From Candidatus Nanoarchaeia archaeon (GTDB taxonomy: Archaea > Nanobdellota > Nanobdellia > SCGC-AAA011-G17 > JAFCDX01): 64,000 nucleotides of DNA. Under the pieces are notes generated by a model. It worked only from the letters and a program-made list of their open reading frames with translations, did not search any database and had not been told where the DNA came from. The position numbers were made by a program, and so were the translations under genes. Shown here in pieces: positions 1-64,000 of this stretch. The DNA lies in NCBI GenBank assembly GCA_028716945.1, contig JAQUOT010000001.1:283280-347279 (forward strand), in the 5' to 3' direction. Positions within the stretch are counted from its first letter, which is position 1, and the number at the start of each line of letters is the position of its first letter.

Positions 1-55
1 TTCACCTTCTGCAATCAAGCAAAAAAGACAAGAACTAATAGATTTAGGATTATAA

Positions 56-580
56 TTATATTTCTTTTATTATAAAATTAAATATTCCTGAAAATATTGC
101 AGCAAGTATAGAAACTAAAGCAGTTTGTTTTAAAACTAAAATTAAATTTTTCTCTATGATTAAACCTGCTAAAAGTAAAAAGAATAATGAACTTAAATAA
201 ATTAAAATTGCTTTCTTTGGAAATATTAAAAATTTAACATGCACATAAATGTCTCTTTTCAAATAGATTAAAGCATTACAAATTAAAAAGGAAGTCAATA
301 ATAAAACAAATATTTTTGTTGTATTAAAATTTATATATAACTGAGGATTATTAAAAAAGATATAAAAAATTATTAAAGAAATAAAAGCTCCGAATATTCC
401 TTTTATAATATTTTTATAAAAATTCTTTGTTAAAGGTTTATCATGTAATCCTACTCTTAATCTTTTTTCTATTCTATCTAATTCATCCTGATCAAATTCT
501 ACTGCATGATGTTTTGGTTTTGATAATCTCTTTAATTTTTCATTTATTTTATCTAGATTAGAATTTTTCCTCTTTTTCAT
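56..580 (-). CDS. hypothetical multi-pass membrane protein
   Basis: 174-aa ORF with a basic/charged N-terminus followed by several long hydrophobic helices. No family recognised. Confidence 0.5.
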   Translation of the reverse strand: MKKRKNSNLDKINEKLKRLSKPKHHAVEFDQDELDRIEKRLRVGLHDKPLTKNFYKNIIKGIFGAFISLIIFYIFFNNPQLYINFNTTKIFVLLLTSFLICNALIYLKRDIYVHVKFLIFPKKAILIYLSSLFFLLLAGLIIEKNLILVLKQTALVSILAAIFSGIFNFIIKEI

Positions 581-612
581 TTTATATTATAAAAACAGAT
601 TGTATATAAATT

Positions 613-682
613 TTTGGGGTCAGCAGCTACTTCCACTCTTTCATAGTTTCCTCAACGGGTGTTCACTCAATCATCCCCCAAA
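613..682 (-). ncRNA. candidate C/D-box sRNA (non-canonical boxes)
   Basis: Locally GC-richer intergenic segment. The minus strand reads UUUGGGGG-AUGAUUGA-(12 nt)-UGAG-...-AUGAAAGA-(13 nt)-CUGA-CCCCAAA. A terminal 7-bp stem brackets a C-like box and a perfect D box at archaeal-type spacing. The C box carries an extra U. Confidence 0.33.
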
Positions 683-714
683 TATATACTGTAGAATATA
701 CTTTATAAGGCTTT

Positions 715-909
715 CTAAAGATAAGTTATTCTTTGTCTATGTTTTAATTCTTCTATTTCTCTATCCAAATATTCTCTATCTATTTTAGATTGAGACATCA
801 ATTCTCCACACTTAACAAATTCTTGTTCTAATTGAGATATCTGTTCAGCTAATTCTTTTCTTTGTTCTAAAGTGAGGCTTTGTCCTTCTCTTAAATGATA
901 CCCTGTCAT
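715..909 (-). CDS. small coiled-coil protein, hypothetical
   Basis: 64-aa ORF, highly charged with heptad-like sequence. A TATA-like box lies upstream on the minus strand. Confidence 0.45.
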   Translation of the reverse strand: MTGYHLREGQSLTLEQRKELAEQISQLEQEFVKCGELMSQSKIDREYLDREIEELKHRQRITYL

Positions 910-938
910 ATAATATAATACTCAGAAAAATATATAAA

Positions 939-1694
939 CTATTTCTTTAGGTCTAAACAAACCCTAAATATTTGGGGTCCGAAAACTCCTGCTTTTACTA
1001 AATTAACCTTAAATTTGGAATATTTTTTAATTAAATCATTAAAATTATCTTCATGCTCAAATTTATATAAATGAATTGTTCCTTTTGGTTTTAAATATTT
1101 CAAAGCTAAATCTAGATATTTTTCTGCAGTTCTTGGTAAAGGCATTACAATTCTATCAAATTTTATTTTTAATTTAGGTAATACTTTTTTAACATCTCCT
1201 TTGTATAAAGAAATGTTTGTTCTTTTGTTTATTCTTACATTTTCTAAAGCATATTTATGAGCTAAAGGATTTAATTCAATCCCATAAATTTCTTTTGCTT
1301 TTGAATATTTTGAAATTACTAAAGGCAAGGGTGCAATGCCTGAAAACATAACTAAAACTATTTCATCTTTTTTAACTAAATTAGCAATTCTTAATCTTTC
1401 ATTAGAAGATCTTTCAGAGAAATAACACTTTTCGACATCTAATTTAAAATTCAAACCAGACTCTTTATGAATTGTTTCTTTTCTTTTTTCTCCAGCAAGA
1501 ATCTTTATCTTTCTTAATCTATATTTTCCTTCATGAATACTTGAACGTTTTGCTACAACTTTAACATTATTATGTTGTTTTAGTAATTCATTTGCTATTT
1601 GTTTCTCTTGTTTTGAATTTAATTTCTCTTTTACCTCAAAAATGAGTATATCTCCTATAATATCATAAGATTTGGGTAATTTAGTGATTTGCAT
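939..1694 (-). CDS. trm5: tRNA (guanine37-N1)-methyltransferase Trm5 / Taw2-like (Met-10+ family)
   Basis: 251 aa. Typical start (YDIIGDILIF), SAM-binding strand VLVMFSGIAPLPL, IYGIELNP, and DRIVMPLP in place of the NPPY-type motif. Confidence 0.8.
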   Translation of the reverse strand: MQITKLPKSYDIIGDILIFEVKEKLNSKQEKQIANELLKQHNNVKVVAKRSSIHEGKYRLRKIKILAGEKRKETIHKESGLNFKLDVEKCYFSERSSNERLRIANLVKKDEIVLVMFSGIAPLPLVISKYSKAKEIYGIELNPLAHKYALENVRINKRTNISLYKGDVKKVLPKLKIKFDRIVMPLPRTAEKYLDLALKYLKPKGTIHLYKFEHEDNFNDLIKKYSKFKVNLVKAGVFGPQIFRVCLDLKK

Positions 1695-1711
1695 GAGATT
1701 ATTTATACCCG

Positions 1712-1725
1712 GAAATATTTAAATA
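1712..1725 (+). promoter_or_regulatory. BRE/TATA promoter (GAAATATTTAAATA)
   Basis: TATA starts 29 nt upstream of the ATG at 1747. An identical element lies at the same distance from the paralog start at 3428. Confidence 0.55.
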
Positions 1726-1746
1726 CTTTTATTATAATATTTAAGT

Positions 1747-3369
1747 ATGTTTTGTATGCTTAAAAAGAGGTTTATTGTATTTCTTAATATGTTAATTTTT
1801 ATACCTTTAGTAAATGCTGCGGTTACTAATTCTGCAACTAATATGGTAGGTATGATTGTAAGTACTTTAGAACTGCTATTTAAATTAATTACTGGATTAG
1901 CAAACAAATTAATTGCTCCTGGAACAGGTTTATTGATGACTAATCCTATGGTTGGAAGGGTTTTTTTGTCTGTAATTGCTTCAATAATTCTTTATGATGC
2001 ATTAAAGCAATCTCCTTTCTTAAAAGACCAAGAAGGGGCTTCTAAAAAAGCAGCATTGATTGCTATCTTAATTGGCTTGATAACTGCGATTGGATTACCA
2101 GGAACTTTAATTAGTACTATATTTACAAATGCAGGAACTTTTTTTGGATTTATAATTGCTGCATTGATATTAACTATTTTTAAAGGAGATAATAGAGTAA
2201 GTCATGCTGGAAAATGTGTTGGTTATCTTGCTTTGTTGTGGTCTTTTGGTGCAATCTCTCCTCTATTTGGTACAACTAGTATTGGAGATATTTTAGGAAT
2301 GGTAGTTTCATTCTTCACAGTAGTATCTTTGATAATGGTACTAACTAATTTCTTTAAAATATTTAAAGGAGGAGCTGGAAGCAGTGGAAGTAATTTTAAA
2401 AAGACTATTAGAGATACTGAAAAAATTGAAGCAGGAGCAATAAGCGAATCTAAAAAAGATTACATTGATATTAAAAATGATATATCTATTTTAAAAGGAC
2501 TGGTTGCTGAAATAAACTCACCATTAGAACAGGCTTTTGATTATGCTACTGCTTGGGAAAATTATTTTATTTCTCTTAAAAGGATTCTTGAACAAATAGA
2601 AAAATCAATAGAAGGAGGAAGGACAAATTTCAATGAGGAAAGCAAAAAAGTTCTTGAATCGCTTGTTAATAATTGTGGAACTTTAATTTCTGCTTTAGTA
2701 AGATTGCAGATAGATATAAAACAAGAAATTGAAAGTATAGAACAAAGAATTTTTTCTATAAAAGAAAATTTAGATAAAATTTCAAAAATTGTTAATAGAA
2801 CTTTAGATGATTTGGATATTGATCAAAGAACTTTAGTAAAAATGGATAATAATGCAAAAAGTCTTCCTGATGATATAAAAAGAAATATAATAGGAGAAAT
2901 AGTTGGATTCCAAAAAAGTTTAGCAGACTTAAAAAATAAATTTAAAGCAATTGGTCTACAAAACATTGAAAAAGATTTTAAAGAAAACAATGAAATTTTA
3001 TCTGGAATTAAAAACAAGTTCAATAATATATCGAGTAAAGCAAATGAAATAATAACCAGACTTCAAAAATATTCAAGGAATTTGAACACCATAAAAGAAG
3101 GAAAAGGAACAAAAGATATAATAAACCAAGTTGTAGGAGACAACAATTTATTGATAATAAATATGGGAGAATTAAAAACCCTACTTAAAAACCTTGAAGG
3201 AATATTCACTTCATTATTAACCACATATGAAAAGATAGCTAAAGATACAGAAAATGAAACTAATAATTATAGCTCTCTTGCTTCCCAATATATAAAAGTA
3301 CAAGAAGAGATATTTAAAGAAACCGAGATTATAAATCGGGAATTGGACCTTAGAAAAGGTAGTAAATGA
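1747..3369 (+). CDS. membrane protein paralog A: signal-like N-terminus, multi-TM module, long coiled-coil C-terminal domain
   Basis: 540-aa ORF. Hydrophobic leader ending VNAAV, about 5 TM helices, then ~330 aa of charged heptad-rich sequence. The TM module is identical to the paralog at 3428..4591. Confidence 0.75.
   Translation: MFCMLKKRFIVFLNMLIFIPLVNAAVTNSATNMVGMIVSTLELLFKLITGLANKLIAPGTGLLMTNPMVGRVFLSVIASIILYDALKQSPFLKDQEGASKKAALIAILIGLITAIGLPGTLISTIFTNAGTFFGFIIAALILTIFKGDNRVSHAGKCVGYLALLWSFGAISPLFGTTSIGDILGMVVSFFTVVSLIMVLTNFFKIFKGGAGSSGSNFKKTIRDTEKIEAGAISESKKDYIDIKNDISILKGLVAEINSPLEQAFDYATAWENYFISLKRILEQIEKSIEGGRTNFNEESKKVLESLVNNCGTLISALVRLQIDIKQEIESIEQRIFSIKENLDKISKIVNRTLDDLDIDQRTLVKMDNNAKSLPDDIKRNIIGEIVGFQKSLADLKNKFKAIGLQNIEKDFKENNEILSGIKNKFNNISSKANEIITRLQKYSRNLNTIKEGKGTKDIINQVVGDNNLLIINMGELKTLLKNLEGIFTSLLTTYEKIAKDTENETNNYSSLASQYIKVQEEIFKETEIINRELDLRKGSK
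1917..2315. repeat. 399-bp perfect direct repeat, copy 1 (within paralog A)
   Basis: Base-for-base identical by eye to 3592..3990 (offset 1675). Flanks are only ~85-90% identical upstream and unrelated downstream. Confidence 0.9.
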
Positions 3370-3392
3370 AGATTACTCAATTTTCCTATACA

Positions 3393-3406
3393 GAAATATT
3401 TAAATA
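3393..3406 (+). promoter_or_regulatory. BRE/TATA promoter (GAAATATTTAAATA)
   Basis: Same 14-mer as 1712..1725. TATA starts 29 nt upstream of the ATG at 3428. Confidence 0.55.
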
Positions 3407-3427
3407 CTTTTATTGAGATATTTAATC

Positions 3428-4591
3428 ATGTTTAGTATGTTTAAAAAGAGGCTTGTTGTATTTCTTAATATGTTAATTTTTATACCTTTAGTAAATGCTG
3501 CTGTATCAACAGACAATATGGTTAATACACTCGGAGATACTTTGGGACTTTTATTTGGTCTTGTTAATGGATTAGCAGATAAATTGATTGGTCCTGGAAC
3601 AGGTTTATTGATGACTAATCCTATGGTTGGAAGGGTTTTTTTGTCTGTAATTGCTTCAATAATTCTTTATGATGCATTAAAGCAATCTCCTTTCTTAAAA
3701 GACCAAGAAGGGGCTTCTAAAAAAGCAGCATTGATTGCTATCTTAATTGGCTTGATAACTGCGATTGGATTACCAGGAACTTTAATTAGTACTATATTTA
3801 CAAATGCAGGAACTTTTTTTGGATTTATAATTGCTGCATTGATATTAACTATTTTTAAAGGAGATAATAGAGTAAGTCATGCTGGAAAATGTGTTGGTTA
3901 TCTTGCTTTGTTGTGGTCTTTTGGTGCAATCTCTCCTCTATTTGGTACAACTAGTATTGGAGATATTTTAGGAATGGTAGTTTCATTCTTTACATTAATG
4001 GTTTTAATATTGGCAATAGTTAATTTTGTTAAACTATTTAAAAGATCTGCGGGTTCTACTTCTACTACCTCTTCCGATTCTACATCTCCTGCTTCGTCTA
4101 GTACTCCTGCTCCTACGTCATCTGCCTCGTCTAGTACTCCTACTTCTATATCCCCTGCTACTACGTCACCTGCTCCTGCTACACCCACTCCAAATAAAAA
4201 AGAACATTTGGCTTGGTTAGAAGCAATGAGAATAAAATTTCGTGGAGATATTTGGAACACAATTAATACAACAAATTCTTTGGTTACAAAAAGTACTGTC
4301 ACACTAACAGAAAGGAATGAAGCACTTGCTTTAGTTAGGGGGTCGCTTAAATATGTAACAGATATAAAAAATTATTTGCTTGGATTTGGAGATAATGAAG
4401 TTAAAAATGATATACTTGGACTTGAATGGGTTCTTAGAGATTATATTAAAAAAATAAATAAACTAAAACCAGCTGAGTTTAAAGCAAACAAAACCAACTT
4501 AATAAATGATGGCAACGCCTTGCTAGGAGTAATTAATAAAATAGGTAATAGTATTTATGCTTTAGAAAGAAGAGTGGCTGCAATGCCTTAA
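3428..4591 (+). CDS. membrane protein paralog B: same N-terminal TM module, Ser/Thr/Pro-rich linker, unrelated C-terminal domain
   Basis: Start moved from the TTG at 3413 to the ATG at 3428 by alignment with paralog A (MFSMFKKRL vs MFCMLKKRF) and by promoter spacing. STP-rich tract at 4046..4192. Confidence 0.75.
   Translation: MFSMFKKRLVVFLNMLIFIPLVNAAVSTDNMVNTLGDTLGLLFGLVNGLADKLIGPGTGLLMTNPMVGRVFLSVIASIILYDALKQSPFLKDQEGASKKAALIAILIGLITAIGLPGTLISTIFTNAGTFFGFIIAALILTIFKGDNRVSHAGKCVGYLALLWSFGAISPLFGTTSIGDILGMVVSFFTLMVLILAIVNFVKLFKRSAGSTSTTSSDSTSPASSSTPAPTSSASSSTPTSISPATTSPAPATPTPNKKEHLAWLEAMRIKFRGDIWNTINTTNSLVTKSTVTLTERNEALALVRGSLKYVTDIKNYLLGFGDNEVKNDILGLEWVLRDYIKKINKLKPAEFKANKTNLINDGNALLGVINKIGNSIYALERRVAAMP
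3592..3990. repeat. 399-bp perfect direct repeat, copy 2 (within paralog B)
   Basis: Identical to 1917..2315. Confidence 0.9.
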
Positions 4592-4593
4592 GT

Positions 4594-5613
4594 TTATTTA
4601 AACCATTTATCTAAATCTTTCTGTTCTTTTTCTTTCTTAACAAATTTTAATTTATTTAAGGTATTATTAATTCTTTCTTCTGAAAATTCATGCTCATCAA
4701 TTAATAATTTTTTCAATTTGTATTCATCAATGTCTTTCCACTTTAATTGGTAATTTTTCATTATAGGCATTGATTTAAATGTAGCATAAATCTCTTTCCA
4801 GTTAAAATCTGCTTTTACTTCCTTAAATATTTCATCAAAATCTTTATGTTGTTGTACTAATTTTAGTGCCGTTTTTGGACCAATGCCTTTTACACCGCCA
4901 GGATTATAATCTGTTCCACATAAAATACACATAACAATCAATTGATCTTGATTAATTTCTAGATGTTTTAAATTTTCTTTTAAATTTATAACTTGAGGCT
5001 TTATCCAAATAAAAGAACCACCAGGCAATCTACGTTTATTAGATAAAGTTAAATTTTGTATTAATCTTGGAGCATTAAATAACAAAGAATCAAAATCTTG
5101 TGAACCTACTCCATAAACATCTCCTTGCTCACACATGAAAGATGCTTGTGCTTCTGCTTCACTTGGAGCTTGAATAACTGGTAATCCCAAATAAGTTATT
5201 AATTCTTTAGCTTCTTCAATTATTTTAGCATTGATTTTTATATTTTGTTTAGAATATTTAGACATTTCTTCAACATTATCTTCTGCTTTTGCTTTTTCAT
5301 ATTTTTCCTGAGCTAATTCTTTTCTTGCAGCTCTCAAAGTATTTGTATTTAATTTTAGTAAAGGAGGTTTTCCATCAAAAACATAACAAATCTTTAATCC
5401 TTTTTCCATTAGATTACAAGTTCTAGAAAATAATCCAACTAAATGTGAAGTTACATTTCCCTTAGAATCCATCAAAGGTGTTCCATCTTGCTGCCTTATA
5501 GAAGATAAGAATTGATAAATAACATTAGAAGCATCTATAGCAATTACTTTTCCCTTTAATTCATCAAAAGTAATATCCTGCCTTAAAACTAAATCTCCGA
5601 GCTTAACTCCCAT
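4594..5613 (-). CDS. fen: flap endonuclease 1 (FEN1)
   Basis: Canonical N-terminus MGVKLGDL...IAIDASN.IYQFL, YVFDGKPP, and the H3TH region GTDYNPGGVKGIGPKTALKL. Start set at the internal ATG at 5613; the ORF-track extension to 5673 is not FEN1-like. Confidence 0.92.
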   Translation of the reverse strand: MGVKLGDLVLRQDITFDELKGKVIAIDASNVIYQFLSSIRQQDGTPLMDSKGNVTSHLVGLFSRTCNLMEKGLKICYVFDGKPPLLKLNTNTLRAARKELAQEKYEKAKAEDNVEEMSKYSKQNIKINAKIIEEAKELITYLGLPVIQAPSEAEAQASFMCEQGDVYGVGSQDFDSLLFNAPRLIQNLTLSNKRRLPGGSFIWIKPQVINLKENLKHLEINQDQLIVMCILCGTDYNPGGVKGIGPKTALKLVQQHKDFDEIFKEVKADFNWKEIYATFKSMPIMKNYQLKWKDIDEYKLKKLLIDEHEFSEERINNTLNKLKFVKKEKEQKDLDKWFK

Positions 5614-5650
5614 TAATAAAATAAAGAAATCAAATTTATATAAGTTTTGA

Positions 5651-6076
5651 TTATTCTCCAGGCCTATAACCAAAATAATTAGGATTATGAATTACTTTCT
5701 TGAAAGCAGTTATAAATTCTTCATTTCTCCAGTTTAATTCCATATATTTTCCAACAGTTTCTCCAAGATCAGTATTTTGATCCATTATTGATTTTGCTTC
5801 AGTATCTAAAAGTAATTTTTCATCTAAACTAAAATCAGAAAAATCAGCAATTTTAACTTCTTTCCATATTTTTCTTGCTACTTGAAAAACTCTTTCTCTA
5901 CATGCATTTTGAGTAGGAACTTTGTTTCCTTTTCCTTGAGCATATAATCTTGGATAGAAAAATGAAACTAATTTTCTTTGAACTTCTGAATTTTGTGGTA
6001 AATCTTGATAGTAATTTTTAACTAAATATTGTTTTATTTTCTTTTCACGAATTTGTTCTGGTGTTAAATGTGGCAT
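5651..6076 (-). CDS. hypothetical protein
   Basis: 141-aa ORF upstream of fen and divergent from polB. No family recognised. Confidence 0.5.
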   Translation of the reverse strand: MPHLTPEQIREKKIKQYLVKNYYQDLPQNSEVQRKLVSFFYPRLYAQGKGNKVPTQNACRERVFQVARKIWKEVKIADFSDFSLDEKLLLDTEAKSIMDQNTDLGETVGKYMELNWRNEEFITAFKKVIHNPNYFGYRPGE

Positions 6077-6192
6077 AATTTAAGGAGGGTTTTATATTTA
6101 TAAATCTTTCTATCTTTACTACTTTAAAGTTACATCATTATCTAAGACTTAATTTTAACAAGCTTAATAAGCCTTTTTATGCCCTTTTATAG

Positions 6193-8595
6193 ATGGCTAA
6201 GATAAGGTTCTATCCTTTAGATATAGACTATAAATCTGGGATAAGAATATTTGGTAAAACAGAAGATAATAGGAAAATAATTGTTCTAGATCCTTCTCTA
6301 AAACCATATTTCTATGCAATACCTAATGAAAAAGAGGATTTTAACAAACTAAAAGCTAAAATTGAAGCAATTAAACATGAGGATAATTATGTTATCAAAG
6401 CAGAAATTGAAGATAAATTATATTTAGACAATCCTATAAAAACAATTAAAGTTTCTGTAAATAGTTCTGATGCTTTGCCTGTAATAAAGGATATGTTAAA
6501 GGAAATTGGAATTACTAAATTATTAGAATATGATATAAAATTCTATAAAAAATATCTAAGAGATAGAAAAATAACTCCTTTAACTCTTTGTGAAGTTGAA
6601 GGTGATTTAAAACAAAATGAATTTGGAGTAATTGTAGAAGGAAAAGTTTCTGAAGTAGCTCAAGATGAAACTGTTAATCTAAAAGCCCTTGCCTTTGATA
6701 TAGAAGTTTATTCTTTTAATACAGAAGACTCTGAAATTATTTCTTTATCTTGTTATGGAGAAGATTTTAAGAAAGTTATTACCTGGAAAAAGTTTAATCA
6801 GCATGAAGACATAGAATTTGTAAATAATGAAGCTGATTTATTAGAAAGATTTAAGGAAATTTTACGTGAATACAAACCAGACTGCATAATTGGTTATAAT
6901 TCTGATGGATTTGACTTTCCTTTTCTAGTTCAAAGAGCAAGAGACTTAGGAATTCCTTTGGATATGGGATTGGATGGAACACAAGTAAAAATTTCTCGTG
7001 GAATGTATCCTGCTGCAAAAATAAAAGGTATTATTCATCTAGATATTATGCAATTTATTAAGAAAATAATGGCAGGATCTTTAAAATTTGATTCTTACAG
7101 TTTGAATAATGTTGCTTATGAGTTATTAAAAGATAAAAAATTAGATATTGGAATGGATAAACTAGATGATATGTGGTCTAAGGAAGATTTAGAAGATATA
7201 AAACAAATTTGTGAATATAATTTGCATGATTCTAAACTAACTTATGATGTTTATAAAAAAATATTACCTAATTTACAAGAATTAGTAAAATTAATTGGAT
7301 TACCCTTATTTGATATATGTAGGATGTCTTATGGTAAACTAGTTGAGAATTATTTAATAAAATGTGCTCTTGATTTAAATGAATTAATTCCAAATCAGCC
7401 AGGACACGCAGATATTCATGATAGAAGAATGTATACTTACCAAGGGGCTTCTGTAATGGAGCCTGTTCCTGGATTTTACAAAAATATAATTGTATTTGAC
7501 TTCATGAGTTTATATCCTAGTATAATTGTTTCTAAAAATGTCTGTCCTTCTATGCTGAATAAATCAGAAGGTTATGAATCTCCCGAAATAAACGAGCAAG
7601 GAACAATGAAAACTTATTTCTTCAGCAATAAAAAAGAAGCTTTTATTCCCTCTGTGATTAAAGATTTAATTTTAAGAAGAAATAGAGTAAAAGAACTAAT
7701 AAGACAAGAGACAAACCCAGTGCTAGAAGCAAGATCTTATGCATTAAAGACAGTAGCAAATTCTTGTTATGGCTATATGGGATTTTTTGGAGCAAGATGG
7801 TATTGCAGAGAGTGTGCTTCTTCTATTACTGCCTGGGCAAGAGAATATATTAAAGAAACTATAACTAAATTTAAGAAAGAAGGATTTAATGTTTTATATT
7901 CTGATACAGACTCTGTTGCAGTAGAATTACAAAACAAAACCAAAGATGAAGCTTTTGCTGTTGTAGAAGAAATTAATCGTGAATTACCAAGTTTAATGGA
8001 GCTTGAGTTTGATGATTTTTATCCTTTAGGAATTTTTGTCTCTAAAAAAACAACAATGCAGGGTGCAAAGAAAAAATATGCCTTGATTGATGAATGTGGA
8101 AATATAAAATTAACTGGATTTGAAACTGTTAGGCGTGATTGGAGTAAAATTGCTAGAGAAACACAAAAACAAGTTCTAACTTTAATCTTAGAAAAAGGAA
8201 ATCCTACAAAAGCACTAGAATATACAAAAAATATACTTAAAAAAATAAAAGACAAAGAAGTTTTATTAAAAGATCTAATAATTCAAACACAATTAAAGAA
8301 AAATTTAGAAGATTATGAGCAAATAGGACCGCATGTTGCTGTTGCTAGAAAAATGCAGGAACAAGGTAAAAAAATATCTATTGGAAGTCCTATCTGGTTT
8401 ATTGTTACAGAAGGAAAAGGAATGATAAGAGACAGATCTAAAATACCCTCTGAATGCAAAGAAAAAGAATATGATACAGAGTATTATATAAATAACCAAG
8501 TTCTTCCTTGTGTAGAAAAGATATTTGAGGTATTTGGAGTGAAAAAGGAACAAATATTAATACAAGAACAATCTACTTTACAGGATTTCAAATGA
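6193..8595 (+). CDS. polB: family-B DNA polymerase (PolB)
   Basis: 800 aa. Exo I FDIEV, Exo II YNSDGFDFPFL, Exo III YNLHDSKLTYD, motif A DFMSLYPSII, motif B KTVANSCYGY, motif C YSDTDSV. The length leaves no room for an intein. Confidence 0.95.
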   Translation: MAKIRFYPLDIDYKSGIRIFGKTEDNRKIIVLDPSLKPYFYAIPNEKEDFNKLKAKIEAIKHEDNYVIKAEIEDKLYLDNPIKTIKVSVNSSDALPVIKDMLKEIGITKLLEYDIKFYKKYLRDRKITPLTLCEVEGDLKQNEFGVIVEGKVSEVAQDETVNLKALAFDIEVYSFNTEDSEIISLSCYGEDFKKVITWKKFNQHEDIEFVNNEADLLERFKEILREYKPDCIIGYNSDGFDFPFLVQRARDLGIPLDMGLDGTQVKISRGMYPAAKIKGIIHLDIMQFIKKIMAGSLKFDSYSLNNVAYELLKDKKLDIGMDKLDDMWSKEDLEDIKQICEYNLHDSKLTYDVYKKILPNLQELVKLIGLPLFDICRMSYGKLVENYLIKCALDLNELIPNQPGHADIHDRRMYTYQGASVMEPVPGFYKNIIVFDFMSLYPSIIVSKNVCPSMLNKSEGYESPEINEQGTMKTYFFSNKKEAFIPSVIKDLILRRNRVKELIRQETNPVLEARSYALKTVANSCYGYMGFFGARWYCRECASSITAWAREYIKETITKFKKEGFNVLYSDTDSVAVELQNKTKDEAFAVVEEINRELPSLMELEFDDFYPLGIFVSKKTTMQGAKKKYALIDECGNIKLTGFETVRRDWSKIARETQKQVLTLILEKGNPTKALEYTKNILKKIKDKEVLLKDLIIQTQLKKNLEDYEQIGPHVAVARKMQEQGKKISIGSPIWFIVTEGKGMIRDRSKIPSECKEKEYDTEYYINNQVLPCVEKIFEVFGVKKEQILIQEQSTLQDFK

Positions 8596-9146
8596 AAAAA
8601 GTTTATATTATCCATGGTTGGGGTGGAAATCCAAAAGAAGGTTGGTTTCCTTGGTTAAAAAAAGAGTTAGAATCAAAAAATTATAAAGTTTTCATACCAG
8701 AAATGCCTAATACTGAAGAACCAGAGATAAAAGAGTGGGTTTCTTATTTAAAAAAATTAGTAAAACCAGATAATGAAACTTATTTTGTAGGTCATTCTAT
8801 TGGATGTCAAACTATTATGAGATATTTAGAATCTCTTCCAGAGAAAATAAAAGTTGGTAAATGTATCTTTGTTGCTGGTTGGTTTAATTTAAATTCTCTT
8901 TCAGAAGAAGAAATTGAAACTGCTAAACCTTGGTTAGAAACACCAATTGATTATAAGAAAGTTTTATCACATACCAATAAAATTACTGCAATATTTTCTG
9001 ATAATGACGATTATGTTCCTTTAACAGATTCAGAAATATTTAAAAACAAATTAAAAACTAAAATAATTATAGAGCAGGGTAAAGGTCACTTTTCTGGTGA
9101 AGATGGAATAAAAAAACTAGAAATAGTATTAAATGAATTCAAATAG
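8592..9146 (+). CDS. alpha/beta serine hydrolase, YdeN/RBBP9-like
   Basis: 184 aa. IIHGWGG start, nucleophile elbow GHSIG, later SDNDDYVP and GKGHF, consistent with a Ser-Asp-His triad. ATGA overlap with the polB stop. Confidence 0.7.
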   Translation: MKKVYIIHGWGGNPKEGWFPWLKKELESKNYKVFIPEMPNTEEPEIKEWVSYLKKLVKPDNETYFVGHSIGCQTIMRYLESLPEKIKVGKCIFVAGWFNLNSLSEEEIETAKPWLETPIDYKKVLSHTNKITAIFSDNDDYVPLTDSEIFKNKLKTKIIIEQGKGHFSGEDGIKKLEIVLNEFK

Positions 9147-9243
9147 GTGACCACTTTTTCTTATTTTTTATGTTTTGTGGACACCCATTAATAGAAAGAT
9201 TTAAATATAAGAATATACTCTTTAGGTATAAGTATATATCAAA

Positions 9244-9513
9244 ATGGTACAATTATTAGAAAAACAACAACTAGTACATTCTCCTAATTTAGATACTGTT
9301 CTAATGGTAGAAGATATTTTAAAAAAAGCTGGAGAAGTAATAACTTTGGCAGAACTAAAAAGAAAACTTCCAAGAAAAGTTATGCATAATACTCTTATAC
9401 AAATATTAGATTATTTACAAATGAGCGGAAAAATAATAATTGGAACAAAAGGAATTCTTTGGATATTTACCGAAAGAAAAGAATTAAATGATTTAATTAA
9501 AAAAAGGAACTGA
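9244..9513 (+). CDS. small hypothetical protein (winged-helix-like)
   Basis: 89-aa ORF with an upstream TATA-like element. Weak wHTH-like pattern only. Confidence 0.45.
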   Translation: MVQLLEKQQLVHSPNLDTVLMVEDILKKAGEVITLAELKRKLPRKVMHNTLIQILDYLQMSGKIIIGTKGILWIFTERKELNDLIKKRN

Positions 9514-9543
9514 AGTATGAATCAAGATTTCAAATAATTATTT

Positions 9544-9759
9544 TTAAAAACCTAATTTCTTTTTAGCTTCTTCAAATGAAACTACTTTTCCTTCGCGTAT
9601 ATTTTTACGAGCCTTAACAATTGCTTTTTTAGTTTCTTCTGATAATTCCATATCTTTTTCTAATAAACCCCAAATAATATCTTCGTAAGTATCTTCTTTG
9701 AACACTTTTCTTTTATTCAATTCTTTTAGAATATCACTAGATAATTTAATTTGTTTCAT
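9544..9759 (-). CDS. small hypothetical protein (antitoxin-like helical protein)
   Basis: 71-aa charged helical ORF directly abutting the upstream wHTH gene (stop 9760 / start 9759). Confidence 0.45.
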   Translation of the reverse strand: MKQIKLSSDILKELNKRKVFKEDTYEDIIWGLLEKDMELSEETKKAIVKARKNIREGKVVSFEEAKKKLGF

Positions 9760-10071
9760 TTAATTTTTAACAACAATTTCTTGTTCTAAACCATTTATTA
9801 AATTCCAATCTAATTTTATTAATTGTTGAACTGCTGGATTTTTAGTATTTAATTTGAAAAGATCTGATTTTCCTACTCTTCTTGTTTTTATTACAATTCT
9901 ATTTTTTTCTAATTTTTCCCAAAAAGTTTGTAATGTAGAATAACTTACTCCAGAATTTTTTGCTATTTCTGTTAAAGGATAATCAAATAACTGGAAGGTT
10001 ATTAAAAAATCTAATACTTTTATAATTGGATTATTACCAAATACTTCCACAAACACAGTTTCAGTTTTCAT
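9760..10071 (-). CDS. winged-helix transcriptional regulator
   Basis: 103 aa. HTH segment LTEIAKNSGVSYSTLQTFWEKLEKNRIV followed by a wing (KTRRVGKSDLFKLN). Confidence 0.6.
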   Translation of the reverse strand: MKTETVFVEVFGNNPIIKVLDFLITFQLFDYPLTEIAKNSGVSYSTLQTFWEKLEKNRIVIKTRRVGKSDLFKLNTKNPAVQQLIKLDWNLINGLEQEIVVKN

Positions 10072-10093
10072 ATACTAACACACACCCACATAC

Positions 10094-10106
10094 TTATAAA
10101 TGTTTC
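10094..10106 (-). promoter_or_regulatory. BRE/TATA promoter for 9760..10071
   Basis: Minus strand reads GAAACATTTATAA, ~23 nt upstream of the ATG at 10071. Confidence 0.45.
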
Positions 10107-10133
10107 TGTTTGTGTTTTTATATTACAATATTA

Positions 10134-10147
10134 GAAACATTTAAATA
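10134..10147 (+). promoter_or_regulatory. BRE/TATA promoter (GAAACATTTAAATA)
   Basis: Matches the window-wide promoter consensus. About 29 nt upstream of the ATG at 10169. Confidence 0.5.
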
Positions 10148-10168
10148 TTCTTAAAATATGTGAAAAGT

Positions 10169-10441
10169 ATGGAATTTAATGAAGATCAAATAAAGGCCAC
10201 TATTTTGTATGACTTAAGAAGAAAGAAAGTAATTGGTGGAGTTCATGTTCCATTTGATACACTTAAAAAGGGTTTTCCTCCACATTTAAAAGGAGAAGTT
10301 GATACTATAGCAAAAGATTTAATAAAAAAGGGTTTGTTAATACCAAAACCGGCTTCTTATGGATTACAAGTTTCTATAAATAAAGAGAAAATGAGAGAAA
10401 TAGAAGAATTTATTAAGAAAGTATTAGGATCTGAATTTTAA
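10169..10441 (+). CDS. hypothetical protein
   Basis: The ORF-track start is a GTG at 10160. The ATG at 10169 fits the promoter spacing better. The gene abuts map. Confidence 0.5.
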   Translation: MEFNEDQIKATILYDLRRKKVIGGVHVPFDTLKKGFPPHLKGEVDTIAKDLIKKGLLIPKPASYGLQVSINKEKMREIEEFIKKVLGSEF

Positions 10442-11326
10442 ATGAACCAAGATTTCATAAAAGCAGGAAAAATTGCTTCACAAGCACGTGAGTATGGAAG
10501 AAGTTTGATTAAAGAAAATGCTTCTGTTTTGGAAATTGCTGAAAAAATTGAAGCTAAAATAAGAAGTCTTGGTGGAGAATTGTCTTTTCCTTGTGATGTT
10601 TCTATTAATTTCATTGCTGCTCATGATTCTCCTAAAATAAAAGATGAAAGAACCTTGAAAAAAGGGGATATTGTCAAAATTGATCTTGGAGCACAGGTAA
10701 ATGGCTGTGTTACAGATACGGCCTGTACTGTAGAAGTTAATAGTACTAAACATAAAGACTTGATTAAAGCCTCTGAAGAAGCTCTTGATAATGCTATTAA
10801 GTTATTTACTCCTAGGACAAAAGTCTGTGAAATAGGTAAAGTTATTGAAACTACAATTAAAAAATATAATTTAAGCCCTATTAGGAATCTTGCTGGTCAT
10901 GGTGTTGGTGTTTATGAGATACATACAGGAATTAACATTCCTAATTATGATAATAACAATCAAACTGTTCTTGAAAAAGGAATGGTCTTTGCTTGTGAAC
11001 CTTTTACAACTTATGGAGATGGAATTGTTATGGATGGGAAAAATTCTGAAGTTTATTCTCTTGAAGATCCTGGTAAACCAATTAGAGATTCTGGTTCTAG
11101 AGAAGTTTTAAAGTATATTAAAGAAAAGTATAAGACTTTACCTTTTTCTAAAAGAGATTTGAGTAAAAAATTTAATATATTAAAATTAACTTTGGCTTTG
11201 AATAATTTAGAAAGAGAAGGAATAATACAGCAGTATAATATATTGGTTGAAAGGTCAAAAGGTTTGGTTGCTCAGACAGAACATACTATAATTGTTGATG
11301 AAAAACCTGTTGTTGTTACAAAGTGA
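10442..11326 (+). CDS. map: methionine aminopeptidase, type 2 (archaeal)
   Basis: 294 aa. Pita-bread metal-ligand context (FIAAHDSP, KIDLGAQVNGCVTDTA, NLAGHGVG, FACEPF, AQTEHT) plus the type-2 helical insertion. Confidence 0.9.
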   Translation: MNQDFIKAGKIASQAREYGRSLIKENASVLEIAEKIEAKIRSLGGELSFPCDVSINFIAAHDSPKIKDERTLKKGDIVKIDLGAQVNGCVTDTACTVEVNSTKHKDLIKASEEALDNAIKLFTPRTKVCEIGKVIETTIKKYNLSPIRNLAGHGVGVYEIHTGINIPNYDNNNQTVLEKGMVFACEPFTTYGDGIVMDGKNSEVYSLEDPGKPIRDSGSREVLKYIKEKYKTLPFSKRDLSKKFNILKLTLALNNLEREGIIQQYNILVERSKGLVAQTEHTIIVDEKPVVVTK

Positions 11327-11369
11327 AGTTGTTAGCGTTTGGAACTTTTAGAAAAAGTGTCTCAAAAGG
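11323..11369. repeat. imperfect direct repeat DR-A (~47 bp)
   Basis: GTGAAGTTGTTAGCGTTTGGAACTTTTAGAAAAAGTGTCTCAAAAGG, ~80% identical to 12671..12718. Begins at the map stop codon. Confidence 0.7.
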
Positions 11370-11409
11370 TTGTGAAAAGGTTTATATTCTACAAAAACAT
11401 ATTTAAAAT

Positions 11410-11631
11410 ATGGTAGATAAAGTTGAAGAATTTTGGAAAAAGTATGTTAAAGCTGACTATTTAGAACGCACGAAGATAATAGAAAAATTAACAAAAGGCA
11501 AATTATTTAATTTGTTTACGAGTAATAGTAAAGTTCCAAAAAAGATTAGAAAACATGCTTTAGCACTTAGTTTACAGTCATATTTTGATGATTTAATAGA
11601 CTATTTGGAATCTAAAAAATTTAAGCGTTAA
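11410..11631 (+). CDS. hypothetical protein
   Basis: 73-aa ORF with a TATA-like element upstream. No family recognised. Confidence 0.4.
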   Translation: MVDKVEEFWKKYVKADYLERTKIIEKLTKGKLFNLFTSNSKVPKKIRKHALALSLQSYFDDLIDYLESKKFKR

Positions 11632-11744
11632 AAGATAGATTGACCTAGGTTATATATATTTATAACTTTGGTAGTTTTAGAATTTTACTATAAATTTAGA
11701 TTATCTTAGATAAAGTTTATATATTTATTTGACTTTATAGGGTA

Positions 11745-12074
11745 ATGAATTATAAAGATGCACTTATTATAAAGCTTAAAACCTATAAAAGAGAGGATAT
11801 TATAATAACTGACCATGCACAAACCCAAGCCATATTTAGGGGAATAGATTTTGATGAAATAAAAGAAAATATTATAAACCCCAAAAGATTATATTATGCT
11901 AAGAAACAAGCAGCAGAAAAAGAAAACGAAGAAAAATATGATTGTTACTTTGATTATGGTAAAAAACAATGTCAAAGGTATATACTTGTTGTTAATGGAA
12001 AATGTATTGTTTGTACTGTAATAAAAATAAATAGGAGATGGCAAAGTTTAATAGAAAAAAATGCAAAAATATAA
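11745..12074 (+). CDS. DUF4258-like putative toxin
   Basis: 109 aa. The ITDHAQTQAIFRGIDFDEIKENI pattern is typical of DUF4258 (H-A-x-x-R...I). 14-nt overlap with the next ORF. Confidence 0.5.
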   Translation: MNYKDALIIKLKTYKREDIIITDHAQTQAIFRGIDFDEIKENIINPKRLYYAKKQAAEKENEEKYDCYFDYGKKQCQRYILVVNGKCIVCTVIKINRRWQSLIEKNAKI

Positions 12075-12420
12075 TTTTAGTTATGATATAGAGAATGATG
12101 ATCTATTTATATTTAGACCAAATTGTAAATCTAACGCAAGTGTAGAAATGGGTAATTTTATCTTTGATTATAATAATAAAAAGGAATTTGTGGGATTACA
12201 AATAATAAATGCTTCTAAATTTTTAAAGGATTGGATTAGTGAAGAAGATTTAAGGAATATAAAAAGTATTCTTTCAAGTTTAAAAGAGTGTAAACTTGAT
12301 GTTAAACAAGAAAATAATCTATTGCTTATTAAAATATTCTTATTTAGTCCTATAAAGAATATAATGGCTCCAATAATGACTCCCAGATTAGTAGAAGTTA
12401 GCCCTTCTTTAAGAGTTTAA
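12061..12420 (+). CDS. DUF2283-like putative antitoxin
   Basis: 119 aa. The YDIENDDLFIF...FVGLQIINASK pattern resembles DUF2283. Overlaps the upstream DUF4258-like gene. Confidence 0.45.
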   Translation: MQKYNFSYDIENDDLFIFRPNCKSNASVEMGNFIFDYNNKKEFVGLQIINASKFLKDWISEEDLRNIKSILSSLKECKLDVKQENNLLLIKIFLFSPIKNIMAPIMTPRLVEVSPSLRV

Positions 12421-12486
12421 TTATATCCTTCTTTCTATAGTTTCTTTTTTAATAATGCTTATAATTAGGTTTTTATTGAGTTTTTT

Positions 12487-12669
12487 ATGCACATTAAAGA
12501 ATTACCTTGGTTTAATCGTCCTGGCTATAAATTAGAGAAAAATGGAGCAAGTTCTTTGGATAGTGCTGAATTGTTAGCTATTATTTTTGGAAGAGGTTCT
12601 ATGCAGGAAAGTGCTTTGGAATTGGCTAATAGGTTGGTTTTTAAGTATAATTTGAATAGATTTAATTAA
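12487..12669 (+). pseudogene. RadC-family N-terminal fragment (JAB domain absent)
   Basis: The 60-aa ORF matches only the N-terminal part of RadC/UPF0758 (IKELP...RPGYKL...GASSLDSAELLAIIFGRGS...ALELANRL). It stops before the HhH and JAB regions. Confidence 0.5.
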
Positions 12670-12670
12670 G

Positions 12671-12718
12671 GTGGAGTTTGTTGGCGATTGGAACTTTTAG
12701 GAAAAGTCTCACAAAAAC
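12671..12718. repeat. imperfect direct repeat DR-B (~48 bp)
   Basis: GTGGAGTTTGTTGGCGATTGGAACTTTTAGGAAAAGTCTCACAAAAAC. Partner of 11323..11369. Begins just after the stop of the RadC fragment. Confidence 0.7.
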
Positions 12719-13179
12719 TAAAAATACAAAGGATCTATCACACTTTTTTTAAATCTTTTTTTAAATAATATCCATAAAATAATCCAACTCAAAATGTAAG
12801 TTATAGCAAATAATTCTAATGGGTACTTTAAAGAGATTATTTTATTTAATTCTATAAATAAAATTCCGTAAGTTATTCCTATTATAACGGAAAACATAAT
12901 TAAAGCCACAATATGAAAACTACTTTTAAGTATCTTACTATAAATTCTATTTCTTTTTATTTTAATAGATCTTGATTTATTAGGAAAAGTCTGATCATAT
13001 AATAAGATGATAAGAGGCATTATTAAATAAATTAATGCTATCAAAAAGAAAGGCTTAAGCGAAATTATAACATTATCTAAAAAAGGGTAACCAAAATTAA
13101 ATTGTTGGGTTAGTAAAGCTATAAAAGCTCCACAAAAAAAGATTAAAATAGTAATTTGTAATCCTAAGTTTTTTTTCAT
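12718..13179 (-). CDS. hypothetical multi-pass membrane protein
   Basis: 153-aa ORF with 4-5 hydrophobic helices. Confidence 0.5.
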   Translation of the reverse strand: MKKNLGLQITILIFFCGAFIALLTQQFNFGYPFLDNVIISLKPFFLIALIYLIMPLIILLYDQTFPNKSRSIKIKRNRIYSKILKSSFHIVALIMFSVIIGITYGILFIELNKIISLKYPLELFAITYILSWIILWILFKKRFKKSVIDPLYF

Positions 13180-13272
13180 TTTTATATAATAATTTCAGAA
13201 GTATAAATAACTTTCTGTTTGTTTAAGGGACTATACGATAGTTTTATAAATTAAATATCCCTTAAATGATTT

Positions 13273-13959
13273 ATGGGTAAGAACCACCACAGACATAAAG
13301 ACAAACGAAGTGTATCTAATAATCTATTAAAAAGTTTAAAGTGGTTTTTAATTTGGACTATTATTTATGGACTTTTATATATTATTTTTAATTTCTTATT
13401 AAAAGAAATGCTTGGAACATTCCCATTTTATCAAGTTAAATTTATTTCTATTTTAATATTAGGGTTATGTTTTTCTATATCCGCTAGGATTATTCATTCT
13501 TTAATTCATAAAAAACATATTTATTTAGGAACAGATGTCTTCATATTTTGGACATTGGCTTATGGGTTATCTATTTGGTTTTTTGAATTTTTAAAAGATT
13601 TATTTATAGATAAATTAAATTTAACTATATTATCTAATGTATGGTTAGGTTTTATGTTTATCGCAATAGGAATTTTCTTCTCAATAAAAATTATTAAAAG
13701 AATAGAATTTGGTATTAGTAGACCAAAAATTAGGGCTCCTTCTCAAATTGTTTCTGGAATACTTTTACTTGTTGCAGGAATATTAACATTTAGATTTTCT
13801 ACAATTATATTTTTAAATTGGTTAAAATGGGGAGAAGGATTGGCTTGGAGTTGGTTACTAGGATTAGGTTTAATAATCGCAGGAATTTTAGTATTGGTTG
13901 CTTGGTGGAGAAATAATGTTCTTCAACATAGAATCGGAATCAAATTTGGACGGTGGTGA
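13273..13959 (+). CDS. hypothetical multi-pass membrane protein
   Basis: 228 aa with a basic N-terminus and ~6 TM helices. Its TGA stop is in frame with the ParB-like reading frame that follows. Confidence 0.55.
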   Translation: MGKNHHRHKDKRSVSNNLLKSLKWFLIWTIIYGLLYIIFNFLLKEMLGTFPFYQVKFISILILGLCFSISARIIHSLIHKKHIYLGTDVFIFWTLAYGLSIWFFEFLKDLFIDKLNLTILSNVWLGFMFIAIGIFFSIKIIKRIEFGISRPKIRAPSQIVSGILLLVAGILTFRFSTIIFLNWLKWGEGLAWSWLLGLGLIIAGILVLVAWWRNNVLQHRIGIKFGRW

Positions 13960-14052
13960 AAAATAATAAAAAAATCAGATCTCCATTTCATCCCAGTAGA
14001 AAAAACGGAAAGAAATCCAGAAAATCCCAGAATTAATTTTGATCCTAAAAAG

Positions 14053-14883
14053 ATGGGTGAATTACAAGAATCTATAAATGGGGTAGGTATACTCGTTCCC
14101 TTAATTGTTTATTATGATGATCAAAAAGATAAATATATACTTTTAGATGGGGAAAGAAGACTCAAGTGTGCTAAAATTCTAAAATTTAAAACGGTTCCAG
14201 CAAACATAATCTCTAAACCTTCTAAATTACAAAATATACTTCAAATGTTTAATATACACAATGTAAGAATTGATTGGGGCCCTATGGAAGTCGCATGGAA
14301 ATTAAAGATCATAATGAATGAATCTGGAATTGAAAAAGAATCTGAATTAGTTAGAATGACTTCATTAAAACCTGCAGAAATAAGGAAATCAAAAATACTT
14401 TTATCCTTTGATTGGAAATATCAAGAGATGGTTCATAAGGGAATCCAACAAGGAGGAATAAAACAAGATTTTTTAGTAGAATTAAACCCCACATTAAATT
14501 GGTTAGAAAACGAAATACCTGAAATAGATAAAAATAAGTTAATAGACTCTTTAATAAATAAACATAAGAATAAAATGATTGATAATTATGTAACTGGATT
14601 TAGAAACTTAAGTAAACTAATAAAATCTGGACTAAAAAAAGATAGAATACGTCAGATATTCATTAATTTAATAGAAAAAGAAAAATATTCTTTAGATGAT
14701 GCCTTCGAAACTTCTGTTAAATATCGTGTAGATATAAATGAAATAGAAAAAAGAACGAATAAACTTCTAAATTTGTTAGATAAATTAAAAATAAAAGGGG
14801 TTGATGAAAATACAGCAAATTTAGTTTCTTTATTAAAAGAGTTAAAACAAAAGATAGAGTCAATATTAAAAAATGGAAAATGA
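14053..14883 (+). CDS. ParB/Srx-domain protein (ParB-like N-terminal nuclease/CTPase fold)
   Basis: GILVPLIV...YILLDGERRLKCAKILKFKTVPANII matches ParB boxes including the GERR arginine patch. The conserved first strand and NP.NPR..FD box (IPVEKTERNPENPRINFD) is encoded at 13987..14040, upstream of the first ATG/GTG/TTG, so the true 5' end is unresolved. Confidence 0.75.
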   Translation: MGELQESINGVGILVPLIVYYDDQKDKYILLDGERRLKCAKILKFKTVPANIISKPSKLQNILQMFNIHNVRIDWGPMEVAWKLKIIMNESGIEKESELVRMTSLKPAEIRKSKILLSFDWKYQEMVHKGIQQGGIKQDFLVELNPTLNWLENEIPEIDKNKLIDSLINKHKNKMIDNYVTGFRNLSKLIKSGLKKDRIRQIFINLIEKEKYSLDDAFETSVKYRVDINEIEKRTNKLLNLLDKLKIKGVDENTANLVSLLKELKQKIESILKNGK

Positions 14884-15757
14884 ATACGAAAAAGTATCTA
14901 AAGAATATTTTAGGAGTTTGGGTTTTAGATATATTAAAAAAACTAAATTAATTAGTTATATAAATTTACAATTCTTAATTTATAATGATGGAAAAGAATC
15001 TATAGCCATTTATACTTTAAATGAAAGAAAAGAGTCTATTCATAATGTTTTAGAAGGAGTAAGGCATTGTAGTCAAGTTAAACCTTCTATAAGAATTTGT
15101 TTGTGTATTCCCGTAGAGAGTTATTTACCTGCAGATTTAAGATTAAAAATAGAAAATACAAACATAGAAATATATACTATAAAAGAAGGAATTTTAGATT
15201 GTTATTTAAAGGCAAACGATATAAAAATACTAGAAAGTCTAAAAATTGAAGATTTAAAAAAATTGCTAAAAAATATAAATTTAATTTCTTCGAATTATCT
15301 AAGATTTAATTTATTTAAAATAGATAATTCTTTACTTAATAAATTAAATTTGAATGTTTCTTCGGAGAAAGACTTTACTTACCAAGCACAAATATTAAGT
15401 TCTATATTAGAAAGTTTAGATTATAAAAGTATAAAAAACGAAATTAAATTTACAAAAAAAGAAGAAAAAGAATTAAAAGAAGGTCATTCTATTTCCGTAA
15501 TAGTTATTCTATTCAAAAAAAAGAAACTTAATTGTGATAAAGGGTTTGAAGAAGCAATAAAAGAACTAAGGAATCTAAGAGATTTAAGGAATATGCCTCC
15601 AAATCATCCTTCTTCCGGATATAAAAAAGTATGTAAACTTTATATAAATAAACAAATACCAAAAACAAGCGCAGATTGGAAAAAATTAAGCCAAATTACT
15701 TTGTCGCGTTTTCAAGAAAGTTTATTAACTATAAAAGGGCGTATAATAGGCAAATGA
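14873..15757 (+). CDS. hypothetical protein; possible N-terminal PD-(D/E)xK nuclease fold and C-terminal HEPN-like Rx5H motif
   Basis: 294 aa. N-terminus EYFRSLGF...IYND(39)...LNE(51)RK(53) gives D-x11-E-x-K spacing. C-terminus LRNLRDLRNMPPNH has R239-x5-H245 at nt 15587..15607. Overlaps ParB by 11 nt and dam by 4 nt. Confidence 0.6.
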   Translation: MENEYEKVSKEYFRSLGFRYIKKTKLISYINLQFLIYNDGKESIAIYTLNERKESIHNVLEGVRHCSQVKPSIRICLCIPVESYLPADLRLKIENTNIEIYTIKEGILDCYLKANDIKILESLKIEDLKKLLKNINLISSNYLRFNLFKIDNSLLNKLNLNVSSEKDFTYQAQILSSILESLDYKSIKNEIKFTKKEEKELKEGHSISVIVILFKKKKLNCDKGFEEAIKELRNLRDLRNMPPNHPSSGYKKVCKLYINKQIPKTSADWKKLSQITLSRFQESLLTIKGRIIGK

Positions 15758-16566
15758 GATCTACATTTTTAAAATGGGCTGGAGGAAAAAGGAGGATACT
15801 TAAAAAAATAGATACACATATCCCAAAAGAGATAAATACTTATTTTGAACCTTTCTTAGGGGGAGGTTCAATGTTTTTTTATATTAAACAAAAATATGTT
15901 CCTAAAAAATGTGTATTATCTGATATCAATAAAGATTTAATTGATTCATTTAAAGCGGTTAGAGACAATCCCAAAAAATTAATCTCTTCTTTAAAATATT
16001 TCAAAAAGAAAGATTCAAAAGAATTTTTTTATAATACAAGAAAAAAATTTAATGAAAATAAAATATTTGGAGTGAGAAGAGCGGCAGCATTTATTTATTT
16101 AAACAAAACCTGTTTTAATGGATTATGGAGAGTAAACTCGGCAGGAGAATTTAACGTTCCTTATGGAAAATATAAAAACCCAGAAATATTTAACGCAGAG
16201 AATATCTTTTATGCAAGCTATTTATTAAAAGAGGTTAAAATTTTACATCAAGATTATAGAAAAATAATTAAAATTGTTAAAAAAGGAGACTTGGTATATT
16301 TAGATCCCTGTTATGATCCATTAAAAAAAACAAGTTTTGCTAATTACACCCCAAAGAGATTTAGTGAATTAGACCGTATCGAACTTGCAAAGTTTATAAG
16401 ATTTTTAAATTATAAAGGAGTAAAAATTATCTTAAATAATAATGATATTCCCCCCATAAGAAAATTATATTCTAAATTTAATATACAAGAAATATTTGTT
16501 TCTAGGAGTATAAATTCTGACCCCTTGGGAAGAGGCAAAATAAAAGAGTTAATAATAACTAATTAA
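15754..16566 (+). CDS. dam: Dam-like N6-adenine DNA methyltransferase (D12 class) with variant DPCY motif
   Basis: FLKWAGGKRR start, motif I FEPFLGGGS, NKTCFNGLWRVN, and catalytic motif LDPCYDP (canonical DPPY). Start set at the ATG at 15754 (ATGA overlap) rather than 15676. Confidence 0.85.
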   Translation: MRSTFLKWAGGKRRILKKIDTHIPKEINTYFEPFLGGGSMFFYIKQKYVPKKCVLSDINKDLIDSFKAVRDNPKKLISSLKYFKKKDSKEFFYNTRKKFNENKIFGVRRAAAFIYLNKTCFNGLWRVNSAGEFNVPYGKYKNPEIFNAENIFYASYLLKEVKILHQDYRKIIKIVKKGDLVYLDPCYDPLKKTSFANYTPKRFSELDRIELAKFIRFLNYKGVKIILNNNDIPPIRKLYSKFNIQEIFVSRSINSDPLGRGKIKELIITN

Positions 16567-16575
16567 TAATCCTTT

Positions 16576-18858
16576 TTATCCAAAATACTCTTGTCTATTC
16601 TCAAGTGTAGCACTTCTTGCTTTTTTCAAATACTGCTCTTCAATTGCCTTATAACGTTTCAAGTCATCTTCTGAAACAGAAGGTTTTGTTTTTTCAAGAG
16701 CTTTTTCAAACATTTCCATTCCAATTTCATTAGCCTTAAGATCCATTCTTAAAGTTAATAATCCAGCTTCTCTGCAAAGTCCTTCAATATCTGCTCCCAT
16801 AAATCCTTCTGTCAATTCTGCTAACTTATCAAGTTTAACATCTTTAGCCAAAGGCATTTTAGCAGTATGTAATTTTAATATCTGTAATCTTGATTCTTTG
16901 TCAGGCATTCCTGTAAATATAATTCTATCAAATCTTCCTGGTCTAAGTAAAGCAGGATCAATCAAATCAGGCCTGTTAGTAGCAGCTATTACAACAATAT
17001 CAGATAATTCTTCAAGTCCATCCATTTCAGTTAATATAGTATTAACAACTCTTTCTGTCACACCATTATCAGATCCTTGTCCACCTCTTCTTGGTGCAAT
17101 AGAATCTATTTCATCAAAAAATACAATAGCAGGACTAGCTTGTCTTGCTTTTTCAAATATTTTTCTAACACCTTTTTCAGATTCTCCAACAAATTTATCT
17201 AATAACTCAGGACCTCTAACTAAAATAAAATTAGCTTGAGATTCATTTGCAACAGCTTTAGCAAGTAAAGTCTTTCCTGTTCCAGGAGGACCATAAATTA
17301 AAACTCCTTTTGTAGCTTTTATTCCTAATTTGGAAAAAGCTTTAGGATTTTTCAATGGTAATTCAACTGCTTCTTTTAATTCTTGTTTTAATTCTTCTAG
17401 TCCACCAATGTCAAACCAGTGAACATTTGGAATTTCAACTAGTACTTCACGCATAGCACTAGGTCTAACAATTTTTAAAGCATTTTTAAAATCATCCATA
17501 GTAATTTTTAATTTATTAAGAACTTCTTTTGGTAAAGCTTCTTTTTCTTTTAATTTTATTGAAGGCAATATATTTCTTAATACACTCATTGCAGCTTCTT
17601 TACATAAACTTTCTACATCAGCACCAACAAAACCATGAGTAATTTCAGCCAAGTTTTCTAAATTAACATCTTCTGTTAATGGCATGTTTCTTGTATGAAT
17701 TTTTAAAATATTTAATCTTCCAATTTTATTTGGAATTCCAATTTGTATTTCTCTGTCAAATCTACCAGGTCTACGTAAAGCAGGATCAATTGAATTTGGT
17801 CTATTAGTAGCACCAATAACAACAACATTACCTCTACCTTTTAATCCATCCATCATTGTTAATAATTGTGAAACAACTCTTCTTTCAACTTCACCTTGAA
17901 CTTCTTCTCTTTTTGGAGCAATAGCATCAATTTCATCAATAAATATTATAGAAGGTGCACTTTTTTCTGCTTCTTCAAAAATAGCTCTTACTTTTTTTTC
18001 TGATTCTCCATAAAATTTATTCATTATTTCAGGACCATTAATCAACATGAAGTTTGCTTCTGTTTCTGATGCAACGGCCTTAGCTAATAATGTTTTTCCT
18101 GTTCCAGGTGGCCCATGTAATAAAACTCCTTTTGGAGGATCAATTCCAAGAGCCTTGAATAATTCAGGATGTCTCATTGGTAGTTCAATCATTTCTCTAA
18201 CTTTTTTTACTTCTTCTTCTAATCCACCAACATCTTCATAAGTAACATCAATAACTTTTGTATCTTCATCAACTTCCATTGCTTTTGGATTAACTTTTAT
18301 CTGAGTATTTTCAGTAATTATAACTCCGTCTTTAGGCGCAGTATTAATAACAACAAACTTTAATCCACCCATTCCAAAATTTCCAAAATTAGATTCAAAT
18401 ACATCAAAAATATCTTCAAAAGGACTTCCACTAAAAGTTCTTCTTCTCCTAGCTCCACCACCAAGAGAAATTTGATCTCCTTTTACAACCGCTCTTCCAA
18501 GTAATCCATTTTTAAAAACTTCAGGATCTGCTTGAACCATAATTCCTTGTTGTGCAGGAGCGATTGTAATGCTTTTTGCTTCTTTAATATCTGCTTTTCT
18601 TATTGTAACAAATTCTCCAATAGAAGTTTTTGCATTTTTTCTTATAATACCATCCATTCTAATAACAGATTGACCAACATCAGTAGGATAAGCTCTATCA
18701 ACAATACCAACTGTTTTCTTTCCTGATTCAATTTCTATAATATCACCTACATGAACACCAATATCTTTCATGGTTTGAGCATCAATTCTAACAATACCTT
18801 TGTATGCTTCTTCCTGCAGCGCTTCCATAACTTTTAATTTGACTTCACTCATTTTCAA
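16576..18858 (-). CDS. cdc48: Cdc48/VCP-like AAA+ ATPase
   Basis: 760 aa. N-domain followed by two AAA modules, each with Walker A GPPGTGKT, Walker B (IIFIDEIDA / IVFFDEIDS) and ATNRP...D.AL.RPGRFD. Confidence 0.95.
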
Positions 18859-19378
18859 GTTCCTTTTTGTTTTTGTTTGACTTTATTAATCTAATCTTTT
18901 TTGTAATAAATCCATTTGGTAATTTTCTAGTTTCAGCTTTTTCAGTAACAATGTTTCCATCTTTTTCAATTGTTCTTTCATAATTTCCTTCAGGACCAAA
19001 ATTCAAGGATAAAGTATTTGCTTCTTTAAACGCTAAAGTAACCATTCTGTTCATTCTTTCCATATCTTCCTTCATTTTCTTATGAATTTGTTCAAAAGGA
19101 TCTTTTTGCTCTTCTTCCTCATTGAAAAAATCTATAATTTCCTTAGGAATAGATACTGTATAAGAATTACCAACCATTCTTAATTTAACATTGAATTGCT
19201 TTTTCTTTATTCTATTGAATTCATTATATTTTTCTACATCCACCGGATGGAATAATATATTTCCACATTTAGGACATTCTAGAATTCTAATTTGAAAACC
19301 CTCTTTAACCATAGTTTTCTTTGTAGTTAAAGTATTACACTTTTCACACAAAACCTTTGAATCAAATATATCTTTCAT
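18845..19378 (-). CDS. YgiT/MqsA-type zinc-ribbon plus SpoVT/AbrB-like domain protein
   Basis: CEKC...x20...ECPKCGN zinc ribbon, then [17 protein letters not shown] (AbrB-type swapped-hairpin signature). ATG at 19378 preferred over the GTG at 19387. 14-nt overlap with the cdc48 start. Confidence 0.55.
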
Positions 19379-19379
19379 G

Positions 19380-19399
19380 GTATACACTTCTGTGTATAC
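19380..19399. promoter_or_regulatory. palindrome GTATACAC-TTCT-GTGTATAC between TATA box and start codon
   Basis: Perfect 8-bp arms with a 4-nt spacer, immediately upstream of the ATG at 19378 and downstream of a TATATATAAAT box (~19405-19418). Confidence 0.4.
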
Positions 19400-19478
19400 A
19401 CAACTTATATATAAATCTTGCGAAAGTTTGGAACAATTTATAAATTTTTAGTAACCTACTCGATAAAAGGTTAATAAT

Positions 19479-20066
19479 ATGAAAATTGCAGTAGATTTAG
19501 ATGAAGTTCTTGGAGAGCTTTTATCTCCGGTATTAGTTTATTACAATCAAAGATTTAATAAAAATTTAGATATAAATCAATTTCACTGCTATAATTTTTG
19601 GGAAGTTTGGGGTGGAACAAAACAGGAAGCCATACAAATCGTAAATGATTTCTTTACAGAAGGTCATTCTGAAAATATAAAACCTATTCCTGGTGCACAA
19701 CAAGCAATAAATATATTAAAAAATAAGCGCAATTTAATTATAGTTACTTCTAGAGGGGATAACCTTCGTGCTTATACAGAAAAATGGATTAATAAATCTT
19801 ATCCAAAATCTTTTTCAGAAATTTATTTTAGTAATGATTTTTCAGCAAATAATGGAAATGTAAAAAAATCTGAAATTTGTAAAAAATTAGGTGTAAACCT
19901 CATCATAGAAGATAATTTACATTATGCTTTGGACTGTTCTAAAGAAGGAATAATCTCAATATTATTGGATAAACCTTGGAATAAACAATCAGAAAATTAT
20001 GAAAGAGTTTTTCGTGTTAATAATTGGGACGATATATTACACCTTATGCCTAAAAAAGTAATTTAG
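19479..20066 (+). CDS. HAD-superfamily 5'(3')-deoxyribonucleotidase-like protein
   Basis: 195 aa. N-terminal DxDxV motif (IAVDLDEVL), IIVTSR motif II, late IIEDN acidic motif. Confidence 0.6.
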   Translation: MKIAVDLDEVLGELLSPVLVYYNQRFNKNLDINQFHCYNFWEVWGGTKQEAIQIVNDFFTEGHSENIKPIPGAQQAINILKNKRNLIIVTSRGDNLRAYTEKWINKSYPKSFSEIYFSNDFSANNGNVKKSEICKKLGVNLIIEDNLHYALDCSKEGIISILLDKPWNKQSENYERVFRVNNWDDILHLMPKKVI

Positions 20067-20086
20067 AAAATTATTAGTTATTCATC

Positions 20087-20437
20087 TTACCTTAACCCTG
20101 CTTTTTCTAAGGTTTTATTTAAAGATTCGTACCAAAAATCATGAGGGCGAAAATGTCCAGTTGAACAATCAGCCCCATAAAACATTATTTTCCCATCTTC
20201 TATTGTAATTTGGTCTTTTCGTGCTTGATATGTTTGTATAAATTCTGTAGATCTTCTGGCTTTTGGGATTAAAAATTGAAATTCTCCATTAGGAGTTTTT
20301 TTGTGATATACTGCTTTTCCTTCTTCTCTAGTTTCTTTACTATTCCAATCAGAACGAACTATAGCTATAACCACATCTCCAGGTATTAATAAATCCAAAT
20401 CTTCTAAACTTTCTAAAGGTTCTGGTTTATTTGCCAT
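20087..20437 (-). CDS. hypothetical protein
   Basis: 116-aa ORF. No family recognised. Confidence 0.45.
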   Translation of the reverse strand: MANKPEPLESLEDLDLLIPGDVVIAIVRSDWNSKETREEGKAVYHKKTPNGEFQFLIPKARRSTEFIQTYQARKDQITIEDGKIMFYGADCSTGHFRPHDFWYESLNKTLEKAGLR

Positions 20438-20487
20438 ATCTAAAACAACACCTAAAATTATTTAAATTTAATCAAATCTTTAATTCT

Positions 20488-21090
20488 ATGGAAATAATAA
20501 AAGATAGAGGTATTACAATTGCATACGGTCCTGCAGGTTCAGGAAAAACTACTTTTGCTATACATCAAGTTATTAACAAATTAAAATTAGGTAAAAAAGT
20601 AATGTATATTGATACCGAAAGAACATTATCCATAGATAGATTAAAGCAAATTGGAGGAAAAGACATTAATTTAGATAATTTATTTGTATTAAAAGTTGCT
20701 AATTTCAAAGACCAACAAATAAAAATAAATGAATTAAACAATATGAAGAATAATTTTGGATTAATTGTATTTGATAGTCTAAATAATCATTATAGGTCTT
20801 TAACAAATTCAAAACCAGATTTAGCTCATAGAATGTTAATCAATCAGTTAAATACAATAAAAAAACTATCAGAAATTACTCCAATTTTAATTTTAAATCA
20901 AGTTTATGCAAATCCTGCAACAAATGAAATAAAAATGGTTGGTCATGAGATACAATCAAGATATGCAGATGAATTAATAGAATTAAAAATGAGCCCATAT
21001 AATCCTTCTGGACCAAAAAAATTAATTTTTAAAAGTTCTAACAAAGAGGTTGTTTATGATATTGTGAAAGAAGGTATTAGGGTTATTTAG
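20488..21090 (+). CDS. radB: RadB-like RecA-superfamily ATPase
   Basis: GITIAYGPAGSGKTTFAIH Walker A, YIDTERTLSIDRL, LIVFDSL Walker B. Short RadB-like length. ATG at 20488 fits a TATA box at ~20460. Confidence 0.72.
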   Translation: MEIIKDRGITIAYGPAGSGKTTFAIHQVINKLKLGKKVMYIDTERTLSIDRLKQIGGKDINLDNLFVLKVANFKDQQIKINELNNMKNNFGLIVFDSLNNHYRSLTNSKPDLAHRMLINQLNTIKKLSEITPILILNQVYANPATNEIKMVGHEIQSRYADELIELKMSPYNPSGPKKLIFKSSNKEVVYDIVKEGIRVI

Positions 21091-21508
21091 ATTCTTTCCA
21101 TTTTTCATATCCTTTAGAAAATTTCAATTTTTCGTTATATGCAAAAGATATAAGTGTCATTGCAAAACCTAAGGTAAATCCTACTATTCCTCCATACTGA
21201 TTTTTCCATTGATGATTATAATCATTTAATTGTTCTTGATAAATTGGAGAACTTTTTTCTGTTCTTAATTCTTTATTAAGTTGAACTACTCTTTTTTCAA
21301 GATATTCACTATTATCTGATTTTATTCCATTTAGAACTGCATTAAACTCTTTTTCTTTTTGTATTACAATTGATAATTCTTTAGAAGGTTTTGATATTTG
21401 TAAAAGCTGGGATGTAGAATAAGTCGTCATTCCTCCCCCAACCAAAGATATTCCAAAACTAACCCAAAATGCAGCAGTTGCTAATTTTATTTTTTTAGAA
21501 TAGTTCAT
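21083..21508 (-). CDS. hypothetical membrane protein
   Basis: Two TM helices flanking a charged helical region. The internal ATG at 21508 avoids a 35-nt overlap with the upstream gene. Confidence 0.45.
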   Translation of the reverse strand: MNYSKKIKLATAAFWVSFGISLVGGGMTTYSTSQLLQISKPSKELSIVIQKEKEFNAVLNGIKSDNSEYLEKRVVQLNKELRTEKSSPIYQEQLNDYNHQWKNQYGGIVGFTLGFAMTLISFAYNEKLKFSKGYEKWKESK

Positions 21509-21524
21509 TTTTATTTGGTTTAAT

Positions 21525-22157
21525 TTATGGTTGTGTATATTTATATTTTCCTTCTCCAAGAGGATTAAAATAAGTTTCTAAAGCTTTTTCTAAGCTTCCG
21601 TAAACAGCCTTTATTAGTTTTACATCACCAATATCTGCTATTCTTCCTTCCATTTGAGTAGAAAGTTGTAAATCTGGAGTTATAACATCTCTATCTCTAA
21701 AAATATATGATATCTTTCCTTTAAAAGAATCCTTAAACTCTGAAGAAAATATTCTTTCTACACCAGGTGTATCTAAAGTAATTGATGGAGGCGAACCTGG
21801 AGAAGTTGTTGATTGTGCATGATAAGGAGGGTTAGATAAAGTAATTATACTTTTTCTATCCGAGTTAGTATATTTTACATTACCAGGAACGTAGCTTAAA
21901 TTTATTCCACTCTTCCAACGATTAAGTTCTACTTGTAAAAGTTTAACTACTATATTACATAAAAAGGTCTGTCTTTCTATTTCTAAAGCGTACATCTGTT
22001 CTGTTTTTTCTTCTTGCATTTTTATTTTTAATTCAGAAACTGGATTTGGCTCTACTAATTTTAATATGGAATCAAATAACTTTAGGTTTTGTGCACTAAA
22101 TTGATTAAATAATTTTGCAGAAGGGTACAATATTTTGTGTATATCTTTTATTGCCAT
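21525..22157 (-). CDS. hypothetical protein
   Basis: 210-aa ORF preceded by the conserved two-hairpin leader at 22167..22205. Confidence 0.5.
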   Translation of the reverse strand: MAIKDIHKILYPSAKLFNQFSAQNLKLFDSILKLVEPNPVSELKIKMQEEKTEQMYALEIERQTFLCNIVVKLLQVELNRWKSGINLSYVPGNVKYTNSDRKSIITLSNPPYHAQSTTSPGSPPSITLDTPGVERIFSSEFKDSFKGKISYIFRDRDVITPDLQLSTQMEGRIADIGDVKLIKAVYGSLEKALETYFNPLGEGKYKYTQP

Positions 22158-22166
22158 TTTTAAATA

Positions 22167-22205
22167 TCTCAGAAGTAAATCTGAGGCCTTACACCTCTTA
22201 GTTTT
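22167..22205 (-). promoter_or_regulatory. conserved 5' leader motif, copy 1
   Basis: Minus strand reads AAAACTAAGAGGTGTAAGGCCTCAGATTTACTTCTGAGA, ~10 nt before the ATG at 22157. Homologous to 61186..61225 and 62243..62283. Confidence 0.55.
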
Positions 22206-22229
22206 ACTATATAAGAAAAATATATAAAC

Positions 22230-24449
22230 CTATTCTTTTATCTTAACAATTAAGGATTCTGCATGCTTGCATTTAGGATATTTTGGACAAGCCAAGAAAT
22301 AACCATAAAATCCTTTTCTAACTATTAATGGAGACTTGCAATTAGGACATTCTTTTTTTAATTTTCCAGATTCATAATCTTTTACTATTTTTTCAGTTTC
22401 TTTATCTGCTTGTCTTGTTTCACATTCAGGATTAATACACATTATCTGAGGTCTTTTAGCTTTTTTAATTATCATAACCATTGGGAATCCACATTTAACA
22501 CAAGTTTGTTTTGCTGGTTTGATAAATCCAGACGGTAATGAAAATGTAGTTTTACAATCAGGATATTGATTACAAGCTACAAAATTACCAAATTTACCTT
22601 TTCTTAATTCTAAGTTTCCTTTTTTACATACATGACAAGGACCTAAGGTAGATTCTTCAATTCTTGTTTCTATATTTGCTTCTGCTAGTAATTTTCCAAT
22701 TTTTAATTCATTTTCCTTGAAATGATCTAATATTTTAGTTAAAGCTTTTTTAGCTCCATCAAGAACTTTTTCTTTTTTAATTTTTCCTTCACGAATTTCT
22801 TCCATTTCTTCTTCAAAAGTTCTGGTTAAATTCTCATCTAGTATTTCAGGACAATATTTTTCAAGAGTTTCTACTGTTTTCATTCCTAAATTAGTAACTT
22901 CAATAGATTTTTCTTTAGCATAATTTCTATCATACAAAGTAGAGATAATTTCTGCTCTTGTAGCTTTAGTTCCTAGATTTCTTTTTTCTAATTCTTTAAT
23001 CAAAGAAGCTTCTGAGTATCTATTTGGTGGAGTTGTTTCCTTATCATAGATTTTAGTTTTAGGAGTTTTAATTTCATCTTTTTCCTTAGCCAAAGGCAAT
23101 TCTTCTTCTTTTAATTTAACAAATTTACCATATAATTCATGCCATCCTTTTACTTTTGTAGTAGTTCCTGATAAACTAAACAATTCATCATTGCAATTTA
23201 TTTCATAAGTTACTGATTCTCTGATAGCAGGATCTCCAAAACAAACAAAGAATCTTCTTACAATCAATTCATATACATTTTCAGCTCTTGGATCTAATTT
23301 TCCAGGCAATTCTCCTGTTGGAAATATTGCTGGGTGAGCAGGATCATCTTTTTTACCTTCTGTAGGTTTTAATTCTTTTTTAGCTAATAAAAATGCAACT
23401 TCTGTTGGAAATCTTTTCTTTAAATTCTTTAAAATTTCTTCATAACCGATTGATTTTGGTAATTTTTGTGAAGAAGTTCTAGGATAAGAAATATATGAAC
23501 CCGTATAAAGATTCTGAGCAATTTCTAAAGTTGTTTTTGGACTTAAACCAAGAGTTTTATACGCTTCTAATTGTAAACTTGTCAAATCAAAAGGTAATAA
23601 TGGTTCTTGTTTAATTTCTCTTTTAGTTATACTTGAAATAAATGCTTCTTTTCCTTTAGTTTTTTTAATTATTTCTTCTGCGTCTTTCTTATTTTTGAAA
23701 ATTCCTTTTTTATGAAATGCTTCTATTAAAGTTGTTTTTAATTTACCACAAAGAGATACTTCCCAATAAGGTTCTGGCTTGAATTTTTTAATTTCTAGTT
23801 CTCTTTGATATAATAAATATAAAGCAGGTCCTTGAACTCTACCAGAAGACATTATTTTAAATGATTTTGTTGCATTTTTTATAGAAAGGGTTAATGCTCT
23901 CGACAAATTTATACCCCACAGCCAGTCAAGCGAATGACGTGCCTCTCCTGCTTCTGCTAAATTAAAATCTAGATGTGGTTTTGCTTCTTCATATGCTTTT
24001 ACTAAATCTTGTTTTGTTAAAGTTGAGAAATAAGCTCTTTTTGTATCGTCTTTTTCAAAAATAAATCTATTAACGTTTTTAAAAATAACTTCTCCTTCTG
24101 TATCTACATCACACATGTTTACAAAAGTATCTGCTTCTTTTCCTAATTTTTTTAATAAATCAATATAAGGTTTTGTAAATGCTGCTAATTTAGAAGATTT
24201 GTATATAGGCACCCATTCATAACTAAATACCGGATAAGTCCAGGCTTTTTTATCTTTTTCATACAATCCAAATAAATGACCTACTGCAGAACAAACAAAT
24301 ATTTTTTTATTTTTGTGAGTAATTTCATAATAAGGAACTTTTTTATAAATATGTTTTTCTGGTTTTCCATCTGACAAAGCTTCTGCTATTTTTGAAGCTG
24401 CATCTGGTTTTTCTGCTAGTATTAATTCTGTCATAAGAGACAATTTCAA
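22230..24449 (-). CDS. topA: type IA DNA topoisomerase (TopA / Topo III-like) with C-terminal zinc ribbons
   Basis: 739 aa. TOPRIM start LILAEKPDAA, active-site region ISYPRTSS, and several CxxC...CxxC ribbons at the C-terminus. Confidence 0.9.
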   Translation of the reverse strand: MKLSLMTELILAEKPDAASKIAEALSDGKPEKHIYKKVPYYEITHKNKKIFVCSAVGHLFGLYEKDKKAWTYPVFSYEWVPIYKSSKLAAFTKPYIDLLKKLGKEADTFVNMCDVDTEGEVIFKNVNRFIFEKDDTKRAYFSTLTKQDLVKAYEEAKPHLDFNLAEAGEARHSLDWLWGINLSRALTLSIKNATKSFKIMSSGRVQGPALYLLYQRELEIKKFKPEPYWEVSLCGKLKTTLIEAFHKKGIFKNKKDAEEIIKKTKGKEAFISSITKREIKQEPLLPFDLTSLQLEAYKTLGLSPKTTLEIAQNLYTGSYISYPRTSSQKLPKSIGYEEILKNLKKRFPTEVAFLLAKKELKPTEGKKDDPAHPAIFPTGELPGKLDPRAENVYELIVRRFFVCFGDPAIRESVTYEINCNDELFSLSGTTTKVKGWHELYGKFVKLKEEELPLAKEKDEIKTPKTKIYDKETTPPNRYSEASLIKELEKRNLGTKATRAEIISTLYDRNYAKEKSIEVTNLGMKTVETLEKYCPEILDENLTRTFEEEMEEIREGKIKKEKVLDGAKKALTKILDHFKENELKIGKLLAEANIETRIEESTLGPCHVCKKGNLELRKGKFGNFVACNQYPDCKTTFSLPSGFIKPAKQTCVKCGFPMVMIIKKAKRPQIMCINPECETRQADKETEKIVKDYESGKLKKECPNCKSPLIVRKGFYGYFLACPKYPKCKHAESLIVKIKE

Positions 24450-24556
24450 AAGAAAACTATTTAAAGCTTTTCAAAACCGCTTATTTTTCATATATTTCAA
24501 AAAAGCTATTATTTTTTAGATAAATGTTTAAAAAGAGACTAATCATTTAATATTCA

Positions 24557-24790
24557 ATGATAGAAGAAAATACATACCTTTATTTTTATCAATATACTAG
24601 TGATACAAATTTTAGATGGGTAAATCTTCTTTCTGGAAAATATGCAAAACTTTCTAATGTAAAATTAAATGAATTAGAAGGAATAATTTTTACTGAAAAA
24701 GAAATAACTGGAACGGATTTAAGGTTTCCAATAACTCAAGAAGACGAAATATTAAAAAAATATGTTGGACGAAAAATTGAATTTAATTAA
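24557..24790 (+). CDS. hypothetical protein
   Basis: 77-aa ORF. No family recognised. Confidence 0.35.
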   Translation: MIEENTYLYFYQYTSDTNFRWVNLLSGKYAKLSNVKLNELEGIIFTEKEITGTDLRFPITQEDEILKKYVGRKIEFN

Positions 24791-24791
24791 A

Positions 24792-25631
24792 CTATCTAAA
24801 CTTATTAAGTTCTTCCAGTCTTTTTTCTGCTCCTATGGATTGAGAAAACATTTTCCAAAATATTTTTGACATCCACTCTGCCCATTCCTTATCTTTGATA
24901 GTATAAAATATAAATAATCTTTTATCAAGCTCTTTAACTTTTCCCGTTGGTTCTATTATTTCTTTTATATCAATTATTTCATTGTCTATTATTGTTGCTC
25001 TTAAAGGTTGTTTTCTGTTTCTTATTTCAATTAGTTGTTTTTTATATTTAAAATTCAAAGAAAGAAGCTCTTCTACATTGTCTCTTCCAGAAATATCTAT
25101 TCTACAAATAACTTTTATAGGAATTCCTTTTTTAACTAATTGTTCTATAGTATCAAAAATTCTTCTTGTTTTAGTTTTTGTGTGTATGAACGAAAGATTT
25201 CCAGAAAAAAATAGAACTTGTTTTTTTGCTGCTATTAGCATATCTAAAAATCTATCTAAATTTCCTGCATTATCCTCATTTATTGCTTTTTTTGAATATA
25301 ATTTTTTATTTTTATTTGAAACGTGCTGATATATATCAAAAGCAGAAAAATCCTCTTTTTCCTTGCCTTGCATTATCTCTTGTTCTAATTGTTCTTGAAA
25401 AATAGAATTGCTTATCTTTTCTACAGAACTCCAATATACTATTTTTAATGCCCCTCTTGTATCTTTTCTAAATATCCTTGTTGTTATGGTTCCATAATTC
25501 TTTTCTATTTCTTGTACATATCTATCTGCAGTTCTCCAGTTTTTATTGAGTAATTGTGCTATTTCTTGTATAGACCTTGGTTTAGAATAAACAAAATCTT
25601 CTATTTTTTTAATTTCTTCTGAACTAAGCAT
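24792..25631 (-). CDS. TrmB-like winged-helix regulator (N-terminal wHTH plus C-terminal domain)
   Basis: 279 aa. N-terminal KPRSIQEIAQLLNKNWRTADRYVQEIE helix-turn-helix. Divergent from the radical-SAM operon. Confidence 0.5.
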   Translation of the reverse strand: MLSSEEIKKIEDFVYSKPRSIQEIAQLLNKNWRTADRYVQEIEKNYGTITTRIFRKDTRGALKIVYWSSVEKISNSIFQEQLEQEIMQGKEKEDFSAFDIYQHVSNKNKKLYSKKAINEDNAGNLDRFLDMLIAAKKQVLFFSGNLSFIHTKTKTRRIFDTIEQLVKKGIPIKVICRIDISGRDNVEELLSLNFKYKKQLIEIRNRKQPLRATIIDNEIIDIKEIIEPTGKVKELDKRLFIFYTIKDKEWAEWMSKIFWKMFSQSIGAEKRLEELNKFR

Positions 25632-25734
25632 AATTTATGAATATTTTATTATTTTTAAGGGTTTCTATTTATACAACACTATGGACAACTTTTGTACAAA
25701 AACAAGTATATAGATTACAAGTCCATTATATAGT

Positions 25735-26019
25735 ATGACAAAGAACGAAGGCGAATGCAGAGTTTGTGGAACTAAATATGTAGTCAGTGAGCATAAAGTT
25801 CAAAGTGATTCTCATTTTTTTTATGAAGAATATTTTAGGTGCCCTTCTTGTAATTATAACCCGGAATTAGATAATAATATTAGAGAAATTTTATTTGAAA
25901 AAATAAGATTGAATATTACCATAGGACCAAAAAAACCTATACTTTCTTTCAATAAACAAGAACTAGAAGGATTGATTCTTGAAGAAATTAAAAAGTGTTG
26001 GCCGGAGGTGAAAAAATAA
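25735..26019 (+). CDS. small zinc-ribbon protein
   Basis: 94 aa with CRVC...x25...CPSC. First gene of the overlapping five-gene operon. Confidence 0.5.
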   Translation: MTKNEGECRVCGTKYVVSEHKVQSDSHFFYEEYFRCPSCNYNPELDNNIREILFEKIRLNITIGPKKPILSFNKQELEGLILEEIKKCWPEVKK

Positions 26020-26528
26020 AATATGTAATCGCAGGTGGTTCGTGTTCTGGAAAAACAACATTAATTAATGAATTAAATAAAAAAGGATATTTTGTATTAG
26101 GAGAAGTAGCAAGGGAAGTTATAAAAGAGAGAGGATTTACAGATTCTTCGATAGGAAATTTTGAATTTGAAAAAGAAATATTATTAAGACAAATTAAACG
26201 AGAAGAAGGATTAGATAATAATAAAATTATATTCTTAGATAGAGGTTCTATAGACACTTTAGCCTATGTTGAAAAAATATTTGGAAGCATACCTGAAGAA
26301 TTTGAATATTATGCAAGTCTTTGTAAATATGATAAAATATTAATCCCAGATTTGCTGCCTTTTGTATTTGATGGGGAAAGAATAGAAAAAAGTAAAGATG
26401 AAGCAGTAATTCTACACCAAAAAATATGGAACCAATATGAAAAGCATGGATATTCTCCAATAAGAATTCCTGTTCTTAAAACAATAGAAGAAAGAGTAAA
26501 TTATGTTCTGGAGCAAATAAAATGTTAG
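25995..26528 (+). CDS. AAA_28 / NadR-like P-loop NTPase (putative nucleoside/nucleotide kinase)
   Basis: IAGGSCSGKTTLINEL Walker A directly followed by GYFVLGEVAREVI, then FLDRGSIDTLAY and DGERIEKSKDEA, the pattern of the AAA_28 family. The start is uncertain (GTG 25995 / TTG 25998). A GGAGGTGA SD lies at 26004..26011. Confidence 0.72.
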   Translation: MLAGGEKIKYVIAGGSCSGKTTLINELNKKGYFVLGEVAREVIKERGFTDSSIGNFEFEKEILLRQIKREEGLDNNKIIFLDRGSIDTLAYVEKIFGSIPEEFEYYASLCKYDKILIPDLLPFVFDGERIEKSKDEAVILHQKIWNQYEKHGYSPIRIPVLKTIEERVNYVLEQIKC

Positions 26529-27004
26529 AAATAGAAGCAAAAATAAAAATATCTGAAGAAGAAAAAGAAAATTTAATTAAAAAATTAGGTAAACCCAAAT
26601 TTTACAAGCAAGAGAATGTTTTCTTTGGTTTAGAAGATAAGATAATAAGACATAGAACTTTAGATAACGGAATTTTATTAACTATAAAAGGAAAAAATGA
26701 ACCTTGTGATTTCAATAAAAGAGAAGAAACTGAAATAGAACTACCTTATAATCATGAAGTAATAAAACTTTTATTTGAAGTAATTGGTTTAAAGAAATTA
26801 TTAACTTATGAAAAACAAAGAGCAAATTATAAAATAAATAGGTGTACTGTCTCCTTAGATATTCTTACAATAGGAAATTATGTAGAAATTGAAGGTCAAG
26901 AAGAAGATATCTCAAAAACAATAAACTTTCTAGGATTAGAAAAATATCCAATAGAAAAAAGATCTTATTTTGAAATGTTAGGAGGTGAAAATGGCTTGCA
27001 TTGA
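26522..27004 (+). CDS. CYTH-domain protein (CyaB/ThTPase-type triphosphate tunnel metalloenzyme)
   Basis: 160 aa starting MLEIEAKIKI (the ExExK signature), with later RHR, TIKG, ETEIEL and YVEIEG beta-strand acidic/basic pairs. Confidence 0.75.
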   Translation: MLEIEAKIKISEEEKENLIKKLGKPKFYKQENVFFGLEDKIIRHRTLDNGILLTIKGKNEPCDFNKREETEIELPYNHEVIKLLFEVIGLKKLLTYEKQRANYKINRCTVSLDILTIGNYVEIEGQEEDISKTINFLGLEKYPIEKRSYFEMLGGENGLH

Positions 27005-27857
27005 AAAGATTTACAGTGTATCTGCCTTAACTGGAAATGGAAGTTGTAATGGAAATTGTGGTTTTTGTGCTGGAAAATATTTAAGGCCTGATGCAAAAGA
27101 AAATAAACTTTATTATAAAAATTTAGAAGCAGCAATAAAACTTTCAGCTCGTTATGGTGGATGGTCTTTATCCTTAACTTCAAGCGGAGAACCTACTTGT
27201 GATCCAAATGCATTAACAAGAGCTTTAGAAGTTTATGATAAATGCACAAAGCAAGGAGCTTATTTCCCAAATGTAAATTTATTCACAAATGGAATTCTGT
27301 TAGGAGATAAAGAATTCTGTAATCAATACTTAGATACTTGGAAAAATCTTGGATTAAATAATATAGCTGTTTCTATTCATGATGCAGATGAAAAAGAACA
27401 AGCCAAAGTTTATGGATTAAAAAGTTATCCTAATTTAGAAAATATTGTTGAAAATATAGAAGAACATGGGTTAGGAGTAAGAGCTACATTATTACTAAGA
27501 AAAAATGGAGTTGATAATTCAAAAAAATATGAACAAGCAGTTAAAACTCTTATAAAAAAAGGAATTCATAATATTACTTCTTGGCCTGTTGGAAACCCAG
27601 ATAATACTAGGAATGAATATACTCCATCTAGATTAAATATATTTGGAATAAAAAGATGGTTGTATAAAAACGCAAAATTATGCCATGGCCATGTTTGGGG
27701 TGGAGGAGTTTTTGATTATCATGGAAATATTATAAGATATACTAATTATGTTACAAAGCATGATCCTAAAAAAGACTTTGTAAGGCAACTAGTTGTATTT
27801 CAAGACGGAACAGTAGCATATTCATGGATAAAGGAAGGTGCTTTATGTATGAAGTAA
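26991..27857 (+). CDS. radical SAM enzyme, paralog 1 (MoaA/viperin-like core)
   Basis: CNGNCGFC (CX3CX2C) at residues ~20-27, SSGEPT (GGEP-like SAM motif), FTNG, AVSIHD. GGAGGTGA SD lies just upstream of the ATG at 26991. Confidence 0.8.
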   Translation: MACIEKIYSVSALTGNGSCNGNCGFCAGKYLRPDAKENKLYYKNLEAAIKLSARYGGWSLSLTSSGEPTCDPNALTRALEVYDKCTKQGAYFPNVNLFTNGILLGDKEFCNQYLDTWKNLGLNNIAVSIHDADEKEQAKVYGLKSYPNLENIVENIEEHGLGVRATLLLRKNGVDNSKKYEQAVKTLIKKGIHNITSWPVGNPDNTRNEYTPSRLNIFGIKRWLYKNAKLCHGHVWGGGVFDYHGNIIRYTNYVTKHDPKKDFVRQLVVFQDGTVAYSWIKEGALCMK

Positions 27858-28645
27858 AAAGTTTGGGGATATTTGTAGGTCAAGGCAAATGTAATGCTCA
27901 TTGTGCACATTGCGCAGGAGTTGTTCATAGAAAATATGCTCCTAAAAAAGATGGAATCATAGATAAAGAATTAATTTATAAAACTCTTAAATATTGTTAT
28001 AGTAAAGGAGCAAGATCCTTATCGATAACCAGCAGTGGAGAACCAACTTTATCTCCTTTAGCAATTACAAAAGCGTTAAATTTAGTTTATAATTTAAAAA
28101 AAGAAAATATAAATTATACTTGGATAAATCTTTATTCAAATGGAATTAGAATTGGAGAAGATAAAGAATTTTGCAAGAAATATTTATCTTTATGGAAAGA
28201 TTCTGGATTAAAAACTATTTATATAACAGTTCACAATATTAATGAAAAAAAGAATGCTAAATTATATAATATTAAAAAATATCCTCCTCTAGAAAGAATT
28301 GTTTCTAGAATTCATAATGAAAACATATTAACAAGAGCAAATTTAGTTCTTAGCAAAAACAATATAGATACTTCTGAAAAATTTGTCTCTTTTGTTAAAG
28401 ATTTAAGAAAAATTGGTTTTGATCATATTTCTGCATGGTCAATTAGAAATTTAGAAGACAAAGTTGATTTAGAATTATCTCCAAATAAAGAAGAATTAGA
28501 TAAAATGGAATATTGGATAGAAAAAAATAAAGATCCTAAATGTAGAATAAGATTATTGAGAGAAAATAGCAGGATTTTATATGAATCTGGAAAAAAACTA
28601 ACTTTATTTCCCGACGGAAAATTAACAAATTCGTGGTGTAATTAA
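27845..28645 (+). CDS. radical SAM enzyme, paralog 2
   Basis: CNAHCAHC (CX3CX2C), SSGEPT, YSNG, ITVHN. Collinear with paralog 1 to the C-terminus (F.DG....SW). GGAAGGTG SD precedes the ATG at 27845, which overlaps the end of paralog 1. Confidence 0.8.
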   Translation: MYEVKSLGIFVGQGKCNAHCAHCAGVVHRKYAPKKDGIIDKELIYKTLKYCYSKGARSLSITSSGEPTLSPLAITKALNLVYNLKKENINYTWINLYSNGIRIGEDKEFCKKYLSLWKDSGLKTIYITVHNINEKKNAKLYNIKKYPPLERIVSRIHNENILTRANLVLSKNNIDTSEKFVSFVKDLRKIGFDHISAWSIRNLEDKVDLELSPNKEELDKMEYWIEKNKDPKCRIRLLRENSRILYESGKKLTLFPDGKLTNSWCN

Positions 28646-29244
28646 ATTGTAATTATTTTTCCTTTTCTTCCTACGTTAATTACTTTTGTTTTACCAAGTT
28701 TTTCTTCTAAACCCTCTGCTTCATGTACATGGGAACACAATAATAAATCTGGTTTAAAAATATCAACTGCTTTTTTTACTCCTTTACTTCCAGGAAATAT
28801 ATTTGTAAATTTCTCCATAACAGATTCAGAAGGATGAACATGAGTAACCATAATTTTCTTCTTCAAATTTTTAACACCATCATAACCTTTTTTTAAAGTA
28901 TTAAAAATTTCAGATTCAGATAGCTGACTAAGACCAATATTTGCTCCACCACAACCAAACAAACCAACATCTTTACATTTAATAAAATAACCATGTAAAT
29001 TTGTAACATCATATAATTCTGCAAGAAAATCTGCTGTAGCAAAAGTTTCATGATTTCCTGGAATTAAAATAACTTTTAATTTTTTCTTAACAAATGGACC
29101 AATTAAATTCTCTGTAGATCTTTCAGCATAAGTCAAATCTCCGCATAAAACAACTAAATCTACTTTTTCTTTAACTGCTCTCTTAGCTAGCTCTTCAACT
29201 AGTTTAGTATCTCCATGTATGTCGCCTGCTGCAAGAATTTTCAT
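28642..29244 (-). CDS. calcineurin-like metallophosphoesterase (MJ0936/YfcE-type)
   Basis: GDIHGD, CGDLT, GNHE, THVHP and SHVHE motifs in canonical order. Confidence 0.8.
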   Translation of the reverse strand: MKILAAGDIHGDTKLVEELAKRAVKEKVDLVVLCGDLTYAERSTENLIGPFVKKKLKVILIPGNHETFATADFLAELYDVTNLHGYFIKCKDVGLFGCGGANIGLSQLSESEIFNTLKKGYDGVKNLKKKIMVTHVHPSESVMEKFTNIFPGSKGVKKAVDIFKPDLLLCSHVHEAEGLEEKLGKTKVINVGRKGKIITI

Positions 29245-29459
29245 TTTTTCTTTCTCACTATTAATTTAGATCCTTTCCTATATTTAATACCTTCTTTATT
29301 AAAGGCAATAACAGGAAGTATATGAGATAATAATTGTTCTGCAGTCATCTTACGTGAAATGCCATTTGTAATCTGAACCCAGTTTTTCTTATCTTTTTTA
29401 TAAATTTGTTTCCATCCGCTTTTCAAAACAAGAGATATAATACATTCATCATTCTTCAT
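29241..29459 (-). CDS. hypothetical protein
   Basis: 72-aa basic ORF with ATGA overlaps on both sides (serS operon). Confidence 0.4.
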   Translation of the reverse strand: MKNDECIISLVLKSGWKQIYKKDKKNWVQITNGISRKMTAEQLLSHILPVIAFNKEGIKYRKGSKLIVRKKK

Positions 29460-29773
29460 TTTTTCTTTTTCTTGAATTTAAAAGCGTGATCTTCAGAACA
29501 AAATTGATAAACTACATCTTTAATCTCTTCTTCTATAGGTTTGTCATCAGCAGTTAAAATTTTATGGCAAAAAGCACATTTTACACTTTTTATGTCTTCA
29601 TCAAACCCTTCCATTACTCCCTCTTCTACTTCATCAATTTCATCCTCTTCTTCTAAGGATTCGTCTTCTTTCTTATTGTAAACATTATCTTCTTGTTCAG
29701 TATCTTCTGCACTTATGGGTTCTTCTGAATCTTTTAGTATTGGTGTTTTTATTATACTATTTTTCTTTTTCAT
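29456..29773 (-). CDS. acidic protein with C-terminal TRASH/FCS-like zinc finger
   Basis: 105 aa. Long D/E-rich tract, then CAFCHK...x20...FCSEDHAFKF. Confidence 0.45.
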   Translation of the reverse strand: MKKKNSIIKTPILKDSEEPISAEDTEQEDNVYNKKEDESLEEEDEIDEVEEGVMEGFDEDIKSVKCAFCHKILTADDKPIEEEIKDVVYQFCSEDHAFKFKKKKK

Positions 29774-31080
29774 CTTTTTTTCTTCTTTTTCTTAACAATT
29801 TTTTTAATTTCTTTTTTAACAGGAACTATTTTTTTAATTCCCATATATTTTTGTAAAACCTTTGGGATTGTAATAGAACCATCTTTTTCTTGATTATTCT
29901 CTACAATGCAAGCAATCATTCTTTCTGTTGCTATTGCTGTATTATTTAAAGTATAAACAAAATTTCTTACTCCTTTGTCTTCGTATTTAATATTGCTTCT
30001 TCTAGCTTGATAATCTAAACAATTTGAACATGATCCAAGTTCTCTGTAAGCTTTTTGGCTTGGGAACCAACCTTCAAAATCAATTGTTTTTGTAGGAACA
30101 CGGCCTGTATCTCCAGAAGCCAATACAATAAATCTAAAAGGTATTCCAATCTGTTTTAAAAGTTCTTTTGAATTATTTAAAATTAAATCAAACTCTTTCC
30201 AAGCATTTTCTGGTTTACAAAATACAAATTGTTCTATTTTTTCAAATTGATGCACCCTAAATATTCCTTTTGTATCTTTTCCATGTGCTCCTGCTTCTTT
30301 TCTAAAACATGGAGAAAATCCTGCAAATCTCATAGGTAAATCATTTGCATTTATTACTTCATCAAAATTATAAGCATTTAATGCGTGTTCTGCAGTACCA
30401 ATTAAATATAAATCTTCATCGTGAATTTTATAAATTGTTTCTTCAAAAGCAGCCAAAGGCAATGCTCCTTTCAATGAATTTCTATTTAACATATAAGGAG
30501 GTTGCATTAAAATAAATCCTTTTTTGTTTAAATAATCCAAAGCAAAATTAATTATAGCTAAATTTAATTTTACTAAGTCTCTTTTCAAATAATAGAATCT
30601 TGCTCCTGCAACTTTTGCTGCTTTTTCCATATTCAAGCAGTCTAAATTTAATAATAATTCTTCGTGTCCTTTAACAGGAAATTTAAATTTCTTTGGCTTT
30701 CCAAAAACATTAATTACTTTATTTTTAGTTGCATCTCCAACAGGAACACTTTTATCTATAATATTTGGTAAGTTTTCTAGAATTTCTTCTCTTCTAGTTT
30801 CTAGTTTATTTAGCTCTTGTTCCTTTTCTTGGATTAGTAATGGAATTTCTTTGGTCTTTTTAATCAAATCTTCTATGCTCTTGCCTTGTTTCTTTGCTTC
30901 ATTTATTTTTATGCTGGTTTTGTTTCTTTCTGCCCTTAATTCTTCTGTTTCTTGCTTGATTTTTTTCCAGTTAACATCAATTTCTAGAAATTCATCTATT
31001 TGGTTGCTATCCATTCCTCTTTTCTTCAAACTGTCTTTTATTAGAGAAGGATTTTCCCTAATTAGTTTTACATCGAGCAT
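29770..31080 (-). CDS. serS: seryl-tRNA synthetase
   Basis: 436 aa. N-terminal coiled-coil arm (MLDVKLIREN), class II motifs FRKEAGAHGKDTKGIFRVHQF and GDTGRV...LNNTAIATERM. Confidence 0.92.
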   Translation of the reverse strand: MLDVKLIRENPSLIKDSLKKRGMDSNQIDEFLEIDVNWKKIKQETEELRAERNKTSIKINEAKKQGKSIEDLIKKTKEIPLLIQEKEQELNKLETRREEILENLPNIIDKSVPVGDATKNKVINVFGKPKKFKFPVKGHEELLLNLDCLNMEKAAKVAGARFYYLKRDLVKLNLAIINFALDYLNKKGFILMQPPYMLNRNSLKGALPLAAFEETIYKIHDEDLYLIGTAEHALNAYNFDEVINANDLPMRFAGFSPCFRKEAGAHGKDTKGIFRVHQFEKIEQFVFCKPENAWKEFDLILNNSKELLKQIGIPFRFIVLASGDTGRVPTKTIDFEGWFPSQKAYRELGSCSNCLDYQARRSNIKYEDKGVRNFVYTLNNTAIATERMIACIVENNQEKDGSITIPKVLQKYMGIKKIVPVKKEIKKIVKKKKKKR

Positions 31081-31229
31081 GTTTTAATCACAACCTTTAA
31101 AAAGTGGAACTTCCTTTTTAAAGTTTTTGTTACCAATTTTAGATACCCAAACCTTTAAATATTAATTGCAATATACATTTATAAATTATATAAGTTACAA
31201 TATAATCATTAAAATTCGGGGGGAGAAAT

Positions 31230-31505
31230 TTGACCAATAAAAAACGAGAAATATTCGAGGTGTTTTTCAGACGTAAGCCAGCAATGATTTTGATCGCTTT
31301 AAGAAAGGGCGGAAAAAATAGATATGGTTCAGTGTTGGCAAAAGAAGTTGATTGTACCTATTCTCATGCAGTAAAAATTCTGCAAGAAATGGAAAAATCT
31401 AGATTAGTTAATTTTGAAAAACAAGGTAGAATAAAAACTATTAAATTAACAGATAATGGAAATAAAGTTGCAGAATCCATAGAAAAAATAAAAGAAATAT
31501 TATAA
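31230..31505 (+). CDS. winged-helix transcriptional regulator
   Basis: 91 aa. TTG start preceded by a GGGGGAG SD. GSVLAKEVDCTYSHAVKILQEMEKSRLV HTH followed by a wing. Confidence 0.6.
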   Translation: MTNKKREIFEVFFRRKPAMILIALRKGGKNRYGSVLAKEVDCTYSHAVKILQEMEKSRLVNFEKQGRIKTIKLTDNGNKVAESIEKIKEIL

Positions 31506-31580
31506 ATTTATTTCTTAATTTTCTATCTTTTTAACTTTTCTTTAAAATAAATTATTTCTAATCAATTTATAAAATATAGG

Positions 31581-31655
31581 CGGGCCCGGAGAGATTTGAA
31601 CTCTCGACCCCTTGCTTAAGAGGCAAGTACTCTAACCAAGCTGAGCTACGGGCCC
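31581..31655 (-). tRNA. tRNA-Lys (anticodon CUU)
   Basis: Minus strand GGGCCCGTAGCTCAGCTTGGTTAGAGTACTTGCCTCTTAAGCAAGGGGTCGAGAGTTCAAATCTCTCCGGGCCCG folds as a 75-nt cloverleaf: 7-bp acceptor, 5-bp anticodon stem, loop CU-CUU-AA, T-loop TTCAAAT. No intron. CC but not CCA follows. Confidence 0.92.
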
Positions 31656-31677
31656 ATAGTTTAATTCAATTAAAACA

Positions 31678-31692
31678 TTATTTAAACATTTC
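31678..31692 (-). promoter_or_regulatory. BRE/TATA promoter of tRNA-Lys (GAAATGTTTAAATAA)
   Basis: The TATA box ends ~24 nt upstream of the tRNA 5' end. Same consensus as the protein-gene promoters. Confidence 0.55.
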
Positions 31693-31731
31693 CATAAGAA
31701 AGCTTTTATATCTCTTTATTAACTAAAAAAT

Positions 31732-32715
31732 ATGGAAAAAAGAGTGATTTTGCCTGCTGATGAGTTTCCTCATTATGATCAAGCAATAGAATGGTGGTAT
31801 TTTAATGGATTTCTTGAAGGAAAAAGTAAATACGCTTTCATGACTTGTTTATTTAAAGCAAACAAAGATAAAGTTAATTTAAAATTTTTAAAGATTCCAG
31901 TAAAAAACATTTATTTTTCACACTCTTTACTATTTAATTTAACAACAGGAAAAATAGAAAAAGAAGTTCTACCTTTTGTAATAGTTTCTGAAGATAGTTT
32001 CAAAAGAGAAGATTTATTCATAAATTATTTCAGTCCAATAAGAAAAAACTTTTACAATTATGAAATTTCAAGGAATAAAGAACTATTAAGAATAAAAACA
32101 AGTTATTTTGATTTACAAGCAAAATCCAGAAAAGTTCCTTTATTAGAAGGAGGAAAAGGTTTTATTGAACTTGGACCAAAATCTACGTATTATTTTTCTT
32201 ATCCTAATTTACAAGCAGAAGGTTATATTGGAAAAGAATTTGTAAAAGGAAAAATCTGGCATGATAAGCAATGGTCAGAACAAGGGTTTATGAAAGATTC
32301 TTGGTTATGGTTCTCAATTCAATTACCAAACAATACAGAAATAGTATGTTTTGATTACAAAGGAAAGAAAATGGCTTCTATCTTATACCCAAACAATAAA
32401 CAAAAAGAAGCACCAGTAACTTTCAAACCTTTAGGTAAAAAATGGGTAAGTAAAAAAACAAAATTAAAATATCATTTAGAATGGGAAATAAAAATTGATG
32501 ATTTCATAATAAAAACAAAACCTATTTTAAAAGAATGTGAAATGAATTTTGGTTTTCTTAATTATTGGGAAGGACCAATTGAAGTAAATGTAAATGGGGT
32601 AAAAGCACAAGGATTTATGGAATATTTAGCAGAAGGAAAACCTTCAAGATTATTAAACTTAATAGATAAAGAAAAAGGCCTTCTTGAAAAGATTAAATAT
32701 TATAGAACTAACTAA
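31732..32715 (+). CDS. AttH/CrtC-like (hydroxyneurosporene synthase superfamily) protein
   Basis: 327 aa. IEWWYFNGFLEG near the N-terminus, YYFSYPNLQAEGYI, GKIWHDKQWSE and WLWFSIQL are characteristic of the AttH/CrtC lipocalin-like fold. Confidence 0.55.
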   Translation: MEKRVILPADEFPHYDQAIEWWYFNGFLEGKSKYAFMTCLFKANKDKVNLKFLKIPVKNIYFSHSLLFNLTTGKIEKEVLPFVIVSEDSFKREDLFINYFSPIRKNFYNYEISRNKELLRIKTSYFDLQAKSRKVPLLEGGKGFIELGPKSTYYFSYPNLQAEGYIGKEFVKGKIWHDKQWSEQGFMKDSWLWFSIQLPNNTEIVCFDYKGKKMASILYPNNKQKEAPVTFKPLGKKWVSKKTKLKYHLEWEIKIDDFIIKTKPILKECEMNFGFLNYWEGPIEVNVNGVKAQGFMEYLAEGKPSRLLNLIDKEKGLLEKIKYYRTN

Positions 32716-32968
32716 ATAAAGAAAATACTCCTTTCTGTACTATCCAAAAAGCAGCTAACCAAGTTATAATATAAAAATGTCCAAATATAGCTAAGATAAA
32801 AAATATTGCTGCAATAAAATCAATTATACTTGAAAAATCTTTAATAAAAATTATTGATTTTAATATTATATAAATTGGAAAAATTATGGCCCATTTAAAA
32901 GGAATAAATTTTTGTAATACTAATATTATTGCTGACAAAATGTCCAAGATTCCTAAAATCCATATCAT
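32708..32968 (-). CDS. small membrane protein
   Basis: 86 aa with three hydrophobic helices. Confidence 0.4.
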   Translation of the reverse strand: MIWILGILDILSAIILVLQKFIPFKWAIIFPIYIILKSIIFIKDFSSIIDFIAAIFFILAIFGHFYIITWLAAFWIVQKGVFSLFS

Positions 32969-32969
32969 T

Positions 32970-33503
32970 TTACAAATTTTTAACGAATACTAGATTTCCA
33001 TTATCTATTATTTCGATATGTTTTGCAGAACTTGGAACCTTTAAATAGTTTATCTTATAGACATATTCTCCGTTTATAAATTCTAAATTTCCGGGTATTG
33101 CTTGGGCAACTCCATCGATAGATAAATAAGCGCCTGTAGAAACAGTTCTTCCAACAAAAATTGCATTTTCCTGGCCAGAAGATATTGCAAAACCAGTATA
33201 TTGTAAAGATAAAGGTATTAATATTGCTAAGACCAATAAAATTAACATAAAATTCCTAAACCAATTATCATGATTTTCTTCTTCTATTATTTTAGCACAT
33301 TGTCCTTTATAATTATCATAATAATTCATCCAATCTTGAACAGATCTTCCCCTTAGTAAATGGGTTAAAGTATATTCATAAGTTTCTTTATTTATAATTC
33401 CAAGAGTATATTTTATATTTAATTTCTCTAATTCATGAACAAGTCTTTTTTCATGAGTTTCTGCTAAATAAGCCAGTTTTTCTGCTTCACCTGCTTTTAC
33501 CAT
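32970..33503 (-). CDS. hypothetical single-pass membrane protein
   Basis: 177 aa. Helical N-domain, one TM helix, beta-rich C-domain. Confidence 0.45.
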   Translation of the reverse strand: MVKAGEAEKLAYLAETHEKRLVHELEKLNIKYTLGIINKETYEYTLTHLLRGRSVQDWMNYYDNYKGQCAKIIEEENHDNWFRNFMLILLVLAILIPLSLQYTGFAISSGQENAIFVGRTVSTGAYLSIDGVAQAIPGNLEFINGEYVYKINYLKVPSSAKHIEIIDNGNLVFVKNL

Positions 33504-33580
33504 AGTTTTAAATGACTATTTGTATTTATAAATATTTTTATATACAAAACCTTATAAGCTTAGAAAAATTAATAGTAAAA

Positions 33581-35089
33581 ATGATAATAAAAGACCTTAT
33601 TCCTAGAGATTATCAAAAAAACATTCTAGAAACCTGCAAATTAAAGAACACTTTAGTGGTTATGCCTACAGGTATAGGAAAAACCGCAATTGCTATATTA
33701 TTGGCTGAAGCTAGATTAAAAAAATATCCAGATTCTAAAGTAATTATTTGTTCTCCTACAAAACCCCTATGTTCACAGCACGTAAAATCTTTTTTAAAAG
33801 AAACCAATTTAGGAGAAGATGAAGTACAGTGGTATACTGGAGCAACAAAAGGTTCTTCAAGAGGAAGTTTATTTGATGAAGCAAAGATAATTGTAGCAAC
33901 TCCACAAACCATTCAATCAGATATAGAAAATAAAAGAATTTCTATGGAAAATGTTTCTTTGTTATGTATAGATGAAGCTCATAGATCAAGAATGAAATAT
34001 GCTAATACAATTATTGCAAAGAATTATAATGAAAATTCAAAATGTCCAAGAATTTTAGCTTTAACTGCTTCTCCTGGAAGTTCTAAAGAAAAAATAGATG
34101 AAATATGCAATAACCTTTTCATAGAAGATATAGAAATAAGAACAGAATTAGATGATGATGTTTCTCCTTATATGCAAGAAAAAGGAATTGAATACGTTAA
34201 AGTGGATTTACCAAAAGATTTTCTTAATATAAAATATTTAATCAAAGATTATAAAATGGAAAAAATGGAGGAATTAAAAAGCAAATTTTCTATAAATAAA
34301 AACAATTTCAATAAAAGAGACTTGTTAACATTGCAGTTTTCTTTAAGAAAAGCGATTAATCGTGGAAATAAAGGTGCTTTTTGGGGAATTTCTTTAGTTG
34401 CTCAGTTATTAAAAATATGTTATGCACAAGAACTAATTGAAACCCAAGGAATTAAACAATTAAATGATTATTGGACCAAATTAAAATTTGAAGAAACAAA
34501 AGCAGCTAAAAAAATATTAGAAAGTCCTAAAATACAAAAAGCAATGCAATTAAGTTTTAAATTCAAAGAAGATAAACATCCAAAAATGCATAAACTATTA
34601 GAATTAGTTAATCAACAATTAAAAGAGAAACCAGAATCAAGAATTATTGTTTTTGCAAATTATAGAAATACTGTAAATGAAATTTATGATTTATTAAAGA
34701 AAGAAAAACTAAAACCTACTATGTTAATAGGACAAAAAGAAGGGCTTAGTCAAAAAGAACAAGTAAAAACAATAAAAGACTTTTCTGAAGGGGTATATAA
34801 TGTTTTAATTGGAACTTCAATCTCAGAAGAAGGTTTAGACATTGCAACCGCAAATTTAGCAGTATTTTACGAGCCTGTTGCTAGTGAAATAAGAACTATT
34901 CAAAGATCAGGAAGAGTAGGAAGAACTTTCCCCGGAAGGGTTGTATATTTGATTACAAAAGATACTAAAGATGAATCTTCATATTGGAGTTCAAAAAATA
35001 AAGTTAAAAAAATGAATTTTGCTTTACAGAACATAAAAACTAATCTTGCTCAAAAACAAAGAGACCAGTTAAAATTAAATCAATTTTAA
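33581..35089 (+). CDS. hef: Hef-type SF2 helicase (ERCC4-related helicase)
   Basis: PRDYQ, MPTGIGKT (motif I), CIDEAHRS (DEAH), LTASPG, TSISEEGLDI, QRSGRVGR. Start set at the ATG at 33581. Confidence 0.85.
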   Translation: MIIKDLIPRDYQKNILETCKLKNTLVVMPTGIGKTAIAILLAEARLKKYPDSKVIICSPTKPLCSQHVKSFLKETNLGEDEVQWYTGATKGSSRGSLFDEAKIIVATPQTIQSDIENKRISMENVSLLCIDEAHRSRMKYANTIIAKNYNENSKCPRILALTASPGSSKEKIDEICNNLFIEDIEIRTELDDDVSPYMQEKGIEYVKVDLPKDFLNIKYLIKDYKMEKMEELKSKFSINKNNFNKRDLLTLQFSLRKAINRGNKGAFWGISLVAQLLKICYAQELIETQGIKQLNDYWTKLKFEETKAAKKILESPKIQKAMQLSFKFKEDKHPKMHKLLELVNQQLKEKPESRIIVFANYRNTVNEIYDLLKKEKLKPTMLIGQKEGLSQKEQVKTIKDFSEGVYNVLIGTSISEEGLDIATANLAVFYEPVASEIRTIQRSGRVGRTFPGRVVYLITKDTKDESSYWSSKNKVKKMNFALQNIKTNLAQKQRDQLKLNQF

Positions 35090-35090
35090 A

Positions 35091-35714
35091 ATGAAATTTT
35101 TAGCAGATAATAGGGAGAGAAAAGTAATACAAGTTTTACATAAAAGAAAACTAAAATTTGAGGAAAAACAATTAGTTTCTGCGGATTTTATCATAGGAAA
35201 TATTGGTATTGAAAGAAAAACCCAAAATGATTTCTTAAATTCCATAATGAATAAGAGATTAATAGACCAATTAATTTCTTTAAAGGATAATTTTGAAATT
35301 CCTATCTTAATTATAGAAGGAGAAGAAAACTTGTATGAAATGAGAAATTTTCATCCAAATGCAATACGTGGAATGTTGGTTTCTATAGCAATAGTCTATC
35401 AAATTCCAATAATTTATACAAGAAATATTAATGATACTGTTTCTGTTATAGAAGTCTTATTAAATCAGCTAGAAAGAGGAATAAAACCTATAGGATTATT
35501 AAGAAAAAGAAAGCCTTTGACATTGAAAGAGCAACAAGAACTAATTGTAGAGTGTTTTCCGGGAATTGGACCAACAATTGCTAAAAATATTTTAAAAGAA
35601 TTTGGTTCTATAAAATCATTTTTCAATTGCAAAGAAGAAGAATTATTGAAAGTAGAAAAAGTTGGAGATAAAAAAGCACAAGAAATTTTAAAAGTAATCA
35701 ATTCAAGTTATTAA
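35091..35714 (+). CDS. ERCC4/XPF-type nuclease with C-terminal (HhH)2
   Basis: ADNRER...SADFII...GIERKTQNDFLNSI (the ERK nuclease motif), then the HhH segment FPGIGPTIAKNILKEFGS...VGDKKAQEI. Starts 1 nt after the helicase stop. Confidence 0.85.
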   Translation: MKFLADNRERKVIQVLHKRKLKFEEKQLVSADFIIGNIGIERKTQNDFLNSIMNKRLIDQLISLKDNFEIPILIIEGEENLYEMRNFHPNAIRGMLVSIAIVYQIPIIYTRNINDTVSVIEVLLNQLERGIKPIGLLRKRKPLTLKEQQELIVECFPGIGPTIAKNILKEFGSIKSFFNCKEEELLKVEKVGDKKAQEILKVINSSY

Positions 35715-36036
35715 TGTTTTTTATATTTTTAACTTTTAAAAGTATACTTGGGACTTTTGGTAAATATTTAGGTAAATTCTTTTCTGTAAAAAATTTTCTC
35801 CAGTCTCCAAAGATATAAACTTGATTATGTTCTTTTACGTCTTTGATTATTAAATCTCTATCATAATGATATTGAAAATATTGTAAATTATAATCAACTG
35901 CCCTACCTATAGTTTTATAGACCTCATCTAGTTGATTAGTATTTTTTAAACCTTGAATTACTATAAATCTTTTACCTTTTTTGATAGAAGAAATTGCTTT
36001 TTTACTTAATTTGTCTACCAAAACATCTAAAACCAT
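35698..36036 (-). CDS. hypothetical protein
   Basis: 112-aa ORF, convergent with the nuclease gene (17-nt overlap). Confidence 0.4.
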   Translation of the reverse strand: MVLDVLVDKLSKKAISSIKKGKRFIVIQGLKNTNQLDEVYKTIGRAVDYNLQYFQYHYDRDLIIKDVKEHNQVYIFGDWRKFFTEKNLPKYLPKVPSILLKVKNIKNINNLN

Positions 36037-36070
36037 AAAAAGTAATTAAATATTTTAATTATAAGAATTT

Positions 36071-36610
36071 CTATGCTAAATTATAAGTTTCAAGAACATT
36101 ATATTCTGGACCATCTTTAGTCAAAGTACTTTCAAACAAACAAAATTGATTTATTTCAAACTTTAAAGGCTTAATAGTTATGTTTGTTATCGTTTCTTGA
36201 AATTCTTCTTTGTTTTTAACAAATTTTATCCTTCCAAGAGTTATATGTGGATGGAATTTTTCTTCTGGTTTTAGTATATCTCTTAATTCATCATCTATTA
36301 GTTTTTGTATGTCATAAAAAGGATTTTTATTGTCTATTCCTGCCCATAAAACTCTTATATTATCTTTATTTGGAAAAAAATCTAATTGCATTAAAGCAGA
36401 AGGGAATTTTTTAAATTTTATTTTACTTAATCTATCTTTAACTATTTTTAATTTATCTTCGCTTATTTCATCTATGAATTTTAAAGTTACATGCAAGTTC
36501 TTTTTATGTACAAATTTTATTTTAGCAGGTAATTTGCTTATTTCTTTTTCTAAATCAAATATATAATCCCTTACTTCTTGAGGCAGTGTAAGTCCTATGA
36601 AAACTCTCAT
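36071..36610 (-). CDS. thpR: RNA 2',3'-cyclic phosphodiesterase / 2'-5' RNA ligase (LigT/ThpR, 2H family)
   Basis: 179 aa with the two HxT/S motifs (LHVTLKF and HPHITLGR) at 2H-family spacing. Confidence 0.8.
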   Translation of the reverse strand: MRVFIGLTLPQEVRDYIFDLEKEISKLPAKIKFVHKKNLHVTLKFIDEISEDKLKIVKDRLSKIKFKKFPSALMQLDFFPNKDNIRVLWAGIDNKNPFYDIQKLIDDELRDILKPEEKFHPHITLGRIKFVKNKEEFQETITNITIKPLKFEINQFCLFESTLTKDGPEYNVLETYNLA

Positions 36611-37353
36611 TGTAACATCGATTTTATTATTTCTGCTCCAGTTTTTATAGTTATGTTTCTTAAATCTAATTTAGGATTTATTTCAACTAAATCAAACCAT
36701 TCCAAATTCTTTAAGAGTTTTAATCTTTTTAAGAAATAAAATAATTGTTGTGTATTTAATCCATTTATTTCAGGATAACCTGTTCCAGGAGCATAAGCAG
36801 GATCTAAAACATCAATATCTAAACTTATATACAAATTAGAGAATTCTCTTGCTTTTTCCATTATTACATCACAAACATCTTCCATATTTGTAAATATTTG
36901 CTCTGGTTTGTAATATTGAATTTTATATTTATTTAAGAAATCTGTTTCTATTTCATTAAAAGCCCTTGTTCCTATTAAAATTATGTTTTCTGGTTTCAAT
37001 ATCCTAGTTTCTACTAGGACTTTTAAAAAATCTTCATGTGTTGGAGGATTAAAATTGTTAACTCCATCTATATGTGCATCAAATATAATTAATCCTGGAT
37101 TTTTCTTTCCTTCTGCAAAAGCTTTGAAAGTAGAATAAGTTATAGAATGGTCTCCTCCAATGAAAATTGTATTTCCTTTAACAGATTTAGCTTTTTCATA
37201 TATACTATTATTAGTTTCTTCTAAATTATTATTAATTATATCAATAGAATCTGCATTTAATTTTAATTCTTTTACTATTAAACCAGGTGCTTCCTCACAA
37301 CCAATATTTTTACCAAGACTTCCTTGAGAAGTTTCTATTTTAATTATATTCAT
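36607..37353 (-). CDS. speB: arginase-family ureohydrolase (agmatinase-like)
   Basis: GGDHSITY, IIFDAHID, SLDIDVLDPAYAPGTG, and DLVEINP metal-ligand motifs. Shorter than usual (248 aa). Confidence 0.7.
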   Translation of the reverse strand: MNIIKIETSQGSLGKNIGCEEAPGLIVKELKLNADSIDIINNNLEETNNSIYEKAKSVKGNTIFIGGDHSITYSTFKAFAEGKKNPGLIIFDAHIDGVNNFNPPTHEDFLKVLVETRILKPENIILIGTRAFNEIETDFLNKYKIQYYKPEQIFTNMEDVCDVIMEKAREFSNLYISLDIDVLDPAYAPGTGYPEINGLNTQQLFYFLKRLKLLKNLEWFDLVEINPKLDLRNITIKTGAEIIKSMLQ

Positions 37354-37360
37354 TTTAGAA

Positions 37361-38488
37361 TTACCGCGTTATGATTAGTTTATCCATTTCTTCCTTTAAT
37401 TTTTTAATTTTTGGTGAATTTAAATGGTCTCTTGCAGGTTCTAGTATTTTTATTAATTTTTGAGCAACTGCATTTTTTAAATCAGAGGGATGTAATTTTC
37501 CTTCTGCAAAATCTTTTTCAAGAGTTGCGTAATCTTTGTAAGTAATATTGCCACCAAATTTATCCAATCTTTTTATTTCTAGTTTTGGAGAAGTTCCTAT
37601 TGCAAAAATAATATATTTACACCAATCTAAAATAGGATTATAACTGATTTCTTTTTCTAAACAAAAGGCCTTATTGATTTTATCTTTAATCTGTTCTTCA
37701 GAATCATCCATGTAAACTGCTGAAGAAGGAATAGATTTACTCATTTTCATTTGAGCCCTAAATTCTTGTAAATTTTCTTTAGAAATTGGCCAGGTAGTAG
37801 GTTTTTGTAATCCTAAAATCAAATGTCCATGAATTGCAATAGGTTTTATCTTTTCTTTTTTCTTATTTAATAAAGGACTAAAATTTAATTTCAATGCAAC
37901 ATCTCTTGCAATAACTTGTGCTTTTCTTTGATCCATTCCTGCATGAGGTAAATTTATTCCTTGTATAAAAATATCTGCTACTTGCATAGGAGGATATATT
38001 AATTTAGCAAAATCCACAGAGTCTCCTTCTGCCCTTCCCATTATAGTTATACTTCTCAAAATTCTAGCCAAACTAGTATTTTTACTAATGTCTATTAAAG
38101 TAGACCAATATAAATCGTTATTATGATATAAATCAGAACCTAAAAGGAATTTCAATTTCTTAGTATCTCCGCCTACACATTTAAACCCAGCCAGAATACA
38201 CTCTTTAAAATAGGCGGCTCCAATTCCCTTAATTACTTTTAAATCTCCGCCAAGTTTGTCATTAATCCAAGAATGCCAATCTGCTAAAAAAATACTGCAA
38301 TCTACTCCTGCATCCATAAGATCTTTTACTTTGGCCATACAAACTAATCCATGACCAATATGTGGTTTATTAGAAATTTCAAAACCAATATAATGTTTTA
38401 ATTTTTCTTTATTTTTTAATAATTGAACTAAATCTTCTTCTCCTAATATCTCTTCAGTATTCCTTTTTATCAATTCGAACCTATCCAT
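37361..38488 (-). CDS. tyrS: tyrosyl-tRNA synthetase (archaeal type)
   Basis: The N-terminus MDRFELIKRNTEEILGEEDL and C-terminus LHPSDLKNAVAQKLIKILEP parallel archaeal TyrRS. HIGH-type PHIGHG and exact KMSKS are present. Confidence 0.88.
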   Translation of the reverse strand: MDRFELIKRNTEEILGEEDLVQLLKNKEKLKHYIGFEISNKPHIGHGLVCMAKVKDLMDAGVDCSIFLADWHSWINDKLGGDLKVIKGIGAAYFKECILAGFKCVGGDTKKLKFLLGSDLYHNNDLYWSTLIDISKNTSLARILRSITIMGRAEGDSVDFAKLIYPPMQVADIFIQGINLPHAGMDQRKAQVIARDVALKLNFSPLLNKKKEKIKPIAIHGHLILGLQKPTTWPISKENLQEFRAQMKMSKSIPSSAVYMDDSEEQIKDKINKAFCLEKEISYNPILDWCKYIIFAIGTSPKLEIKRLDKFGGNITYKDYATLEKDFAEGKLHPSDLKNAVAQKLIKILEPARDHLNSPKIKKLKEEMDKLIITR

Positions 38489-38517
38489 AAAAAACTACAA
38501 ATAAATATAAAATATAA

Positions 38518-38880
38518 ATGTTCCTATTTTGTATGGATAATGACCAATTATTCAATATTTGCTTGTGCCTTAGCCTAATATGTCTTTTAATGCTATCTTT
38601 GTATTGTGAAGACTTGAAATATGACGAATATTCTATTAAAGAGATTAATTCTAAAATGTTAGACCAAAAAGTAAGAATTTCTGGTACTATTACAAGCATT
38701 ACAGAAACGCAAGGATTGTATATTTTAAACATAAAAGAAAATTCGGATAAAATTACTGTTTTAATTTTTAAAAAAGAACCTTTAGATTTAAGAAAAAATT
38801 CTTTTGTAGAAGTTTCTGGAAGCGTTACAGAATATGAAGACCAATTAGAAATAATTGCAAAGAGGATTGAATTAAAATGA
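38518..38880 (+). CDS. membrane-anchored OB-fold protein
   Basis: 120 aa. N-terminal hydrophobic helix, then KVRISGTITSI...VEVSGSVTEYEDQLEI, an OB-fold (tRNA_anti-like) pattern. Confidence 0.5.
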   Translation: MFLFCMDNDQLFNICLCLSLICLLMLSLYCEDLKYDEYSIKEINSKMLDQKVRISGTITSITETQGLYILNIKENSDKITVLIFKKEPLDLRKNSFVEVSGSVTEYEDQLEIIAKRIELK

Positions 38881-40070
38881 TTGAAATAATTATTGCAATG
38901 TTAATTGGAATGGGTTTTGGTATTTTTACTGGAATTTGTCCAGGAGTCCATATAAATTTAGTTACTGTTTTAATAATTTCATTTTCTGCTATGTTATTAG
39001 AAATTGCTAGCCCAATTGTAATAAGTGTTTTTATTATTTCTATGTCAATTGTTCATACATTTACAAATGCCATTCCAGCAATCTTTCTTGGAGCTCCAGA
39101 AGAATCTACAATATTATCGGTTTTACCAGGACATGCTTTATTATTAGAAGGTAGAGGTTATGAAGCAGTAAAATTAACTTTGATTGGTGGATTGCTTGGA
39201 TTAATTGGAGTTATTCTTGTTTTGCCTTTATTAATTATAATAATTCCTTTGGCTTATTCTTTAATAGAAAATATTATTGTTTATATTTTAATTCTAATTT
39301 CTATATTTTTAGTCTTTAGAGATAAACAAAAAGTTTGGGCATTAACCTTTTTCTTAATTTCTGGAGTATTGGGCATTTTAGTTTTAACTTCAAATATAAA
39401 AGATCCTTTATTTCCTTTGTTGTCTGGATTATTTGGAACAAGCGGACTATTAACTAGTTTGAAAGATAAGGTAAATATTCCTAATCAAGAAATAAAAATA
39501 GAAGATTTGCCAAATAAAAGTATTTTCAAATCAGTTGGATCTGGATTATTCGCTAGTTTACTTTGTGGTTTATTACCTGGACTAGGAGGTTCACAAGCAG
39601 CAATTACTGCTTCCAGTTTTTCAAAAGAATGGTCAAGAAGAGAATGGTTGATATTAGTAGGTTCTATAGATTCTATTGTTATGTTTTTATCAATTGTAGG
39701 ACTCTACACTATTAACAAAGCTAGATCTGGTTCAATTGTCGCAATTCAAAAATTATTAAAAGAATTAACTTTGAATGATTTGATTTTGTTTGTTGGAGTT
39801 TCTTTAGTTGTTGGAGCTATTGCCACTTTATTAACAATAGGAATTGCAAAATATGCAGCAACCTTGATGACAAAAATAAATTATCAAGCAACTTGTATTG
39901 CAATAATAATTTTAATTGTGGTTTTATGTTTTATATTATCTGGAGTTTTTGGATTTTGTGTTTTAGTAGTTTCAACTTTAGTTGGAATGTTGCCTGCCTT
40001 TAAAGGTGTTGGAAGAAATCATATGATGGGATGCCTATTGCTCCCAGTAATTTTATTTTTTATACTTTAA
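38877..40070 (+). CDS. TctA/DUF112-family integral membrane protein
   Basis: 397 aa, ~10 TM helices, with repeated G..PG motifs (GIFTGICPGVH; LLCGLLPGLGGSQAA). Confidence 0.6.
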   Translation: MIEIIIAMLIGMGFGIFTGICPGVHINLVTVLIISFSAMLLEIASPIVISVFIISMSIVHTFTNAIPAIFLGAPEESTILSVLPGHALLLEGRGYEAVKLTLIGGLLGLIGVILVLPLLIIIIPLAYSLIENIIVYILILISIFLVFRDKQKVWALTFFLISGVLGILVLTSNIKDPLFPLLSGLFGTSGLLTSLKDKVNIPNQEIKIEDLPNKSIFKSVGSGLFASLLCGLLPGLGGSQAAITASSFSKEWSRREWLILVGSIDSIVMFLSIVGLYTINKARSGSIVAIQKLLKELTLNDLILFVGVSLVVGAIATLLTIGIAKYAATLMTKINYQATCIAIIILIVVLCFILSGVFGFCVLVVSTLVGMLPAFKGVGRNHMMGCLLLPVILFFIL

Positions 40071-40610
40071 AATCCTCGATAAGTAAATACAATTAATTAT
40101 TTGTATGATTCCCATTGTAACAAATAAAACTTTAAAAGATAAAAAAGTAACAATTAATCCGCCAATTAATATGGCTATTCCATTGGTTATTCTTGCTTCT
40201 CCTCCTGCCAATCCCCAAGAAGAACATTCTTTGTTTTTATCTTCAAATTTAGCAAATAAGGCATTCCAAGTAGGCATGGTTAATGCTACAGACATTCCTA
40301 ATCCAATTTGTACTAAAAATAAATGCCAAGGTTTAGAAACAAATAAATAAGATATTACAAAAGTCGCATTTAATAAATAACCCATTAACATTATTTTTTC
40401 TCTTCCAATCCAATTATTGTGATCCGATATTTTTCCAAATAAAATAACCAAAAATCCTGTAACCATTAAATAAATAGCCCATGCCCAAGAAATATCTAAA
40501 ACACTTCCACCAATATTTTGAGCAAAAACAGCAAATAAAGGACCTAACATTCCTTCAGCTAACATCCATAAATTATTACTATAAAGAAGTACCCTCAATT
40601 TTTTATTCAT
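40053..40610 (-). CDS. half-size (6-TM) MFS-like transporter
   Basis: 185 aa with six hydrophobic helices and an MFS-like loop (GKISDHNNWIGREK). Only one 6-TM half is present. Confidence 0.5.
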   Translation of the reverse strand: MNKKLRVLLYSNNLWMLAEGMLGPLFAVFAQNIGGSVLDISWAWAIYLMVTGFLVILFGKISDHNNWIGREKIMLMGYLLNATFVISYLFVSKPWHLFLVQIGLGMSVALTMPTWNALFAKFEDKNKECSSWGLAGGEARITNGIAILIGGLIVTFLSFKVLFVTMGIIQIINCIYLSRILKYKK

Positions 40611-40721
40611 AAATTTTATATTAAAAGTAGGTATTTAAACCTTTTTATGAAGATTCTTGAATTTTAATTGTGGTTTTCTATTAAATAAATATTTAAATAA
40701 ACAATTCTTTTTTAGTTTATA

Positions 40722-41231
40722 ATGAAAAAACAATATAAAACAAATTGTTTTGGTCAAAAGTTTACTTCTTTAGAAGACTTAATAGAAGGTAAAAAGAAAT
40801 ATAAACCAATAAATTCGCTTCCTAAAAAACCTTATTCAAGAGATATTTTCTGTCATTATTTTGGTGAAATTAAAGGGGGTTGTGGGGAAAAAGGATTAAA
40901 TATTGCATTCGGTATATTAAGAGAAGATTATAAAGAAGAAAGTATTTTTTCTATTACAAGTATACATTATGATAGAAAAACTAAGAAAATATTCGATATA
41001 ATTAAAATAAGAAAAAGAAAAAATAATGAAAAATTTATAAATGAAGAGCTTGCTTCTGAGAAAAAGCAGTATAATGAAAGCAGTGATAAAACAGAATATC
41101 CAAAGAAATTTTATGCAAAATATTTATGTCATATGTTAGAAGGGAGTCTTTTTAATATTGCTGTTTCATATGAAATTATGAAAAATGCAGGCAGTAGGCA
41201 AGAATCTCCTTATATTTGGGAAAGAATTTAA
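40722..41231 (+). CDS. hypothetical protein
   Basis: 169-aa ORF. No family recognised. Confidence 0.4.
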   Translation: MKKQYKTNCFGQKFTSLEDLIEGKKKYKPINSLPKKPYSRDIFCHYFGEIKGGCGEKGLNIAFGILREDYKEESIFSITSIHYDRKTKKIFDIIKIRKRKNNEKFINEELASEKKQYNESSDKTEYPKKFYAKYLCHMLEGSLFNIAVSYEIMKNAGSRQESPYIWERI

Positions 41232-41237
41232 ATATTT

Positions 41238-44200
41238 CTAACCAAACCATCTGCCAAGTCCTTCTTGTTTTTCCTTTTCTTTTCCAAACATACTTTCAAT
41301 TCTCTGTTTTGTGAGTTCTAAATCTTGAATTAAGTATGGAGGTAGTTCGTATTTTTCTGCTAAGCTCATACTTGGACCTAAATATTTTGTTATAGATCCT
41401 TCAGATATTGTAAAAATAATTTTTCCATTGCATTTTGTACAAGTTCCTTTTAATGGAGGTCTTCTAAACTTTTCATTACAATTTACACATCTAAATTCTT
41501 GCTGTGAGAATTTTCTTAAATTACCTTTAATGTCTCTAATAAAATGTCTATCAATTATTAATTTTGCTACGTCTACTTCGTCTACAGCTCTTATTTTTTC
41601 TGCTAATTCCATTTGTCCAAAAACTTTTTCTTCCATACTTGGAATTGTTTTATACACAGAACAATGTACTCCTGCATTAATATCTGAAGTATCATGAGTA
41701 AAACCAAGTCCCTCATATTGTTCTGGTTTATTTAATCTAGATCTAAATGTCTCAATCAATTTAAAATCTGCAGGTTTGGTATAATTCATAGCGGCTTCAT
41801 AAAATTCTAAAGGATATTTGAAAGCAGTATCCATATTGAATACCATATCATCAACTTCTGCAGGAACAATTATAGAAGATAAAATAATTGGTTCGTCTTG
41901 TGTTGCTCCTCTTTTACTAGATAATAATTTTCTTGAAAAATTCAATAAAGCATCCATTATCAACATAACTCCCGCTTCATCTCCATCACAATCCCTTCTC
42001 ATTGCACTATGTAATAAAGGATGAGCATAGAATCCTTGAGTCTTTGAAAATCCGATAATTCTTGCTACAATTCCTGCCGCAGTATGTGGGCTTAAACTAA
42101 TAACTAAATGTCCAACTAAATCTTTTTTAGATTTTAAATTATAGAATTTTTCTTCTCCATAAAGTTTTACAAGTAAATCATCTAAAAAATTAGCAACCCT
42201 ATATAATATCATATCTGCTCCTTCTTCTAAAGATTCTGGACTTGAAGGTAAGATAACATCTTGACATTTTAATTCAAGTATTTGTTCTTCGTTTTCTAAA
42301 TCTTTTCCATAAACATCTTTTTCATATCCAAGTTCTTTTAATTTTTCTATAGAAGTTCCAATTTCTTTTGGTTTGAAGTGAGTTATAGTTGCTTCAGTCA
42401 TATCATATCTAGTAGTTCCATCTTTGTTAACATAGATATTATGTAAAGCCCTTAAAATTCCTTTTATTAAATGTTCTGGAATACGTTGTTCATTTAACGC
42501 CCCTCTAACTCCTTTGATTAATTGTGGTGCTTCAGCTAATTTTAATTTTTCTAAAGCATTATCAAAATAGTGTTTTATATCAATTGGTTTTGTTTTGTAC
42601 ATAAAACATTTATGTGGATTTCCTTCTTGGTCTTTTTTCATACATTGTTTATCTAATTTTCCACAAAGAGTACATTCCCATATTTCTCTAGTTTTATTAT
42701 TACAAACTTCACAATTTGGATATATTGTTTCTTTTTGACATTTATCACAATAATAATTTGGAAAATCTCCTGTAATTCTTCCTAATTCTAAAGCTGCTTG
42801 AAAACATCTTAATCTTCCTCCTTCTTCTCCAACAGGAAATAAAGTATGTGGACTTCCTGTCATTTTTCTCATTTTAGATTTTTCAGGACGACCCATTCTA
42901 GAACCAATAAAATAACCAGATTTGTCTCTTATTTTTACTTCTGAAAGCTTATTTATAATTTCTAAATTATCTAATTCTTTACTCTTTTCTATCTTTTTAT
43001 GAATTGTATCATAATCAAAATCTTTTGTATAAAATCCTAAACTTATTTTGAAAGCATCTGCCCAATCATTTTCTATAATAACATACTCTTTAGCAGAAAC
43101 TTTGTGTGGAACTCCAAGTACTTCTAGAACTCTTTTTGGATCTATTCCAGAAATATCTTTTTTAATATCATATTGTAAAGGAAAAATTATTCTATCTTTT
43201 TTAATTACTGCGGTTTTTAACCAATCTAACAAACTTAGTAATTGTTCAACTTTTATGTCTTTCCAATGATAAGTATATCTCGGATGTAAAGGAATTTTGT
43301 AATCTCTAGAAATATTTATGGCTTCTTGAGCAGAAATCTTTTCTTTTATAGGATTAGATAAAAGTTTAGTATATTTTTCTTTGTCTTTTTCTTTTAATTC
43401 TTTTTCTAATTCTAAGGCCCACCACTCTTCACAATATCCTGCAGGCAATAACATATGTGATCTATCTAAGAAATCTCCATAATTAACTAAAATATCTCCT
43501 AAGAAAATAATTTCTTCTATCTCACTTAAAACTTGTCTCGCATGTTCTTCATTTTCTATAAATATTACAGAACCATCTTTTAATTTTACAATCGGTCCTT
43601 CTATAGAATCACAAGAAGCTAAAGTAGTAGATTTACCAGGCCTTTCAGTTCTTAATTGTGTTCCAATTGCAATATAATTTTTTAAAACCGCCATTGTTGA
43701 TGGGCATATTGCATCTGAAGAAAATCCAGAAACTCTTGATCTTCCATATCTTAATCTAAATGTTCCTGTCCTTAGAGGATATCCTAATATTGGACGTCCT
43801 GCAACCAAGTCTTTAATATAAGTAAAATCTGGTTTTACTAATACTCCTTCTTTTGATATTACTGCTTTACCTGCTTTAATTTTCTTTTGTAAATCAACAA
43901 ACTGTTCTGCAAATATCCAATGTTCCATTCCAAACTCTTTATTCCATTTAGAAAATTTTCCCCAGAATTTAGCTAATTTTTGGGATAAACCTTCTGCCAT
44001 AACCAAACAATAACCACTTCTTAATTTATTTGCTTTAATTCTTTCTAAATCTTTATAATTTGGAACTTCAATTTCTTCTGAAGGGTCTCCATCAATTTGT
44101 ATAGGTAAGTTTTTTGTTAAAAATTCTATTTCTTGTTCCGAAGGTAAATATTGTAAATTAGTAATTCTATCATGGAAATAATGTATTTCTGAAGAAGCTC

Positions 44201-44765
44201 TTTTAATTTCTTCTTGAGTAGGATCATAAACATCATAACCCAATTTCATTCTTACATAATCTGCCAGCCCAATAAATGCACAGCTTGCAGTTGTTCCTGC
44301 AGATCTAATTGGCCCAGAAAAGTATAAACATAAATATTCTTTTCCATCTTTTCTTTTTTTAGCTTCTAGTTTTACAAAACCTTCTAAAGGAGAAGAAACA
44401 ACCCCGTTAGTTAAATAAGCAAGTCCAAGTCTTAAACCAACTTCTATAGCTTCTAATTTATTTTTAAATTTACAGAATTTTTCTTGTGCTACTTCTTCTG
44501 CTGCTTTGAAAGCAACTCTCCAATCCTGCAATCCATATTCTTTTTCAAGTTCTTTTATTCTTTCTATTATTCCAGAATTAATGATTTGAGGAGCTACAAC
44601 AGAAACCAAACCAATTACACGTTCTGACATATCTTTTGTTAAAGGAATACTTACTTCTAAATCAGGATCATAACCTTTAGCTCTTGCTAAATTTGCTTTT
44701 TTATAAGCTTCCTGAATACCTAAATTTATATTCTCAAAGTATTTTTTTATGTTTTCTTCGCTCAT
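41238..44765 (-). CDS. dp2: DNA polymerase II (PolD) large subunit DP2
   Basis: ~1175 aa. Typical start MSEENIKKYF...AKGYDP, multiple Cys4 zinc modules, and a C-terminal CxxC...CxxC. Start set at the ATG at 44765, which overlaps the DP1 stop (ATGA). The ORF-track extension to 44921 runs inside DP1. Confidence 0.93.
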   Translation of the reverse strand: MSEENIKKYFENINLGIQEAYKKANLARAKGYDPDLEVSIPLTKDMSERVIGLVSVVAPQIINSGIIERIKELEKEYGLQDWRVAFKAAEEVAQEKFCKFKNKLEAIEVGLRLGLAYLTNGVVSSPLEGFVKLEAKKRKDGKEYLCLYFSGPIRSAGTTASCAFIGLADYVRMKLGYDVYDPTQEEIKRASSEIHYFHDRITNLQYLPSEQEIEFLTKNLPIQIDGDPSEEIEVPNYKDLERIKANKLRSGYCLVMAEGLSQKLAKFWGKFSKWNKEFGMEHWIFAEQFVDLQKKIKAGKAVISKEGVLVKPDFTYIKDLVAGRPILGYPLRTGTFRLRYGRSRVSGFSSDAICPSTMAVLKNYIAIGTQLRTERPGKSTTLASCDSIEGPIVKLKDGSVIFIENEEHARQVLSEIEEIIFLGDILVNYGDFLDRSHMLLPAGYCEEWWALELEKELKEKDKEKYTKLLSNPIKEKISAQEAINISRDYKIPLHPRYTYHWKDIKVEQLLSLLDWLKTAVIKKDRIIFPLQYDIKKDISGIDPKRVLEVLGVPHKVSAKEYVIIENDWADAFKISLGFYTKDFDYDTIHKKIEKSKELDNLEIINKLSEVKIRDKSGYFIGSRMGRPEKSKMRKMTGSPHTLFPVGEEGGRLRCFQAALELGRITGDFPNYYCDKCQKETIYPNCEVCNNKTREIWECTLCGKLDKQCMKKDQEGNPHKCFMYKTKPIDIKHYFDNALEKLKLAEAPQLIKGVRGALNEQRIPEHLIKGILRALHNIYVNKDGTTRYDMTEATITHFKPKEIGTSIEKLKELGYEKDVYGKDLENEEQILELKCQDVILPSSPESLEEGADMILYRVANFLDDLLVKLYGEEKFYNLKSKKDLVGHLVISLSPHTAAGIVARIIGFSKTQGFYAHPLLHSAMRRDCDGDEAGVMLIMDALLNFSRKLLSSKRGATQDEPIILSSIIVPAEVDDMVFNMDTAFKYPLEFYEAAMNYTKPADFKLIETFRSRLNKPEQYEGLGFTHDTSDINAGVHCSVYKTIPSMEEKVFGQMELAEKIRAVDEVDVAKLIIDRHFIRDIKGNLRKFSQQEFRCVNCNEKFRRPPLKGTCTKCNGKIIFTISEGSITKYLGPSMSLAEKYELPPYLIQDLELTKQRIESMFGKEKEKQEGLGRWFG

Positions 44766-46402
44766 TTTGCAAAACTCATTATTTTTATTTCTCTTGTTTT
44801 TAGATTTACGGCGATTGCCTTGCTGGGATCTGGAATAATTCCTCTTCTTTCCATATCTGCGGTTTGTGATGCCCAGCAAGAGCAATTTAAGCAGGTAATA
44901 TTTTTGTAATTTGTAACACAAATTTTATGTAAATGCCCTGTTACAAAAAAATCAGGAACTCTATCTATAACTAAAGAATCTTGTGTTGGATCTGGAATGT
45001 ATAAATTAGAAGTGTGTGTTGGAGCCAAATGTCTTCTTTGTAATAAAAATTTCATAATCAAATCTATTCTTTCTTGTCCACCGTTTGTCCTTATACTTTG
45101 AACTTCATTAGCATAAAAAGGAAAACTGTATCCATGATATAATAAAACATCAAATCCAGAAAAATTTGCTGAGGCATGGATATTTACTACAGAAGGATTA
45201 GTAACCATAGTTATATTAGGTAAATCATAAAGTGCTTTAGCTAATTTTTTATCAAAAATAGGTTGTGGTTCTGCAATCCTTAAAGCATCGTGATTTCCTC
45301 CACAAACAATTATTTTTATTTCCTTTGGTATTTTTGCTAGTTGCGAAGCAAGATATTCGTATTGTTTGTATATATCTTTTATTTCTAAATCTTGTTCTTG
45401 TCCAGGATAAACACCTACTCCTTCCACTAAATCTCCTACTATAAATAAATATTTTATTTTTGAGGCAAGTTCTTTTTGTTCTTTGGTGCCAAATTCTTTA
45501 TTTAAAAAAGAAATAAATCTTGAAAAATCTTCTGCTAAGAATTGTTTTAAACCTAAATGTACGTCTCCTATAAAAACTGAATAAACATCATCTTCACATT
45601 TCTTTATTTTTAAATCTAAAGGTATATCTGGTAAGAATAATTCATTAACAAAAATTATATTTTGGTCAAGAACACCCTTAATACCTATTACTTCATCAAG
45701 AACTATATCCTCAGCAATATCATTAAGCTCTTTTCTATTTTTGTTTATAAGTACATTTATTGTTCCAGTAGTATCTTCTAATAATAAAATTGTATTTTTA
45801 TTTTTTGTTTTAAGTTTATTAGAAACTACTCCAATTAAAGAAACCTCTTTCTTTTCTGTAGGATTTCTTAATTTTTGTATAGAAACTGTATTTTGTAATT
45901 CAATATGGTTCATTAAAATCTTTTTTAAAGATTCATACCTAGATCTAAAATAATAAACAAAGTCTTTTAATTCTCTTTTTTTTGTTGTTTCTTTATAACC
46001 TTTTAAGATTAAAATATTAGATTCTAGTTCTTTTTCAGGCTCTATTGACTTTTCAGGTTTTATTTCTTCTGTTAAATCTGGAAGTTTATCAGAGAATTCT
46101 GCTTTTAATATTTTTAAAAAACTTCCATATATTTCTTTGTCTTGTCCTTTTTCACTAGAAACTTTTGCCTTTTCAAATTCTATCCAATTCACCAATAATT
46201 CTTTTTTATTTTCTTTTGTTAGTAAATTTAACAAATCTTGATTGAAAATTGTTGGTTTGTTTTGATTTTGTAAATTAAATTGTTGAATAACAGAAATAAA
46301 ACTCTCGTCGATATTCTTGGCATTTAGTATATCTGGACTTGGAAGATAATTATTTTTTATAAAAAGTTCTATTAATTGTTTTTTTAAAAAGAGGTCTTCC
46401 AT
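44762..46402 (-). CDS. dp1: DNA polymerase II (PolD) small subunit DP1 (Mre11-like exonuclease)
   Basis: 546 aa. OB region followed by calcineurin-like phosphoesterase motifs (IGDVHLG, VGDLVEG, GGNHD, GHLH). Confidence 0.92.
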   Translation of the reverse strand: MEDLFLKKQLIELFIKNNYLPSPDILNAKNIDESFISVIQQFNLQNQNKPTIFNQDLLNLLTKENKKELLVNWIEFEKAKVSSEKGQDKEIYGSFLKILKAEFSDKLPDLTEEIKPEKSIEPEKELESNILILKGYKETTKKRELKDFVYYFRSRYESLKKILMNHIELQNTVSIQKLRNPTEKKEVSLIGVVSNKLKTKNKNTILLLEDTTGTINVLINKNRKELNDIAEDIVLDEVIGIKGVLDQNIIFVNELFLPDIPLDLKIKKCEDDVYSVFIGDVHLGLKQFLAEDFSRFISFLNKEFGTKEQKELASKIKYLFIVGDLVEGVGVYPGQEQDLEIKDIYKQYEYLASQLAKIPKEIKIIVCGGNHDALRIAEPQPIFDKKLAKALYDLPNITMVTNPSVVNIHASANFSGFDVLLYHGYSFPFYANEVQSIRTNGGQERIDLIMKFLLQRRHLAPTHTSNLYIPDPTQDSLVIDRVPDFFVTGHLHKICVTNYKNITCLNCSCWASQTADMERRGIIPDPSKAIAVNLKTREIKIMSFAK

Positions 46403-46630
46403 ATTCCATTCTCAGCAGAAAAAGTATTTTGTTTTGTTTGATTATAAACATTATTATAATACAAAATAGAAACTAAAATCTATATGATAATTTTACAGAA
46501 ACTATATTAAAAAGTTCGTATAAGAATTACTGGGTTCATATAAGAATAGGTTTTTCATGAAAAAAATAAAAATGTTTATAAACAAGTTCAATCTCCAAAA
46601 AAACTCGCGGAGAAAAAGGGGAATGAAATT

Positions 46631-47170
46631 ATGACAACACAAGAACTTGATTTGATTCAGGTTTTCAGGAGCGTTCTAGGACATCAACAACCAATTTATG
46701 AGATAAAATCTAAATTCATTAATATTCTAAAAGACCAAAGTTCACTTTCAACACAAATTTCAAAAGAAGAATGTAGTTGGATGATTCATAATATTGATTG
46801 CATAGAAAATATTATCAATTCTAAAAAAGCAGTTGCAGTTCTTTGGTATTTGCATAAATACAAAGAAAGTTACATACAACATATTGCAAGATGTCTAAGA
46901 AGTTATACTGCTCCAGTAAGATACTGGGTAGATAGTTACAAACAGCTTTGGCTTGTTGAAGAAAGACAATCTACTTTTAGAAAAGATAAGATCTATTACC
47001 ATTTAAACCACCAGCAATACCCAAACATAATTGGTATCTTTGTTACTTTAATTAAAGAAAAGTATGGTGAAGAGTTTTTGGATAATATGGTAAGGCCAAA
47101 TTTAAGTAGTAATAACACAATTGAAGACAAGCAATACAATGCAATAAGAAAAATAAGAAATTCTAATTAA
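46631..47170 (+). CDS. hypothetical protein (possible winged helix)
   Basis: 179-aa ORF with an SD-like GGAGAAAAAGGGG upstream. Confidence 0.45.
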   Translation: MTTQELDLIQVFRSVLGHQQPIYEIKSKFINILKDQSSLSTQISKEECSWMIHNIDCIENIINSKKAVAVLWYLHKYKESYIQHIARCLRSYTAPVRYWVDSYKQLWLVEERQSTFRKDKIYYHLNHQQYPNIIGIFVTLIKEKYGEEFLDNMVRPNLSSNNTIEDKQYNAIRKIRNSN

Positions 47171-47938
47171 TTATTTTAATAATTCTTTTTGGTATTCAAA
47201 TATTGGAGTCAAAATATAACCTTTTTTAAAATTTCCTAAAATAGCACATTTTTCAGGATTTTTCCAAATATAGTAAGAAAGATAAGCACAAAATACTCCA
47301 TCCAGTAAATCTTCGTAATTCTTCAATTTTTTACCCCTTAGTTTAGTAACATCTAAATTTGTTATTTTTTTGGGTAAAACTAATTTGGTTTCAGCCTTTT
47401 CTAAACCTTTCAAATAAGATTGATATTTCTTAAATTCCTTATATCTAAAATTATAATCTCTTTTTGGTTTTGCTTTGTATTGTAAAATTTTATCTAATTT
47501 AAATAAAACTACAATTGAGGGGTGTGGATAAACTTCAAAGAACTTGTTTGAATTTTCAAATTTCTTGGTTTTTGGATTATGTTCATAACCTTGTTTTTCT
47601 AATTTTTTAGAAATTACTTCTCCCCTAATTGAACCAGTAAAAGAACTTAGTCTAGTTCTGTTAGCTGGGTGAGCACCTGCATTAAACTTTCTAAATAACT
47701 TGCCAGTTATTTCTTCAGCCACCCTTCTTCCAGTTTTGTTTGGAACAATTAAAGGTGCATCAATTGAAATGAAAGCTTTATCTTCTTTTGTACCTTCTTT
47801 TATAAAATCTAAGATTTCTTGATCAGAGGTTCCAATTTTGGCTAAAATCAATTCAGCTTTTTCTTTGTTTCCAGAAAGTACAGCTAGACCTGAAGCATTT
47901 CTTTCAGACCAAGCTAAGTCAACCCCCACAAATTTCAT
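47171..47938 (-). CDS. DUF429-like (predicted RNase H-fold) protein
   Basis: MKFVGVDLAWSERNASGLAVL start and an internal IDAPLIVPN are typical of DUF429. Confidence 0.55.
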   Translation of the reverse strand: MKFVGVDLAWSERNASGLAVLSGNKEKAELILAKIGTSDQEILDFIKEGTKEDKAFISIDAPLIVPNKTGRRVAEEITGKLFRKFNAGAHPANRTRLSSFTGSIRGEVISKKLEKQGYEHNPKTKKFENSNKFFEVYPHPSIVVLFKLDKILQYKAKPKRDYNFRYKEFKKYQSYLKGLEKAETKLVLPKKITNLDVTKLRGKKLKNYEDLLDGVFCAYLSYYIWKNPEKCAILGNFKKGYILTPIFEYQKELLK

Positions 47939-48567
47939 GAATAAATTATGTCTTTTAGTTTTAATAAATCCTTTGGTTGGTTTATAAGAAAATCTGGTTT
48001 TGATGATTTTAGTATATTTTTAGAATTATACCCCCAAGTTACTACTACTATTCTAACCCCAACTTTTTTACAGGCTTCTATGTCCCTTACTTCATCCCCA
48101 ACATAAAAGACTTCATCCTTCCTTAATCCTTCTAATTTTAAAATTTTCTTCATTGTGCTAGATTTACCAAAAACACTGCTTGCAGAGTAAATTTTATCAA
48201 AAAGTTCTAAATTGTTCTTTTTTAGAAATGTTTCTACATTCTCTTTAGAATTTGAGGTTAAAATTAAAAGTCTGAGCCCTTTTTCTTTAAGTCTAAGTAA
48301 TGTAAATTTGATGGGAATTGTAGATCTTAGATTTTTAATCTCCTTATTCAATTCTAATCTAAATCTTTTTGTTAAAGAAGGTAACTTAAATAGAGATATA
48401 TTTAAAGTTTTAAAAACTTCTTTTGCTCCCATCTCTCTTAGGTTAGGTATGTCTTGTTTGGTTATTTTATTAAAATTATACTCTTCAGCTAAATTATTCA
48501 TTATTTTTAAGAAACTATCAAAAGTGTCTGCTAGTGTTCCATCAAAATCAAAAATAATTGTTTTCAT
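47935..48567 (-). CDS. HAD-superfamily phosphatase (phosphoglycolate phosphatase-like)
   Basis: IIFDFDGTLADT motif I, ILTSNS motif II, YVGDEVRDIEA motif IV. Confidence 0.75.
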   Translation of the reverse strand: MKTIIFDFDGTLADTFDSFLKIMNNLAEEYNFNKITKQDIPNLREMGAKEVFKTLNISLFKLPSLTKRFRLELNKEIKNLRSTIPIKFTLLRLKEKGLRLLILTSNSKENVETFLKKNNLELFDKIYSASSVFGKSSTMKKILKLEGLRKDEVFYVGDEVRDIEACKKVGVRIVVVTWGYNSKNILKSSKPDFLINQPKDLLKLKDIIYS

Positions 48568-48885
48568 GTAAGGTTATGAAATTATTTACCTTAAAAATTT
48601 ACCTATCTTAATTTTGTTAAAGTGTTCATTTAATTCTTGTTTTACAATCCTTTTATTTCTAAATTATTTTACACCTTAATAAAAAAATCTTATTATGTAA
48701 ATTATTATTATTGTTTTACATCTTGCAGTAGTGTAGTAGTATCTGTAAACTAAATTAAACTTAAACTAGTTCTAAATTAAAAGAAAAATAAATATAAATT
48801 AATATTAAAATAATTGTAAAATAAGTGTAAACTAATTATAAAATAAATACAAAAAGTTTAAATATATGGCTTAATAACTAAGTTT

Positions 48886-49605
48886 ATGGCTTATTTACTC
48901 ATTTTTATTTTAATATTCTTAATTCTAACTTTTTTAATTTTCAAATTAATTAAAAAAATAATTCTTGCAGCAATTTCGTTTGTTTTTATGTTAGCAATTT
49001 TGTTGGCAATCTTTGGTGTTTTTGTTTATATGGACTTTTTAAACCTACAAGAGAATTTACCAATTCAAGATAATATTCTTCTGTTAAAAGACAACAATGC
49101 TTATCTGACAGGTATAAGTTATAATATGAAAAATGCAAATACAGAACAACTTCCAAACATCATTACAGATATCAATTCATACAATTCCAAAAGTTATTCT
49201 GAAATCTTGGGTTCAAACTATAAATTAATTATAATGGACATATCTTTTATTGAAGAAAACTTAGATCCAAACTTTAGTTTAACAGAAAAAACAATAACTA
49301 TAAACAAACAGGAAATTATAAGTTTATTAAAATCAAATAATCCAATAAAAGAATTTTTGGCTCAAAAAGGCATGCCTGAACAAGCAATCCAATTCTTACC
49401 TGCAGATTATAGTTCTACTGAAAAGTTAAAAGCAATACTTTTCTTGGCAGCAAACAAAGACATTGTAGAAAAACAAAGCATCTCACCTATAATTAAAGGA
49501 TTCAAGAAAGGCCAAATTATTGTTTACAAACAGACAGTTCTTTTTGAATTTGTTAAATACCTTCCAACCCCTTTAGTAGAATCTATCTTAAATTCTCAAA
49601 AATAA
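48886..49605 (+). CDS. hypothetical membrane-anchored protein
   Basis: 239 aa with two N-terminal TM helices and a soluble C-domain. Confidence 0.5.
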   Translation: MAYLLIFILIFLILTFLIFKLIKKIILAAISFVFMLAILLAIFGVFVYMDFLNLQENLPIQDNILLLKDNNAYLTGISYNMKNANTEQLPNIITDINSYNSKSYSEILGSNYKLIIMDISFIEENLDPNFSLTEKTITINKQEIISLLKSNNPIKEFLAQKGMPEQAIQFLPADYSSTEKLKAILFLAANKDIVEKQSISPIIKGFKKGQIIVYKQTVLFEFVKYLPTPLVESILNSQK

Positions 49606-49666
49606 TAAACTTTAAATAGGCTTCATAAATTAGAAATCTTTATATAAAAGTTCGATGTAATCTACA

Positions 49667-49939
49667 ATGATGGAAAACTTAAACGATTCAAAATTATACT
49701 CAAGACAGCTAATAGGAAAGACGGTTGTTAGTAAAACAGGAAAAAGATTTGGTGAAGTTATCAACCTTTCTTTTGAGACCAGAACTGGCGAATTATTGCA
49801 AATCCTTTTGAGGAATCCAACAGGATATTGTGAAGGTCTTAACCTAGAAAGAGACAAAAATGGTGCTTTATTAATACCTTTTTCATCTGTAATAGCAGTT
49901 GGCGACTTTGTAGTTATTGCTGAAGAGGATATAATTTAA
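49667..49939 (+). CDS. PRC-barrel domain protein
   Basis: 90 aa. LIGKTVVSKTGKRFGEVINLSFETRTGELLQILL...VGDFVVI is the PRC-barrel pattern. Confidence 0.6.
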   Translation: MMENLNDSKLYSRQLIGKTVVSKTGKRFGEVINLSFETRTGELLQILLRNPTGYCEGLNLERDKNGALLIPFSSVIAVGDFVVIAEEDII

Positions 49940-49950
49940 ATTCTTTTAAA

Positions 49951-50187
49951 ATGGGTGAATATTTAGATAAAAATATTAATCCGCCTTATTCTGGTAGAGT
50001 TAGCGAATTATTAAAAAAATGTTATGATTCTGCGAAAAGTGAACAAACGCCAGCATTTCAACAAGGTGGGAGCGATTTAAAATTATTAACTAAAGAAATA
50101 GAAACTATTCAAAATTCTATGCAATCATTGGAAGAAGAAGCAGGAGCAAATGCCAAACTTTTAAAAGAAAGGGCACTTTACATTTAA
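49951..50187 (+). CDS. hypothetical protein
   Basis: 78-aa helical ORF. Confidence 0.4.
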   Translation: MGEYLDKNINPPYSGRVSELLKKCYDSAKSEQTPAFQQGGSDLKLLTKEIETIQNSMQSLEEEAGANAKLLKERALYI

Positions 50188-50234
50188 AATTTATAATCTA
50201 AAGTTTTTTATATTCATCGTTTCTAAGATATATT

Positions 50235-52097
50235 ATGGATAAATTGAATTTTAAAACCACTAAAGAGATTGTAGTTTCTGATAAGATAGCAGATCAGATA
50301 ATAGGCCAAGATCAAGGTTTAGATATTATTAAGAAAGCCTCAAGCCAGAGAAGAAATGTTTTACTAATTGGAGAGCCAGGTACTGGAAAATCAATGTTAG
50401 GACAGGCTTTAGCAGAATTACTACCTAAAGAAAAGCTTGTAGATGTATTATCTTTTGATAACGCCTCTGATGAAAACATACCTATAATCAAAGTTTTTCC
50501 AAAAGGGAAAGGTAAAGAATTAATACAAAGAGCAAAAATACAAAGCCTAGGTCCTGGAAAAAATAAGAATTTCATTGTTTTTGTTTTATTAATTATAGTT
50601 TCTTTGTTTCCTTATTATATGTGGAAAACTAAAATGATTTCAGATGTTATTTATGCTGCTTCTTTAATTACAGGGGTAGTTTTTATTTTGGGCACCATGT
50701 TGATTTTGAACCTAAATAAACGTCTATCTAAATCAGATTTTAAGATTCCAAAAATATTAATAGATAATTCAACAAAACAAAAAGCACCCTTTATTGATGC
50801 TACAGGAGCACATGCAGGAGCTTTGCTTGGAGATTGCTTACATGATCCTTTACAATCTGGAGGTTTAGGAACTCCTTCATACGAACGTTTAGTTCCTGGA
50901 TTTATACACAGGGCAAATGGTGGAGTTTTGTTTATAGATGAAATTGCTAACTTAGATCAACATTCACAACAAGAATTACTAACTGCTCTACAAGAAAAGA
51001 AATATCCTATTACTGGTCAATCTGAAAGATCTTCTGGTTCAATGGTAAGGTCAGAACCAGCACCAGCTGATTTTATTTTAGTAGCTGCAGGTAATTTTGA
51101 AACCATAAAACATTTACATCCTGCTTTAAGGTCTAGAATAAGAGGTTATGGTTATGAAGTTTACATGAATGAAAATATGCCTGATACTTTAGAAAATCAA
51201 AATAAAATAGCAAGATTTGTTGCACAAGAAGTAAAAAAAGATGATAAGATTCCTCCTTTTTCAAAAGAAGCAGTTGATCATATTATTTATGAAGCAAGAT
51301 TAATGGCAGGAACTTCTAATGCTTTAACAGTTAGATTAAGAGAACTCGGAGGTTTAGTTAGAGCAGCAGGAGATATTGCTATAGGACAAAGAGATAAGGT
51401 AGTAGAAAAAGAACATATCTTAAAAGCAAAAAATGTGGCAAGAACTTTAGAACAACAAATGGCAGATAAATATATAGAACAAAAAAAGAAATATCAAGTT
51501 ATAATTACTTCAGGTAAAATTGTGGGTAGAGTTAATGGTTTAGCAGTAATTGGTTCTGGTGGTGCTTTGTCTGGAATAATGCTTCCAATAGAATCAGAAG
51601 TTACTCCTGGTGGAAAAAGAGCAGACTTTATTGCTACTGGAAAACTTGGAGAAATTGCTAAGGAAGCAGTTAAGAATGTTTCAGCTATTGTTATGAAATA
51701 CTTTGGAGAAGATATTAAAGAGAAGTATGATATTTATTGTCAGTTTTTAGGAACTTCTTTAGAAGGAGTAGAAGGAGATTCTGCTTCAATCGCAGTTGCT
51801 ACATCTATCATTTCTGCTTTAAAGAAAATACCTGTAAGACAAGACACGGCTATGACTGGATCTTTATCTATTAGAGGAGAAGTTTTAGCTGTAGGTGGAA
51901 TAAATGCCAAAGTGCTTGCTGCAATAGAGGCCGGAGTTAAAAGAATAATCATACCTGAAAGCAATAAAAAAGATATTGTTTTAAGAAAAGATAATTTGAA
52001 ACAAATTAAAATAATTCCAGTAAATACCATTCAAGAAGTTCTCAAAGAAGCACTTGTTTGGGAAGGAAAACAAAATATTTTTAAAAAATTAAAATAA
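50235..52097 (+). CDS. lonB: archaeal membrane-bound Lon protease (LonB)
   Basis: Walker A GEPGTGKS, two TM helices inserted in the AAA module, FIDEI Walker B, and a C-terminal Ser-Lys protease domain (GDSASIAVA...GGINAKV). Confidence 0.92.
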
Positions 52098-52168
52098 ATT
52101 AAACTATTTTTATAAAGCTTCTAATGCTATTTAACAAGATTTTTATAGTTAGGCACTATTAAATTTAT

Positions 52169-52699
52169 ATGTATATTCGGGTTAAAAAGCTCAAGAACCA
52201 GGAATACGCTTATCTTGTAGAAAACAAATGGTCTAGAGTAAAAATGGCTCCAAGACAGAGGTTTGTTAAGTACTTAGGTAAGATACACAATCCTTCTAGG
52301 ACATACGAACATACTTTACAAACAAGATTTAATGTAGTTGATAATGAGAATTATACAAGAAAGACTCCTTTTAAGGAAATATTAAAAGATATAATTGCAG
52401 TGGAATTATTCAATCATAATTTCTATTTTAAGAAGTTTTATTTCAATGATAAATGTTATGTAGATTTGACTAATTTAAAAGTTTATGATGAAAAATTAAC
52501 CCCTTGTGTTGTTAAACTAAATGAAGGTTTTATTTGTGATTATTCACTAAACAAACTATTCCAATATATTCCTAATCATGATGACGAGATGAAAATAGGT
52601 AAGGAATTGGCTTCTAATTTATTAAATGTAGGTATTAAACTAGACCCAACTCTCTTTGTTTTATTATGTAAAAAACTACTAAAAGAAAAGGTTTATTAA
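52169..52699 (+). CDS. hypothetical protein
   Basis: 176 aa. N-terminal MYIRVKKLKNQEYAYLVENKW...YLGK motif of unknown function. Confidence 0.45.
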   Translation: MYIRVKKLKNQEYAYLVENKWSRVKMAPRQRFVKYLGKIHNPSRTYEHTLQTRFNVVDNENYTRKTPFKEILKDIIAVELFNHNFYFKKFYFNDKCYVDLTNLKVYDEKLTPCVVKLNEGFICDYSLNKLFQYIPNHDDEMKIGKELASNLLNVGIKLDPTLFVLLCKKLLKEKVY

Positions 52700-52721
52700 T
52701 TAAATTTAATCTAACAATAAA

Positions 52722-54374
52722 ATGGACTTCCAAAAAGAGATAATAAAACTTCTAGAAAAGCATGTAAAAAATCCAACATTAGAGATACCTCCTTCAAAAG
52801 AACTAGGAGATTATGCTTTTCCTTGCTTTCCTTTGGCTAGAGAATATAAGAAAAACCCTATAGAAATAGCCCAAGATCTTCATAAAAAAATAAAACCAAC
52901 CAAAGCTATAGAAAAAATAACTGTTAATGGAGGCTATCTAAACTTCTTTATTAACAAGGAATTATTGGCTGAAGAAGTTATTAATCAAATATTGAAGGAA
53001 AAAGAAAAATATGGAAACTCCCATCTTGGTAAAAATAAAACAATTGTTATAGATATGTCCTCTCCAAACATTGCAAAACCCTTCGGAATAGGCCATTTAA
53101 GATCTACAATTATAGGTAATTCTCTATCAGAAATACACAAAAAACTAGGATTTAAAACCATAAAAATTAATTATTTAGGAGACTGGGGAACTCAGTTTGG
53201 TAAGTTAATTGTTGGATATAAAAAGTTTGGTTCTGCAACTAAATTAAAGAAAAATCCAATAGAGCATTTACTTGAAGTTTATGTTAAAGCCAATTCTGAA
53301 GAATACGAAGATGAAGCAAGAGCCTGGTTTAAAAAACTAGAATTAGGAGATAAAGAAGCATTAAAATTATGGAAATTCTTCAGAGAATTAAGTATAAAAG
53401 AATTTGATAAAATATACAAGATTTTAGGTATAAAATTCGACGTAAATTCTGGAGAATCTTATTACAATAATAAGATGCAATCAACTATAAAAGAGCTAAA
53501 AACAAAGAATCTTTTAGAAGAATCTGAAGAGGCTTTAGTAGTTAATCTTGAAAAATATAATCTTGAAGTATGTTTAATACAGAAGAAAGATGGTACTACT
53601 TTGTATGCTACTAGGGATATTACAGCTGCAATCGACCGTTATAAAAAATATAAATTTGAAAAAATGTTATATGAAGTAGGTTCAGAACAACAATTACACT
53701 TTAAACAATTCTTTAAAGTTCTAGAACTATTAGGGTATAAATGGGCTAAAAATTGCATCCATATTGAGCACGGTTTATACTTAGATAAAGAAGGAAAGAA
53801 GTTTGCTACAAGAAAAGGAAAGACTGTTTTCATGGAAGAAATCCTGCAAGAAACAATAGATTTAGCTAAAAAAACCATAGAAAAAAAGAATCCAAAACTA
53901 AAAAACAAAGACGAAATAGCAAGGAAAATAGCTATTGGTGCAATATTCTTTGGAGATTTAAAAAACAAAAGAAATAATAATATTATATTTGATATAGAGA
54001 GATTCTTGGATTTTGAAGGAGATACAGGACCTTATTTACAATATAGTTATGCTCGTGCAAATAGTATTCTTGAAAAGGTTAAAACTAAAAAAACAACATT
54101 CAAGCTTAAAAACTTAGAAGAACCCGAGATAGAATTAATTAAAAAATTATCAGCTTTTCCAGATATAGTTAATCAATCTTATACGCATTTAAATCCAGCA
54201 ATAATTGCAAATTATTCTACAGAATTAGCACAAAATTTTAATGAATTTTATCATAAATGTCCTGTAATAAATTCAGAATATAAGGAGCAAAGAATATCAA
54301 TAGTTAAGGCTTTTATGTATATTATTAAGGAAAGTTTGTCATTACTAGGGATAGAAACAGTGCAGGAAATGTAA
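52722..54374 (+). CDS. argS: arginyl-tRNA synthetase
   Basis: 550 aa. SSPNIAKPFGIGHLRST (HIGH-type), a class I core, and a DALR-type anticodon-binding C-terminus ending with M. Confidence 0.92.
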   Translation: MDFQKEIIKLLEKHVKNPTLEIPPSKELGDYAFPCFPLAREYKKNPIEIAQDLHKKIKPTKAIEKITVNGGYLNFFINKELLAEEVINQILKEKEKYGNSHLGKNKTIVIDMSSPNIAKPFGIGHLRSTIIGNSLSEIHKKLGFKTIKINYLGDWGTQFGKLIVGYKKFGSATKLKKNPIEHLLEVYVKANSEEYEDEARAWFKKLELGDKEALKLWKFFRELSIKEFDKIYKILGIKFDVNSGESYYNNKMQSTIKELKTKNLLEESEEALVVNLEKYNLEVCLIQKKDGTTLYATRDITAAIDRYKKYKFEKMLYEVGSEQQLHFKQFFKVLELLGYKWAKNCIHIEHGLYLDKEGKKFATRKGKTVFMEEILQETIDLAKKTIEKKNPKLKNKDEIARKIAIGAIFFGDLKNKRNNNIIFDIERFLDFEGDTGPYLQYSYARANSILEKVKTKKTTFKLKNLEEPEIELIKKLSAFPDIVNQSYTHLNPAIIANYSTELAQNFNEFYHKCPVINSEYKEQRISIVKAFMYIIKESLSLLGIETVQEM

Positions 54375-54411
54375 CAATAAGCTTTAAATATCCCTTCTAT
54401 ATAAAATCTTT

Positions 54412-54867
54412 ATGCCAATAGTAAATTTTACAATAACAAAAATAGATGCAGCAAGGCTTGCAGATGAATTGACAGGGAAATTAAGTATTAAATCAGATTT
54501 AAAAATAGTTAATGTTGCTGAAGAAAAATTAAATATTTCTAACCAAACTGCATTGAAATTTACATTCGAATTCGTTATAGATTATGAACCTAAATTTGGT
54601 AAAATTCTTCTTGGAGGGTATTTGTTATACATGCCAGGATCCGACGAGAATGATGCAAAAACAGTAGTAGATACCTGGAAGAAAACAAAGAAATTAGACA
54701 CAAAATTAATGGAAGCTTTGTTTAATGCTACTTTATCTAAATGCAATGTTAAAGCATTAGTATTATCTCAAGAAATTAATTTACCTCCACATATCAGATT
54801 ACCTGTTGTTGTAGCAGAGAAAAGCGCAGATAAATCTAATGATAAGAAAAATGCTTATATAGGTTAA
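54412..54867 (+). CDS. hypothetical protein
   Basis: 151-aa ORF with a TATA-like box upstream. Confidence 0.45.
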   Translation: MPIVNFTITKIDAARLADELTGKLSIKSDLKIVNVAEEKLNISNQTALKFTFEFVIDYEPKFGKILLGGYLLYMPGSDENDAKTVVDTWKKTKKLDTKLMEALFNATLSKCNVKALVLSQEINLPPHIRLPVVVAEKSADKSNDKKNAYIG

Positions 54868-55140
54868 TTTTAAGCAGAAAAAAATTCTTTTAAAGTTTTA
54901 CGTTGTTTTTCTCTATTAGAAGCTTCTTCCCATTCACACTTTTCTTTTTTCATTATATTAAGAATATTAATCTCTTTTTTCGTCGTAAATCACCACTATC
55001 TTTTTTGTAAGATGTTTTTGTTTATATACTCTTATGCATTTTGATGTATCACTTTTGAAAATATATATTTCATTGAGACACCACTACAAAAATGATACAT
55101 ATTTTTTCCTCACTTTTCCTTACAAGATAATTTCTTAAAA

Positions 55141-55553
55141 GAACTCTCACTTTCCTAAGATCTCCTAAACTCTCTCTCCAACTTCTTTCTTTTTTATAGA
55201 ATCTTTTACAAAAGACCTTATTTAACTCTCACCTTTGGTTATATTATTATACCCCTTTATTTTTCTATTAAAAATCCCCCTCTTTTTTCCTTTATTTTAA
55301 AGAATTAATATATTACGAACTCTCACTTTTCTTTAAATCTTAATCCTACCCATTCCTCTCTTTCTTAGATTCTTACCTCCCTTCTTTTTTAATATATTTT
55401 AATAAGAATGAACTCTCACTTTTGATAAAAGAGAATATTATTTTGAGGTTTTTACCTACCCAAAACCATTAAATTTTTGCTACAAAAACTCACTTTTTAA
55501 TTAAAAAACTTATCTCTTTTTTAAAATTTTAGATCTATCAGAACTCTCACTTT
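55141..55553. repeat. array of 6 copies of GAACTCTCACTTT at ~54-93 bp spacing (decayed 3'-end copies of the gene at 55547..56146)
   Basis: Copies at 55141, 55224 (AACTCTCACCTTT), 55317, 55410, 55487 (AACTCACTTTTT) and 55541. The last copy contains the real stop codon (minus strand AAG TGA GAGTTC). Confidence 0.8.
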
Positions 55554-56146
55554 GCTTCTTTTAATATAGCTCTCTTTTCTTTTTCACCAAAATAAAATAA
55601 TTTTTTTCTTCCTTTAGCACTGTTTTTTTCTTCTAATTTGAATCCAACTTTTTTTATGTCGTTAATATGTCTTCTAACTGTAACTATACTCAACCCTAAC
55701 TTTTTTGAAATATCATCATAACCCAATGGACCACCTGCATAAACTAGTAAACCAAGTATATTTTTCTGTGCAGGAGTCAGTTTTTCGATAGTTTGAACGT
55801 TCATGAACGATTGAACGTTCATGAACAGTTGACTACCTGAATTCGAAGGAGTTGCCTCGTTTAAACCTATTTCAGCTGAGCGTTCATGAACGTTCATGAA
55901 CGATTGAACGCTCAAATTTTCTAGCTTATCTTCAATTGCACTAATTCTTCGCGATAAATGCATAATATTTTTCTCATGATTCTCGTGTTTTTCATCATTC
56001 TCGTCGTGCTTTTGCTTAAAATGATTTATCCAATTTCCAATCTCTTTTATATCTATTTTTATATTAGAAAAAGATTCATGTAATTTGGTGTCTAATTTAA
56101 CCTGATCACCTTGAACGCCCACTTTTTTGAATAACCACGATAACAT
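55547..56146 (-). CDS. coiled-coil plus C-terminal winged-helix DNA-binding protein with SFMNV peptide repeats
   Basis: 199 aa. C-terminal LTPAQKNILGLLVYAGGPLGYDDISKKLGLSIVTVRRHINDIKKVGF is a wHTH. Central repeats SFMNVH / LFMNVQSFMNVQ are encoded by palindromic DNA. Confidence 0.55.
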   Translation of the reverse strand: MLSWLFKKVGVQGDQVKLDTKLHESFSNIKIDIKEIGNWINHFKQKHDENDEKHENHEKNIMHLSRRISAIEDKLENLSVQSFMNVHERSAEIGLNEATPSNSGSQLFMNVQSFMNVQTIEKLTPAQKNILGLLVYAGGPLGYDDISKKLGLSIVTVRRHINDIKKVGFKLEEKNSAKGRKKLFYFGEKEKRAILKEAK

Positions 56147-56265
56147 ACTTTATACTGGATAACTCCTCAGAATTTAAATCTTTGGTTTGGAAAAGGTTGT
56201 ACTCCTAAGTGGTGACAATAAGAAAAGTATATAAATCTAAGTACATTACTAAAATCTGATTCAAA

Positions 56266-56769
56266 ATGATACAAACCCCACAAAATTCACACATAACTTT
56301 TAATGAATTAATGGAAACTTTAATAGATAAATTAGGAATAATTTCAGAAGTACATCAACCAGAAGGAAAAAGTAATACTTGCTTTGCAAATCAATTAAAA
56401 TTAATATTGTCTTTGATTGAATCTACTCCAAAAGATGGAGAAAAATTAATTGTTGGATTAGAATATTCTTTATTAAAAAATTCGCCATTATATCTTTTAG
56501 TTTATAAAGATGATAGGATACAAATTATTCCTACTGTAAAACAAACTGAAATTTATGGGGAAAAAAGAGAAAAAGAGATTATAGACACATTAAATAGCTT
56601 AGAAAAAGGGATTATAATTGTAGGAGAAGAACATATAGATGCTGTAGCTAAATCAAAACCGCAAGCACACATAATATATGATAATCCCATAAAACATTAC
56701 GAATTTATTCAAGAAAAAGGGATTTATAAATCAAAACAAGATCATTTTTTAATCAGAGGATTTTTATAA
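56266..56769 (+). CDS. hypothetical protein
   Basis: 167-aa ORF. Confidence 0.45.
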   Translation: MIQTPQNSHITFNELMETLIDKLGIISEVHQPEGKSNTCFANQLKLILSLIESTPKDGEKLIVGLEYSLLKNSPLYLLVYKDDRIQIIPTVKQTEIYGEKREKEIIDTLNSLEKGIIIVGEEHIDAVAKSKPQAHIIYDNPIKHYEFIQEKGIYKSKQDHFLIRGFL

Positions 56770-56775
56770 TTATTT

Positions 56776-57084
56776 TTAAAGATTTTTTAATTCATCATCT
56801 ACTTTTATTTTTAAGAAACCTAAATTATTAACTAAACTTTCTGTATCTCTTCCTTTTGAAGCTTTTTTTAAATCTAATAAATTAGCTAAATATACCTTCA
56901 CACTTTCTTTGATTATTTCTAATTTCCTATGTACGTCTCTATATACTTCTGGATTGCTTATAGACAATTTAGCACCATGATTATCTTTTTTAATATCTTT
57001 TAATTTTTTCTCTATTACACCAAAATCTGCCCAAACATATTTTAATCCTTTTAATAACTTTTCAATTTCATCATCATTTGCCAT
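56776..57084 (-). CDS. hypothetical helical protein
   Basis: The internal ATG at 57084 (MANDDEIEKLL) is preferred. The upstream extension is low-complexity Y/I/K-rich. Confidence 0.4.
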   Translation of the reverse strand: MANDDEIEKLLKGLKYVWADFGVIEKKLKDIKKDNHGAKLSISNPEVYRDVHRKLEIIKESVKVYLANLLDLKKASKGRDTESLVNNLGFLKIKVDDELKNL

Positions 57085-57153
57085 CTTAATATAAAAATAA
57101 AGTTTAATATAAATATTTCTATAGAAGACAATATAGTTATAATATTTAAGCAA

Positions 57154-57172
57154 CGCTTAAAAGTTTTAAGCG
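57154..57172. promoter_or_regulatory. perfect 19-nt palindrome CGCTTAAAAGTTTTAAGCG in a divergent intergenic region
   Basis: 9-bp arms around a central G. Lies between the divergent starts at 57084 (-) and 57233 (+). Confidence 0.4.
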
Positions 57173-57232
57173 CATAATTCTAACAATTTTATATCAATAA
57201 TTCTTAAATAGCTATTAAATTCTAATTTTTTA

Positions 57233-58366
57233 ATGGAAAAATCCTCAATAAAAGAAGCTTATGATATTTCATTAAAAGGTTTAAGAGAATGTTATTTAGA
57301 TCAAGGAATTGTAGCAGGATTACATAGATTTGATGATTATTGGGCTAGAGATTCATTATTTGCTTCATTCGGTTCAATAAAAGTTAAAGATTTTGAAGCG
57401 GTTAGAAACAATTTGAATCTTTTTTTAAGCAATTTAAACGAATTAGGACAAATTCCCAGAAGAATCGATAGATATCATGTAGGTTTAAAGTATTTAGGCC
57501 TTAAAATCAAAAGAAAGCCCTTAGGAATAAGATATTCTACTTCGATATTTTTGTCAAAAGCAATAGATCAAAACTCAATTTTTTTAATAACTTTTCTTCA
57601 ATATATAAAAGAAACAAAGGATTTGGAATATTTAAAAAGAAATTATTCAAAATTAAAGCAAATTATTGACTGGAATTTTTTACATTATCAAAATAACTTG
57701 ATTAAAGAGGGTTTTTTTGCAACTTGGGAAGATACAACCTTAAAACGAGGACATACTTTATATACAAATGTATTACATTTTGGAGCACTAAATGCTTTTA
57801 TTTTATTATCTGCTTTGATTAATGAAAATGCTTCGGATTATAAGGAAAAAGTTGTTTTACTTCGAGAAATTATCAATAAAGAATTTTGGAAAGAAAAATT
57901 TTATAGTTCTTGGACAACAAAAAAAGATTTTTATTTTTGTACAATAGGAAATTTATTAGCAATTATTCTAGGAGTAGCAGATAAAGACAAAGCAGAATCT
58001 ATTTTGGATTATATTAAAGAGAATTTTAAAGATAAAACCCCTTTGCCTAGTTCTTATCCAAATTATACTTTCTGGAGAAGAGCTCCTTTGAATTTTTTAA
58101 GAGGTAAAGTAATGTATCATAATGGATTTTCATGGTTATGGATAGGTTGTTGGTATGTTGTCGCATTATCGAGATTAGATAGGAAAAAAGAAGCGCTTAA
58201 AACCTTTAATCAAATCGCAGAAGTTATTAACGCAGAAAAAGAAGTCTATGAAGTATATTTTGATAAAAAACCTGTAAAGAAAATGTTCTTTAAAGCAGAT
58301 TATCCTTTTGCTTGGTCTTGTGGAATGTACGTTTATGTTTATAATTTATTAAAAAGAAAGGATTAA
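57233..58366 (+). CDS. (alpha/alpha)6-barrel glycoside hydrolase, glycogen-debranching (GDE_C)-like
   Basis: 377 aa. DDYWARDSLFA, FFATWEDT and YHNGFSWLW motifs resemble amylo-alpha-1,6-glucosidase / GH-like six-hairpin enzymes. Confidence 0.55.
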   Translation: MEKSSIKEAYDISLKGLRECYLDQGIVAGLHRFDDYWARDSLFASFGSIKVKDFEAVRNNLNLFLSNLNELGQIPRRIDRYHVGLKYLGLKIKRKPLGIRYSTSIFLSKAIDQNSIFLITFLQYIKETKDLEYLKRNYSKLKQIIDWNFLHYQNNLIKEGFFATWEDTTLKRGHTLYTNVLHFGALNAFILLSALINENASDYKEKVVLLREIINKEFWKEKFYSSWTTKKDFYFCTIGNLLAIILGVADKDKAESILDYIKENFKDKTPLPSSYPNYTFWRRAPLNFLRGKVMYHNGFSWLWIGCWYVVALSRLDRKKEALKTFNQIAEVINAEKEVYEVYFDKKPVKKMFFKADYPFAWSCGMYVYVYNLLKRKD

Positions 58367-58391
58367 ATATTTGTCCTTCTTCATAAAACTC

Positions 58392-58868
58392 ATGACTACA
58401 TTAGAACAATACTTAAGTAAAAAAGGAGATTTTTCACAACAATTAACTTTCATTAATAAATATATGCCAAAACTATTAGAAAGAGTTAGAAAAGAACCAG
58501 ACAACACTATTTTTCAAGGAGAATACTTAAAATTATGTAATTGGTATAAATCTGGTGCTATTTTGTCTAATTCTCATAAAAATGCGGAGGAAGCAGGTTT
58601 ATTTTTAGGACATTTAGTTGAATATCATAGGATTTTAAAAGCAACTAAACTAGAAGCACGCTGTTTAACTTTAAAAGAAAAAGATAAAATTTTAAAAAAA
58701 AGAAAGCATATAAAATATTTTATTAAGGGAGATAAAGTAGTTTTTGATAAAAAACAATTTGAAGAAGAATTAAATGAATTATATAAAAAAATTCTTCCTT
58801 CAATAATAGAAGAAGAAAGAGTTATGGAAGCATCTTTAATTGATTCCAGAGACACGCCCTCAAAATAA
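58392..58868 (+). CDS. hypothetical protein
   Basis: The ATG at 58392 is preferred over the TTG at 58371. A TATA-like GGATTAAATATTT lies ~34 nt upstream. Confidence 0.45.
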   Translation: MTTLEQYLSKKGDFSQQLTFINKYMPKLLERVRKEPDNTIFQGEYLKLCNWYKSGAILSNSHKNAEEAGLFLGHLVEYHRILKATKLEARCLTLKEKDKILKKRKHIKYFIKGDKVVFDKKQFEEELNELYKKILPSIIEEERVMEASLIDSRDTPSK

Positions 58869-58911
58869 TTTTAGAAACAATTAAATATTTCTCATTATTC
58901 CTTAGTATACT

Positions 58912-59286
58912 ATGGATATCTCTAAACTAATTAAAAAAGCAAATGCCTTTTTAGAAAGATTAATTTTGTTAATGTCTTCTGATCCTTATCCAGATAGAAC
59001 TCTTTCAGAAGAAGAAATAGAAAGAAAAAATATAAAACCCCTTTCTGAAGAAGATTCAGAATATTTTTCTAATACTTCTGAAATCCTCGCCCCTTTAATT
59101 AAAGAAACAAGGCATTTACTTAAAAAGCAAGAATTAGAAAAAGCATTACAATTAATAATATCTATGAAAGGGCACATACAAGATCTTAAAAGATTAGGTT
59201 TTAAAACAGACTCTTTAGAAAAAGAGTTAATGGAATTTAGATTAGCAAGAGCAGAAATGAGTAAATCTTTTAAAAAAGGTAGTTAA
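58912..59286 (+). CDS. hypothetical helical protein
   Basis: 124-aa ORF. Confidence 0.45.
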   Translation: MDISKLIKKANAFLERLILLMSSDPYPDRTLSEEEIERKNIKPLSEEDSEYFSNTSEILAPLIKETRHLLKKQELEKALQLIISMKGHIQDLKRLGFKTDSLEKELMEFRLARAEMSKSFKKGS

Positions 59287-59287
59287 A

Positions 59288-59902
59288 ATGTTAAATCTAA
59301 ATAAAAAAGAGTTAAAAATTCTAAAGAAGCTAGATACTCCTAAAAAGATTCAGGATTTTTTAAATAAAATTGAAATAAACTTTGAAGAGCAAGGAGAAAC
59401 ATGTATGTCTCCAAGAATGGTTCTTAAAACAAAAAAAGCTCATTGTATAGAAGGAGCAATATTAGCTGCTTTAGCATTAAGATTACAAGGGGAAAAACCT
59501 TTACTAGTTGATTTAAAGACGACAAAAGAAGATTATGAGCATGTACTGGCTGTATTTCAAAAACACGGCAAATGGGGGGCTATAACAAAAACAAATCATG
59601 CTGTATTGAGATATAGAGAACCAGTTTATAGAGATATAAAAGAATTAGTAATGAGTTATTTCCATGAGTATTTTATGGATAATGGCAAGAAAACATTAAG
59701 AAGCTTTTCTAATCCAGTAGATCTTTCAGTATTTGATGATAAAAACTGGGCAACAGATAAAGAAGATTTATGGTATATTCATGATTATCTTGATAGTGTT
59801 AAGCATTATTCTATTTTAGATAAGAAACAAGAAGCTAATTTACGTAAAGCAGATAAGATAGAAATTAAAGCGGGTAAGTTAGTTGAGTTTAGAAAGGATT
59901 AA
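59288..59902 (+). CDS. transglutaminase-fold (papain-like Cys-His) protein
   Basis: KKAHCIEGAILAALALR (Cys at a helix N-terminus), then YEHVLAVF and HGKWGAITKTN, the order expected for a transglutaminase-like catalytic core. Confidence 0.45.
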   Translation: MLNLNKKELKILKKLDTPKKIQDFLNKIEINFEEQGETCMSPRMVLKTKKAHCIEGAILAALALRLQGEKPLLVDLKTTKEDYEHVLAVFQKHGKWGAITKTNHAVLRYREPVYRDIKELVMSYFHEYFMDNGKKTLRSFSNPVDLSVFDDKNWATDKEDLWYIHDYLDSVKHYSILDKKQEANLRKADKIEIKAGKLVEFRKD

Positions 59903-59926
59903 ATATTTTACCAGGTTGTTAAATAA

Positions 59927-60313
59927 ATGGAAAAACTAACAACTTCAATTTTTGGAAAAAGATTACCTAATTTAATTATTAATATCAAAGTAATATCTCA
60001 TTTACCCTACACAGATAAAGACAGCCTATTAGGGCCTACTATGATGGCATTAGATGAATTGTATGAAAAGGTATGCTTAGTTCCTATAAAAAATAAAAAA
60101 GATGAATTATCTGAGTTTAGAGCCATTTGTTTTAATTCAAAAATAAAAGTAGTAAAGGAACAATCTACTCCAGTTGTTGTAATAGTTTTTATTAAAGGAG
60201 TATTGATTAACTTATCTAATCAATTGAATTATAAAATAAATATAATAAATTATAAAGAAGCTGATGATTTGGCTTATGAAATGGCACAAGGGAGTATGTT
60301 AATTCATAAATGA
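59927..60313 (+). CDS. hypothetical protein
   Basis: 128-aa ORF. Confidence 0.4.
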   Translation: MEKLTTSIFGKRLPNLIINIKVISHLPYTDKDSLLGPTMMALDELYEKVCLVPIKNKKDELSEFRAICFNSKIKVVKEQSTPVVVIVFIKGVLINLSNQLNYKINIINYKEADDLAYEMAQGSMLIHK

Positions 60314-60317
60314 AAAA

Positions 60318-60416
60318 ATGAATTGGTTATGGTTTTTTACTTTGGGTATTCCATTTGCAGGTGTTGTAATCTATCTTTTGGTTAAAACAAGAAGAAATAC
60401 TGGCCAAAATCAGTAA
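60318..60416 (+). CDS. 32-aa single-TM peptide (PLDc_N-like)
   Basis: ATG at 60318, TAA at 60414. MNWLWFFTLGIPFAGVVIYLLVKTRRNTGQNQ resembles the short PLD-N-terminal membrane motif. Below the ORF-track cutoff. Confidence 0.35.
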   Translation: MNWLWFFTLGIPFAGVVIYLLVKTRRNTGQNQ

Positions 60417-60478
60417 AATAACCCCTTCTAAAGGCATCTGAGGCATAGTGTTCATATAATATTCATTATGCGCACATG

Positions 60479-60745
60479 TTACTTTTGAGTTAATTCTTTA
60501 AAATAATCATCAGCTAATTCAATTCCAGATTTTTTAGTAAAGCTAAAATCCTTAAAATAATATTTTGTATAATCTAGGAATTCAACTTTGGCCTTTGGAT
60601 ATCTCTGTTCATTCGCTTTTATTTCACTATAATAACAAGCAAAATGTAAACAGGTTACTCCTCCCAAAATAAATGCAAAACCGCCAGCAAAAGCTACTGT
60701 TCCTATTATAGTATTTTTTACTCTATCTACTAAAGTTTTTCCCAT
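60479..60745 (-). CDS. small membrane protein
   Basis: 88 aa with one central TM helix. Preceded by intergenic module R1. Confidence 0.45.
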   Translation of the reverse strand: MGKTLVDRVKNTIIGTVAFAGGFAFILGGVTCLHFACYYSEIKANEQRYPKAKVEFLDYTKYYFKDFSFTKKSGIELADDYFKELTQK

Positions 60746-60795
60746 ATAATTAATAATTACAAAAAACTTATAAAACCTTCCAAGAAAAACTAAGA

Positions 60796-60871
60796 TTTAA
60801 AAGCCTTCCGTTTAATTTCTAAAGAAACCACATAACCCCGATCATTAAACGCACGTGTTTATTTTTGAGAA
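60796..60871. repeat. intergenic module R, copy 1 (diverged)
   Basis: TTTAAAAGCCTTCCGTTTAATTTCTAAAGAAACCACATAACCCCGATCATTAAACGCACGTGTTTATTTTTGAGAA, homologous to 61241..61330. Confidence 0.7.
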
Positions 60872-60879
60872 AGCTTAAC

Positions 60880-61176
60880 TTATTTTTTATAAATTAAATA
60901 TCCAAGGCTTATTTCATCTTTAAAATAAAATGGATTTAGTTGGGTTTTATTATTCTTAATCTGTTCATATGCTCCAGGAATCATTTCCATTGGAACAACA
61001 ATAAAATTTTGTATATCCTTCCTTTTAACAGAATCAGCATATTTTTTAACTTGTTGCGCTAATTCAGTAGGGGTAGTTGATGTTAAAGCTATATCTAATT
61101 TATAGCCTTTTTCTCTTAAGATGTTATCTAACCCCTTATCTTCACCAGATATAAATATTGGAATAGGTATAATCAT
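60880..61176 (-). CDS. hypothetical protein
   Basis: ~98 aa from the ATG at 61176 (ORF-track TTG at 61182). Preceded by leader copy 2 and module R2. Confidence 0.5.
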   Translation of the reverse strand: MIIPIPIFISGEDKGLDNILREKGYKLDIALTSTTPTELAQQVKKYADSVKRKDIQNFIVVPMEMIPGAYEQIKNNKTQLNPFYFKDEISLGYLIYKK

Positions 61177-61185
61177 CTTCAATAT

Positions 61186-61225
61186 TCTCAGAAACAGCTG
61201 AGGTACCTGAACACCTCTTACTTTT
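61186..61225 (-). promoter_or_regulatory. conserved 5' leader motif, copy 2
   Basis: Minus strand reads AAAAGTAAGAGGTGTTCAGGTACCTCAGCTGTTTCTGAGA, ~10 nt before the start codon. Confidence 0.55.
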
Positions 61226-61240
61226 GAATATCAGATAAAA

Positions 61241-61330
61241 TTTATAAATCTATCGCATAATGCATGTTATACAACTTCTAAAGAAACCACATAACCCTGG
61301 TCATTATATGGTCGCTTTTATTTTTGAGAA
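61241..61330. repeat. intergenic module R, copy 2 (full length)
   Basis: TTTATAAATCTATCGCATAATGCATGTTATACAACTTCTAAAGAAACCACATAACCCTGGTCATTATATGGTCGCTTTTATTTTTGAGAA, ~90% identical to 61844..61929. Confidence 0.85.
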
Positions 61331-61334
61331 ATTA

Positions 61335-61820
61335 TTATAATCCGTCTTTTTTTCCAATCTTTTTCATTAAAAAGTTTCTAATCTTTTCAGCATCTACAAT
61401 GCTTACTGCCGGAATATATCCTTCTGAGGAGGTTTGTGCAGAATACCCTGCTGTTTGTATCATAATACTAGAAAATCCAAAAATTCTCGCGAATATTCCT
61501 CTTTGAATATCCACATTTTGTATTTTTGTATAAGGGATATTACTATATTTTTTCCAAATAATCCCTCTTTCTGATCTAAACCCATCCTCTCTAAATTCAT
61601 AAGCCCAAAAACGATAAGCTAACTGTGCATAAATTTCTCCACAAACAAGAGTAATAAGTATCGTGCCTAAAATAGGGTATATAATAAAAGTATTAAAAAT
61701 TTTGTTTGTAAGCATACCAAATAAAATACCTGCAACTATAATCCATAAACTAAGAAATTTAATATAACTATTAATACGAAATATCCATTTCGCTCCCAAG
61801 TGTAACTTATTTTTTGCCAT
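61335..61820 (-). CDS. bPH_2 (YdbS/YdbT-like membrane-flanked PH domain) protein
   Basis: 161 aa. Two TM helices, then ERGIIWKKYSNIPYTKIQNVDIQRGIFARIFGFSSIMIQTAG, the bacterial-PH (DUF304) signature. Confidence 0.65.
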   Translation of the reverse strand: MAKNKLHLGAKWIFRINSYIKFLSLWIIVAGILFGMLTNKIFNTFIIYPILGTILITLVCGEIYAQLAYRFWAYEFREDGFRSERGIIWKKYSNIPYTKIQNVDIQRGIFARIFGFSSIMIQTAGYSAQTSSEGYIPAVSIVDAEKIRNFLMKKIGKKDGL

Positions 61821-61843
61821 GTTAATTAAACCCCTTTAAATCT

Positions 61844-61929
61844 TATAAATCTATCGCATAATGCATGTTATACAACTTCTAAAGAAATCGCATAACTTTG
61901 GTCATTATATGACGTGTTATTTTTGAGAA
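61844..61929. repeat. intergenic module R, copy 3 (full length)
   Basis: TTATAAATCTATCGCATAATGCATGTTATACAACTTCTAAAGAAATCGCATAACTTTGGTCATTATATGACGTGTTATTTTTGAGAA. Confidence 0.85.
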
Positions 61930-61930
61930 T

Positions 61931-62233
61931 TTATTCCTTTTGGTATCTTTTCATCATCCTATTAAGTTCAGCTTCACTATACTCTTCACTAAAAACATCT
62001 CGGCTTGTTGGATGATACAAATTACTTACATGATACCTCCGGTTTTCTTCATTATAATCAGTGTTCATGTAAACCGCGCTATCTGGAATTCCTAACTCCT
62101 TTCTTACATCTGGTCTAGTAAGAAATCTAAAAATATCTACAATGAGGCCTAAATCTACTAAAGGCATAAAGTTACCATCACATTTTTCTTTTAGGTGGTC
62201 TATGTTAACTCTAAATGGTTTTTGTTTAGTCAT
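61931..62233 (-). CDS. hypothetical protein
   Basis: 100-aa ORF preceded by leader copy 3 and module R4. Confidence 0.5.
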   Translation of the reverse strand: MTKQKPFRVNIDHLKEKCDGNFMPLVDLGLIVDIFRFLTRPDVRKELGIPDSAVYMNTDYNEENRRYHVSNLYHPTSRDVFSEEYSEAELNRMMKRYQKE

Positions 62234-62242
62234 TTTTCACAA

Positions 62243-62283
62243 TCTCAGAATTCAGTCTGAGGTCCTGAACACCTCTTACTTTT
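62243..62283 (-). promoter_or_regulatory. conserved 5' leader motif, copy 3
   Basis: Minus strand reads AAAAGTAAGAGGTGTTCAGGACCTCAGACTGAATTCTGAGA, ~10 nt before the ATG at 62233. Confidence 0.55.
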
Positions 62284-62297
62284 AAGGGTATAATAAA

Positions 62298-62342
62298 TTT
62301 TATAAGTCTTCCGCTTAACTTCTAAAGAAATCGCATAAACCT
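62298..62342. repeat. intergenic module R, copy 4 (truncated)
   Basis: TTTTATAAGTCTTCCGCTTAACTTCTAAAGAAATCGCATAAACC. Shares the TATAA..TCC/CGC..AACTTCTAAAGAAA.C.CATAA core and lacks the distal GGTCATTATA...TTTTTGAGAA part. Confidence 0.65.
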
Positions 62343-62370
62343 TTATATATTTAAAACTCTTAAAAGAGTT

Positions 62371-62733
62371 ATGGATATAAATTTAATAGAAAAAGCCAGA
62401 AAACTAGTAAGTGAAGGCAAAGTAGTTTATTCTGGAGATGCAGAAAAAGATATCCTATTACACAATTACTCTAAAACTTTTTTACAAGAATCCTTTAATA
62501 ATGGGATCTTAATTACAAAAAATGAGCTTTATTTAGATACTTCTAAATTAATAAGTAAAACTAGCCCATTTTATTGCTTGCATTCTTATACTCATTCTTT
62601 TTTATCTATACTTGGTAAAAGGTATATTTTAATTGGTTGGGATTTTGCAGAGAACAAAGAAGAAATAATAATATTTATACATACTTCTCCTTGCACAGGT
62701 TATGAAATTAAAAGGTATAAAGAATTAAAGTAA
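62371..62733 (+). CDS. hypothetical protein
   Basis: 120-aa ORF divergent from the cassette-like array. Confidence 0.45.
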   Translation: MDINLIEKARKLVSEGKVVYSGDAEKDILLHNYSKTFLQESFNNGILITKNELYLDTSKLISKTSPFYCLHSYTHSFLSILGKRYILIGWDFAENKEEIIIFIHTSPCTGYEIKRYKELK

Positions 62734-63000
62734 TTTATCTCTAAAAATATTAAGAGATTTTGTTTTATTTTGTGTAAAAAGAGAAGAAATTCTATTAATA
62801 ATTGAAGGATGCATAGTTTTTCTAACCTTTTCTGCTTCATCCATACTAGAATAAGTTTCTCCACATTTTTGACATTCTAATACTTTAATTTCAGAAAATT
62901 TATTTCCTAAAGTAATAAGGTTATTTTTAGGCTTTAAATTGGTGCTTTTACAATTATAACAATGCTTTAGCTTGCCAATTATTTTATCTTTTGTATCCAT
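62725..63000 (-). CDS. YgiT/MqsA-type zinc-ribbon protein
   Basis: 91 aa. CYNC...x25...ECQKCGETYSSMDEAEK, the same ribbon pattern as the N-terminus of 18845..19378. Confidence 0.5.
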   Translation of the reverse strand: MDTKDKIIGKLKHCYNCKSTNLKPKNNLITLGNKFSEIKVLECQKCGETYSSMDEAEKVRKTMHPSIINRISSLFTQNKTKSLNIFRDKLL

Positions 63001-63123
63001 ATTTCATTTATAGAAAAGATATTTATAAAGTTATCTATAACAGCCATATAACGAAGCTTATATGAACAGAAAAGTTAGATTACTAAATATAATAAACTCC
63101 TTTCTAAAGAATTATTAATAAAT

Positions 63124-63279
63124 TTATAATTTTCTTAATAATATAGAAAGTACTAATGCTAATAAAGAAGCACCTAAGAAATAATACCAATTGGGATTAT
63201 TTAATCCAGCTAGTATTACTGCTCCAGCCCCTAATATTGCAGCTAAACCATATCCTATAGCACTGATTTTAATTGGCAT
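63124..63279 (-). CDS. 51-aa two-TM peptide
   Basis: ATG at 63279, TAA at 63126..63124. MPIKISAIGYGLAAILGAGAVILAGLNNPNWYYFLGASLLALVLSILLRKL. Below the ORF-track cutoff. Confidence 0.35.
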   Translation of the reverse strand: MPIKISAIGYGLAAILGAGAVILAGLNNPNWYYFLGASLLALVLSILLRKL

Positions 63280-63342
63280 ATATTTTAGATGTCTTTTAAT
63301 TATATAAACATTTCTAGATTATTTATAGTTTACATAAAATAA

Positions 63343-63933
63343 TTAATAATCTGAGAAACCCATAAGTTTAATATCTGTAAACAAACTTTCGATTAACTTT
63401 TTATTATTTAAATAATCTCCTTTATCATCAGTATAAAATTTAATTTCAGAAGCAAACTTTTGGGTATAATCATACATCAAATATAAATGATTTATATCTC
63501 TACTCTTTAAGCCGTTTAACTTAACATTAAATATAGGACTGTGTTTTTCAACGATAACTAATACTTCATTATCTTTTGGGGGATAATAATTAATATTATT
63601 GAGAAAAGCAAGGAATTTTCCTGCATCTCTTAAAATATTTTGAATAATTAAATATCTATCGGCTTCTTTTAATGATACCAAATAATCATATACTTCTCTT
63701 ACATTTGCCTTTAGTTCATTGAGTACAGGGAATTTAGTTAAATCTCCTTTTATTGAAATTTTCATAAAAAAAGTAAGGGCGGTACTAATAATTAACAGTT
63801 TATGCCGTATTTCATTAGATATTGTAAGGACAGTTAAAGAGTCATTATCTTTTAAATAATTTAATATCTTGTTTTTATAAGAATTTGAAATACAAGCAGT
63901 TACAAAAAAGTTTGTATCTACAACTTTTTTCAT
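63343..63933 (-). CDS. PIN-like domain protein (tentative)
   Basis: 196 aa. N-terminal KKVVDTNFF (PIN first acidic residue) and a late FYTDDKGDY resembling the T.D motif. Much longer than a minimal VapC. Confidence 0.4.
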   Translation of the reverse strand: MKKVVDTNFFVTACISNSYKNKILNYLKDNDSLTVLTISNEIRHKLLIISTALTFFMKISIKGDLTKFPVLNELKANVREVYDYLVSLKEADRYLIIQNILRDAGKFLAFLNNINYYPPKDNEVLVIVEKHSPIFNVKLNGLKSRDINHLYLMYDYTQKFASEIKFYTDDKGDYLNNKKLIESLFTDIKLMGFSDY

Positions 63934-63934
63934 T

Positions 63935-64000
63935 TTATTCTAACGGATAACATTTAGAAATACATTCTAAAGTATCATTAAAAATTTCATCAACAATGTT
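63935..64000 (-). CDS. 3' end of an upstream ORF (partial; runs off the window)
   Basis: Open frame on the minus strand from the window edge (...NIVDEIFNDTLECISKCYPLE) to the TAA at 63937..63935, 1 nt before the PIN-like start. Confidence 0.35.
   Translation of the reverse strand, partial: NIVDEIFNDTLECISKCYPLE

Follow-up and report, generated by a model that had tools for sequence, protein, structure and literature searches.

A ParB–protein X–Dam methylase triad in a nanoarchaeal genome as a probable variant of a restriction-modification and abortive-infection defence system

Three overlapping genes in a 64,000-nt stretch of genomic DNA from a “Candidatus Nanoarchaeia” archaeon (the window) encode a ParB-like protein, a two-domain protein referred to here as X, and a Dam-family DNA methylase. 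This triad most likely represents a rare form of a widespread and so far scarcely described restriction-modification (R-M) plus abortive-infection defence system that is similar in design to PD-lambda-5. We consider it fairly probable that its products act as a translationally coupled defence module in which the methylase would mark the cell's own DNA, probably at GATC, and ParB, with its clamp-type nucleotide-binding motifs and DNA-binding region but no ParA, would serve as a DNA sensor or licensing switch. Protein X would be the effector: its degenerate restriction endonuclease (REase)-fold N-domain would be an adaptor docking ParB and/or reading DNA, and its helical C-domain would be toxic, most likely as a metal-independent HEPN-type RNase acting via N136, E180, R239, N240, and H245. 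On encountering unmethylated foreign DNA, ParB would release or activate X, and the active X would then arrest the cell or destroy the transcripts of the invader.

All three genes are on the plus strand: the ParB-like gene (13963..14883; reading from the ATA at 13963 gives 306 codons), the middle gene, encoding X (14873..15757, including the stop codon; 294 aa, N-domain plus C-domain), and the methylase gene (ORF 15676/15754..16566; 270 aa, with the ATG at 15754 taken as the start). The ParB and X genes overlap by 11 nt and the X and methylase genes by 4 nt (ATGA), and the ORF coordinates bear out the layout proposed in an earlier sequence-only reading of this DNA. That reading also placed the triad in an accessory island with map (10442-11326) on one side and cdc48 (16576-18858, minus strand) on the other; the position is correct, but no flanking integrase, tRNA gene, or change of composition such as might delimit an island was found in the window. 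Genes resembling those of toxin-antitoxin (TA) systems (DUF4258/DUF2283) are located near the triad. The genes of this family are currently annotated as “partition protein,” “hypothetical,” and “Dam.”

The first ATG of the ParB gene, at 14053, had been taken as its start, as gene callers also do, which yields a 276-aa product devoid of box I. The start lies instead 90 nt further 5', at 13963, where the homologues have ATG and the window has ATA. The 30 additional codons are open; they cover the first strand, which is conserved, as well as the NPENPR box, and match the 306-aa homologues residue for residue (these begin with MKKESDL, and the aligned residues in the window are IIKKSDL). An SD-like GGTGGTGA is found 5' of the ATA, which is positioned 4 nt past the stop codon of an upstream same-strand gene, making re-initiation by translational coupling plausible. 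Because ATA is not a standard start codon, expression of ParB may be poor in this genome, or the protein may lack its N terminus, and the module in the window could be decaying.

In ParB, a predicted N-terminal NTP-binding domain is followed by a middle region of HTH type, and the C terminus is helical. The ParB N-terminal fold and the GERR box, both recognized in the sequence-only reading, are supported by a match to Pfam ParB_N (E 2.8e-8) with the motif LLDGERR inside the domain, and, once the start is extended, PHROG ParB families match down to E 2e-16. In a profile search of the PDB, residues 10-165 matched Myxococcus, Helicobacter, and Bacillus ParB/Spo0J and Noc (E 5e-14), with the alignment to these structures running through the HTH region. 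Across 35 family members, the box I-like NPENPR (14014..14031, plus strand, upstream of 14053) has invariant N18, N21, P22, and R23; the stretch LLDGERR, containing the box II nucleotide-binding arginine patch GERR (14149..14160, plus strand), has invariant L61, D62, G63, E64, R65, and R66; and MFNIHNVR (14245..14268, plus strand), the signature of the subfamily at the position of box III (ENLQR), is invariant throughout. The canonical ParB/Noc/KorB clamps and the window protein thus share box I (NPxxPR), box II (GERR), and the N and R of box III, but the alignment of MFNIHNVR with LVENLQR of Myxococcus ParB has an invariant histidine in place of the catalytic glutamate; the window protein also differs in having no ParA partner and in its linkage, seen across the subfamily, with an effector-type partner gene and a methylase gene. 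Judging by boxes I, II, and III, and save for the E-to-H replacement in the last of them, the protein appears to be of the CTP-binding ParB type.

The N-domain of X (aa 1-113; 14873..15211, plus strand) is modeled by AF2 with pLDDT of 81-93 as a restriction-endonuclease-like alpha-beta3-alpha-beta fold, whose elements (H2-15, E19-25, E33-38, E43-48, H56-69, and E74-80) correspond to the alpha-beta-beta-beta-alpha-beta core of PD-(D/E)xK enzymes. Foldseek matches this domain to XisH (2inb/2okf; E 2e-3, prob 1.0, TM 0.6), and further matches include PaqCI, EndoMS, tRNA-splicing endonuclease, Kpn2I, and McrC, in agreement with the earlier proposal of a REase-like fold in this region. The catalytic motif proposed along with it, D39/E51/K53, did not hold: these residues are present in X but vary even among its 3-4 closest homologues, and the model places them in a hairpin turn and a loop, away from the canonical positions on strands 2 and 3 (strand 3 reads SIAIYT in the window protein). 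Across 21 homologues, none of the acidic and lysine residues of this domain is invariant, which argues against the suggested dual DNase/RNase effector. The domain is probably non-catalytic, as far as its conservation pattern indicates, and probably serves as an adaptor or DNA-reading domain. It is homologous to the N-domain of a family of partners with a canonical HEPN domain (hhalign Prob 98.6, E 9e-16), described below.

The C-domain of X (aa 114-294 plus the stop codon; 15212..15757, plus strand) is a putative all-alpha effector, HEPN-like by motif and modeled with pLDDT of 94 and pTM of 0.89. Its segment R239-N-M-P-P-N-H245 (LRNLRDLRNMPPNH; 15587..15607, plus strand, with R239 at 15587-15589 and H245 at 15605-15607) fits the Rx4-6H pattern. 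This R-x5-H match, already spotted in the sequence-only reading, turns out to be the most conserved feature of the X family: N136, R239, and P243 never vary, and in 27 sequences of ∼20-48% identity R239 is invariant and H245 conserved at 90% or more. The R..H motif is invariant in the 4 close homologues, and this conservation is far above chance. The residue following the R is mostly N (S, K, A, or G in a few members), and the spacing is 5 or 6. HEPN domains have been defined as four-helix up-down bundles with an Rx4-6H motif whose R is followed by a polar residue (N/D/H) and which spans the end of core helix 3 and the beginning of the loop that leads to helix 4; helix 2 has an acidic residue, and an insert separates helices 2 and 3 (PMC3710099). 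In the AF2 model of the C-domain, helix 112-128 ends at R128 (=R239), with the H in the next loop, E/D closes the core helix 54-69 in 22 of 24 sequences, and helices 73-105 are inserted between core helices; the motif, helix end, acidic residue, and insert would all conform to that definition, with position judged from secondary structure only. The C-domain is also found joined to other N-termini.

Searches for relatives of this domain gave little. Foldseek against the PDB returned nothing at E<1 (best E 1.3), and HEPN structures ranked third (HEPN-MNT 8xeh_B) and fifth (AF0298 2hsb) in its list, with E of 1.6-2.0 and prob of 0.15-0.18. The C-domain had no match in a BFVD structure search or in Pfam, PADLOC, PHROGs, and NCBIfam; none of the 27 X members matched Pfam HEPN families at E<=10; and hhalign against the canonical RNxxxH HEPN domain of the sister family gave Prob of 0.1-0.2. 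The profile and structure searches suggested earlier for this protein have therefore recovered the REase fold and yielded no significant match to a HEPN fold by Foldseek, Pfam, or hhalign, and the HEPN assignment of the C-domain, made from the motif and the modeled helix placement only, is putative.

The third gene encodes a D12-class N6-adenine methyltransferase, as had been proposed (PF02086, E 3.9e-59; TIGR00571, 280 bits against a cut-off of 115), and matches PADLOC MTase_II at E 6e-92. Its closest PDB relatives are DpnM (2dpm, E 5e-59) and then E. coli Dam (E 7e-37), with both of which it aligns end to end, including the FNGLxRxN...FNVP region; its grouping with DpnM, an R-M methylase, supports the earlier reading. 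Motif I, FxGxG in this class, is FLGGGS (15853-15870, plus strand), and motif IV, generally (D/N/S)PP(Y/F/W), is DPCY (16303-16314, plus strand) in place of DPPY, a replacement that is kept in 7 of 7 X-class methylases and that counts against the main explanation. Relative to the DpnII R-M system, the triad differs in this motif and in having no DpnII-type endonuclease. DpnM and E. coli Dam both methylate GATC, and from the similarity to these enzymes, together with the DpnII and BglII neighbors in related loci, we infer that the window methylase is probably GATC-specific. In the window, GATC falls mildly below expectation (O/E 0.72), a modest effect that is also seen for GTAC.

The arrangement recurs elsewhere. 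Relatives of X are few, and each one examined directly follows a ParB of the MFNIHNVR subfamily. An adjacent adenine methylase is found in 16 of 16 informative X-type loci: among 17 non-redundant loci of this class (the window counted), a D12 methylase is located immediately downstream in 13 and upstream in 1, the others having MT-A70 (1), probably an N6_N4 methylase (1), or a contig end (1). The overlaps are kept as well, with 11, 8, or 4 nt between ParB and X and 4 nt between X and the methylase. Flanking genes across the loci include those for RE_XcyI with a methylase, Mrr, type I/IIG R-M proteins, BglII, DpnII, TdeIII, TIR, AIPR, and ThsA_Macro. The proposal of a methylation-linked, co-conserved defence-type module is upheld by this recurrence of the triad in unrelated contexts, often next to R-M, Mrr, TIR, and AIPR genes.

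The ParB subfamily, defined by the invariant NPxNPR, LLDGERR, and MFNIHNVR, is far broader than X. It is present in at least 81 of 185,579 species-representative genomes, which are spread over many phyla of bacteria and archaea, and at least 434 metagenome stretches also carry it; nearly all copies are tightly linked to a partner of ∼235-300 aa. Clustering of 142 distinct partner sequences showed that the effector domain is exchanged between loci. The commonest class (74 of the 142) combines a shared N-domain with a C-domain carrying an invariant E...RNxxxH, the canonical HEPN signature, and gives weak matches to DUF4145; 43 are PRTase-CE proteins (PF24390) that match PADLOC models of type III CRISPR-associated PRTases at E 3e-42; 16 are X-type; 6 form an actinobacterial class; and one has an Mrr_cat domain. 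In the sister systems, where a MFNIHNVR ParB and an adenine methylase accompany an RNxxxH HEPN or PRTase-CE partner, ParB is orthologous to that of the triad (30-60% identity), and the homologous partner N-domain and the linkage to a D12 methylase are likewise held in common. By contrast, the C-domain of X has no detectable similarity to the sister RNxxxH HEPN and PRTase-CE domains, its motif is spaced Rx5-6H as opposed to Rx4H in the sister HEPN class, and its genes follow the order ParB-X-methylase, whereas that class usually has methylase-ParB-partner.

Several described systems resemble the triad. PD-lambda-5 (“ParB/HEPN, methyltransferase”) of E. coli ECOR7, shown experimentally to protect broadly against phages, has been presented as an RM+Abi system in compacted form (Vassallo et al. 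2022; PMC9519451, Table S1). In common with the triad, it has an N-terminal domain of ParB type, a region resembling HEPN (in X, by motif), and an adenine methyltransferase of the D12 class, but it consists of two genes, with ParB_N and HEPN fused (∼500 aa), whereas the triad has separate genes for ParB and the effector, a full-length ParB (NTD, HTH, and C-terminal helices), and an extra REase-fold domain in the effector; PD-lambda-5 resides in an enterobacterial prophage and the triad in an AT-rich archaeon. At the sequence level, the PADLOC PD-Lambda-5_A models cover only 45-48 residues of the window ParB_N (E 8e-5 to 2e-3) and find nothing in X at E<=1, and the methylase scores E 6e-14 with PD-Lambda-5_B versus E 6e-92 with the generic MTase_II. 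Operons of a HEPN domain with ParB and a methylase (HEPN MAE_28990; RiboL-PSP-HEPN, “operon with ParB”) were listed by Anantharaman et al. 2013 (PMC3710099). These were predicted in silico to combine a HEPN protein with a conserved Rx4-6H, a ParB-superfamily protein, and a DNA methylase, and the triad follows the same operon logic; they were, however, reported for bacteria only, and a REase-fold adaptor domain and effector swapping were not described. PF18737 (HEPN_MAE_28990) did not match X, 26 relatives, or five canonical-HEPN sister partners, and Pfam HEPN_RiboL-PSP did not match X or the canonical-HEPN sister partners. The triad is therefore not a sequence-level member of PD-lambda-5 or of the 2013 operons, and the earlier statement that it fits no named system was overstated, given that PD-lambda-5 has the same domain set and the 2013 operons had been listed. 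Lactococcal AbiR, which contains a ParB-like protein and is toxic without its cognate R-M methylase (PMC13064643), can be likened to the triad by description only, as an abortive-infection system with a ParB-like protein and an R-M methylase that prevents self-toxicity; its other components, a sigma-like protein and a nuclease/SNF2 helicase, are different.

Compactness, overlapping genes, and a sporadic, horizontally scattered distribution would also suit a selfish, TA-like addiction module kept by post-segregational killing, with X as the toxin and the methylase or a KorB-like repressor ParB as the antidote, and both the AbiR-type toxicity in the absence of its methylase and the nearby DUF4258/DUF2283 genes are in keeping with it. 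We regard this as unlikely: no full-length copy of the ParB subfamily was found on plasmids or viral contigs (PLSDB, IMG/VR), where addiction modules abound, and effector swapping and defence-island neighbors are more typical of immune systems, although the two roles are compatible, as in classic R-M systems. Loss of the ParB start codon raises a comparably small chance, compatible with the other explanations, that the module is inactive or decaying in this genome; the ATA in place of ATG and the truncated gene call speak for it, and the open, conserved upstream codons, the SD-like sequence, the plausible coupled re-initiation, and the intact X and methylase speak against it. A lower probability still attaches to ParB being itself the effector, either a ParB/Srx-type nuclease or an NTP-depleting enzyme, with X as a non-catalytic regulator or specificity subunit whose R/H motif binds a ligand or nucleic acid. 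The ParB of such operons is called “ParB nuclease” in the literature, and ParB/Srx proteins can nick DNA or hydrolyse NTPs (PMC12839542), the nuclease fold of the X C-domain is unproven, and an invariant H replaces the box III glutamate. The partner slot of the sister systems, however, holds bona fide effector domains (the RNxxxH HEPN signature, PRTase-CE, and Mrr_cat), so the partner, rather than ParB, is argued to deliver the output, and the nearest solved relatives of ParB are CTP-dependent clamps, not nucleases.

That X is instead the GATC endonuclease of an ordinary type II R-M system, with the PD-(D/E)xK-fold N-domain making the cut and ParB as an accessory protein, appears very improbable. 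Such a role would accord with the fold, with the size of X (294 aa, near those of DpnII/MboI enzymes), with the DpnM-like methylase, and with the mild under-representation of GATC, but the N-domain has no conserved D...(D/E)xK among the 21 homologues, X matches neither DpnII nor other REase families, and a separate complete R-M pair (DpnII, BglII, or XcyI) adjoins ParB and its partner in some loci. Least probable of all is a housekeeping or mobile-element module for segregation and epigenetic control, in which ParB would act in partition and Dam in replication timing. Annotated copies are indeed named “ParB/RepB/Spo0J partition protein,” and the NTD and HTH resemble those of chromosomal ParB; yet a ParA-like gene (an ORF with a deviant Walker A motif) was detected in only 1 of 145 loci and not in the 64-kb window, the subfamily occurs in only ∼81 of the 185,579 species genomes, almost every copy is linked to a variable effector-type partner, and no full-length copy of the subfamily was found in IMG/VR or PLSDB. 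Beyond the preferred R-M-plus-abortive-infection reading, we tentatively raise a bolder one, that the triad may be one effector variant of a large uncatalogued immune family in which a full-length, CTP-type ParB clamp of the MFNIHNVR subfamily senses the methylation set by its partner adenine methylase and licenses swappable effectors via a shared, catalytically dead REase-fold adaptor; the X C-domain would then be a new nuclease domain without structural kin in the PDB, either an extremely divergent HEPN or an R/H RNase that arose by convergence. The effectors of such a family would include canonical HEPN, PRTase-CE, Mrr, and the X C-domain.

The main known role of ParB proteins is that of CTP-driven DNA clamps in the segregation of chromosomes and plasmids. 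In the operons described here, a ParB that carries the complete clamp motif set stands beside a self-marking methylase and a swappable, putatively toxic effector in at least 81 bacterial and archaeal species, including small-genome DPANN-type archaea. If the proposed function is correct, ParB clamps would have been recruited as immune DNA sensors, and the triad would offer a way into the mechanism of PD-lambda-5, of which the papers cited here give no description. It would also add a family that is absent from PADLOC v2, and both a new, compact effector domain and a modular adaptor would become available for study.

Close relatives of X, the 294-aa product of the middle gene of the triad (14873..15757), number 3 in 5.8 billion clusters, and 30 relatives were found in the 1.8-billion representative library. 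Each full-length relative encoded on a readable contig (loci L001, L004, L006, L007, L009, L010, L012, and L013) follows a ParB of the same subfamily as that of the window. A D12 methylase lies directly downstream in 13 of the 17 non-redundant loci of this X class (i.e., those whose ParB partner is X-type), the window included. Among the remaining loci, one carries the D12 methylase gene upstream, L012 encodes an MT-A70 methylase, L108 probably encodes one of the N6_N4 type, and one contig is truncated. Because the census relied on simple ORF calling and pattern-seeded retrieval, all locus counts are lower bounds; it also includes some redundant copies, with the same contig coming from different archives. 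The short gene overlaps of the triad are kept in the X-class relatives. Their surroundings differ from locus to locus and are often defense-rich, with neighbors such as RE_XcyI and a methylase, Mrr and MazE, an N6_N4 methylase, SNF2 and N6_Mtase, or AIPR, SNF2, BglII, and TIR. The synteny check on the triad was thus positive, as ParB precedes X and an adenine methylase adjoins across X-class loci whose contexts are mutually unrelated. The search for related loci with a 4-sequence alignment of X returned a Woesearchaeota MAG only.

ORF calling in the window bore out the three genes as previously described, with the 11-nt overlap of genes 1 and 2 and with the TGA of gene 2 lying within the ATGA that provides the start of gene 3 at 15754; the longest ORF version at this locus begins at TTG. 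The start of the ParB gene at ATG 14053, assumed in the sequence-only reading, did not hold. The 30 open codons 5' of this ATG encode a conserved segment with IKKSDLHFIPVEKTERNPENPRINFDPKK and supply two elements required in any ParB N-domain, the NPxxPR box and the first strand. The homologues are 306 aa long with the N-terminus MKKESDL, and in the DNA alignment their ATG falls exactly on the window ATA at 13963, so the real ParB gene spans 13963-14883, with a non-canonical start codon (ATA) in the source genome. This ATA is preceded by the Shine-Dalgarno-like GGTGGTGA, which overlaps the stop of an upstream ORF for a 228-aa membrane protein (13273-13959) on the same strand and in the same frame, only a TGA and one more codon lying between this ORF and the ATA. 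The possibilities are that the ParB gene initiates at ATA 13963, where re-initiation could occur since the upstream ORF stops 4 nt earlier, or that it has (recently) lost its start codon. A TGA read-through fusing the membrane protein to ParB was rejected because the homologues start at their own ATG with their own Shine-Dalgarno sequence and have unrelated upstream genes.

The window is AT-rich (G+C, ∼27%), and the triad is adjoined by two archaeal markers, the methionine aminopeptidase gene map (10442-11326) and, on the minus strand, a gene for a Cdc48-type double AAA ATPase (16576-18858). The placement between map and cdc48 was confirmed, but the proposed accessory island showed no tRNA, integrase, or GC shift when such boundary marks were sought around the triad. 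A 39-nt direct repeat (87% identical) is found at 11329-11367, 3 nt past the map stop, and at 12678-12716. The 1.35-kb block between the copies contains a 73-aa ORF, an overlapping, toxin-antitoxin-like DUF4258/DUF2283 pair (11745-12074 and 12061-12420), and a 60-aa fragment (12487-12669) whose match is confined to the N-terminal part of RadC (UPF0758_N); this block 3' of map may be what a small inserted element left behind. A 241-nt direct repeat within cdc48 (17085-17325 and 17907-18147; 74% identical) was dismissed as reflecting two homologous AAA domains.

The ParB protein matches Pfam ParB_N (E = 2.8e-8), and with the extended N-terminus the PHROG ParB families reach E = 2e-16. Residues 10-165 of the family profile align to the CTP-dependent clamps, namely, Noc and the ParB proteins of Myxococcus, Helicobacter, Bacillus, and Caulobacter, with E values down to 5e-14. 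The motifs NPxNPR, GILVPL, LLDGERR, and MFNIHNVR are invariant in 35 family members; where canonical ParB has ENLQR, the subfamily has MFNIHNVR, keeping the N and R but replacing the E with H. At 332 clusters, the subfamily is far larger than the X family, and it is found in 81 GTDB species-representative genomes that span many phyla of bacteria and several lineages of archaea, as well as in at least 434 metagenome stretches. Conexibacter sp. DBS9H8 (NZ_CP097128.1), Agrococcus lahaulensis DSM 17612, and Leucobacter celer are among the cultured organisms that carry sister classes of the module. Despite the likeness to ParB, a partition function of the triad was rejected for lack of ParA, a ParA-like gene being found at 1 of 145 loci. 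Carriage of the module by phages or plasmids was likewise set aside, as no full-length subfamily ParB was found in IMG/VR and the PLSDB search returned only distant ordinary partition ParBs.

Assignment of the third gene product (15754..16566) to the Dam-family D12 methylases was borne out by Pfam and NCBIfam matches, and its nearest solved relatives, DpnM (E = 5e-59) and E. coli Dam (E = 7e-37), are both GATC enzymes. Motif IV reads DPCY (16303-16314) instead of the canonical DPPY in all 7 X-class triad methylases examined (the window, L001, L004, L006, L007, L009, and L010), whereas more distant methylases of the system (L013 and L020) retain DPPY; DPCY is a conserved, unexplained variant of this catalytic motif. 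GATC occurs 100 times in the window versus 140 expected under a maximal-order Markov model (O/E, 0.72) and, together with GTAC (O/E, 0.71), is one of the two most under-represented palindromic tetramers. With GTAC equally depleted, this weakly backs a GATC-linked model.

Scans of Pfam, PADLOC, NCBIfam, and PHROGs with protein X and 26 relatives assigned it to no family, and searches of the PDB by sequence and by profile, whether with X or its C-domain, found no match. In the AF2 model (pLDDT, 82.7), the N-domain (aa 1-113) has the topology alpha-beta3-alpha-beta-alpha-beta2 and is predicted to adopt a restriction-endonuclease-like fold: the top Foldseek match is XisH (E = 2e-3; prob, 1.0), and others include PaqCI, EndoMS, tRNA-splicing endonuclease, Kpn2I, and McrC. 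The fold part of the earlier PD-(D/E)xK assignment therefore stands, but the proposed D-x11-ExK catalytic site was rejected, as D39, E51, and K53 vary even at 45 to 48% identity. Because of this variation, and since no polar residue of the N-domain is invariant among 21 full-length relatives, the domain keeps the fold but is very probably no nuclease.

All invariant residues of the X family (N136, R239, and P243) are located in the C-domain (aa 114-294), and H245 is conserved in at least 90% of the sequences. This domain, modeled from 24 diverse sequences (pLDDT, 94; pTM, 0.89), is all-helical; a long helix ends at R239 with H245 in the next loop, an earlier core helix is closed by an acidic residue in 22 of 24 sequences, and further helices are inserted between the core ones. 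Such an arrangement of motif and helices defines the HEPN active site (Anantharaman et al., PMC3710099). The Rx5H placement thus favors the HEPN assignment of the sequence-only reading, but fold and profile searches do not: nothing scored below E = 1 in the PDB with Foldseek (the hits at ranks 3 and 5 are HEPN structures but not significant), the BFVD search gave no match, and no HEPN Pfam model matched X or its relatives. A HEPN domain accordingly represents a reasonable but unproven reading of the model. The C-domain is also joined to other N-termini, such as wHTH, in unrelated proteins. Its signature, LRxLxxLR[NS]xxxPxH, stands behind unrelated N-terminal regions in P0142 and P0145-P0152 of the representative library (287 to 477 aa; one with a winged helix), and a profile search of a further large protein collection retrieved at least 5 proteins.

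ORF calling at 186 loci identified a tightly linked downstream partner of 235 to 300 aa for almost every subfamily ParB, and the 142 distinct partners formed four clusters plus a few singletons. The canonical HEPN class (74 distinct partners) has a C-domain with an invariant E...R-N-x3-H and a weak match to Pfam DUF4145 (E = 4e-4), and its N-domain is homologous to that of X (hhalign Prob, 98.6; E = 9e-16). The PRTase-CE class (PF24390; 43 distinct partners) matches PADLOC models of type III CRISPR-associated PRTases (E = 3e-42), with at least one member fused to an X-like N-domain. Such pairs were seen at L020:2546-3775, L021:5968-6759, L026:5965-6789, and about 40 other loci; at L021, the pair is preceded by an N6_N4 methylase and a DpnII endonuclease. 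The X class comprises 16 distinct partners and a small actinobacterial class 6, of about 236 aa. One of three singletons (L065:2535-3455; 306 aa) carries a C-terminal Mrr_cat restriction-endonuclease domain. Unannotated partners of about 505 aa were seen in “Candidatus Velamenicoccus archaeovorus” and an Omnitrophota MAG (L094/L095). An adjacent D12 methylase was found at 51 of 73 HEPN-class and all 6 actinobacterial loci; loci without one have N6_N4 methylases (12 cases), further D12 methylases (6 cases), or MT-A70, and the endonucleases DpnII (2), BglII (2), or TdeIII, as neighbors. As profile comparison shows no similarity of the C-domain of X to either the HEPN C-domain of the canonical sister class (hhalign Prob, 0.1 to 0.2) or PRTase-CE, the C-domain of X is a distinct domain in the effector slot. 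Literature searches on PRTase-CE and on ParB, PRTase, and HEPN, of incomplete coverage, found no description of this modular family.

The design of the triad is already known, and, as judged from sequence, it falls outside the named families. PD-lambda-5, listed as “ParB/HEPN, methyltransferase,” gives broad protection and requires an mrr-deleted host (PMC9519451); AbiR includes a ParB-like subunit and becomes toxic if a cognate methylase is missing (PMC13064643). PD-lambda-5, however, has two genes versus three, and in PADLOC its PD-Lambda-5_A models cover only ∼45 residues of the window ParB_N and leave X unmatched; the HEPN family MAE_28990 (PF18737) is matched by neither X, its relatives, nor the sister partners. 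The triad further differs in its full-length ParB, the apparently inactive REase-fold adaptor and divergent Rx5-6H helical putative effector in X, and its archaeal (DPANN-like) or possibly CPR host, the closest locus being in a Woesearchaeota MAG.

The most economical model for the triad is restriction-modification plus abortive infection, with the step order, target site, and chemistry as we infer them. The methylase would mark GATC; ParB would bind or clamp DNA in a nucleotide-dependent manner and tell unmarked DNA apart; and X would then be released or activated, leading to RNA cleavage. The dead REase-fold domain may serve to anchor X on ParB or else to sense whether GATC is methylated. 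A sensor-like part that stays constant, together with a methylase for self-marking and toxic domains that can be swapped, is the signature of an immune system.

Follow-up and report, generated by a model that had tools for sequence, protein, structure and literature searches.

A highly conserved radical-SAM gene and its TrmB-like regulator form the core of a DPANN archaeal locus with a probable role in nucleotide metabolism

Organization of the locus

The DNA under study is a 64-kb window (64,000 nucleotides) from a tiny, symbiotic DPANN, Woesearchaeota-type archaeon. It carries five ORFs on the plus strand, here called ZnR, AAA_28, CYTH, rSAM-A, and rSAM-B, in which each start overlaps the end of the preceding frame (Table 1); their coordinates, when checked, agreed with the first-pass annotation of the sequence. 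SD-like motifs lie upstream of rSAM-A (GGAGGTGA) and rSAM-B (GGAAGGTG). The products that had been read by motif, namely an AAA_28 protein, a CYTH protein, and two radical-SAM enzymes, were all recovered by Pfam, and the arrangement is regulated and operon-like, in keeping with the single unit that had been proposed. The YfcE-like phosphoesterase gene that closes the locus was placed equivalently in 8/31 archaeal loci as well as at one locus with the regulator only (L166). It is a recurrent neighbor, the functional link of which to the operon is uncertain.

Table 1. Coordinates of the genes and regulatory features of the locus within the window.
Feature	Position	Strand	Length	Description
Reg279, TrmB-like regulator	24792..25631	-	279 aa	Divergent; winged helix and PLD-like domain
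Conserved operator	25671..25702	+		TACAACAC box and inverted repeat GACAA-n-TTTGTAC
TATA-like GTATATAG	25706-25713	+		Conserved columns of the ungapped spacer alignment
Second TACAAGTC box	25716-25723	+		Conserved columns of the ungapped spacer alignment
ZnR ORF	25735..26019	+	94 aa	
AAA_28 ORF	25995..26528	+	177 aa	
CYTH ORF	26522..27004	+	160 aa	
rSAM-A ORF	26991..27857	+	288 aa	
rSAM-B ORF	27845..28645	+	266 aa	
YfcE-like metallophosphoesterase	28642..29244	-		Convergent, closes the locus; PF00149, 1.5e-17

A TrmB-like regulator and a conserved operator

The divergent gene encodes Reg279, which in sequence searches gave no match to Pfam TrmB and only weak matches to HTH and PLDc_2 profiles. 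Its AF2 model (pLDDT 86.5) was matched best by TrmBL2 (5bpd/5bpi, E 7e-10, full length) and TrmB (3qph) in Foldseek, while its C-terminal domain was also matched by PLD-fold nucleases. The protein therefore has the architecture of the TrmB family, a winged HTH followed by a PLD-like effector domain, and these full-length matches substantiate its earlier description as TrmB-like. Reg279 shares with TrmB and TrmBL2 not only the fold (E ~1e-9) but also a divergent layout with a palindromic operator; however, the known TrmB proteins sense sugars, whereas the predicted targets of Reg279 are genes of nucleotide enzymes. We identified 1257 homologs of Reg279, every one of them annotated as hypothetical, and found the gene divergently adjoining the operon in 28 of the 31 non-redundant archaeal loci.

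The spacers of 21 divergent loci could be aligned without gaps and yielded the consensus TaCAACaCTatgGACAAatttTGtacAGaAA. The palindrome TTTGTACAAA (25691-25700), which had already been noticed in the shared promoter region, turned out to be part of a functional-looking, conserved operator. A PWM built from the operator scored 39 bits at the site in the window, compared with 9 bits for the runner-up in the entire 64 kb, and it also found the site in loci left out of the training. At one locus (L030) a second copy of the operator is located immediately upstream of rSAM-A, and the operator is likewise present (32-34 bits) at regulator loci lacking rSAM-A. Downstream of it, the GTATATAG and TACAAGTC boxes keep a constant spacing to the first start codon, and in the spacer alignment the first ATG falls in one column regardless of which gene leads the operon. 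The element spanning 25706..25724 is thus a likely promoter. Reg279 would bind the operator, overlapping the divergent promoters, and in this way control a gene set that varies from locus to locus.

The regulator, its operator, and rSAM-A form the conserved core

The five genes had been proposed to represent one conserved system; this did not hold, as AAA_28, CYTH, rSAM-A, and rSAM-B occur all together in only 3 of 31 non-redundant archaeal loci. The conserved core consists of the divergent TrmB-like regulator, the operator, and rSAM-A, while AAA_28, CYTH, and rSAM-B are optional. We base this view on the presence of the TrmB-like regulator or NrdR next to rSAM-A in 29 of 30 archaeal loci and on the operator, which is unique, conserved, and duplicated at L030. 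In many cases, for example AR13, rSAM-A stands alone with the regulator. rSAM-B, the orthologs of which are ~60% identical to one another, lies directly 3' of rSAM-A in 18/30 archaeal, 1/8 CPR, and several viral loci.

ZnR, a small ORF with a CxxC...CxxC pattern, produced only sub-threshold Pfam matches. The segment that harbors it (25739-26023) is precisely missing from a 93-96% identical contig (L007) of a sister genome (~95% identical), and no homologs were detected by tblastn and jackhmmer in 48 other loci. ZnR is thus a strain-specific indel or insertion outside the conserved system.

The AAA_28 protein matched PF13521 over the whole profile (2.4e-29; 103 bits versus a cutoff of 27) and is predicted to be a NadR-type P-loop nucleoside/nucleotide kinase-like protein. 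In the NadR-like proteins encoded by NAD operons, it is the kinase half to which it corresponds; the full NadR architecture was not found, with TIGR01526 reaching 34.7 bits against a cutoff of 341 over the C-terminal kinase part only and the NMNAT domain being absent from the 177-aa protein. Its start is uncertain, either GTG at 25995 or, after the SD, ATA at 26016, because the ancestral ATG (present in L007) reads ATA in the window and a further copy of GGAGGTGA, situated where ZnR and AAA_28 overlap, follows the GTG chosen in the first-pass annotation. AAA_28 was found in 14/31 archaeal loci. It is also kept at regulator loci without rSAM-A, where a dNK-family deoxynucleoside kinase has been added and the operator is intact. 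Across loci, one operon slot is taken by three different types of P-loop kinase.

The CYTH protein (PF01928, 3.2e-11; 43.8 bits versus a cutoff of 23.2), present in 12/31 archaeal loci, starts with MLEIEAKIK, which contains the ExExK motif of CYTH/triphosphate-tunnel enzymes. Among solved structures, it is closest to that of the Sulfolobus triphosphatase Saci_0718 (E 1.8e-8). A class IV adenylate cyclase of the CyaB type was rejected, with TIGR00318 scoring 46.4 bits, below its cutoff of 57.95. Pairs of a P-loop kinase and a triphosphate-tunnel enzyme are known, for example, from plant TTM1/2. AAA_28 likewise adjoins CYTH here and is fused to it in L009/L010; however, the kinase is of the NadR/AAA_28 rather than the uridine-kinase-like type, and the pair is placed inside a radical-SAM operon.

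rSAM-A belongs to an uncharacterized radical-SAM family

Both rSAM-A and rSAM-B matched PF04055 (2.7e-12 and 7.5e-11; 47.6 and 42.9 bits versus a cutoff of 29.5), and with 38% identity (E 1e-49) they are true paralogs, as had been suggested. In rSAM-A, the cysteines of the N-terminal CX3CX2C motif (C19/C23/C26) are invariant, which places it within the radical SAM superfamily. The earlier statement that these proteins have no SPASM or extra Cys clusters holds for SPASM but requires qualification, since rSAM-A carries four further essentially invariant cysteines. These residues, C3, C110, C231, and C286, are among the 75 of 288 positions that are at least 98% invariant. The protein also has a C-terminal segment that is both invariant and unique. 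We collected 603 homologs with an identity of ~80%. Among DPANN archaea the value is likewise ~80%, while the copies in the ultra-small CPR bacteria and on ~15 viral contigs show 62-76% identity.

None of the curated NCBIfam/PADLOC families reached its cutoff, and we found no paper on its family or on the five-gene pathway, nor a solved structure. This agrees with the earlier remark that the combination is not a described pathway. Neither radical-SAM protein fell into a characterized housekeeping subfamily, membership in which had been named as speaking against a new system; as no such subfamily fits, the novelty of the rSAM-A enzyme stands. rSAM-A is a member of an uncharacterized radical-SAM family. 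Its structure model, which is poor at residues 231-259, the most conserved part of the protein, is nearest in fold to MoaA, SkfB, HydE, and viperin (TM 0.5-0.65), with BlsE and DesII also among the nearest folds.

MoaA was the best structural match (E 3e-10, TM ~0.6) and the best, though weak, HMM match. It acts on an NTP and has additional cysteines for a second cluster. In contrast, rSAM-A lacks the C-terminal CX2CX13C motif, its extra cysteines are dispersed, and it is shorter than MoaA, which has ~330 aa. With 25-36 bits compared to equivalog cutoffs of 231-325, and with no Moco genes recurring at the loci, MoaA itself was rejected. An activase of the NrdG/PflA type was rejected as well, because no protein of the window matched at E<=0.01; weak NrdG2 or PFL-activase matches occur only in some members of the wider family.

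The locus had originally been considered a candidate viperin-like antiviral or signaling system, in which the kinase, CYTH, and two radical-SAM enzymes would make a chain-terminating or signaling nucleotide. Prokaryotic viperins (pVips), the products of which are 3'-deoxy-3',4'-didehydro-NTPs, are associated with nucleotide kinases. Like rSAM-A, they combine a small radical-SAM barrel and an N-terminal CX3CX2C with a kinase encoded alongside, and a nucleotide substrate is plausible. Viperins are also among the structural neighbors of rSAM-A (TM ~0.53); however, MoaA, SkfB, and HydE are as close or closer. The pVip matches were weak: in PADLOC, rSAM-A reached 24 bits and rSAM-B, the kinase, and CYTH had no match, while NF038283 gave 20-22 bits (19.7 and 22.4), far under its cutoff of 180. 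Moreover, in contrast to pVips, rSAM-A has four extra invariant cysteines and its own invariant C-terminal segment, evolves slowly, has a regulator and an operator of its own, and shows both a link to NrdR and carriage by phages. It is ~80% identical across hundreds of genomes, in a fixed synteny with TopoI and SerRS, and often stands alone with its dedicated regulator. It is also paired with NrdR, DCD, or dNK, and phages carry it in replication modules. Such conservation, synteny, and phage carriage are the opposite of what characterizes a patchy, fast-evolving defense gene. Thus, the defense reading is unsupported, and we regard it as highly improbable.

Neighbors of rSAM-A point to nucleotide metabolism

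NrdR (Zn_ribbon_NrdR plus ATP-cone) adjoins rSAM-A in 8/8 CPR loci and at two archaeal ones (L001 and L020). The spacers in 6/8 CPR loci contain NrdR-box cores, compared to ~0.3 expected from shuffles. The boxes occupy the spacer edge nearest to NrdR, and both they and the adjacency could reflect NrdR autoregulation alone. At two archaeal loci (L008 and L013), a dCTP-deaminase-like gene (PF22769, 1e-36 to 1e-38) is located immediately upstream of rSAM-A, and the regulated operon also includes a Tmk/dNK-like kinase and a third rSAM paralog. In phages, rSAM-A sits in replication modules, between PolB fragments and near Pol III alpha, HD hydrolase, Nudix, PurA, and IMPDH/GuaC. A 46%-identical relative has a HIT hydrolase on one side and a dNTPase-like HD protein on the other. 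The nucleotide-related context assumed in the first-pass annotation is therefore borne out by the gene neighbors.

These associations resemble nrd operons in the proximity to NrdR, in the NrdR-box-like palindromes of the intervening spacer, and in the co-occurrence with dCTP deaminase and (deoxy)nucleotide kinases. Unlike the genes of such operons, rSAM-A is homologous to no RNR class and not to NrdG, and the copy in the window would be under a TrmB-like regulator rather than NrdR. No NrdR, DCD, or dNK genes were found within the 64 kb of the window.

Alternatively, rSAM-A could be a housekeeping enzyme of macromolecules or cofactors that modifies tRNA/rRNA or DNA, serves as a non-canonical activase of a glycyl-radical enzyme (NrdD), or acts on a cofactor in the manner of MoaA; the adjoining nucleotide genes would then be coincidental. 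Enzymes that work with macromolecular partners typically show such extreme conservation, an RNR activase would also fit the association with NrdR, and the tRNA-related genes for Tpt1, a CCA-adding-type nucleotidyltransferase, and PTH2 lie near some viral copies. The top structural match to MoaA and the weak activase matches in the wider family point in the same direction. However, within +-8 kb in ~50 loci we found no recurrent gene for NrdD or another glycyl-radical enzyme, for Moco, or for a partner in RNA modification, the curated activase, MoaA, and RNA-modifier models all score far under their cutoffs, and the recurrent partners are small-molecule nucleotide enzymes. We therefore consider this explanation distinctly unlikely.

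A sister family resides in NAD(P) operons

The wider radical-SAM family comprised 276 representative clusters at E<=1e-10, and its members of ~290 aa align with rSAM-A over residues 6-286 at 27-34% identity, demonstrating full-length homology. The next-closest family (25-31% identity over the full length) resides, in most of 74 loci, in NrtR-controlled operons of NAD(P) biosynthesis and salvage together with NrtR, NadE, PncA/B, NadA, NadD/M, NadR, PnuC, and NAD kinase. It possibly corresponds to "nrtX/nrtY" (PMC2330246).

Because this sister family occupies NAD operons and the window encodes a NadR-type kinase, a pyridine-nucleotide substrate is a serious alternative. In that case, the cassette would serve NAD, nicotinamide riboside, or ADP-ribose metabolism, with rSAM-A keeping the chemistry of its sister family, AAA_28 phosphorylating nicotinamide riboside, and NAD-derived phosphates being processed by CYTH and the phosphoesterase. 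The NADK-like partner of the sister family is a true NAD kinase homolog, a Ralstonia relative adjoins NadM-Nudix, and both families share the C-terminal motifs D242, G245, R265, G273, and W279, as well as the association with a NadR-type AAA_28 kinase domain; the AAA_28 protein of the window matches the kinase half of NadR. Near viral copies, we also found NADAR (twice), Nudix (twice), and Tpt1; however, large phages in general commonly carry NADAR (PMC9503650). In contrast to the sister family, which has NAD genes and a HisC-like partner, ~50 loci of the rSAM-A clade searched with HMMs of all ten partner clusters contained neither, the only matches being AAA_28 domains. The rSAM-A clade is instead paired with NrdR, DCD, Tmk/dNK-like kinases, and DNA polymerases, and the A/B/C clade branches separately from the NAD-operon family on the tree. 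Taken as a whole, we judge the pyridine-nucleotide explanation to be rather unlikely.

Discussion

We favor the view that the cassette is probably a housekeeping, transcriptionally controlled unit of nucleoside/nucleotide metabolism, most plausibly of deoxynucleotide supply, and not a defense system. Its housekeeping character follows from the ~80% identity across genomes and the conserved TopoI and SerRS synteny. A nucleotide substrate is suggested by the nearest folds, those of MoaA, viperin, BlsE, and DesII, whose substrates are nucleotides or small molecules, and the link to dNTPs by the neighboring NrdR, dCTP deaminase, Tmk/dNK-like kinases, and phage replication genes. From these features, we infer the following chemical steps. 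rSAM-A would most likely act on a free nucleoside or nucleotide by means of a 5'-deoxyadenosyl radical, with the ribose as the probable site of the reaction, and this step would feed or balance the deoxynucleotide pool. The four extra invariant cysteines would either be the reductant or coordinate a second cluster. The kinase and CYTH would determine how the substrate or product is phosphorylated, while rSAM-B would provide a second, dispensable step.

A bolder proposal, which we consider unlikely, is that rSAM-A forms deoxyribonucleosides or deoxyribonucleotides by radical-SAM chemistry, independently of RNR, or catalyzes another essential step toward DNA precursors, for instance the folate-independent synthesis of thymidylate. 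Such a route, common to DPANN archaea, CPR bacteria, and their phages, would explain the pairing with NrdR, dCTP deaminase, and kinases of the deoxynucleoside/thymidylate type, the extra invariant cysteines (as reductant), and the extreme conservation of rSAM-A.

With their minimal genomes, DPANN archaea and CPR bacteria rely on salvage, and the ways in which they obtain DNA precursors and cofactors are poorly understood. rSAM-A is among the most conserved proteins of these lineages, crosses the boundary between archaea and bacteria, and is also found in viruses. In bacteria, it is wired to NrdR, the dATP/ATP-sensing repressor of ribonucleotide-reductase genes, and in archaea to a dedicated TrmB-like regulator, which together with its operator offers a clean, testable archaeal regulon. 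The uncharacterized radical-SAM family of the NAD operons is a second lead. If rSAM-A acts on nucleotides, it would represent a new enzymatic step in the (deoxy)nucleotide or NAD economy, and should its products be deoxynucleotides, the rule of RNR as the sole de novo route would no longer hold.

Organization and conservation of the operon

The first-pass annotation had described five plus-strand genes overlapping end to start, and the coordinates that we obtained were exactly the same. Pfam identified an AAA_28 (NadR-type P-loop kinase-like) protein, a CYTH triphosphate-tunnel enzyme, and two radical-SAM enzymes, rSAM-A and rSAM-B, which are indeed paralogs (38% identity, E 1e-49), whereas all matches of the Zn-ribbon protein ZnR, the fifth product read from its motif, were sub-threshold. 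The window is a segment of a DPANN archaeal chromosome encoding PolB, PolD, CDC48, LonB, FEN1, several aaRS, and TopoI, and a Candidatus Nanoarchaeia MAG is its nearest relative in public data.

Features of the window and occurrence of operon-associated genes in non-redundant archaeal loci
Feature	Position	Strand	Length (aa)	Pfam	Archaeal loci
ZnR	25735-26019	+	94		1/31
AAA_28	25995-26528	+	177	2.4e-29	14/31
CYTH	26522-27004	+	160	3.2e-11	12/31
rSAM-A	26991-27857	+	288	Radical_SAM	30/31
rSAM-B	27845-28645	+	266	Radical_SAM	19/31
TrmB-like regulator			279		28/31
Phosphoesterase (YfcE-like)					8/31
NrdR					2/31
Operator	25671-25702				
ZnR segment missing in L007	25739-26023				
orf77 region missing in L007	24437-24772				
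Large ORF	1747-3369		540	none at E<=1e-4	
Large ORF	3413-4591		392	none at E<=1e-4	

We mapped the window genes onto 38 loci from species-representative genomes, several metagenome contexts, and about 15 viral contigs. Homologs of rSAM-A form 603 clusters, with 77-100% identity for the best 120. The occurrence of ZnR, AAA_28, and CYTH across archaeal loci did not bear out the proposal that the five genes form one system; AAA_28, CYTH, rSAM-A, and rSAM-B were all present in the window, its sister contig L007, L025, and L026. ZnR is a strain-specific insertion: its segment is precisely absent from L007, which is 93-96% identical to the window, and no homolog was found in any other locus compared. 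Thus, ZnR was rejected as a component of the system. The small orf77 region is also missing in L007, where ~1.2 kb of additional DNA (9664-10883) separates rSAM-B from the convergent phosphoesterase gene. The L007 AAA_28 kinase begins with an ATG placed at the promoter; at the ZnR junction of the window, this ancestral codon is replaced by ATA (26016), right behind GGAGGTGA, so the AAA_28 start in the window is uncertain.

AAA_28 and CYTH are fused into a single 383-aa protein in L009 (875-2026) and L010 (6842-7993), a "Rosetta-stone" link suggesting that the two separate window genes work together. A ~170-aa protein family (motifs DYSLAxDFxIEKR, GYDGGY, and YPxFYF; for example, L026 7435-8001) directly adjoins rSAM-A in six DPANN loci (L014, L017, L024, L025, L026, and L029) and has no relatives in Pfam or PDB. 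No identity was found for the "cluster 7" and L015-type partner proteins.

rSAM-A lies outside the curated radical-SAM families

Neither radical-SAM protein scored above cut-off in any curated characterized family (NCBIfam, Pfam, and PADLOC), and we found no description of the rSAM-A family in the literature searched, in keeping with the earlier view of an undescribed system. No solved structure was related to either protein in a PDB sequence search. The AF2 model of rSAM-A (pLDDT 79, core >90) showed a generic (beta/alpha)6 radical-SAM barrel, and Foldseek against PDB and a viral library returned generic radical-SAM neighbors only. Viperin was among the nearest folds, alongside MoaA, SkfB, HydE, BlsE, and anSME, all at TM 0.5-0.65 and ~15% identity. 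Against sequence models, rSAM-A reached ~30 bits for MoaA (cut-off ~300) and ~20 bits for viperin (cut-off 180); the viperin-like defense role proposed in the first-pass annotation is highly improbable.

In a comparison of 46 sequences from archaea, bacteria, and viruses, at least 98% invariance was seen at 75 of the 288 rSAM-A positions. The invariant parts comprise both termini (MACIEKIYSVS... and ...YSWIxEGALCMK), four non-cluster cysteines (C3, C110, C231, and C286), and the segment CHGHVWGGGV.DY..., which was modeled with low confidence. Calling its loop HVWGGGVFDY "glycyl-radical-like" would be pure speculation.

A TrmB-like regulator and a conserved operator

The divergent regulator matched no Pfam family; its AF2 model (pLDDT 86.5) gave full-length matches to TrmBL2 and TrmB, with a PLD-like C-terminal domain, which agrees with its initial assignment as TrmB-like. 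The regulator-operon spacers of 21 divergent loci aligned without gaps (consensus TaCAACaCTatgGACAAatttTGtacAGaAA..tgTATata.a.TACAAgTCtat....aa.tATG), with a constant distance to the first start codon irrespective of which gene leads the operon. A weight matrix built from the spacer motif was scanned over the window and the other loci. It scored 39 bits at the window operator as compared to 9 bits at the runner-up site, and no further sites of a possible regulon were found within the 64 kb. The matrix also found the site in loci outside the training set, in regulator loci lacking rSAM-A (32-34 bits), and, in L030, as a second copy immediately upstream of rSAM-A. Therefore, the palindrome TTTGTACAAA reported earlier is the window's version of an inverted repeat that is conserved inside a real operator.

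GGDEF proteins are rare in archaea. A tandem pair of GGDEF-domain genes adjoins the TrmB-like regulator in L166 (4849-6463) and L167 (1068-2682), on a contig with DPANN-type synteny (TopoI).

Gene neighbors of rSAM-A

The gene context of rSAM-A points to (deoxy)nucleotide metabolism. NrdR adjoins rSAM-A, mostly divergently, in all eight CPR loci (Dojkabacteria, Paceibacterota, Moraniibacteriota, Collierbacteria, and others; rSAM-A 62-76% identical), and the archaeal loci L001 and L020 have the order NrdR-CYTH-A-B. A strict search for the NrdR-box consensus (16-mer, ≤5 mismatches) was too stringent, and only the 10-nt core was informative: cores occurred in six of the eight CPR spacers, versus ~0.3 expected. 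They sit at the NrdR-proximal edge, so they could reflect NrdR autoregulation alone.

The regulated operon of L008 and L013 carries, in order, a Tmk/dNK-like kinase, a third paralog of the rSAM enzymes, and a dCTP-deaminase-like gene (1e-36 to 1e-38), followed by rSAM-A and, in L008, rSAM-B. Two further loci were reached via regulator homologs and thus selected independently of rSAM-A: L165 holds AAA_28 together with an unknown gene and a deoxynucleoside kinase of the dNK family; L166 holds AAA_28, unknown genes, and the same closing phosphoesterase as the window.

The NrdR, dCTP-deaminase-like, and dNK neighbors sustain the nucleotide-related part of the first interpretation. We consider it reasonably likely that the operon is a nucleoside/nucleotide-salvage cassette under TrmB-like control, whose core enzyme would carry out a radical transformation of a nucleoside or nucleotide tied to dNTP supply. 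No canonical RNR was found in the window or within ±8 kb of any rSAM-A copy; that rSAM-A supplies DNA precursors by a radical-SAM route independent of RNR is a bolder and rather doubtful proposal. RNR activase was rejected as the leading model because neither NrdD nor any other GRE lies near any copy, and a macromolecule, activase, or cofactor role in general appears very unlikely.

Viral copies and transfer

In the viral contig L053 (IMGVR_UViG_3300033074_001413, 6328-11414), rSAM-A, rSAM-B, and a 222-aa ORF form a cassette that splits a phage family-B DNA polymerase (PolB) gene into N- and C-terminal parts. Neighbors of viral copies also include an HD hydrolase directly upstream and, at various loci, Pol III alpha, Nudix, NADAR, PurA, and IMPDH/GuaC genes. 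A 46%-identical relative has a HIT hydrolase on one side and a dNTPase-like HD protein on the other, with HAD hydrolases and PurA alongside. rSAM-A itself was not found in annotated phage and plasmid collections; the wider family gave two unannotated replicon matches. The rSAM-A of one Dojkabacteria genome (76% identity) nests among DPANN sequences and the viral copies cluster with CPR copies (L023, L035, L043, and L045-L053), implying recent transfer among archaea, bacteria, and viruses. In L037 (29-5681), labeled a Pseudomonadota MAG, rSAM-A is flanked by genes for the large subunit of a terminase and for a Mu-type portal in a GC-rich context, unlike every other copy; this contig is probably a phage or prophage.

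NAD operons harbor a sister family

In an exhaustive search of representatives, we found a few clusters of rSAM-A proper at the 50% level and, beyond them, about 250 clusters of ~290-aa proteins with 27-34% identity over the full length and common C-terminal motifs. Among 80 loci of this sister family from a metagenome scan, a HisC-like PLP protein lies directly downstream in 35, and nearby genes include NrtR (17), NadE (15), NAD kinase (13), PncA (12), PncB (11), NadA (9), NadD/M (9), NadR (7), and PnuC (4). For the family as a whole, these partners support a nucleotide-type substrate, and they leave a pyridine-nucleotide function as the chief rival to a role in dNTP supply. Apart from the AAA_28 domain, none of them was found around the rSAM-A clade, which forms a separate branch from the NAD-operon family in the tree, and NAD-related chemistry for rSAM-A is, in our estimate, unlikely.

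The radical-SAM/HisC-like pair occurs within NrtR-controlled NAD(P) biosynthesis/salvage operons on dozens of metagenome contigs (L062-L141, L054, and L163). This radical-SAM family does not feature in the NARP3 and NAD-ADPr virus papers. A 2008 paper on the NrtR regulon lists nrtX-nrtY genes without explanation (PMC2330246); we found no link between these genes and the radical-SAM family, and the pair may correspond to them. The sister pair in NAD operons represents a separate lead of its own.
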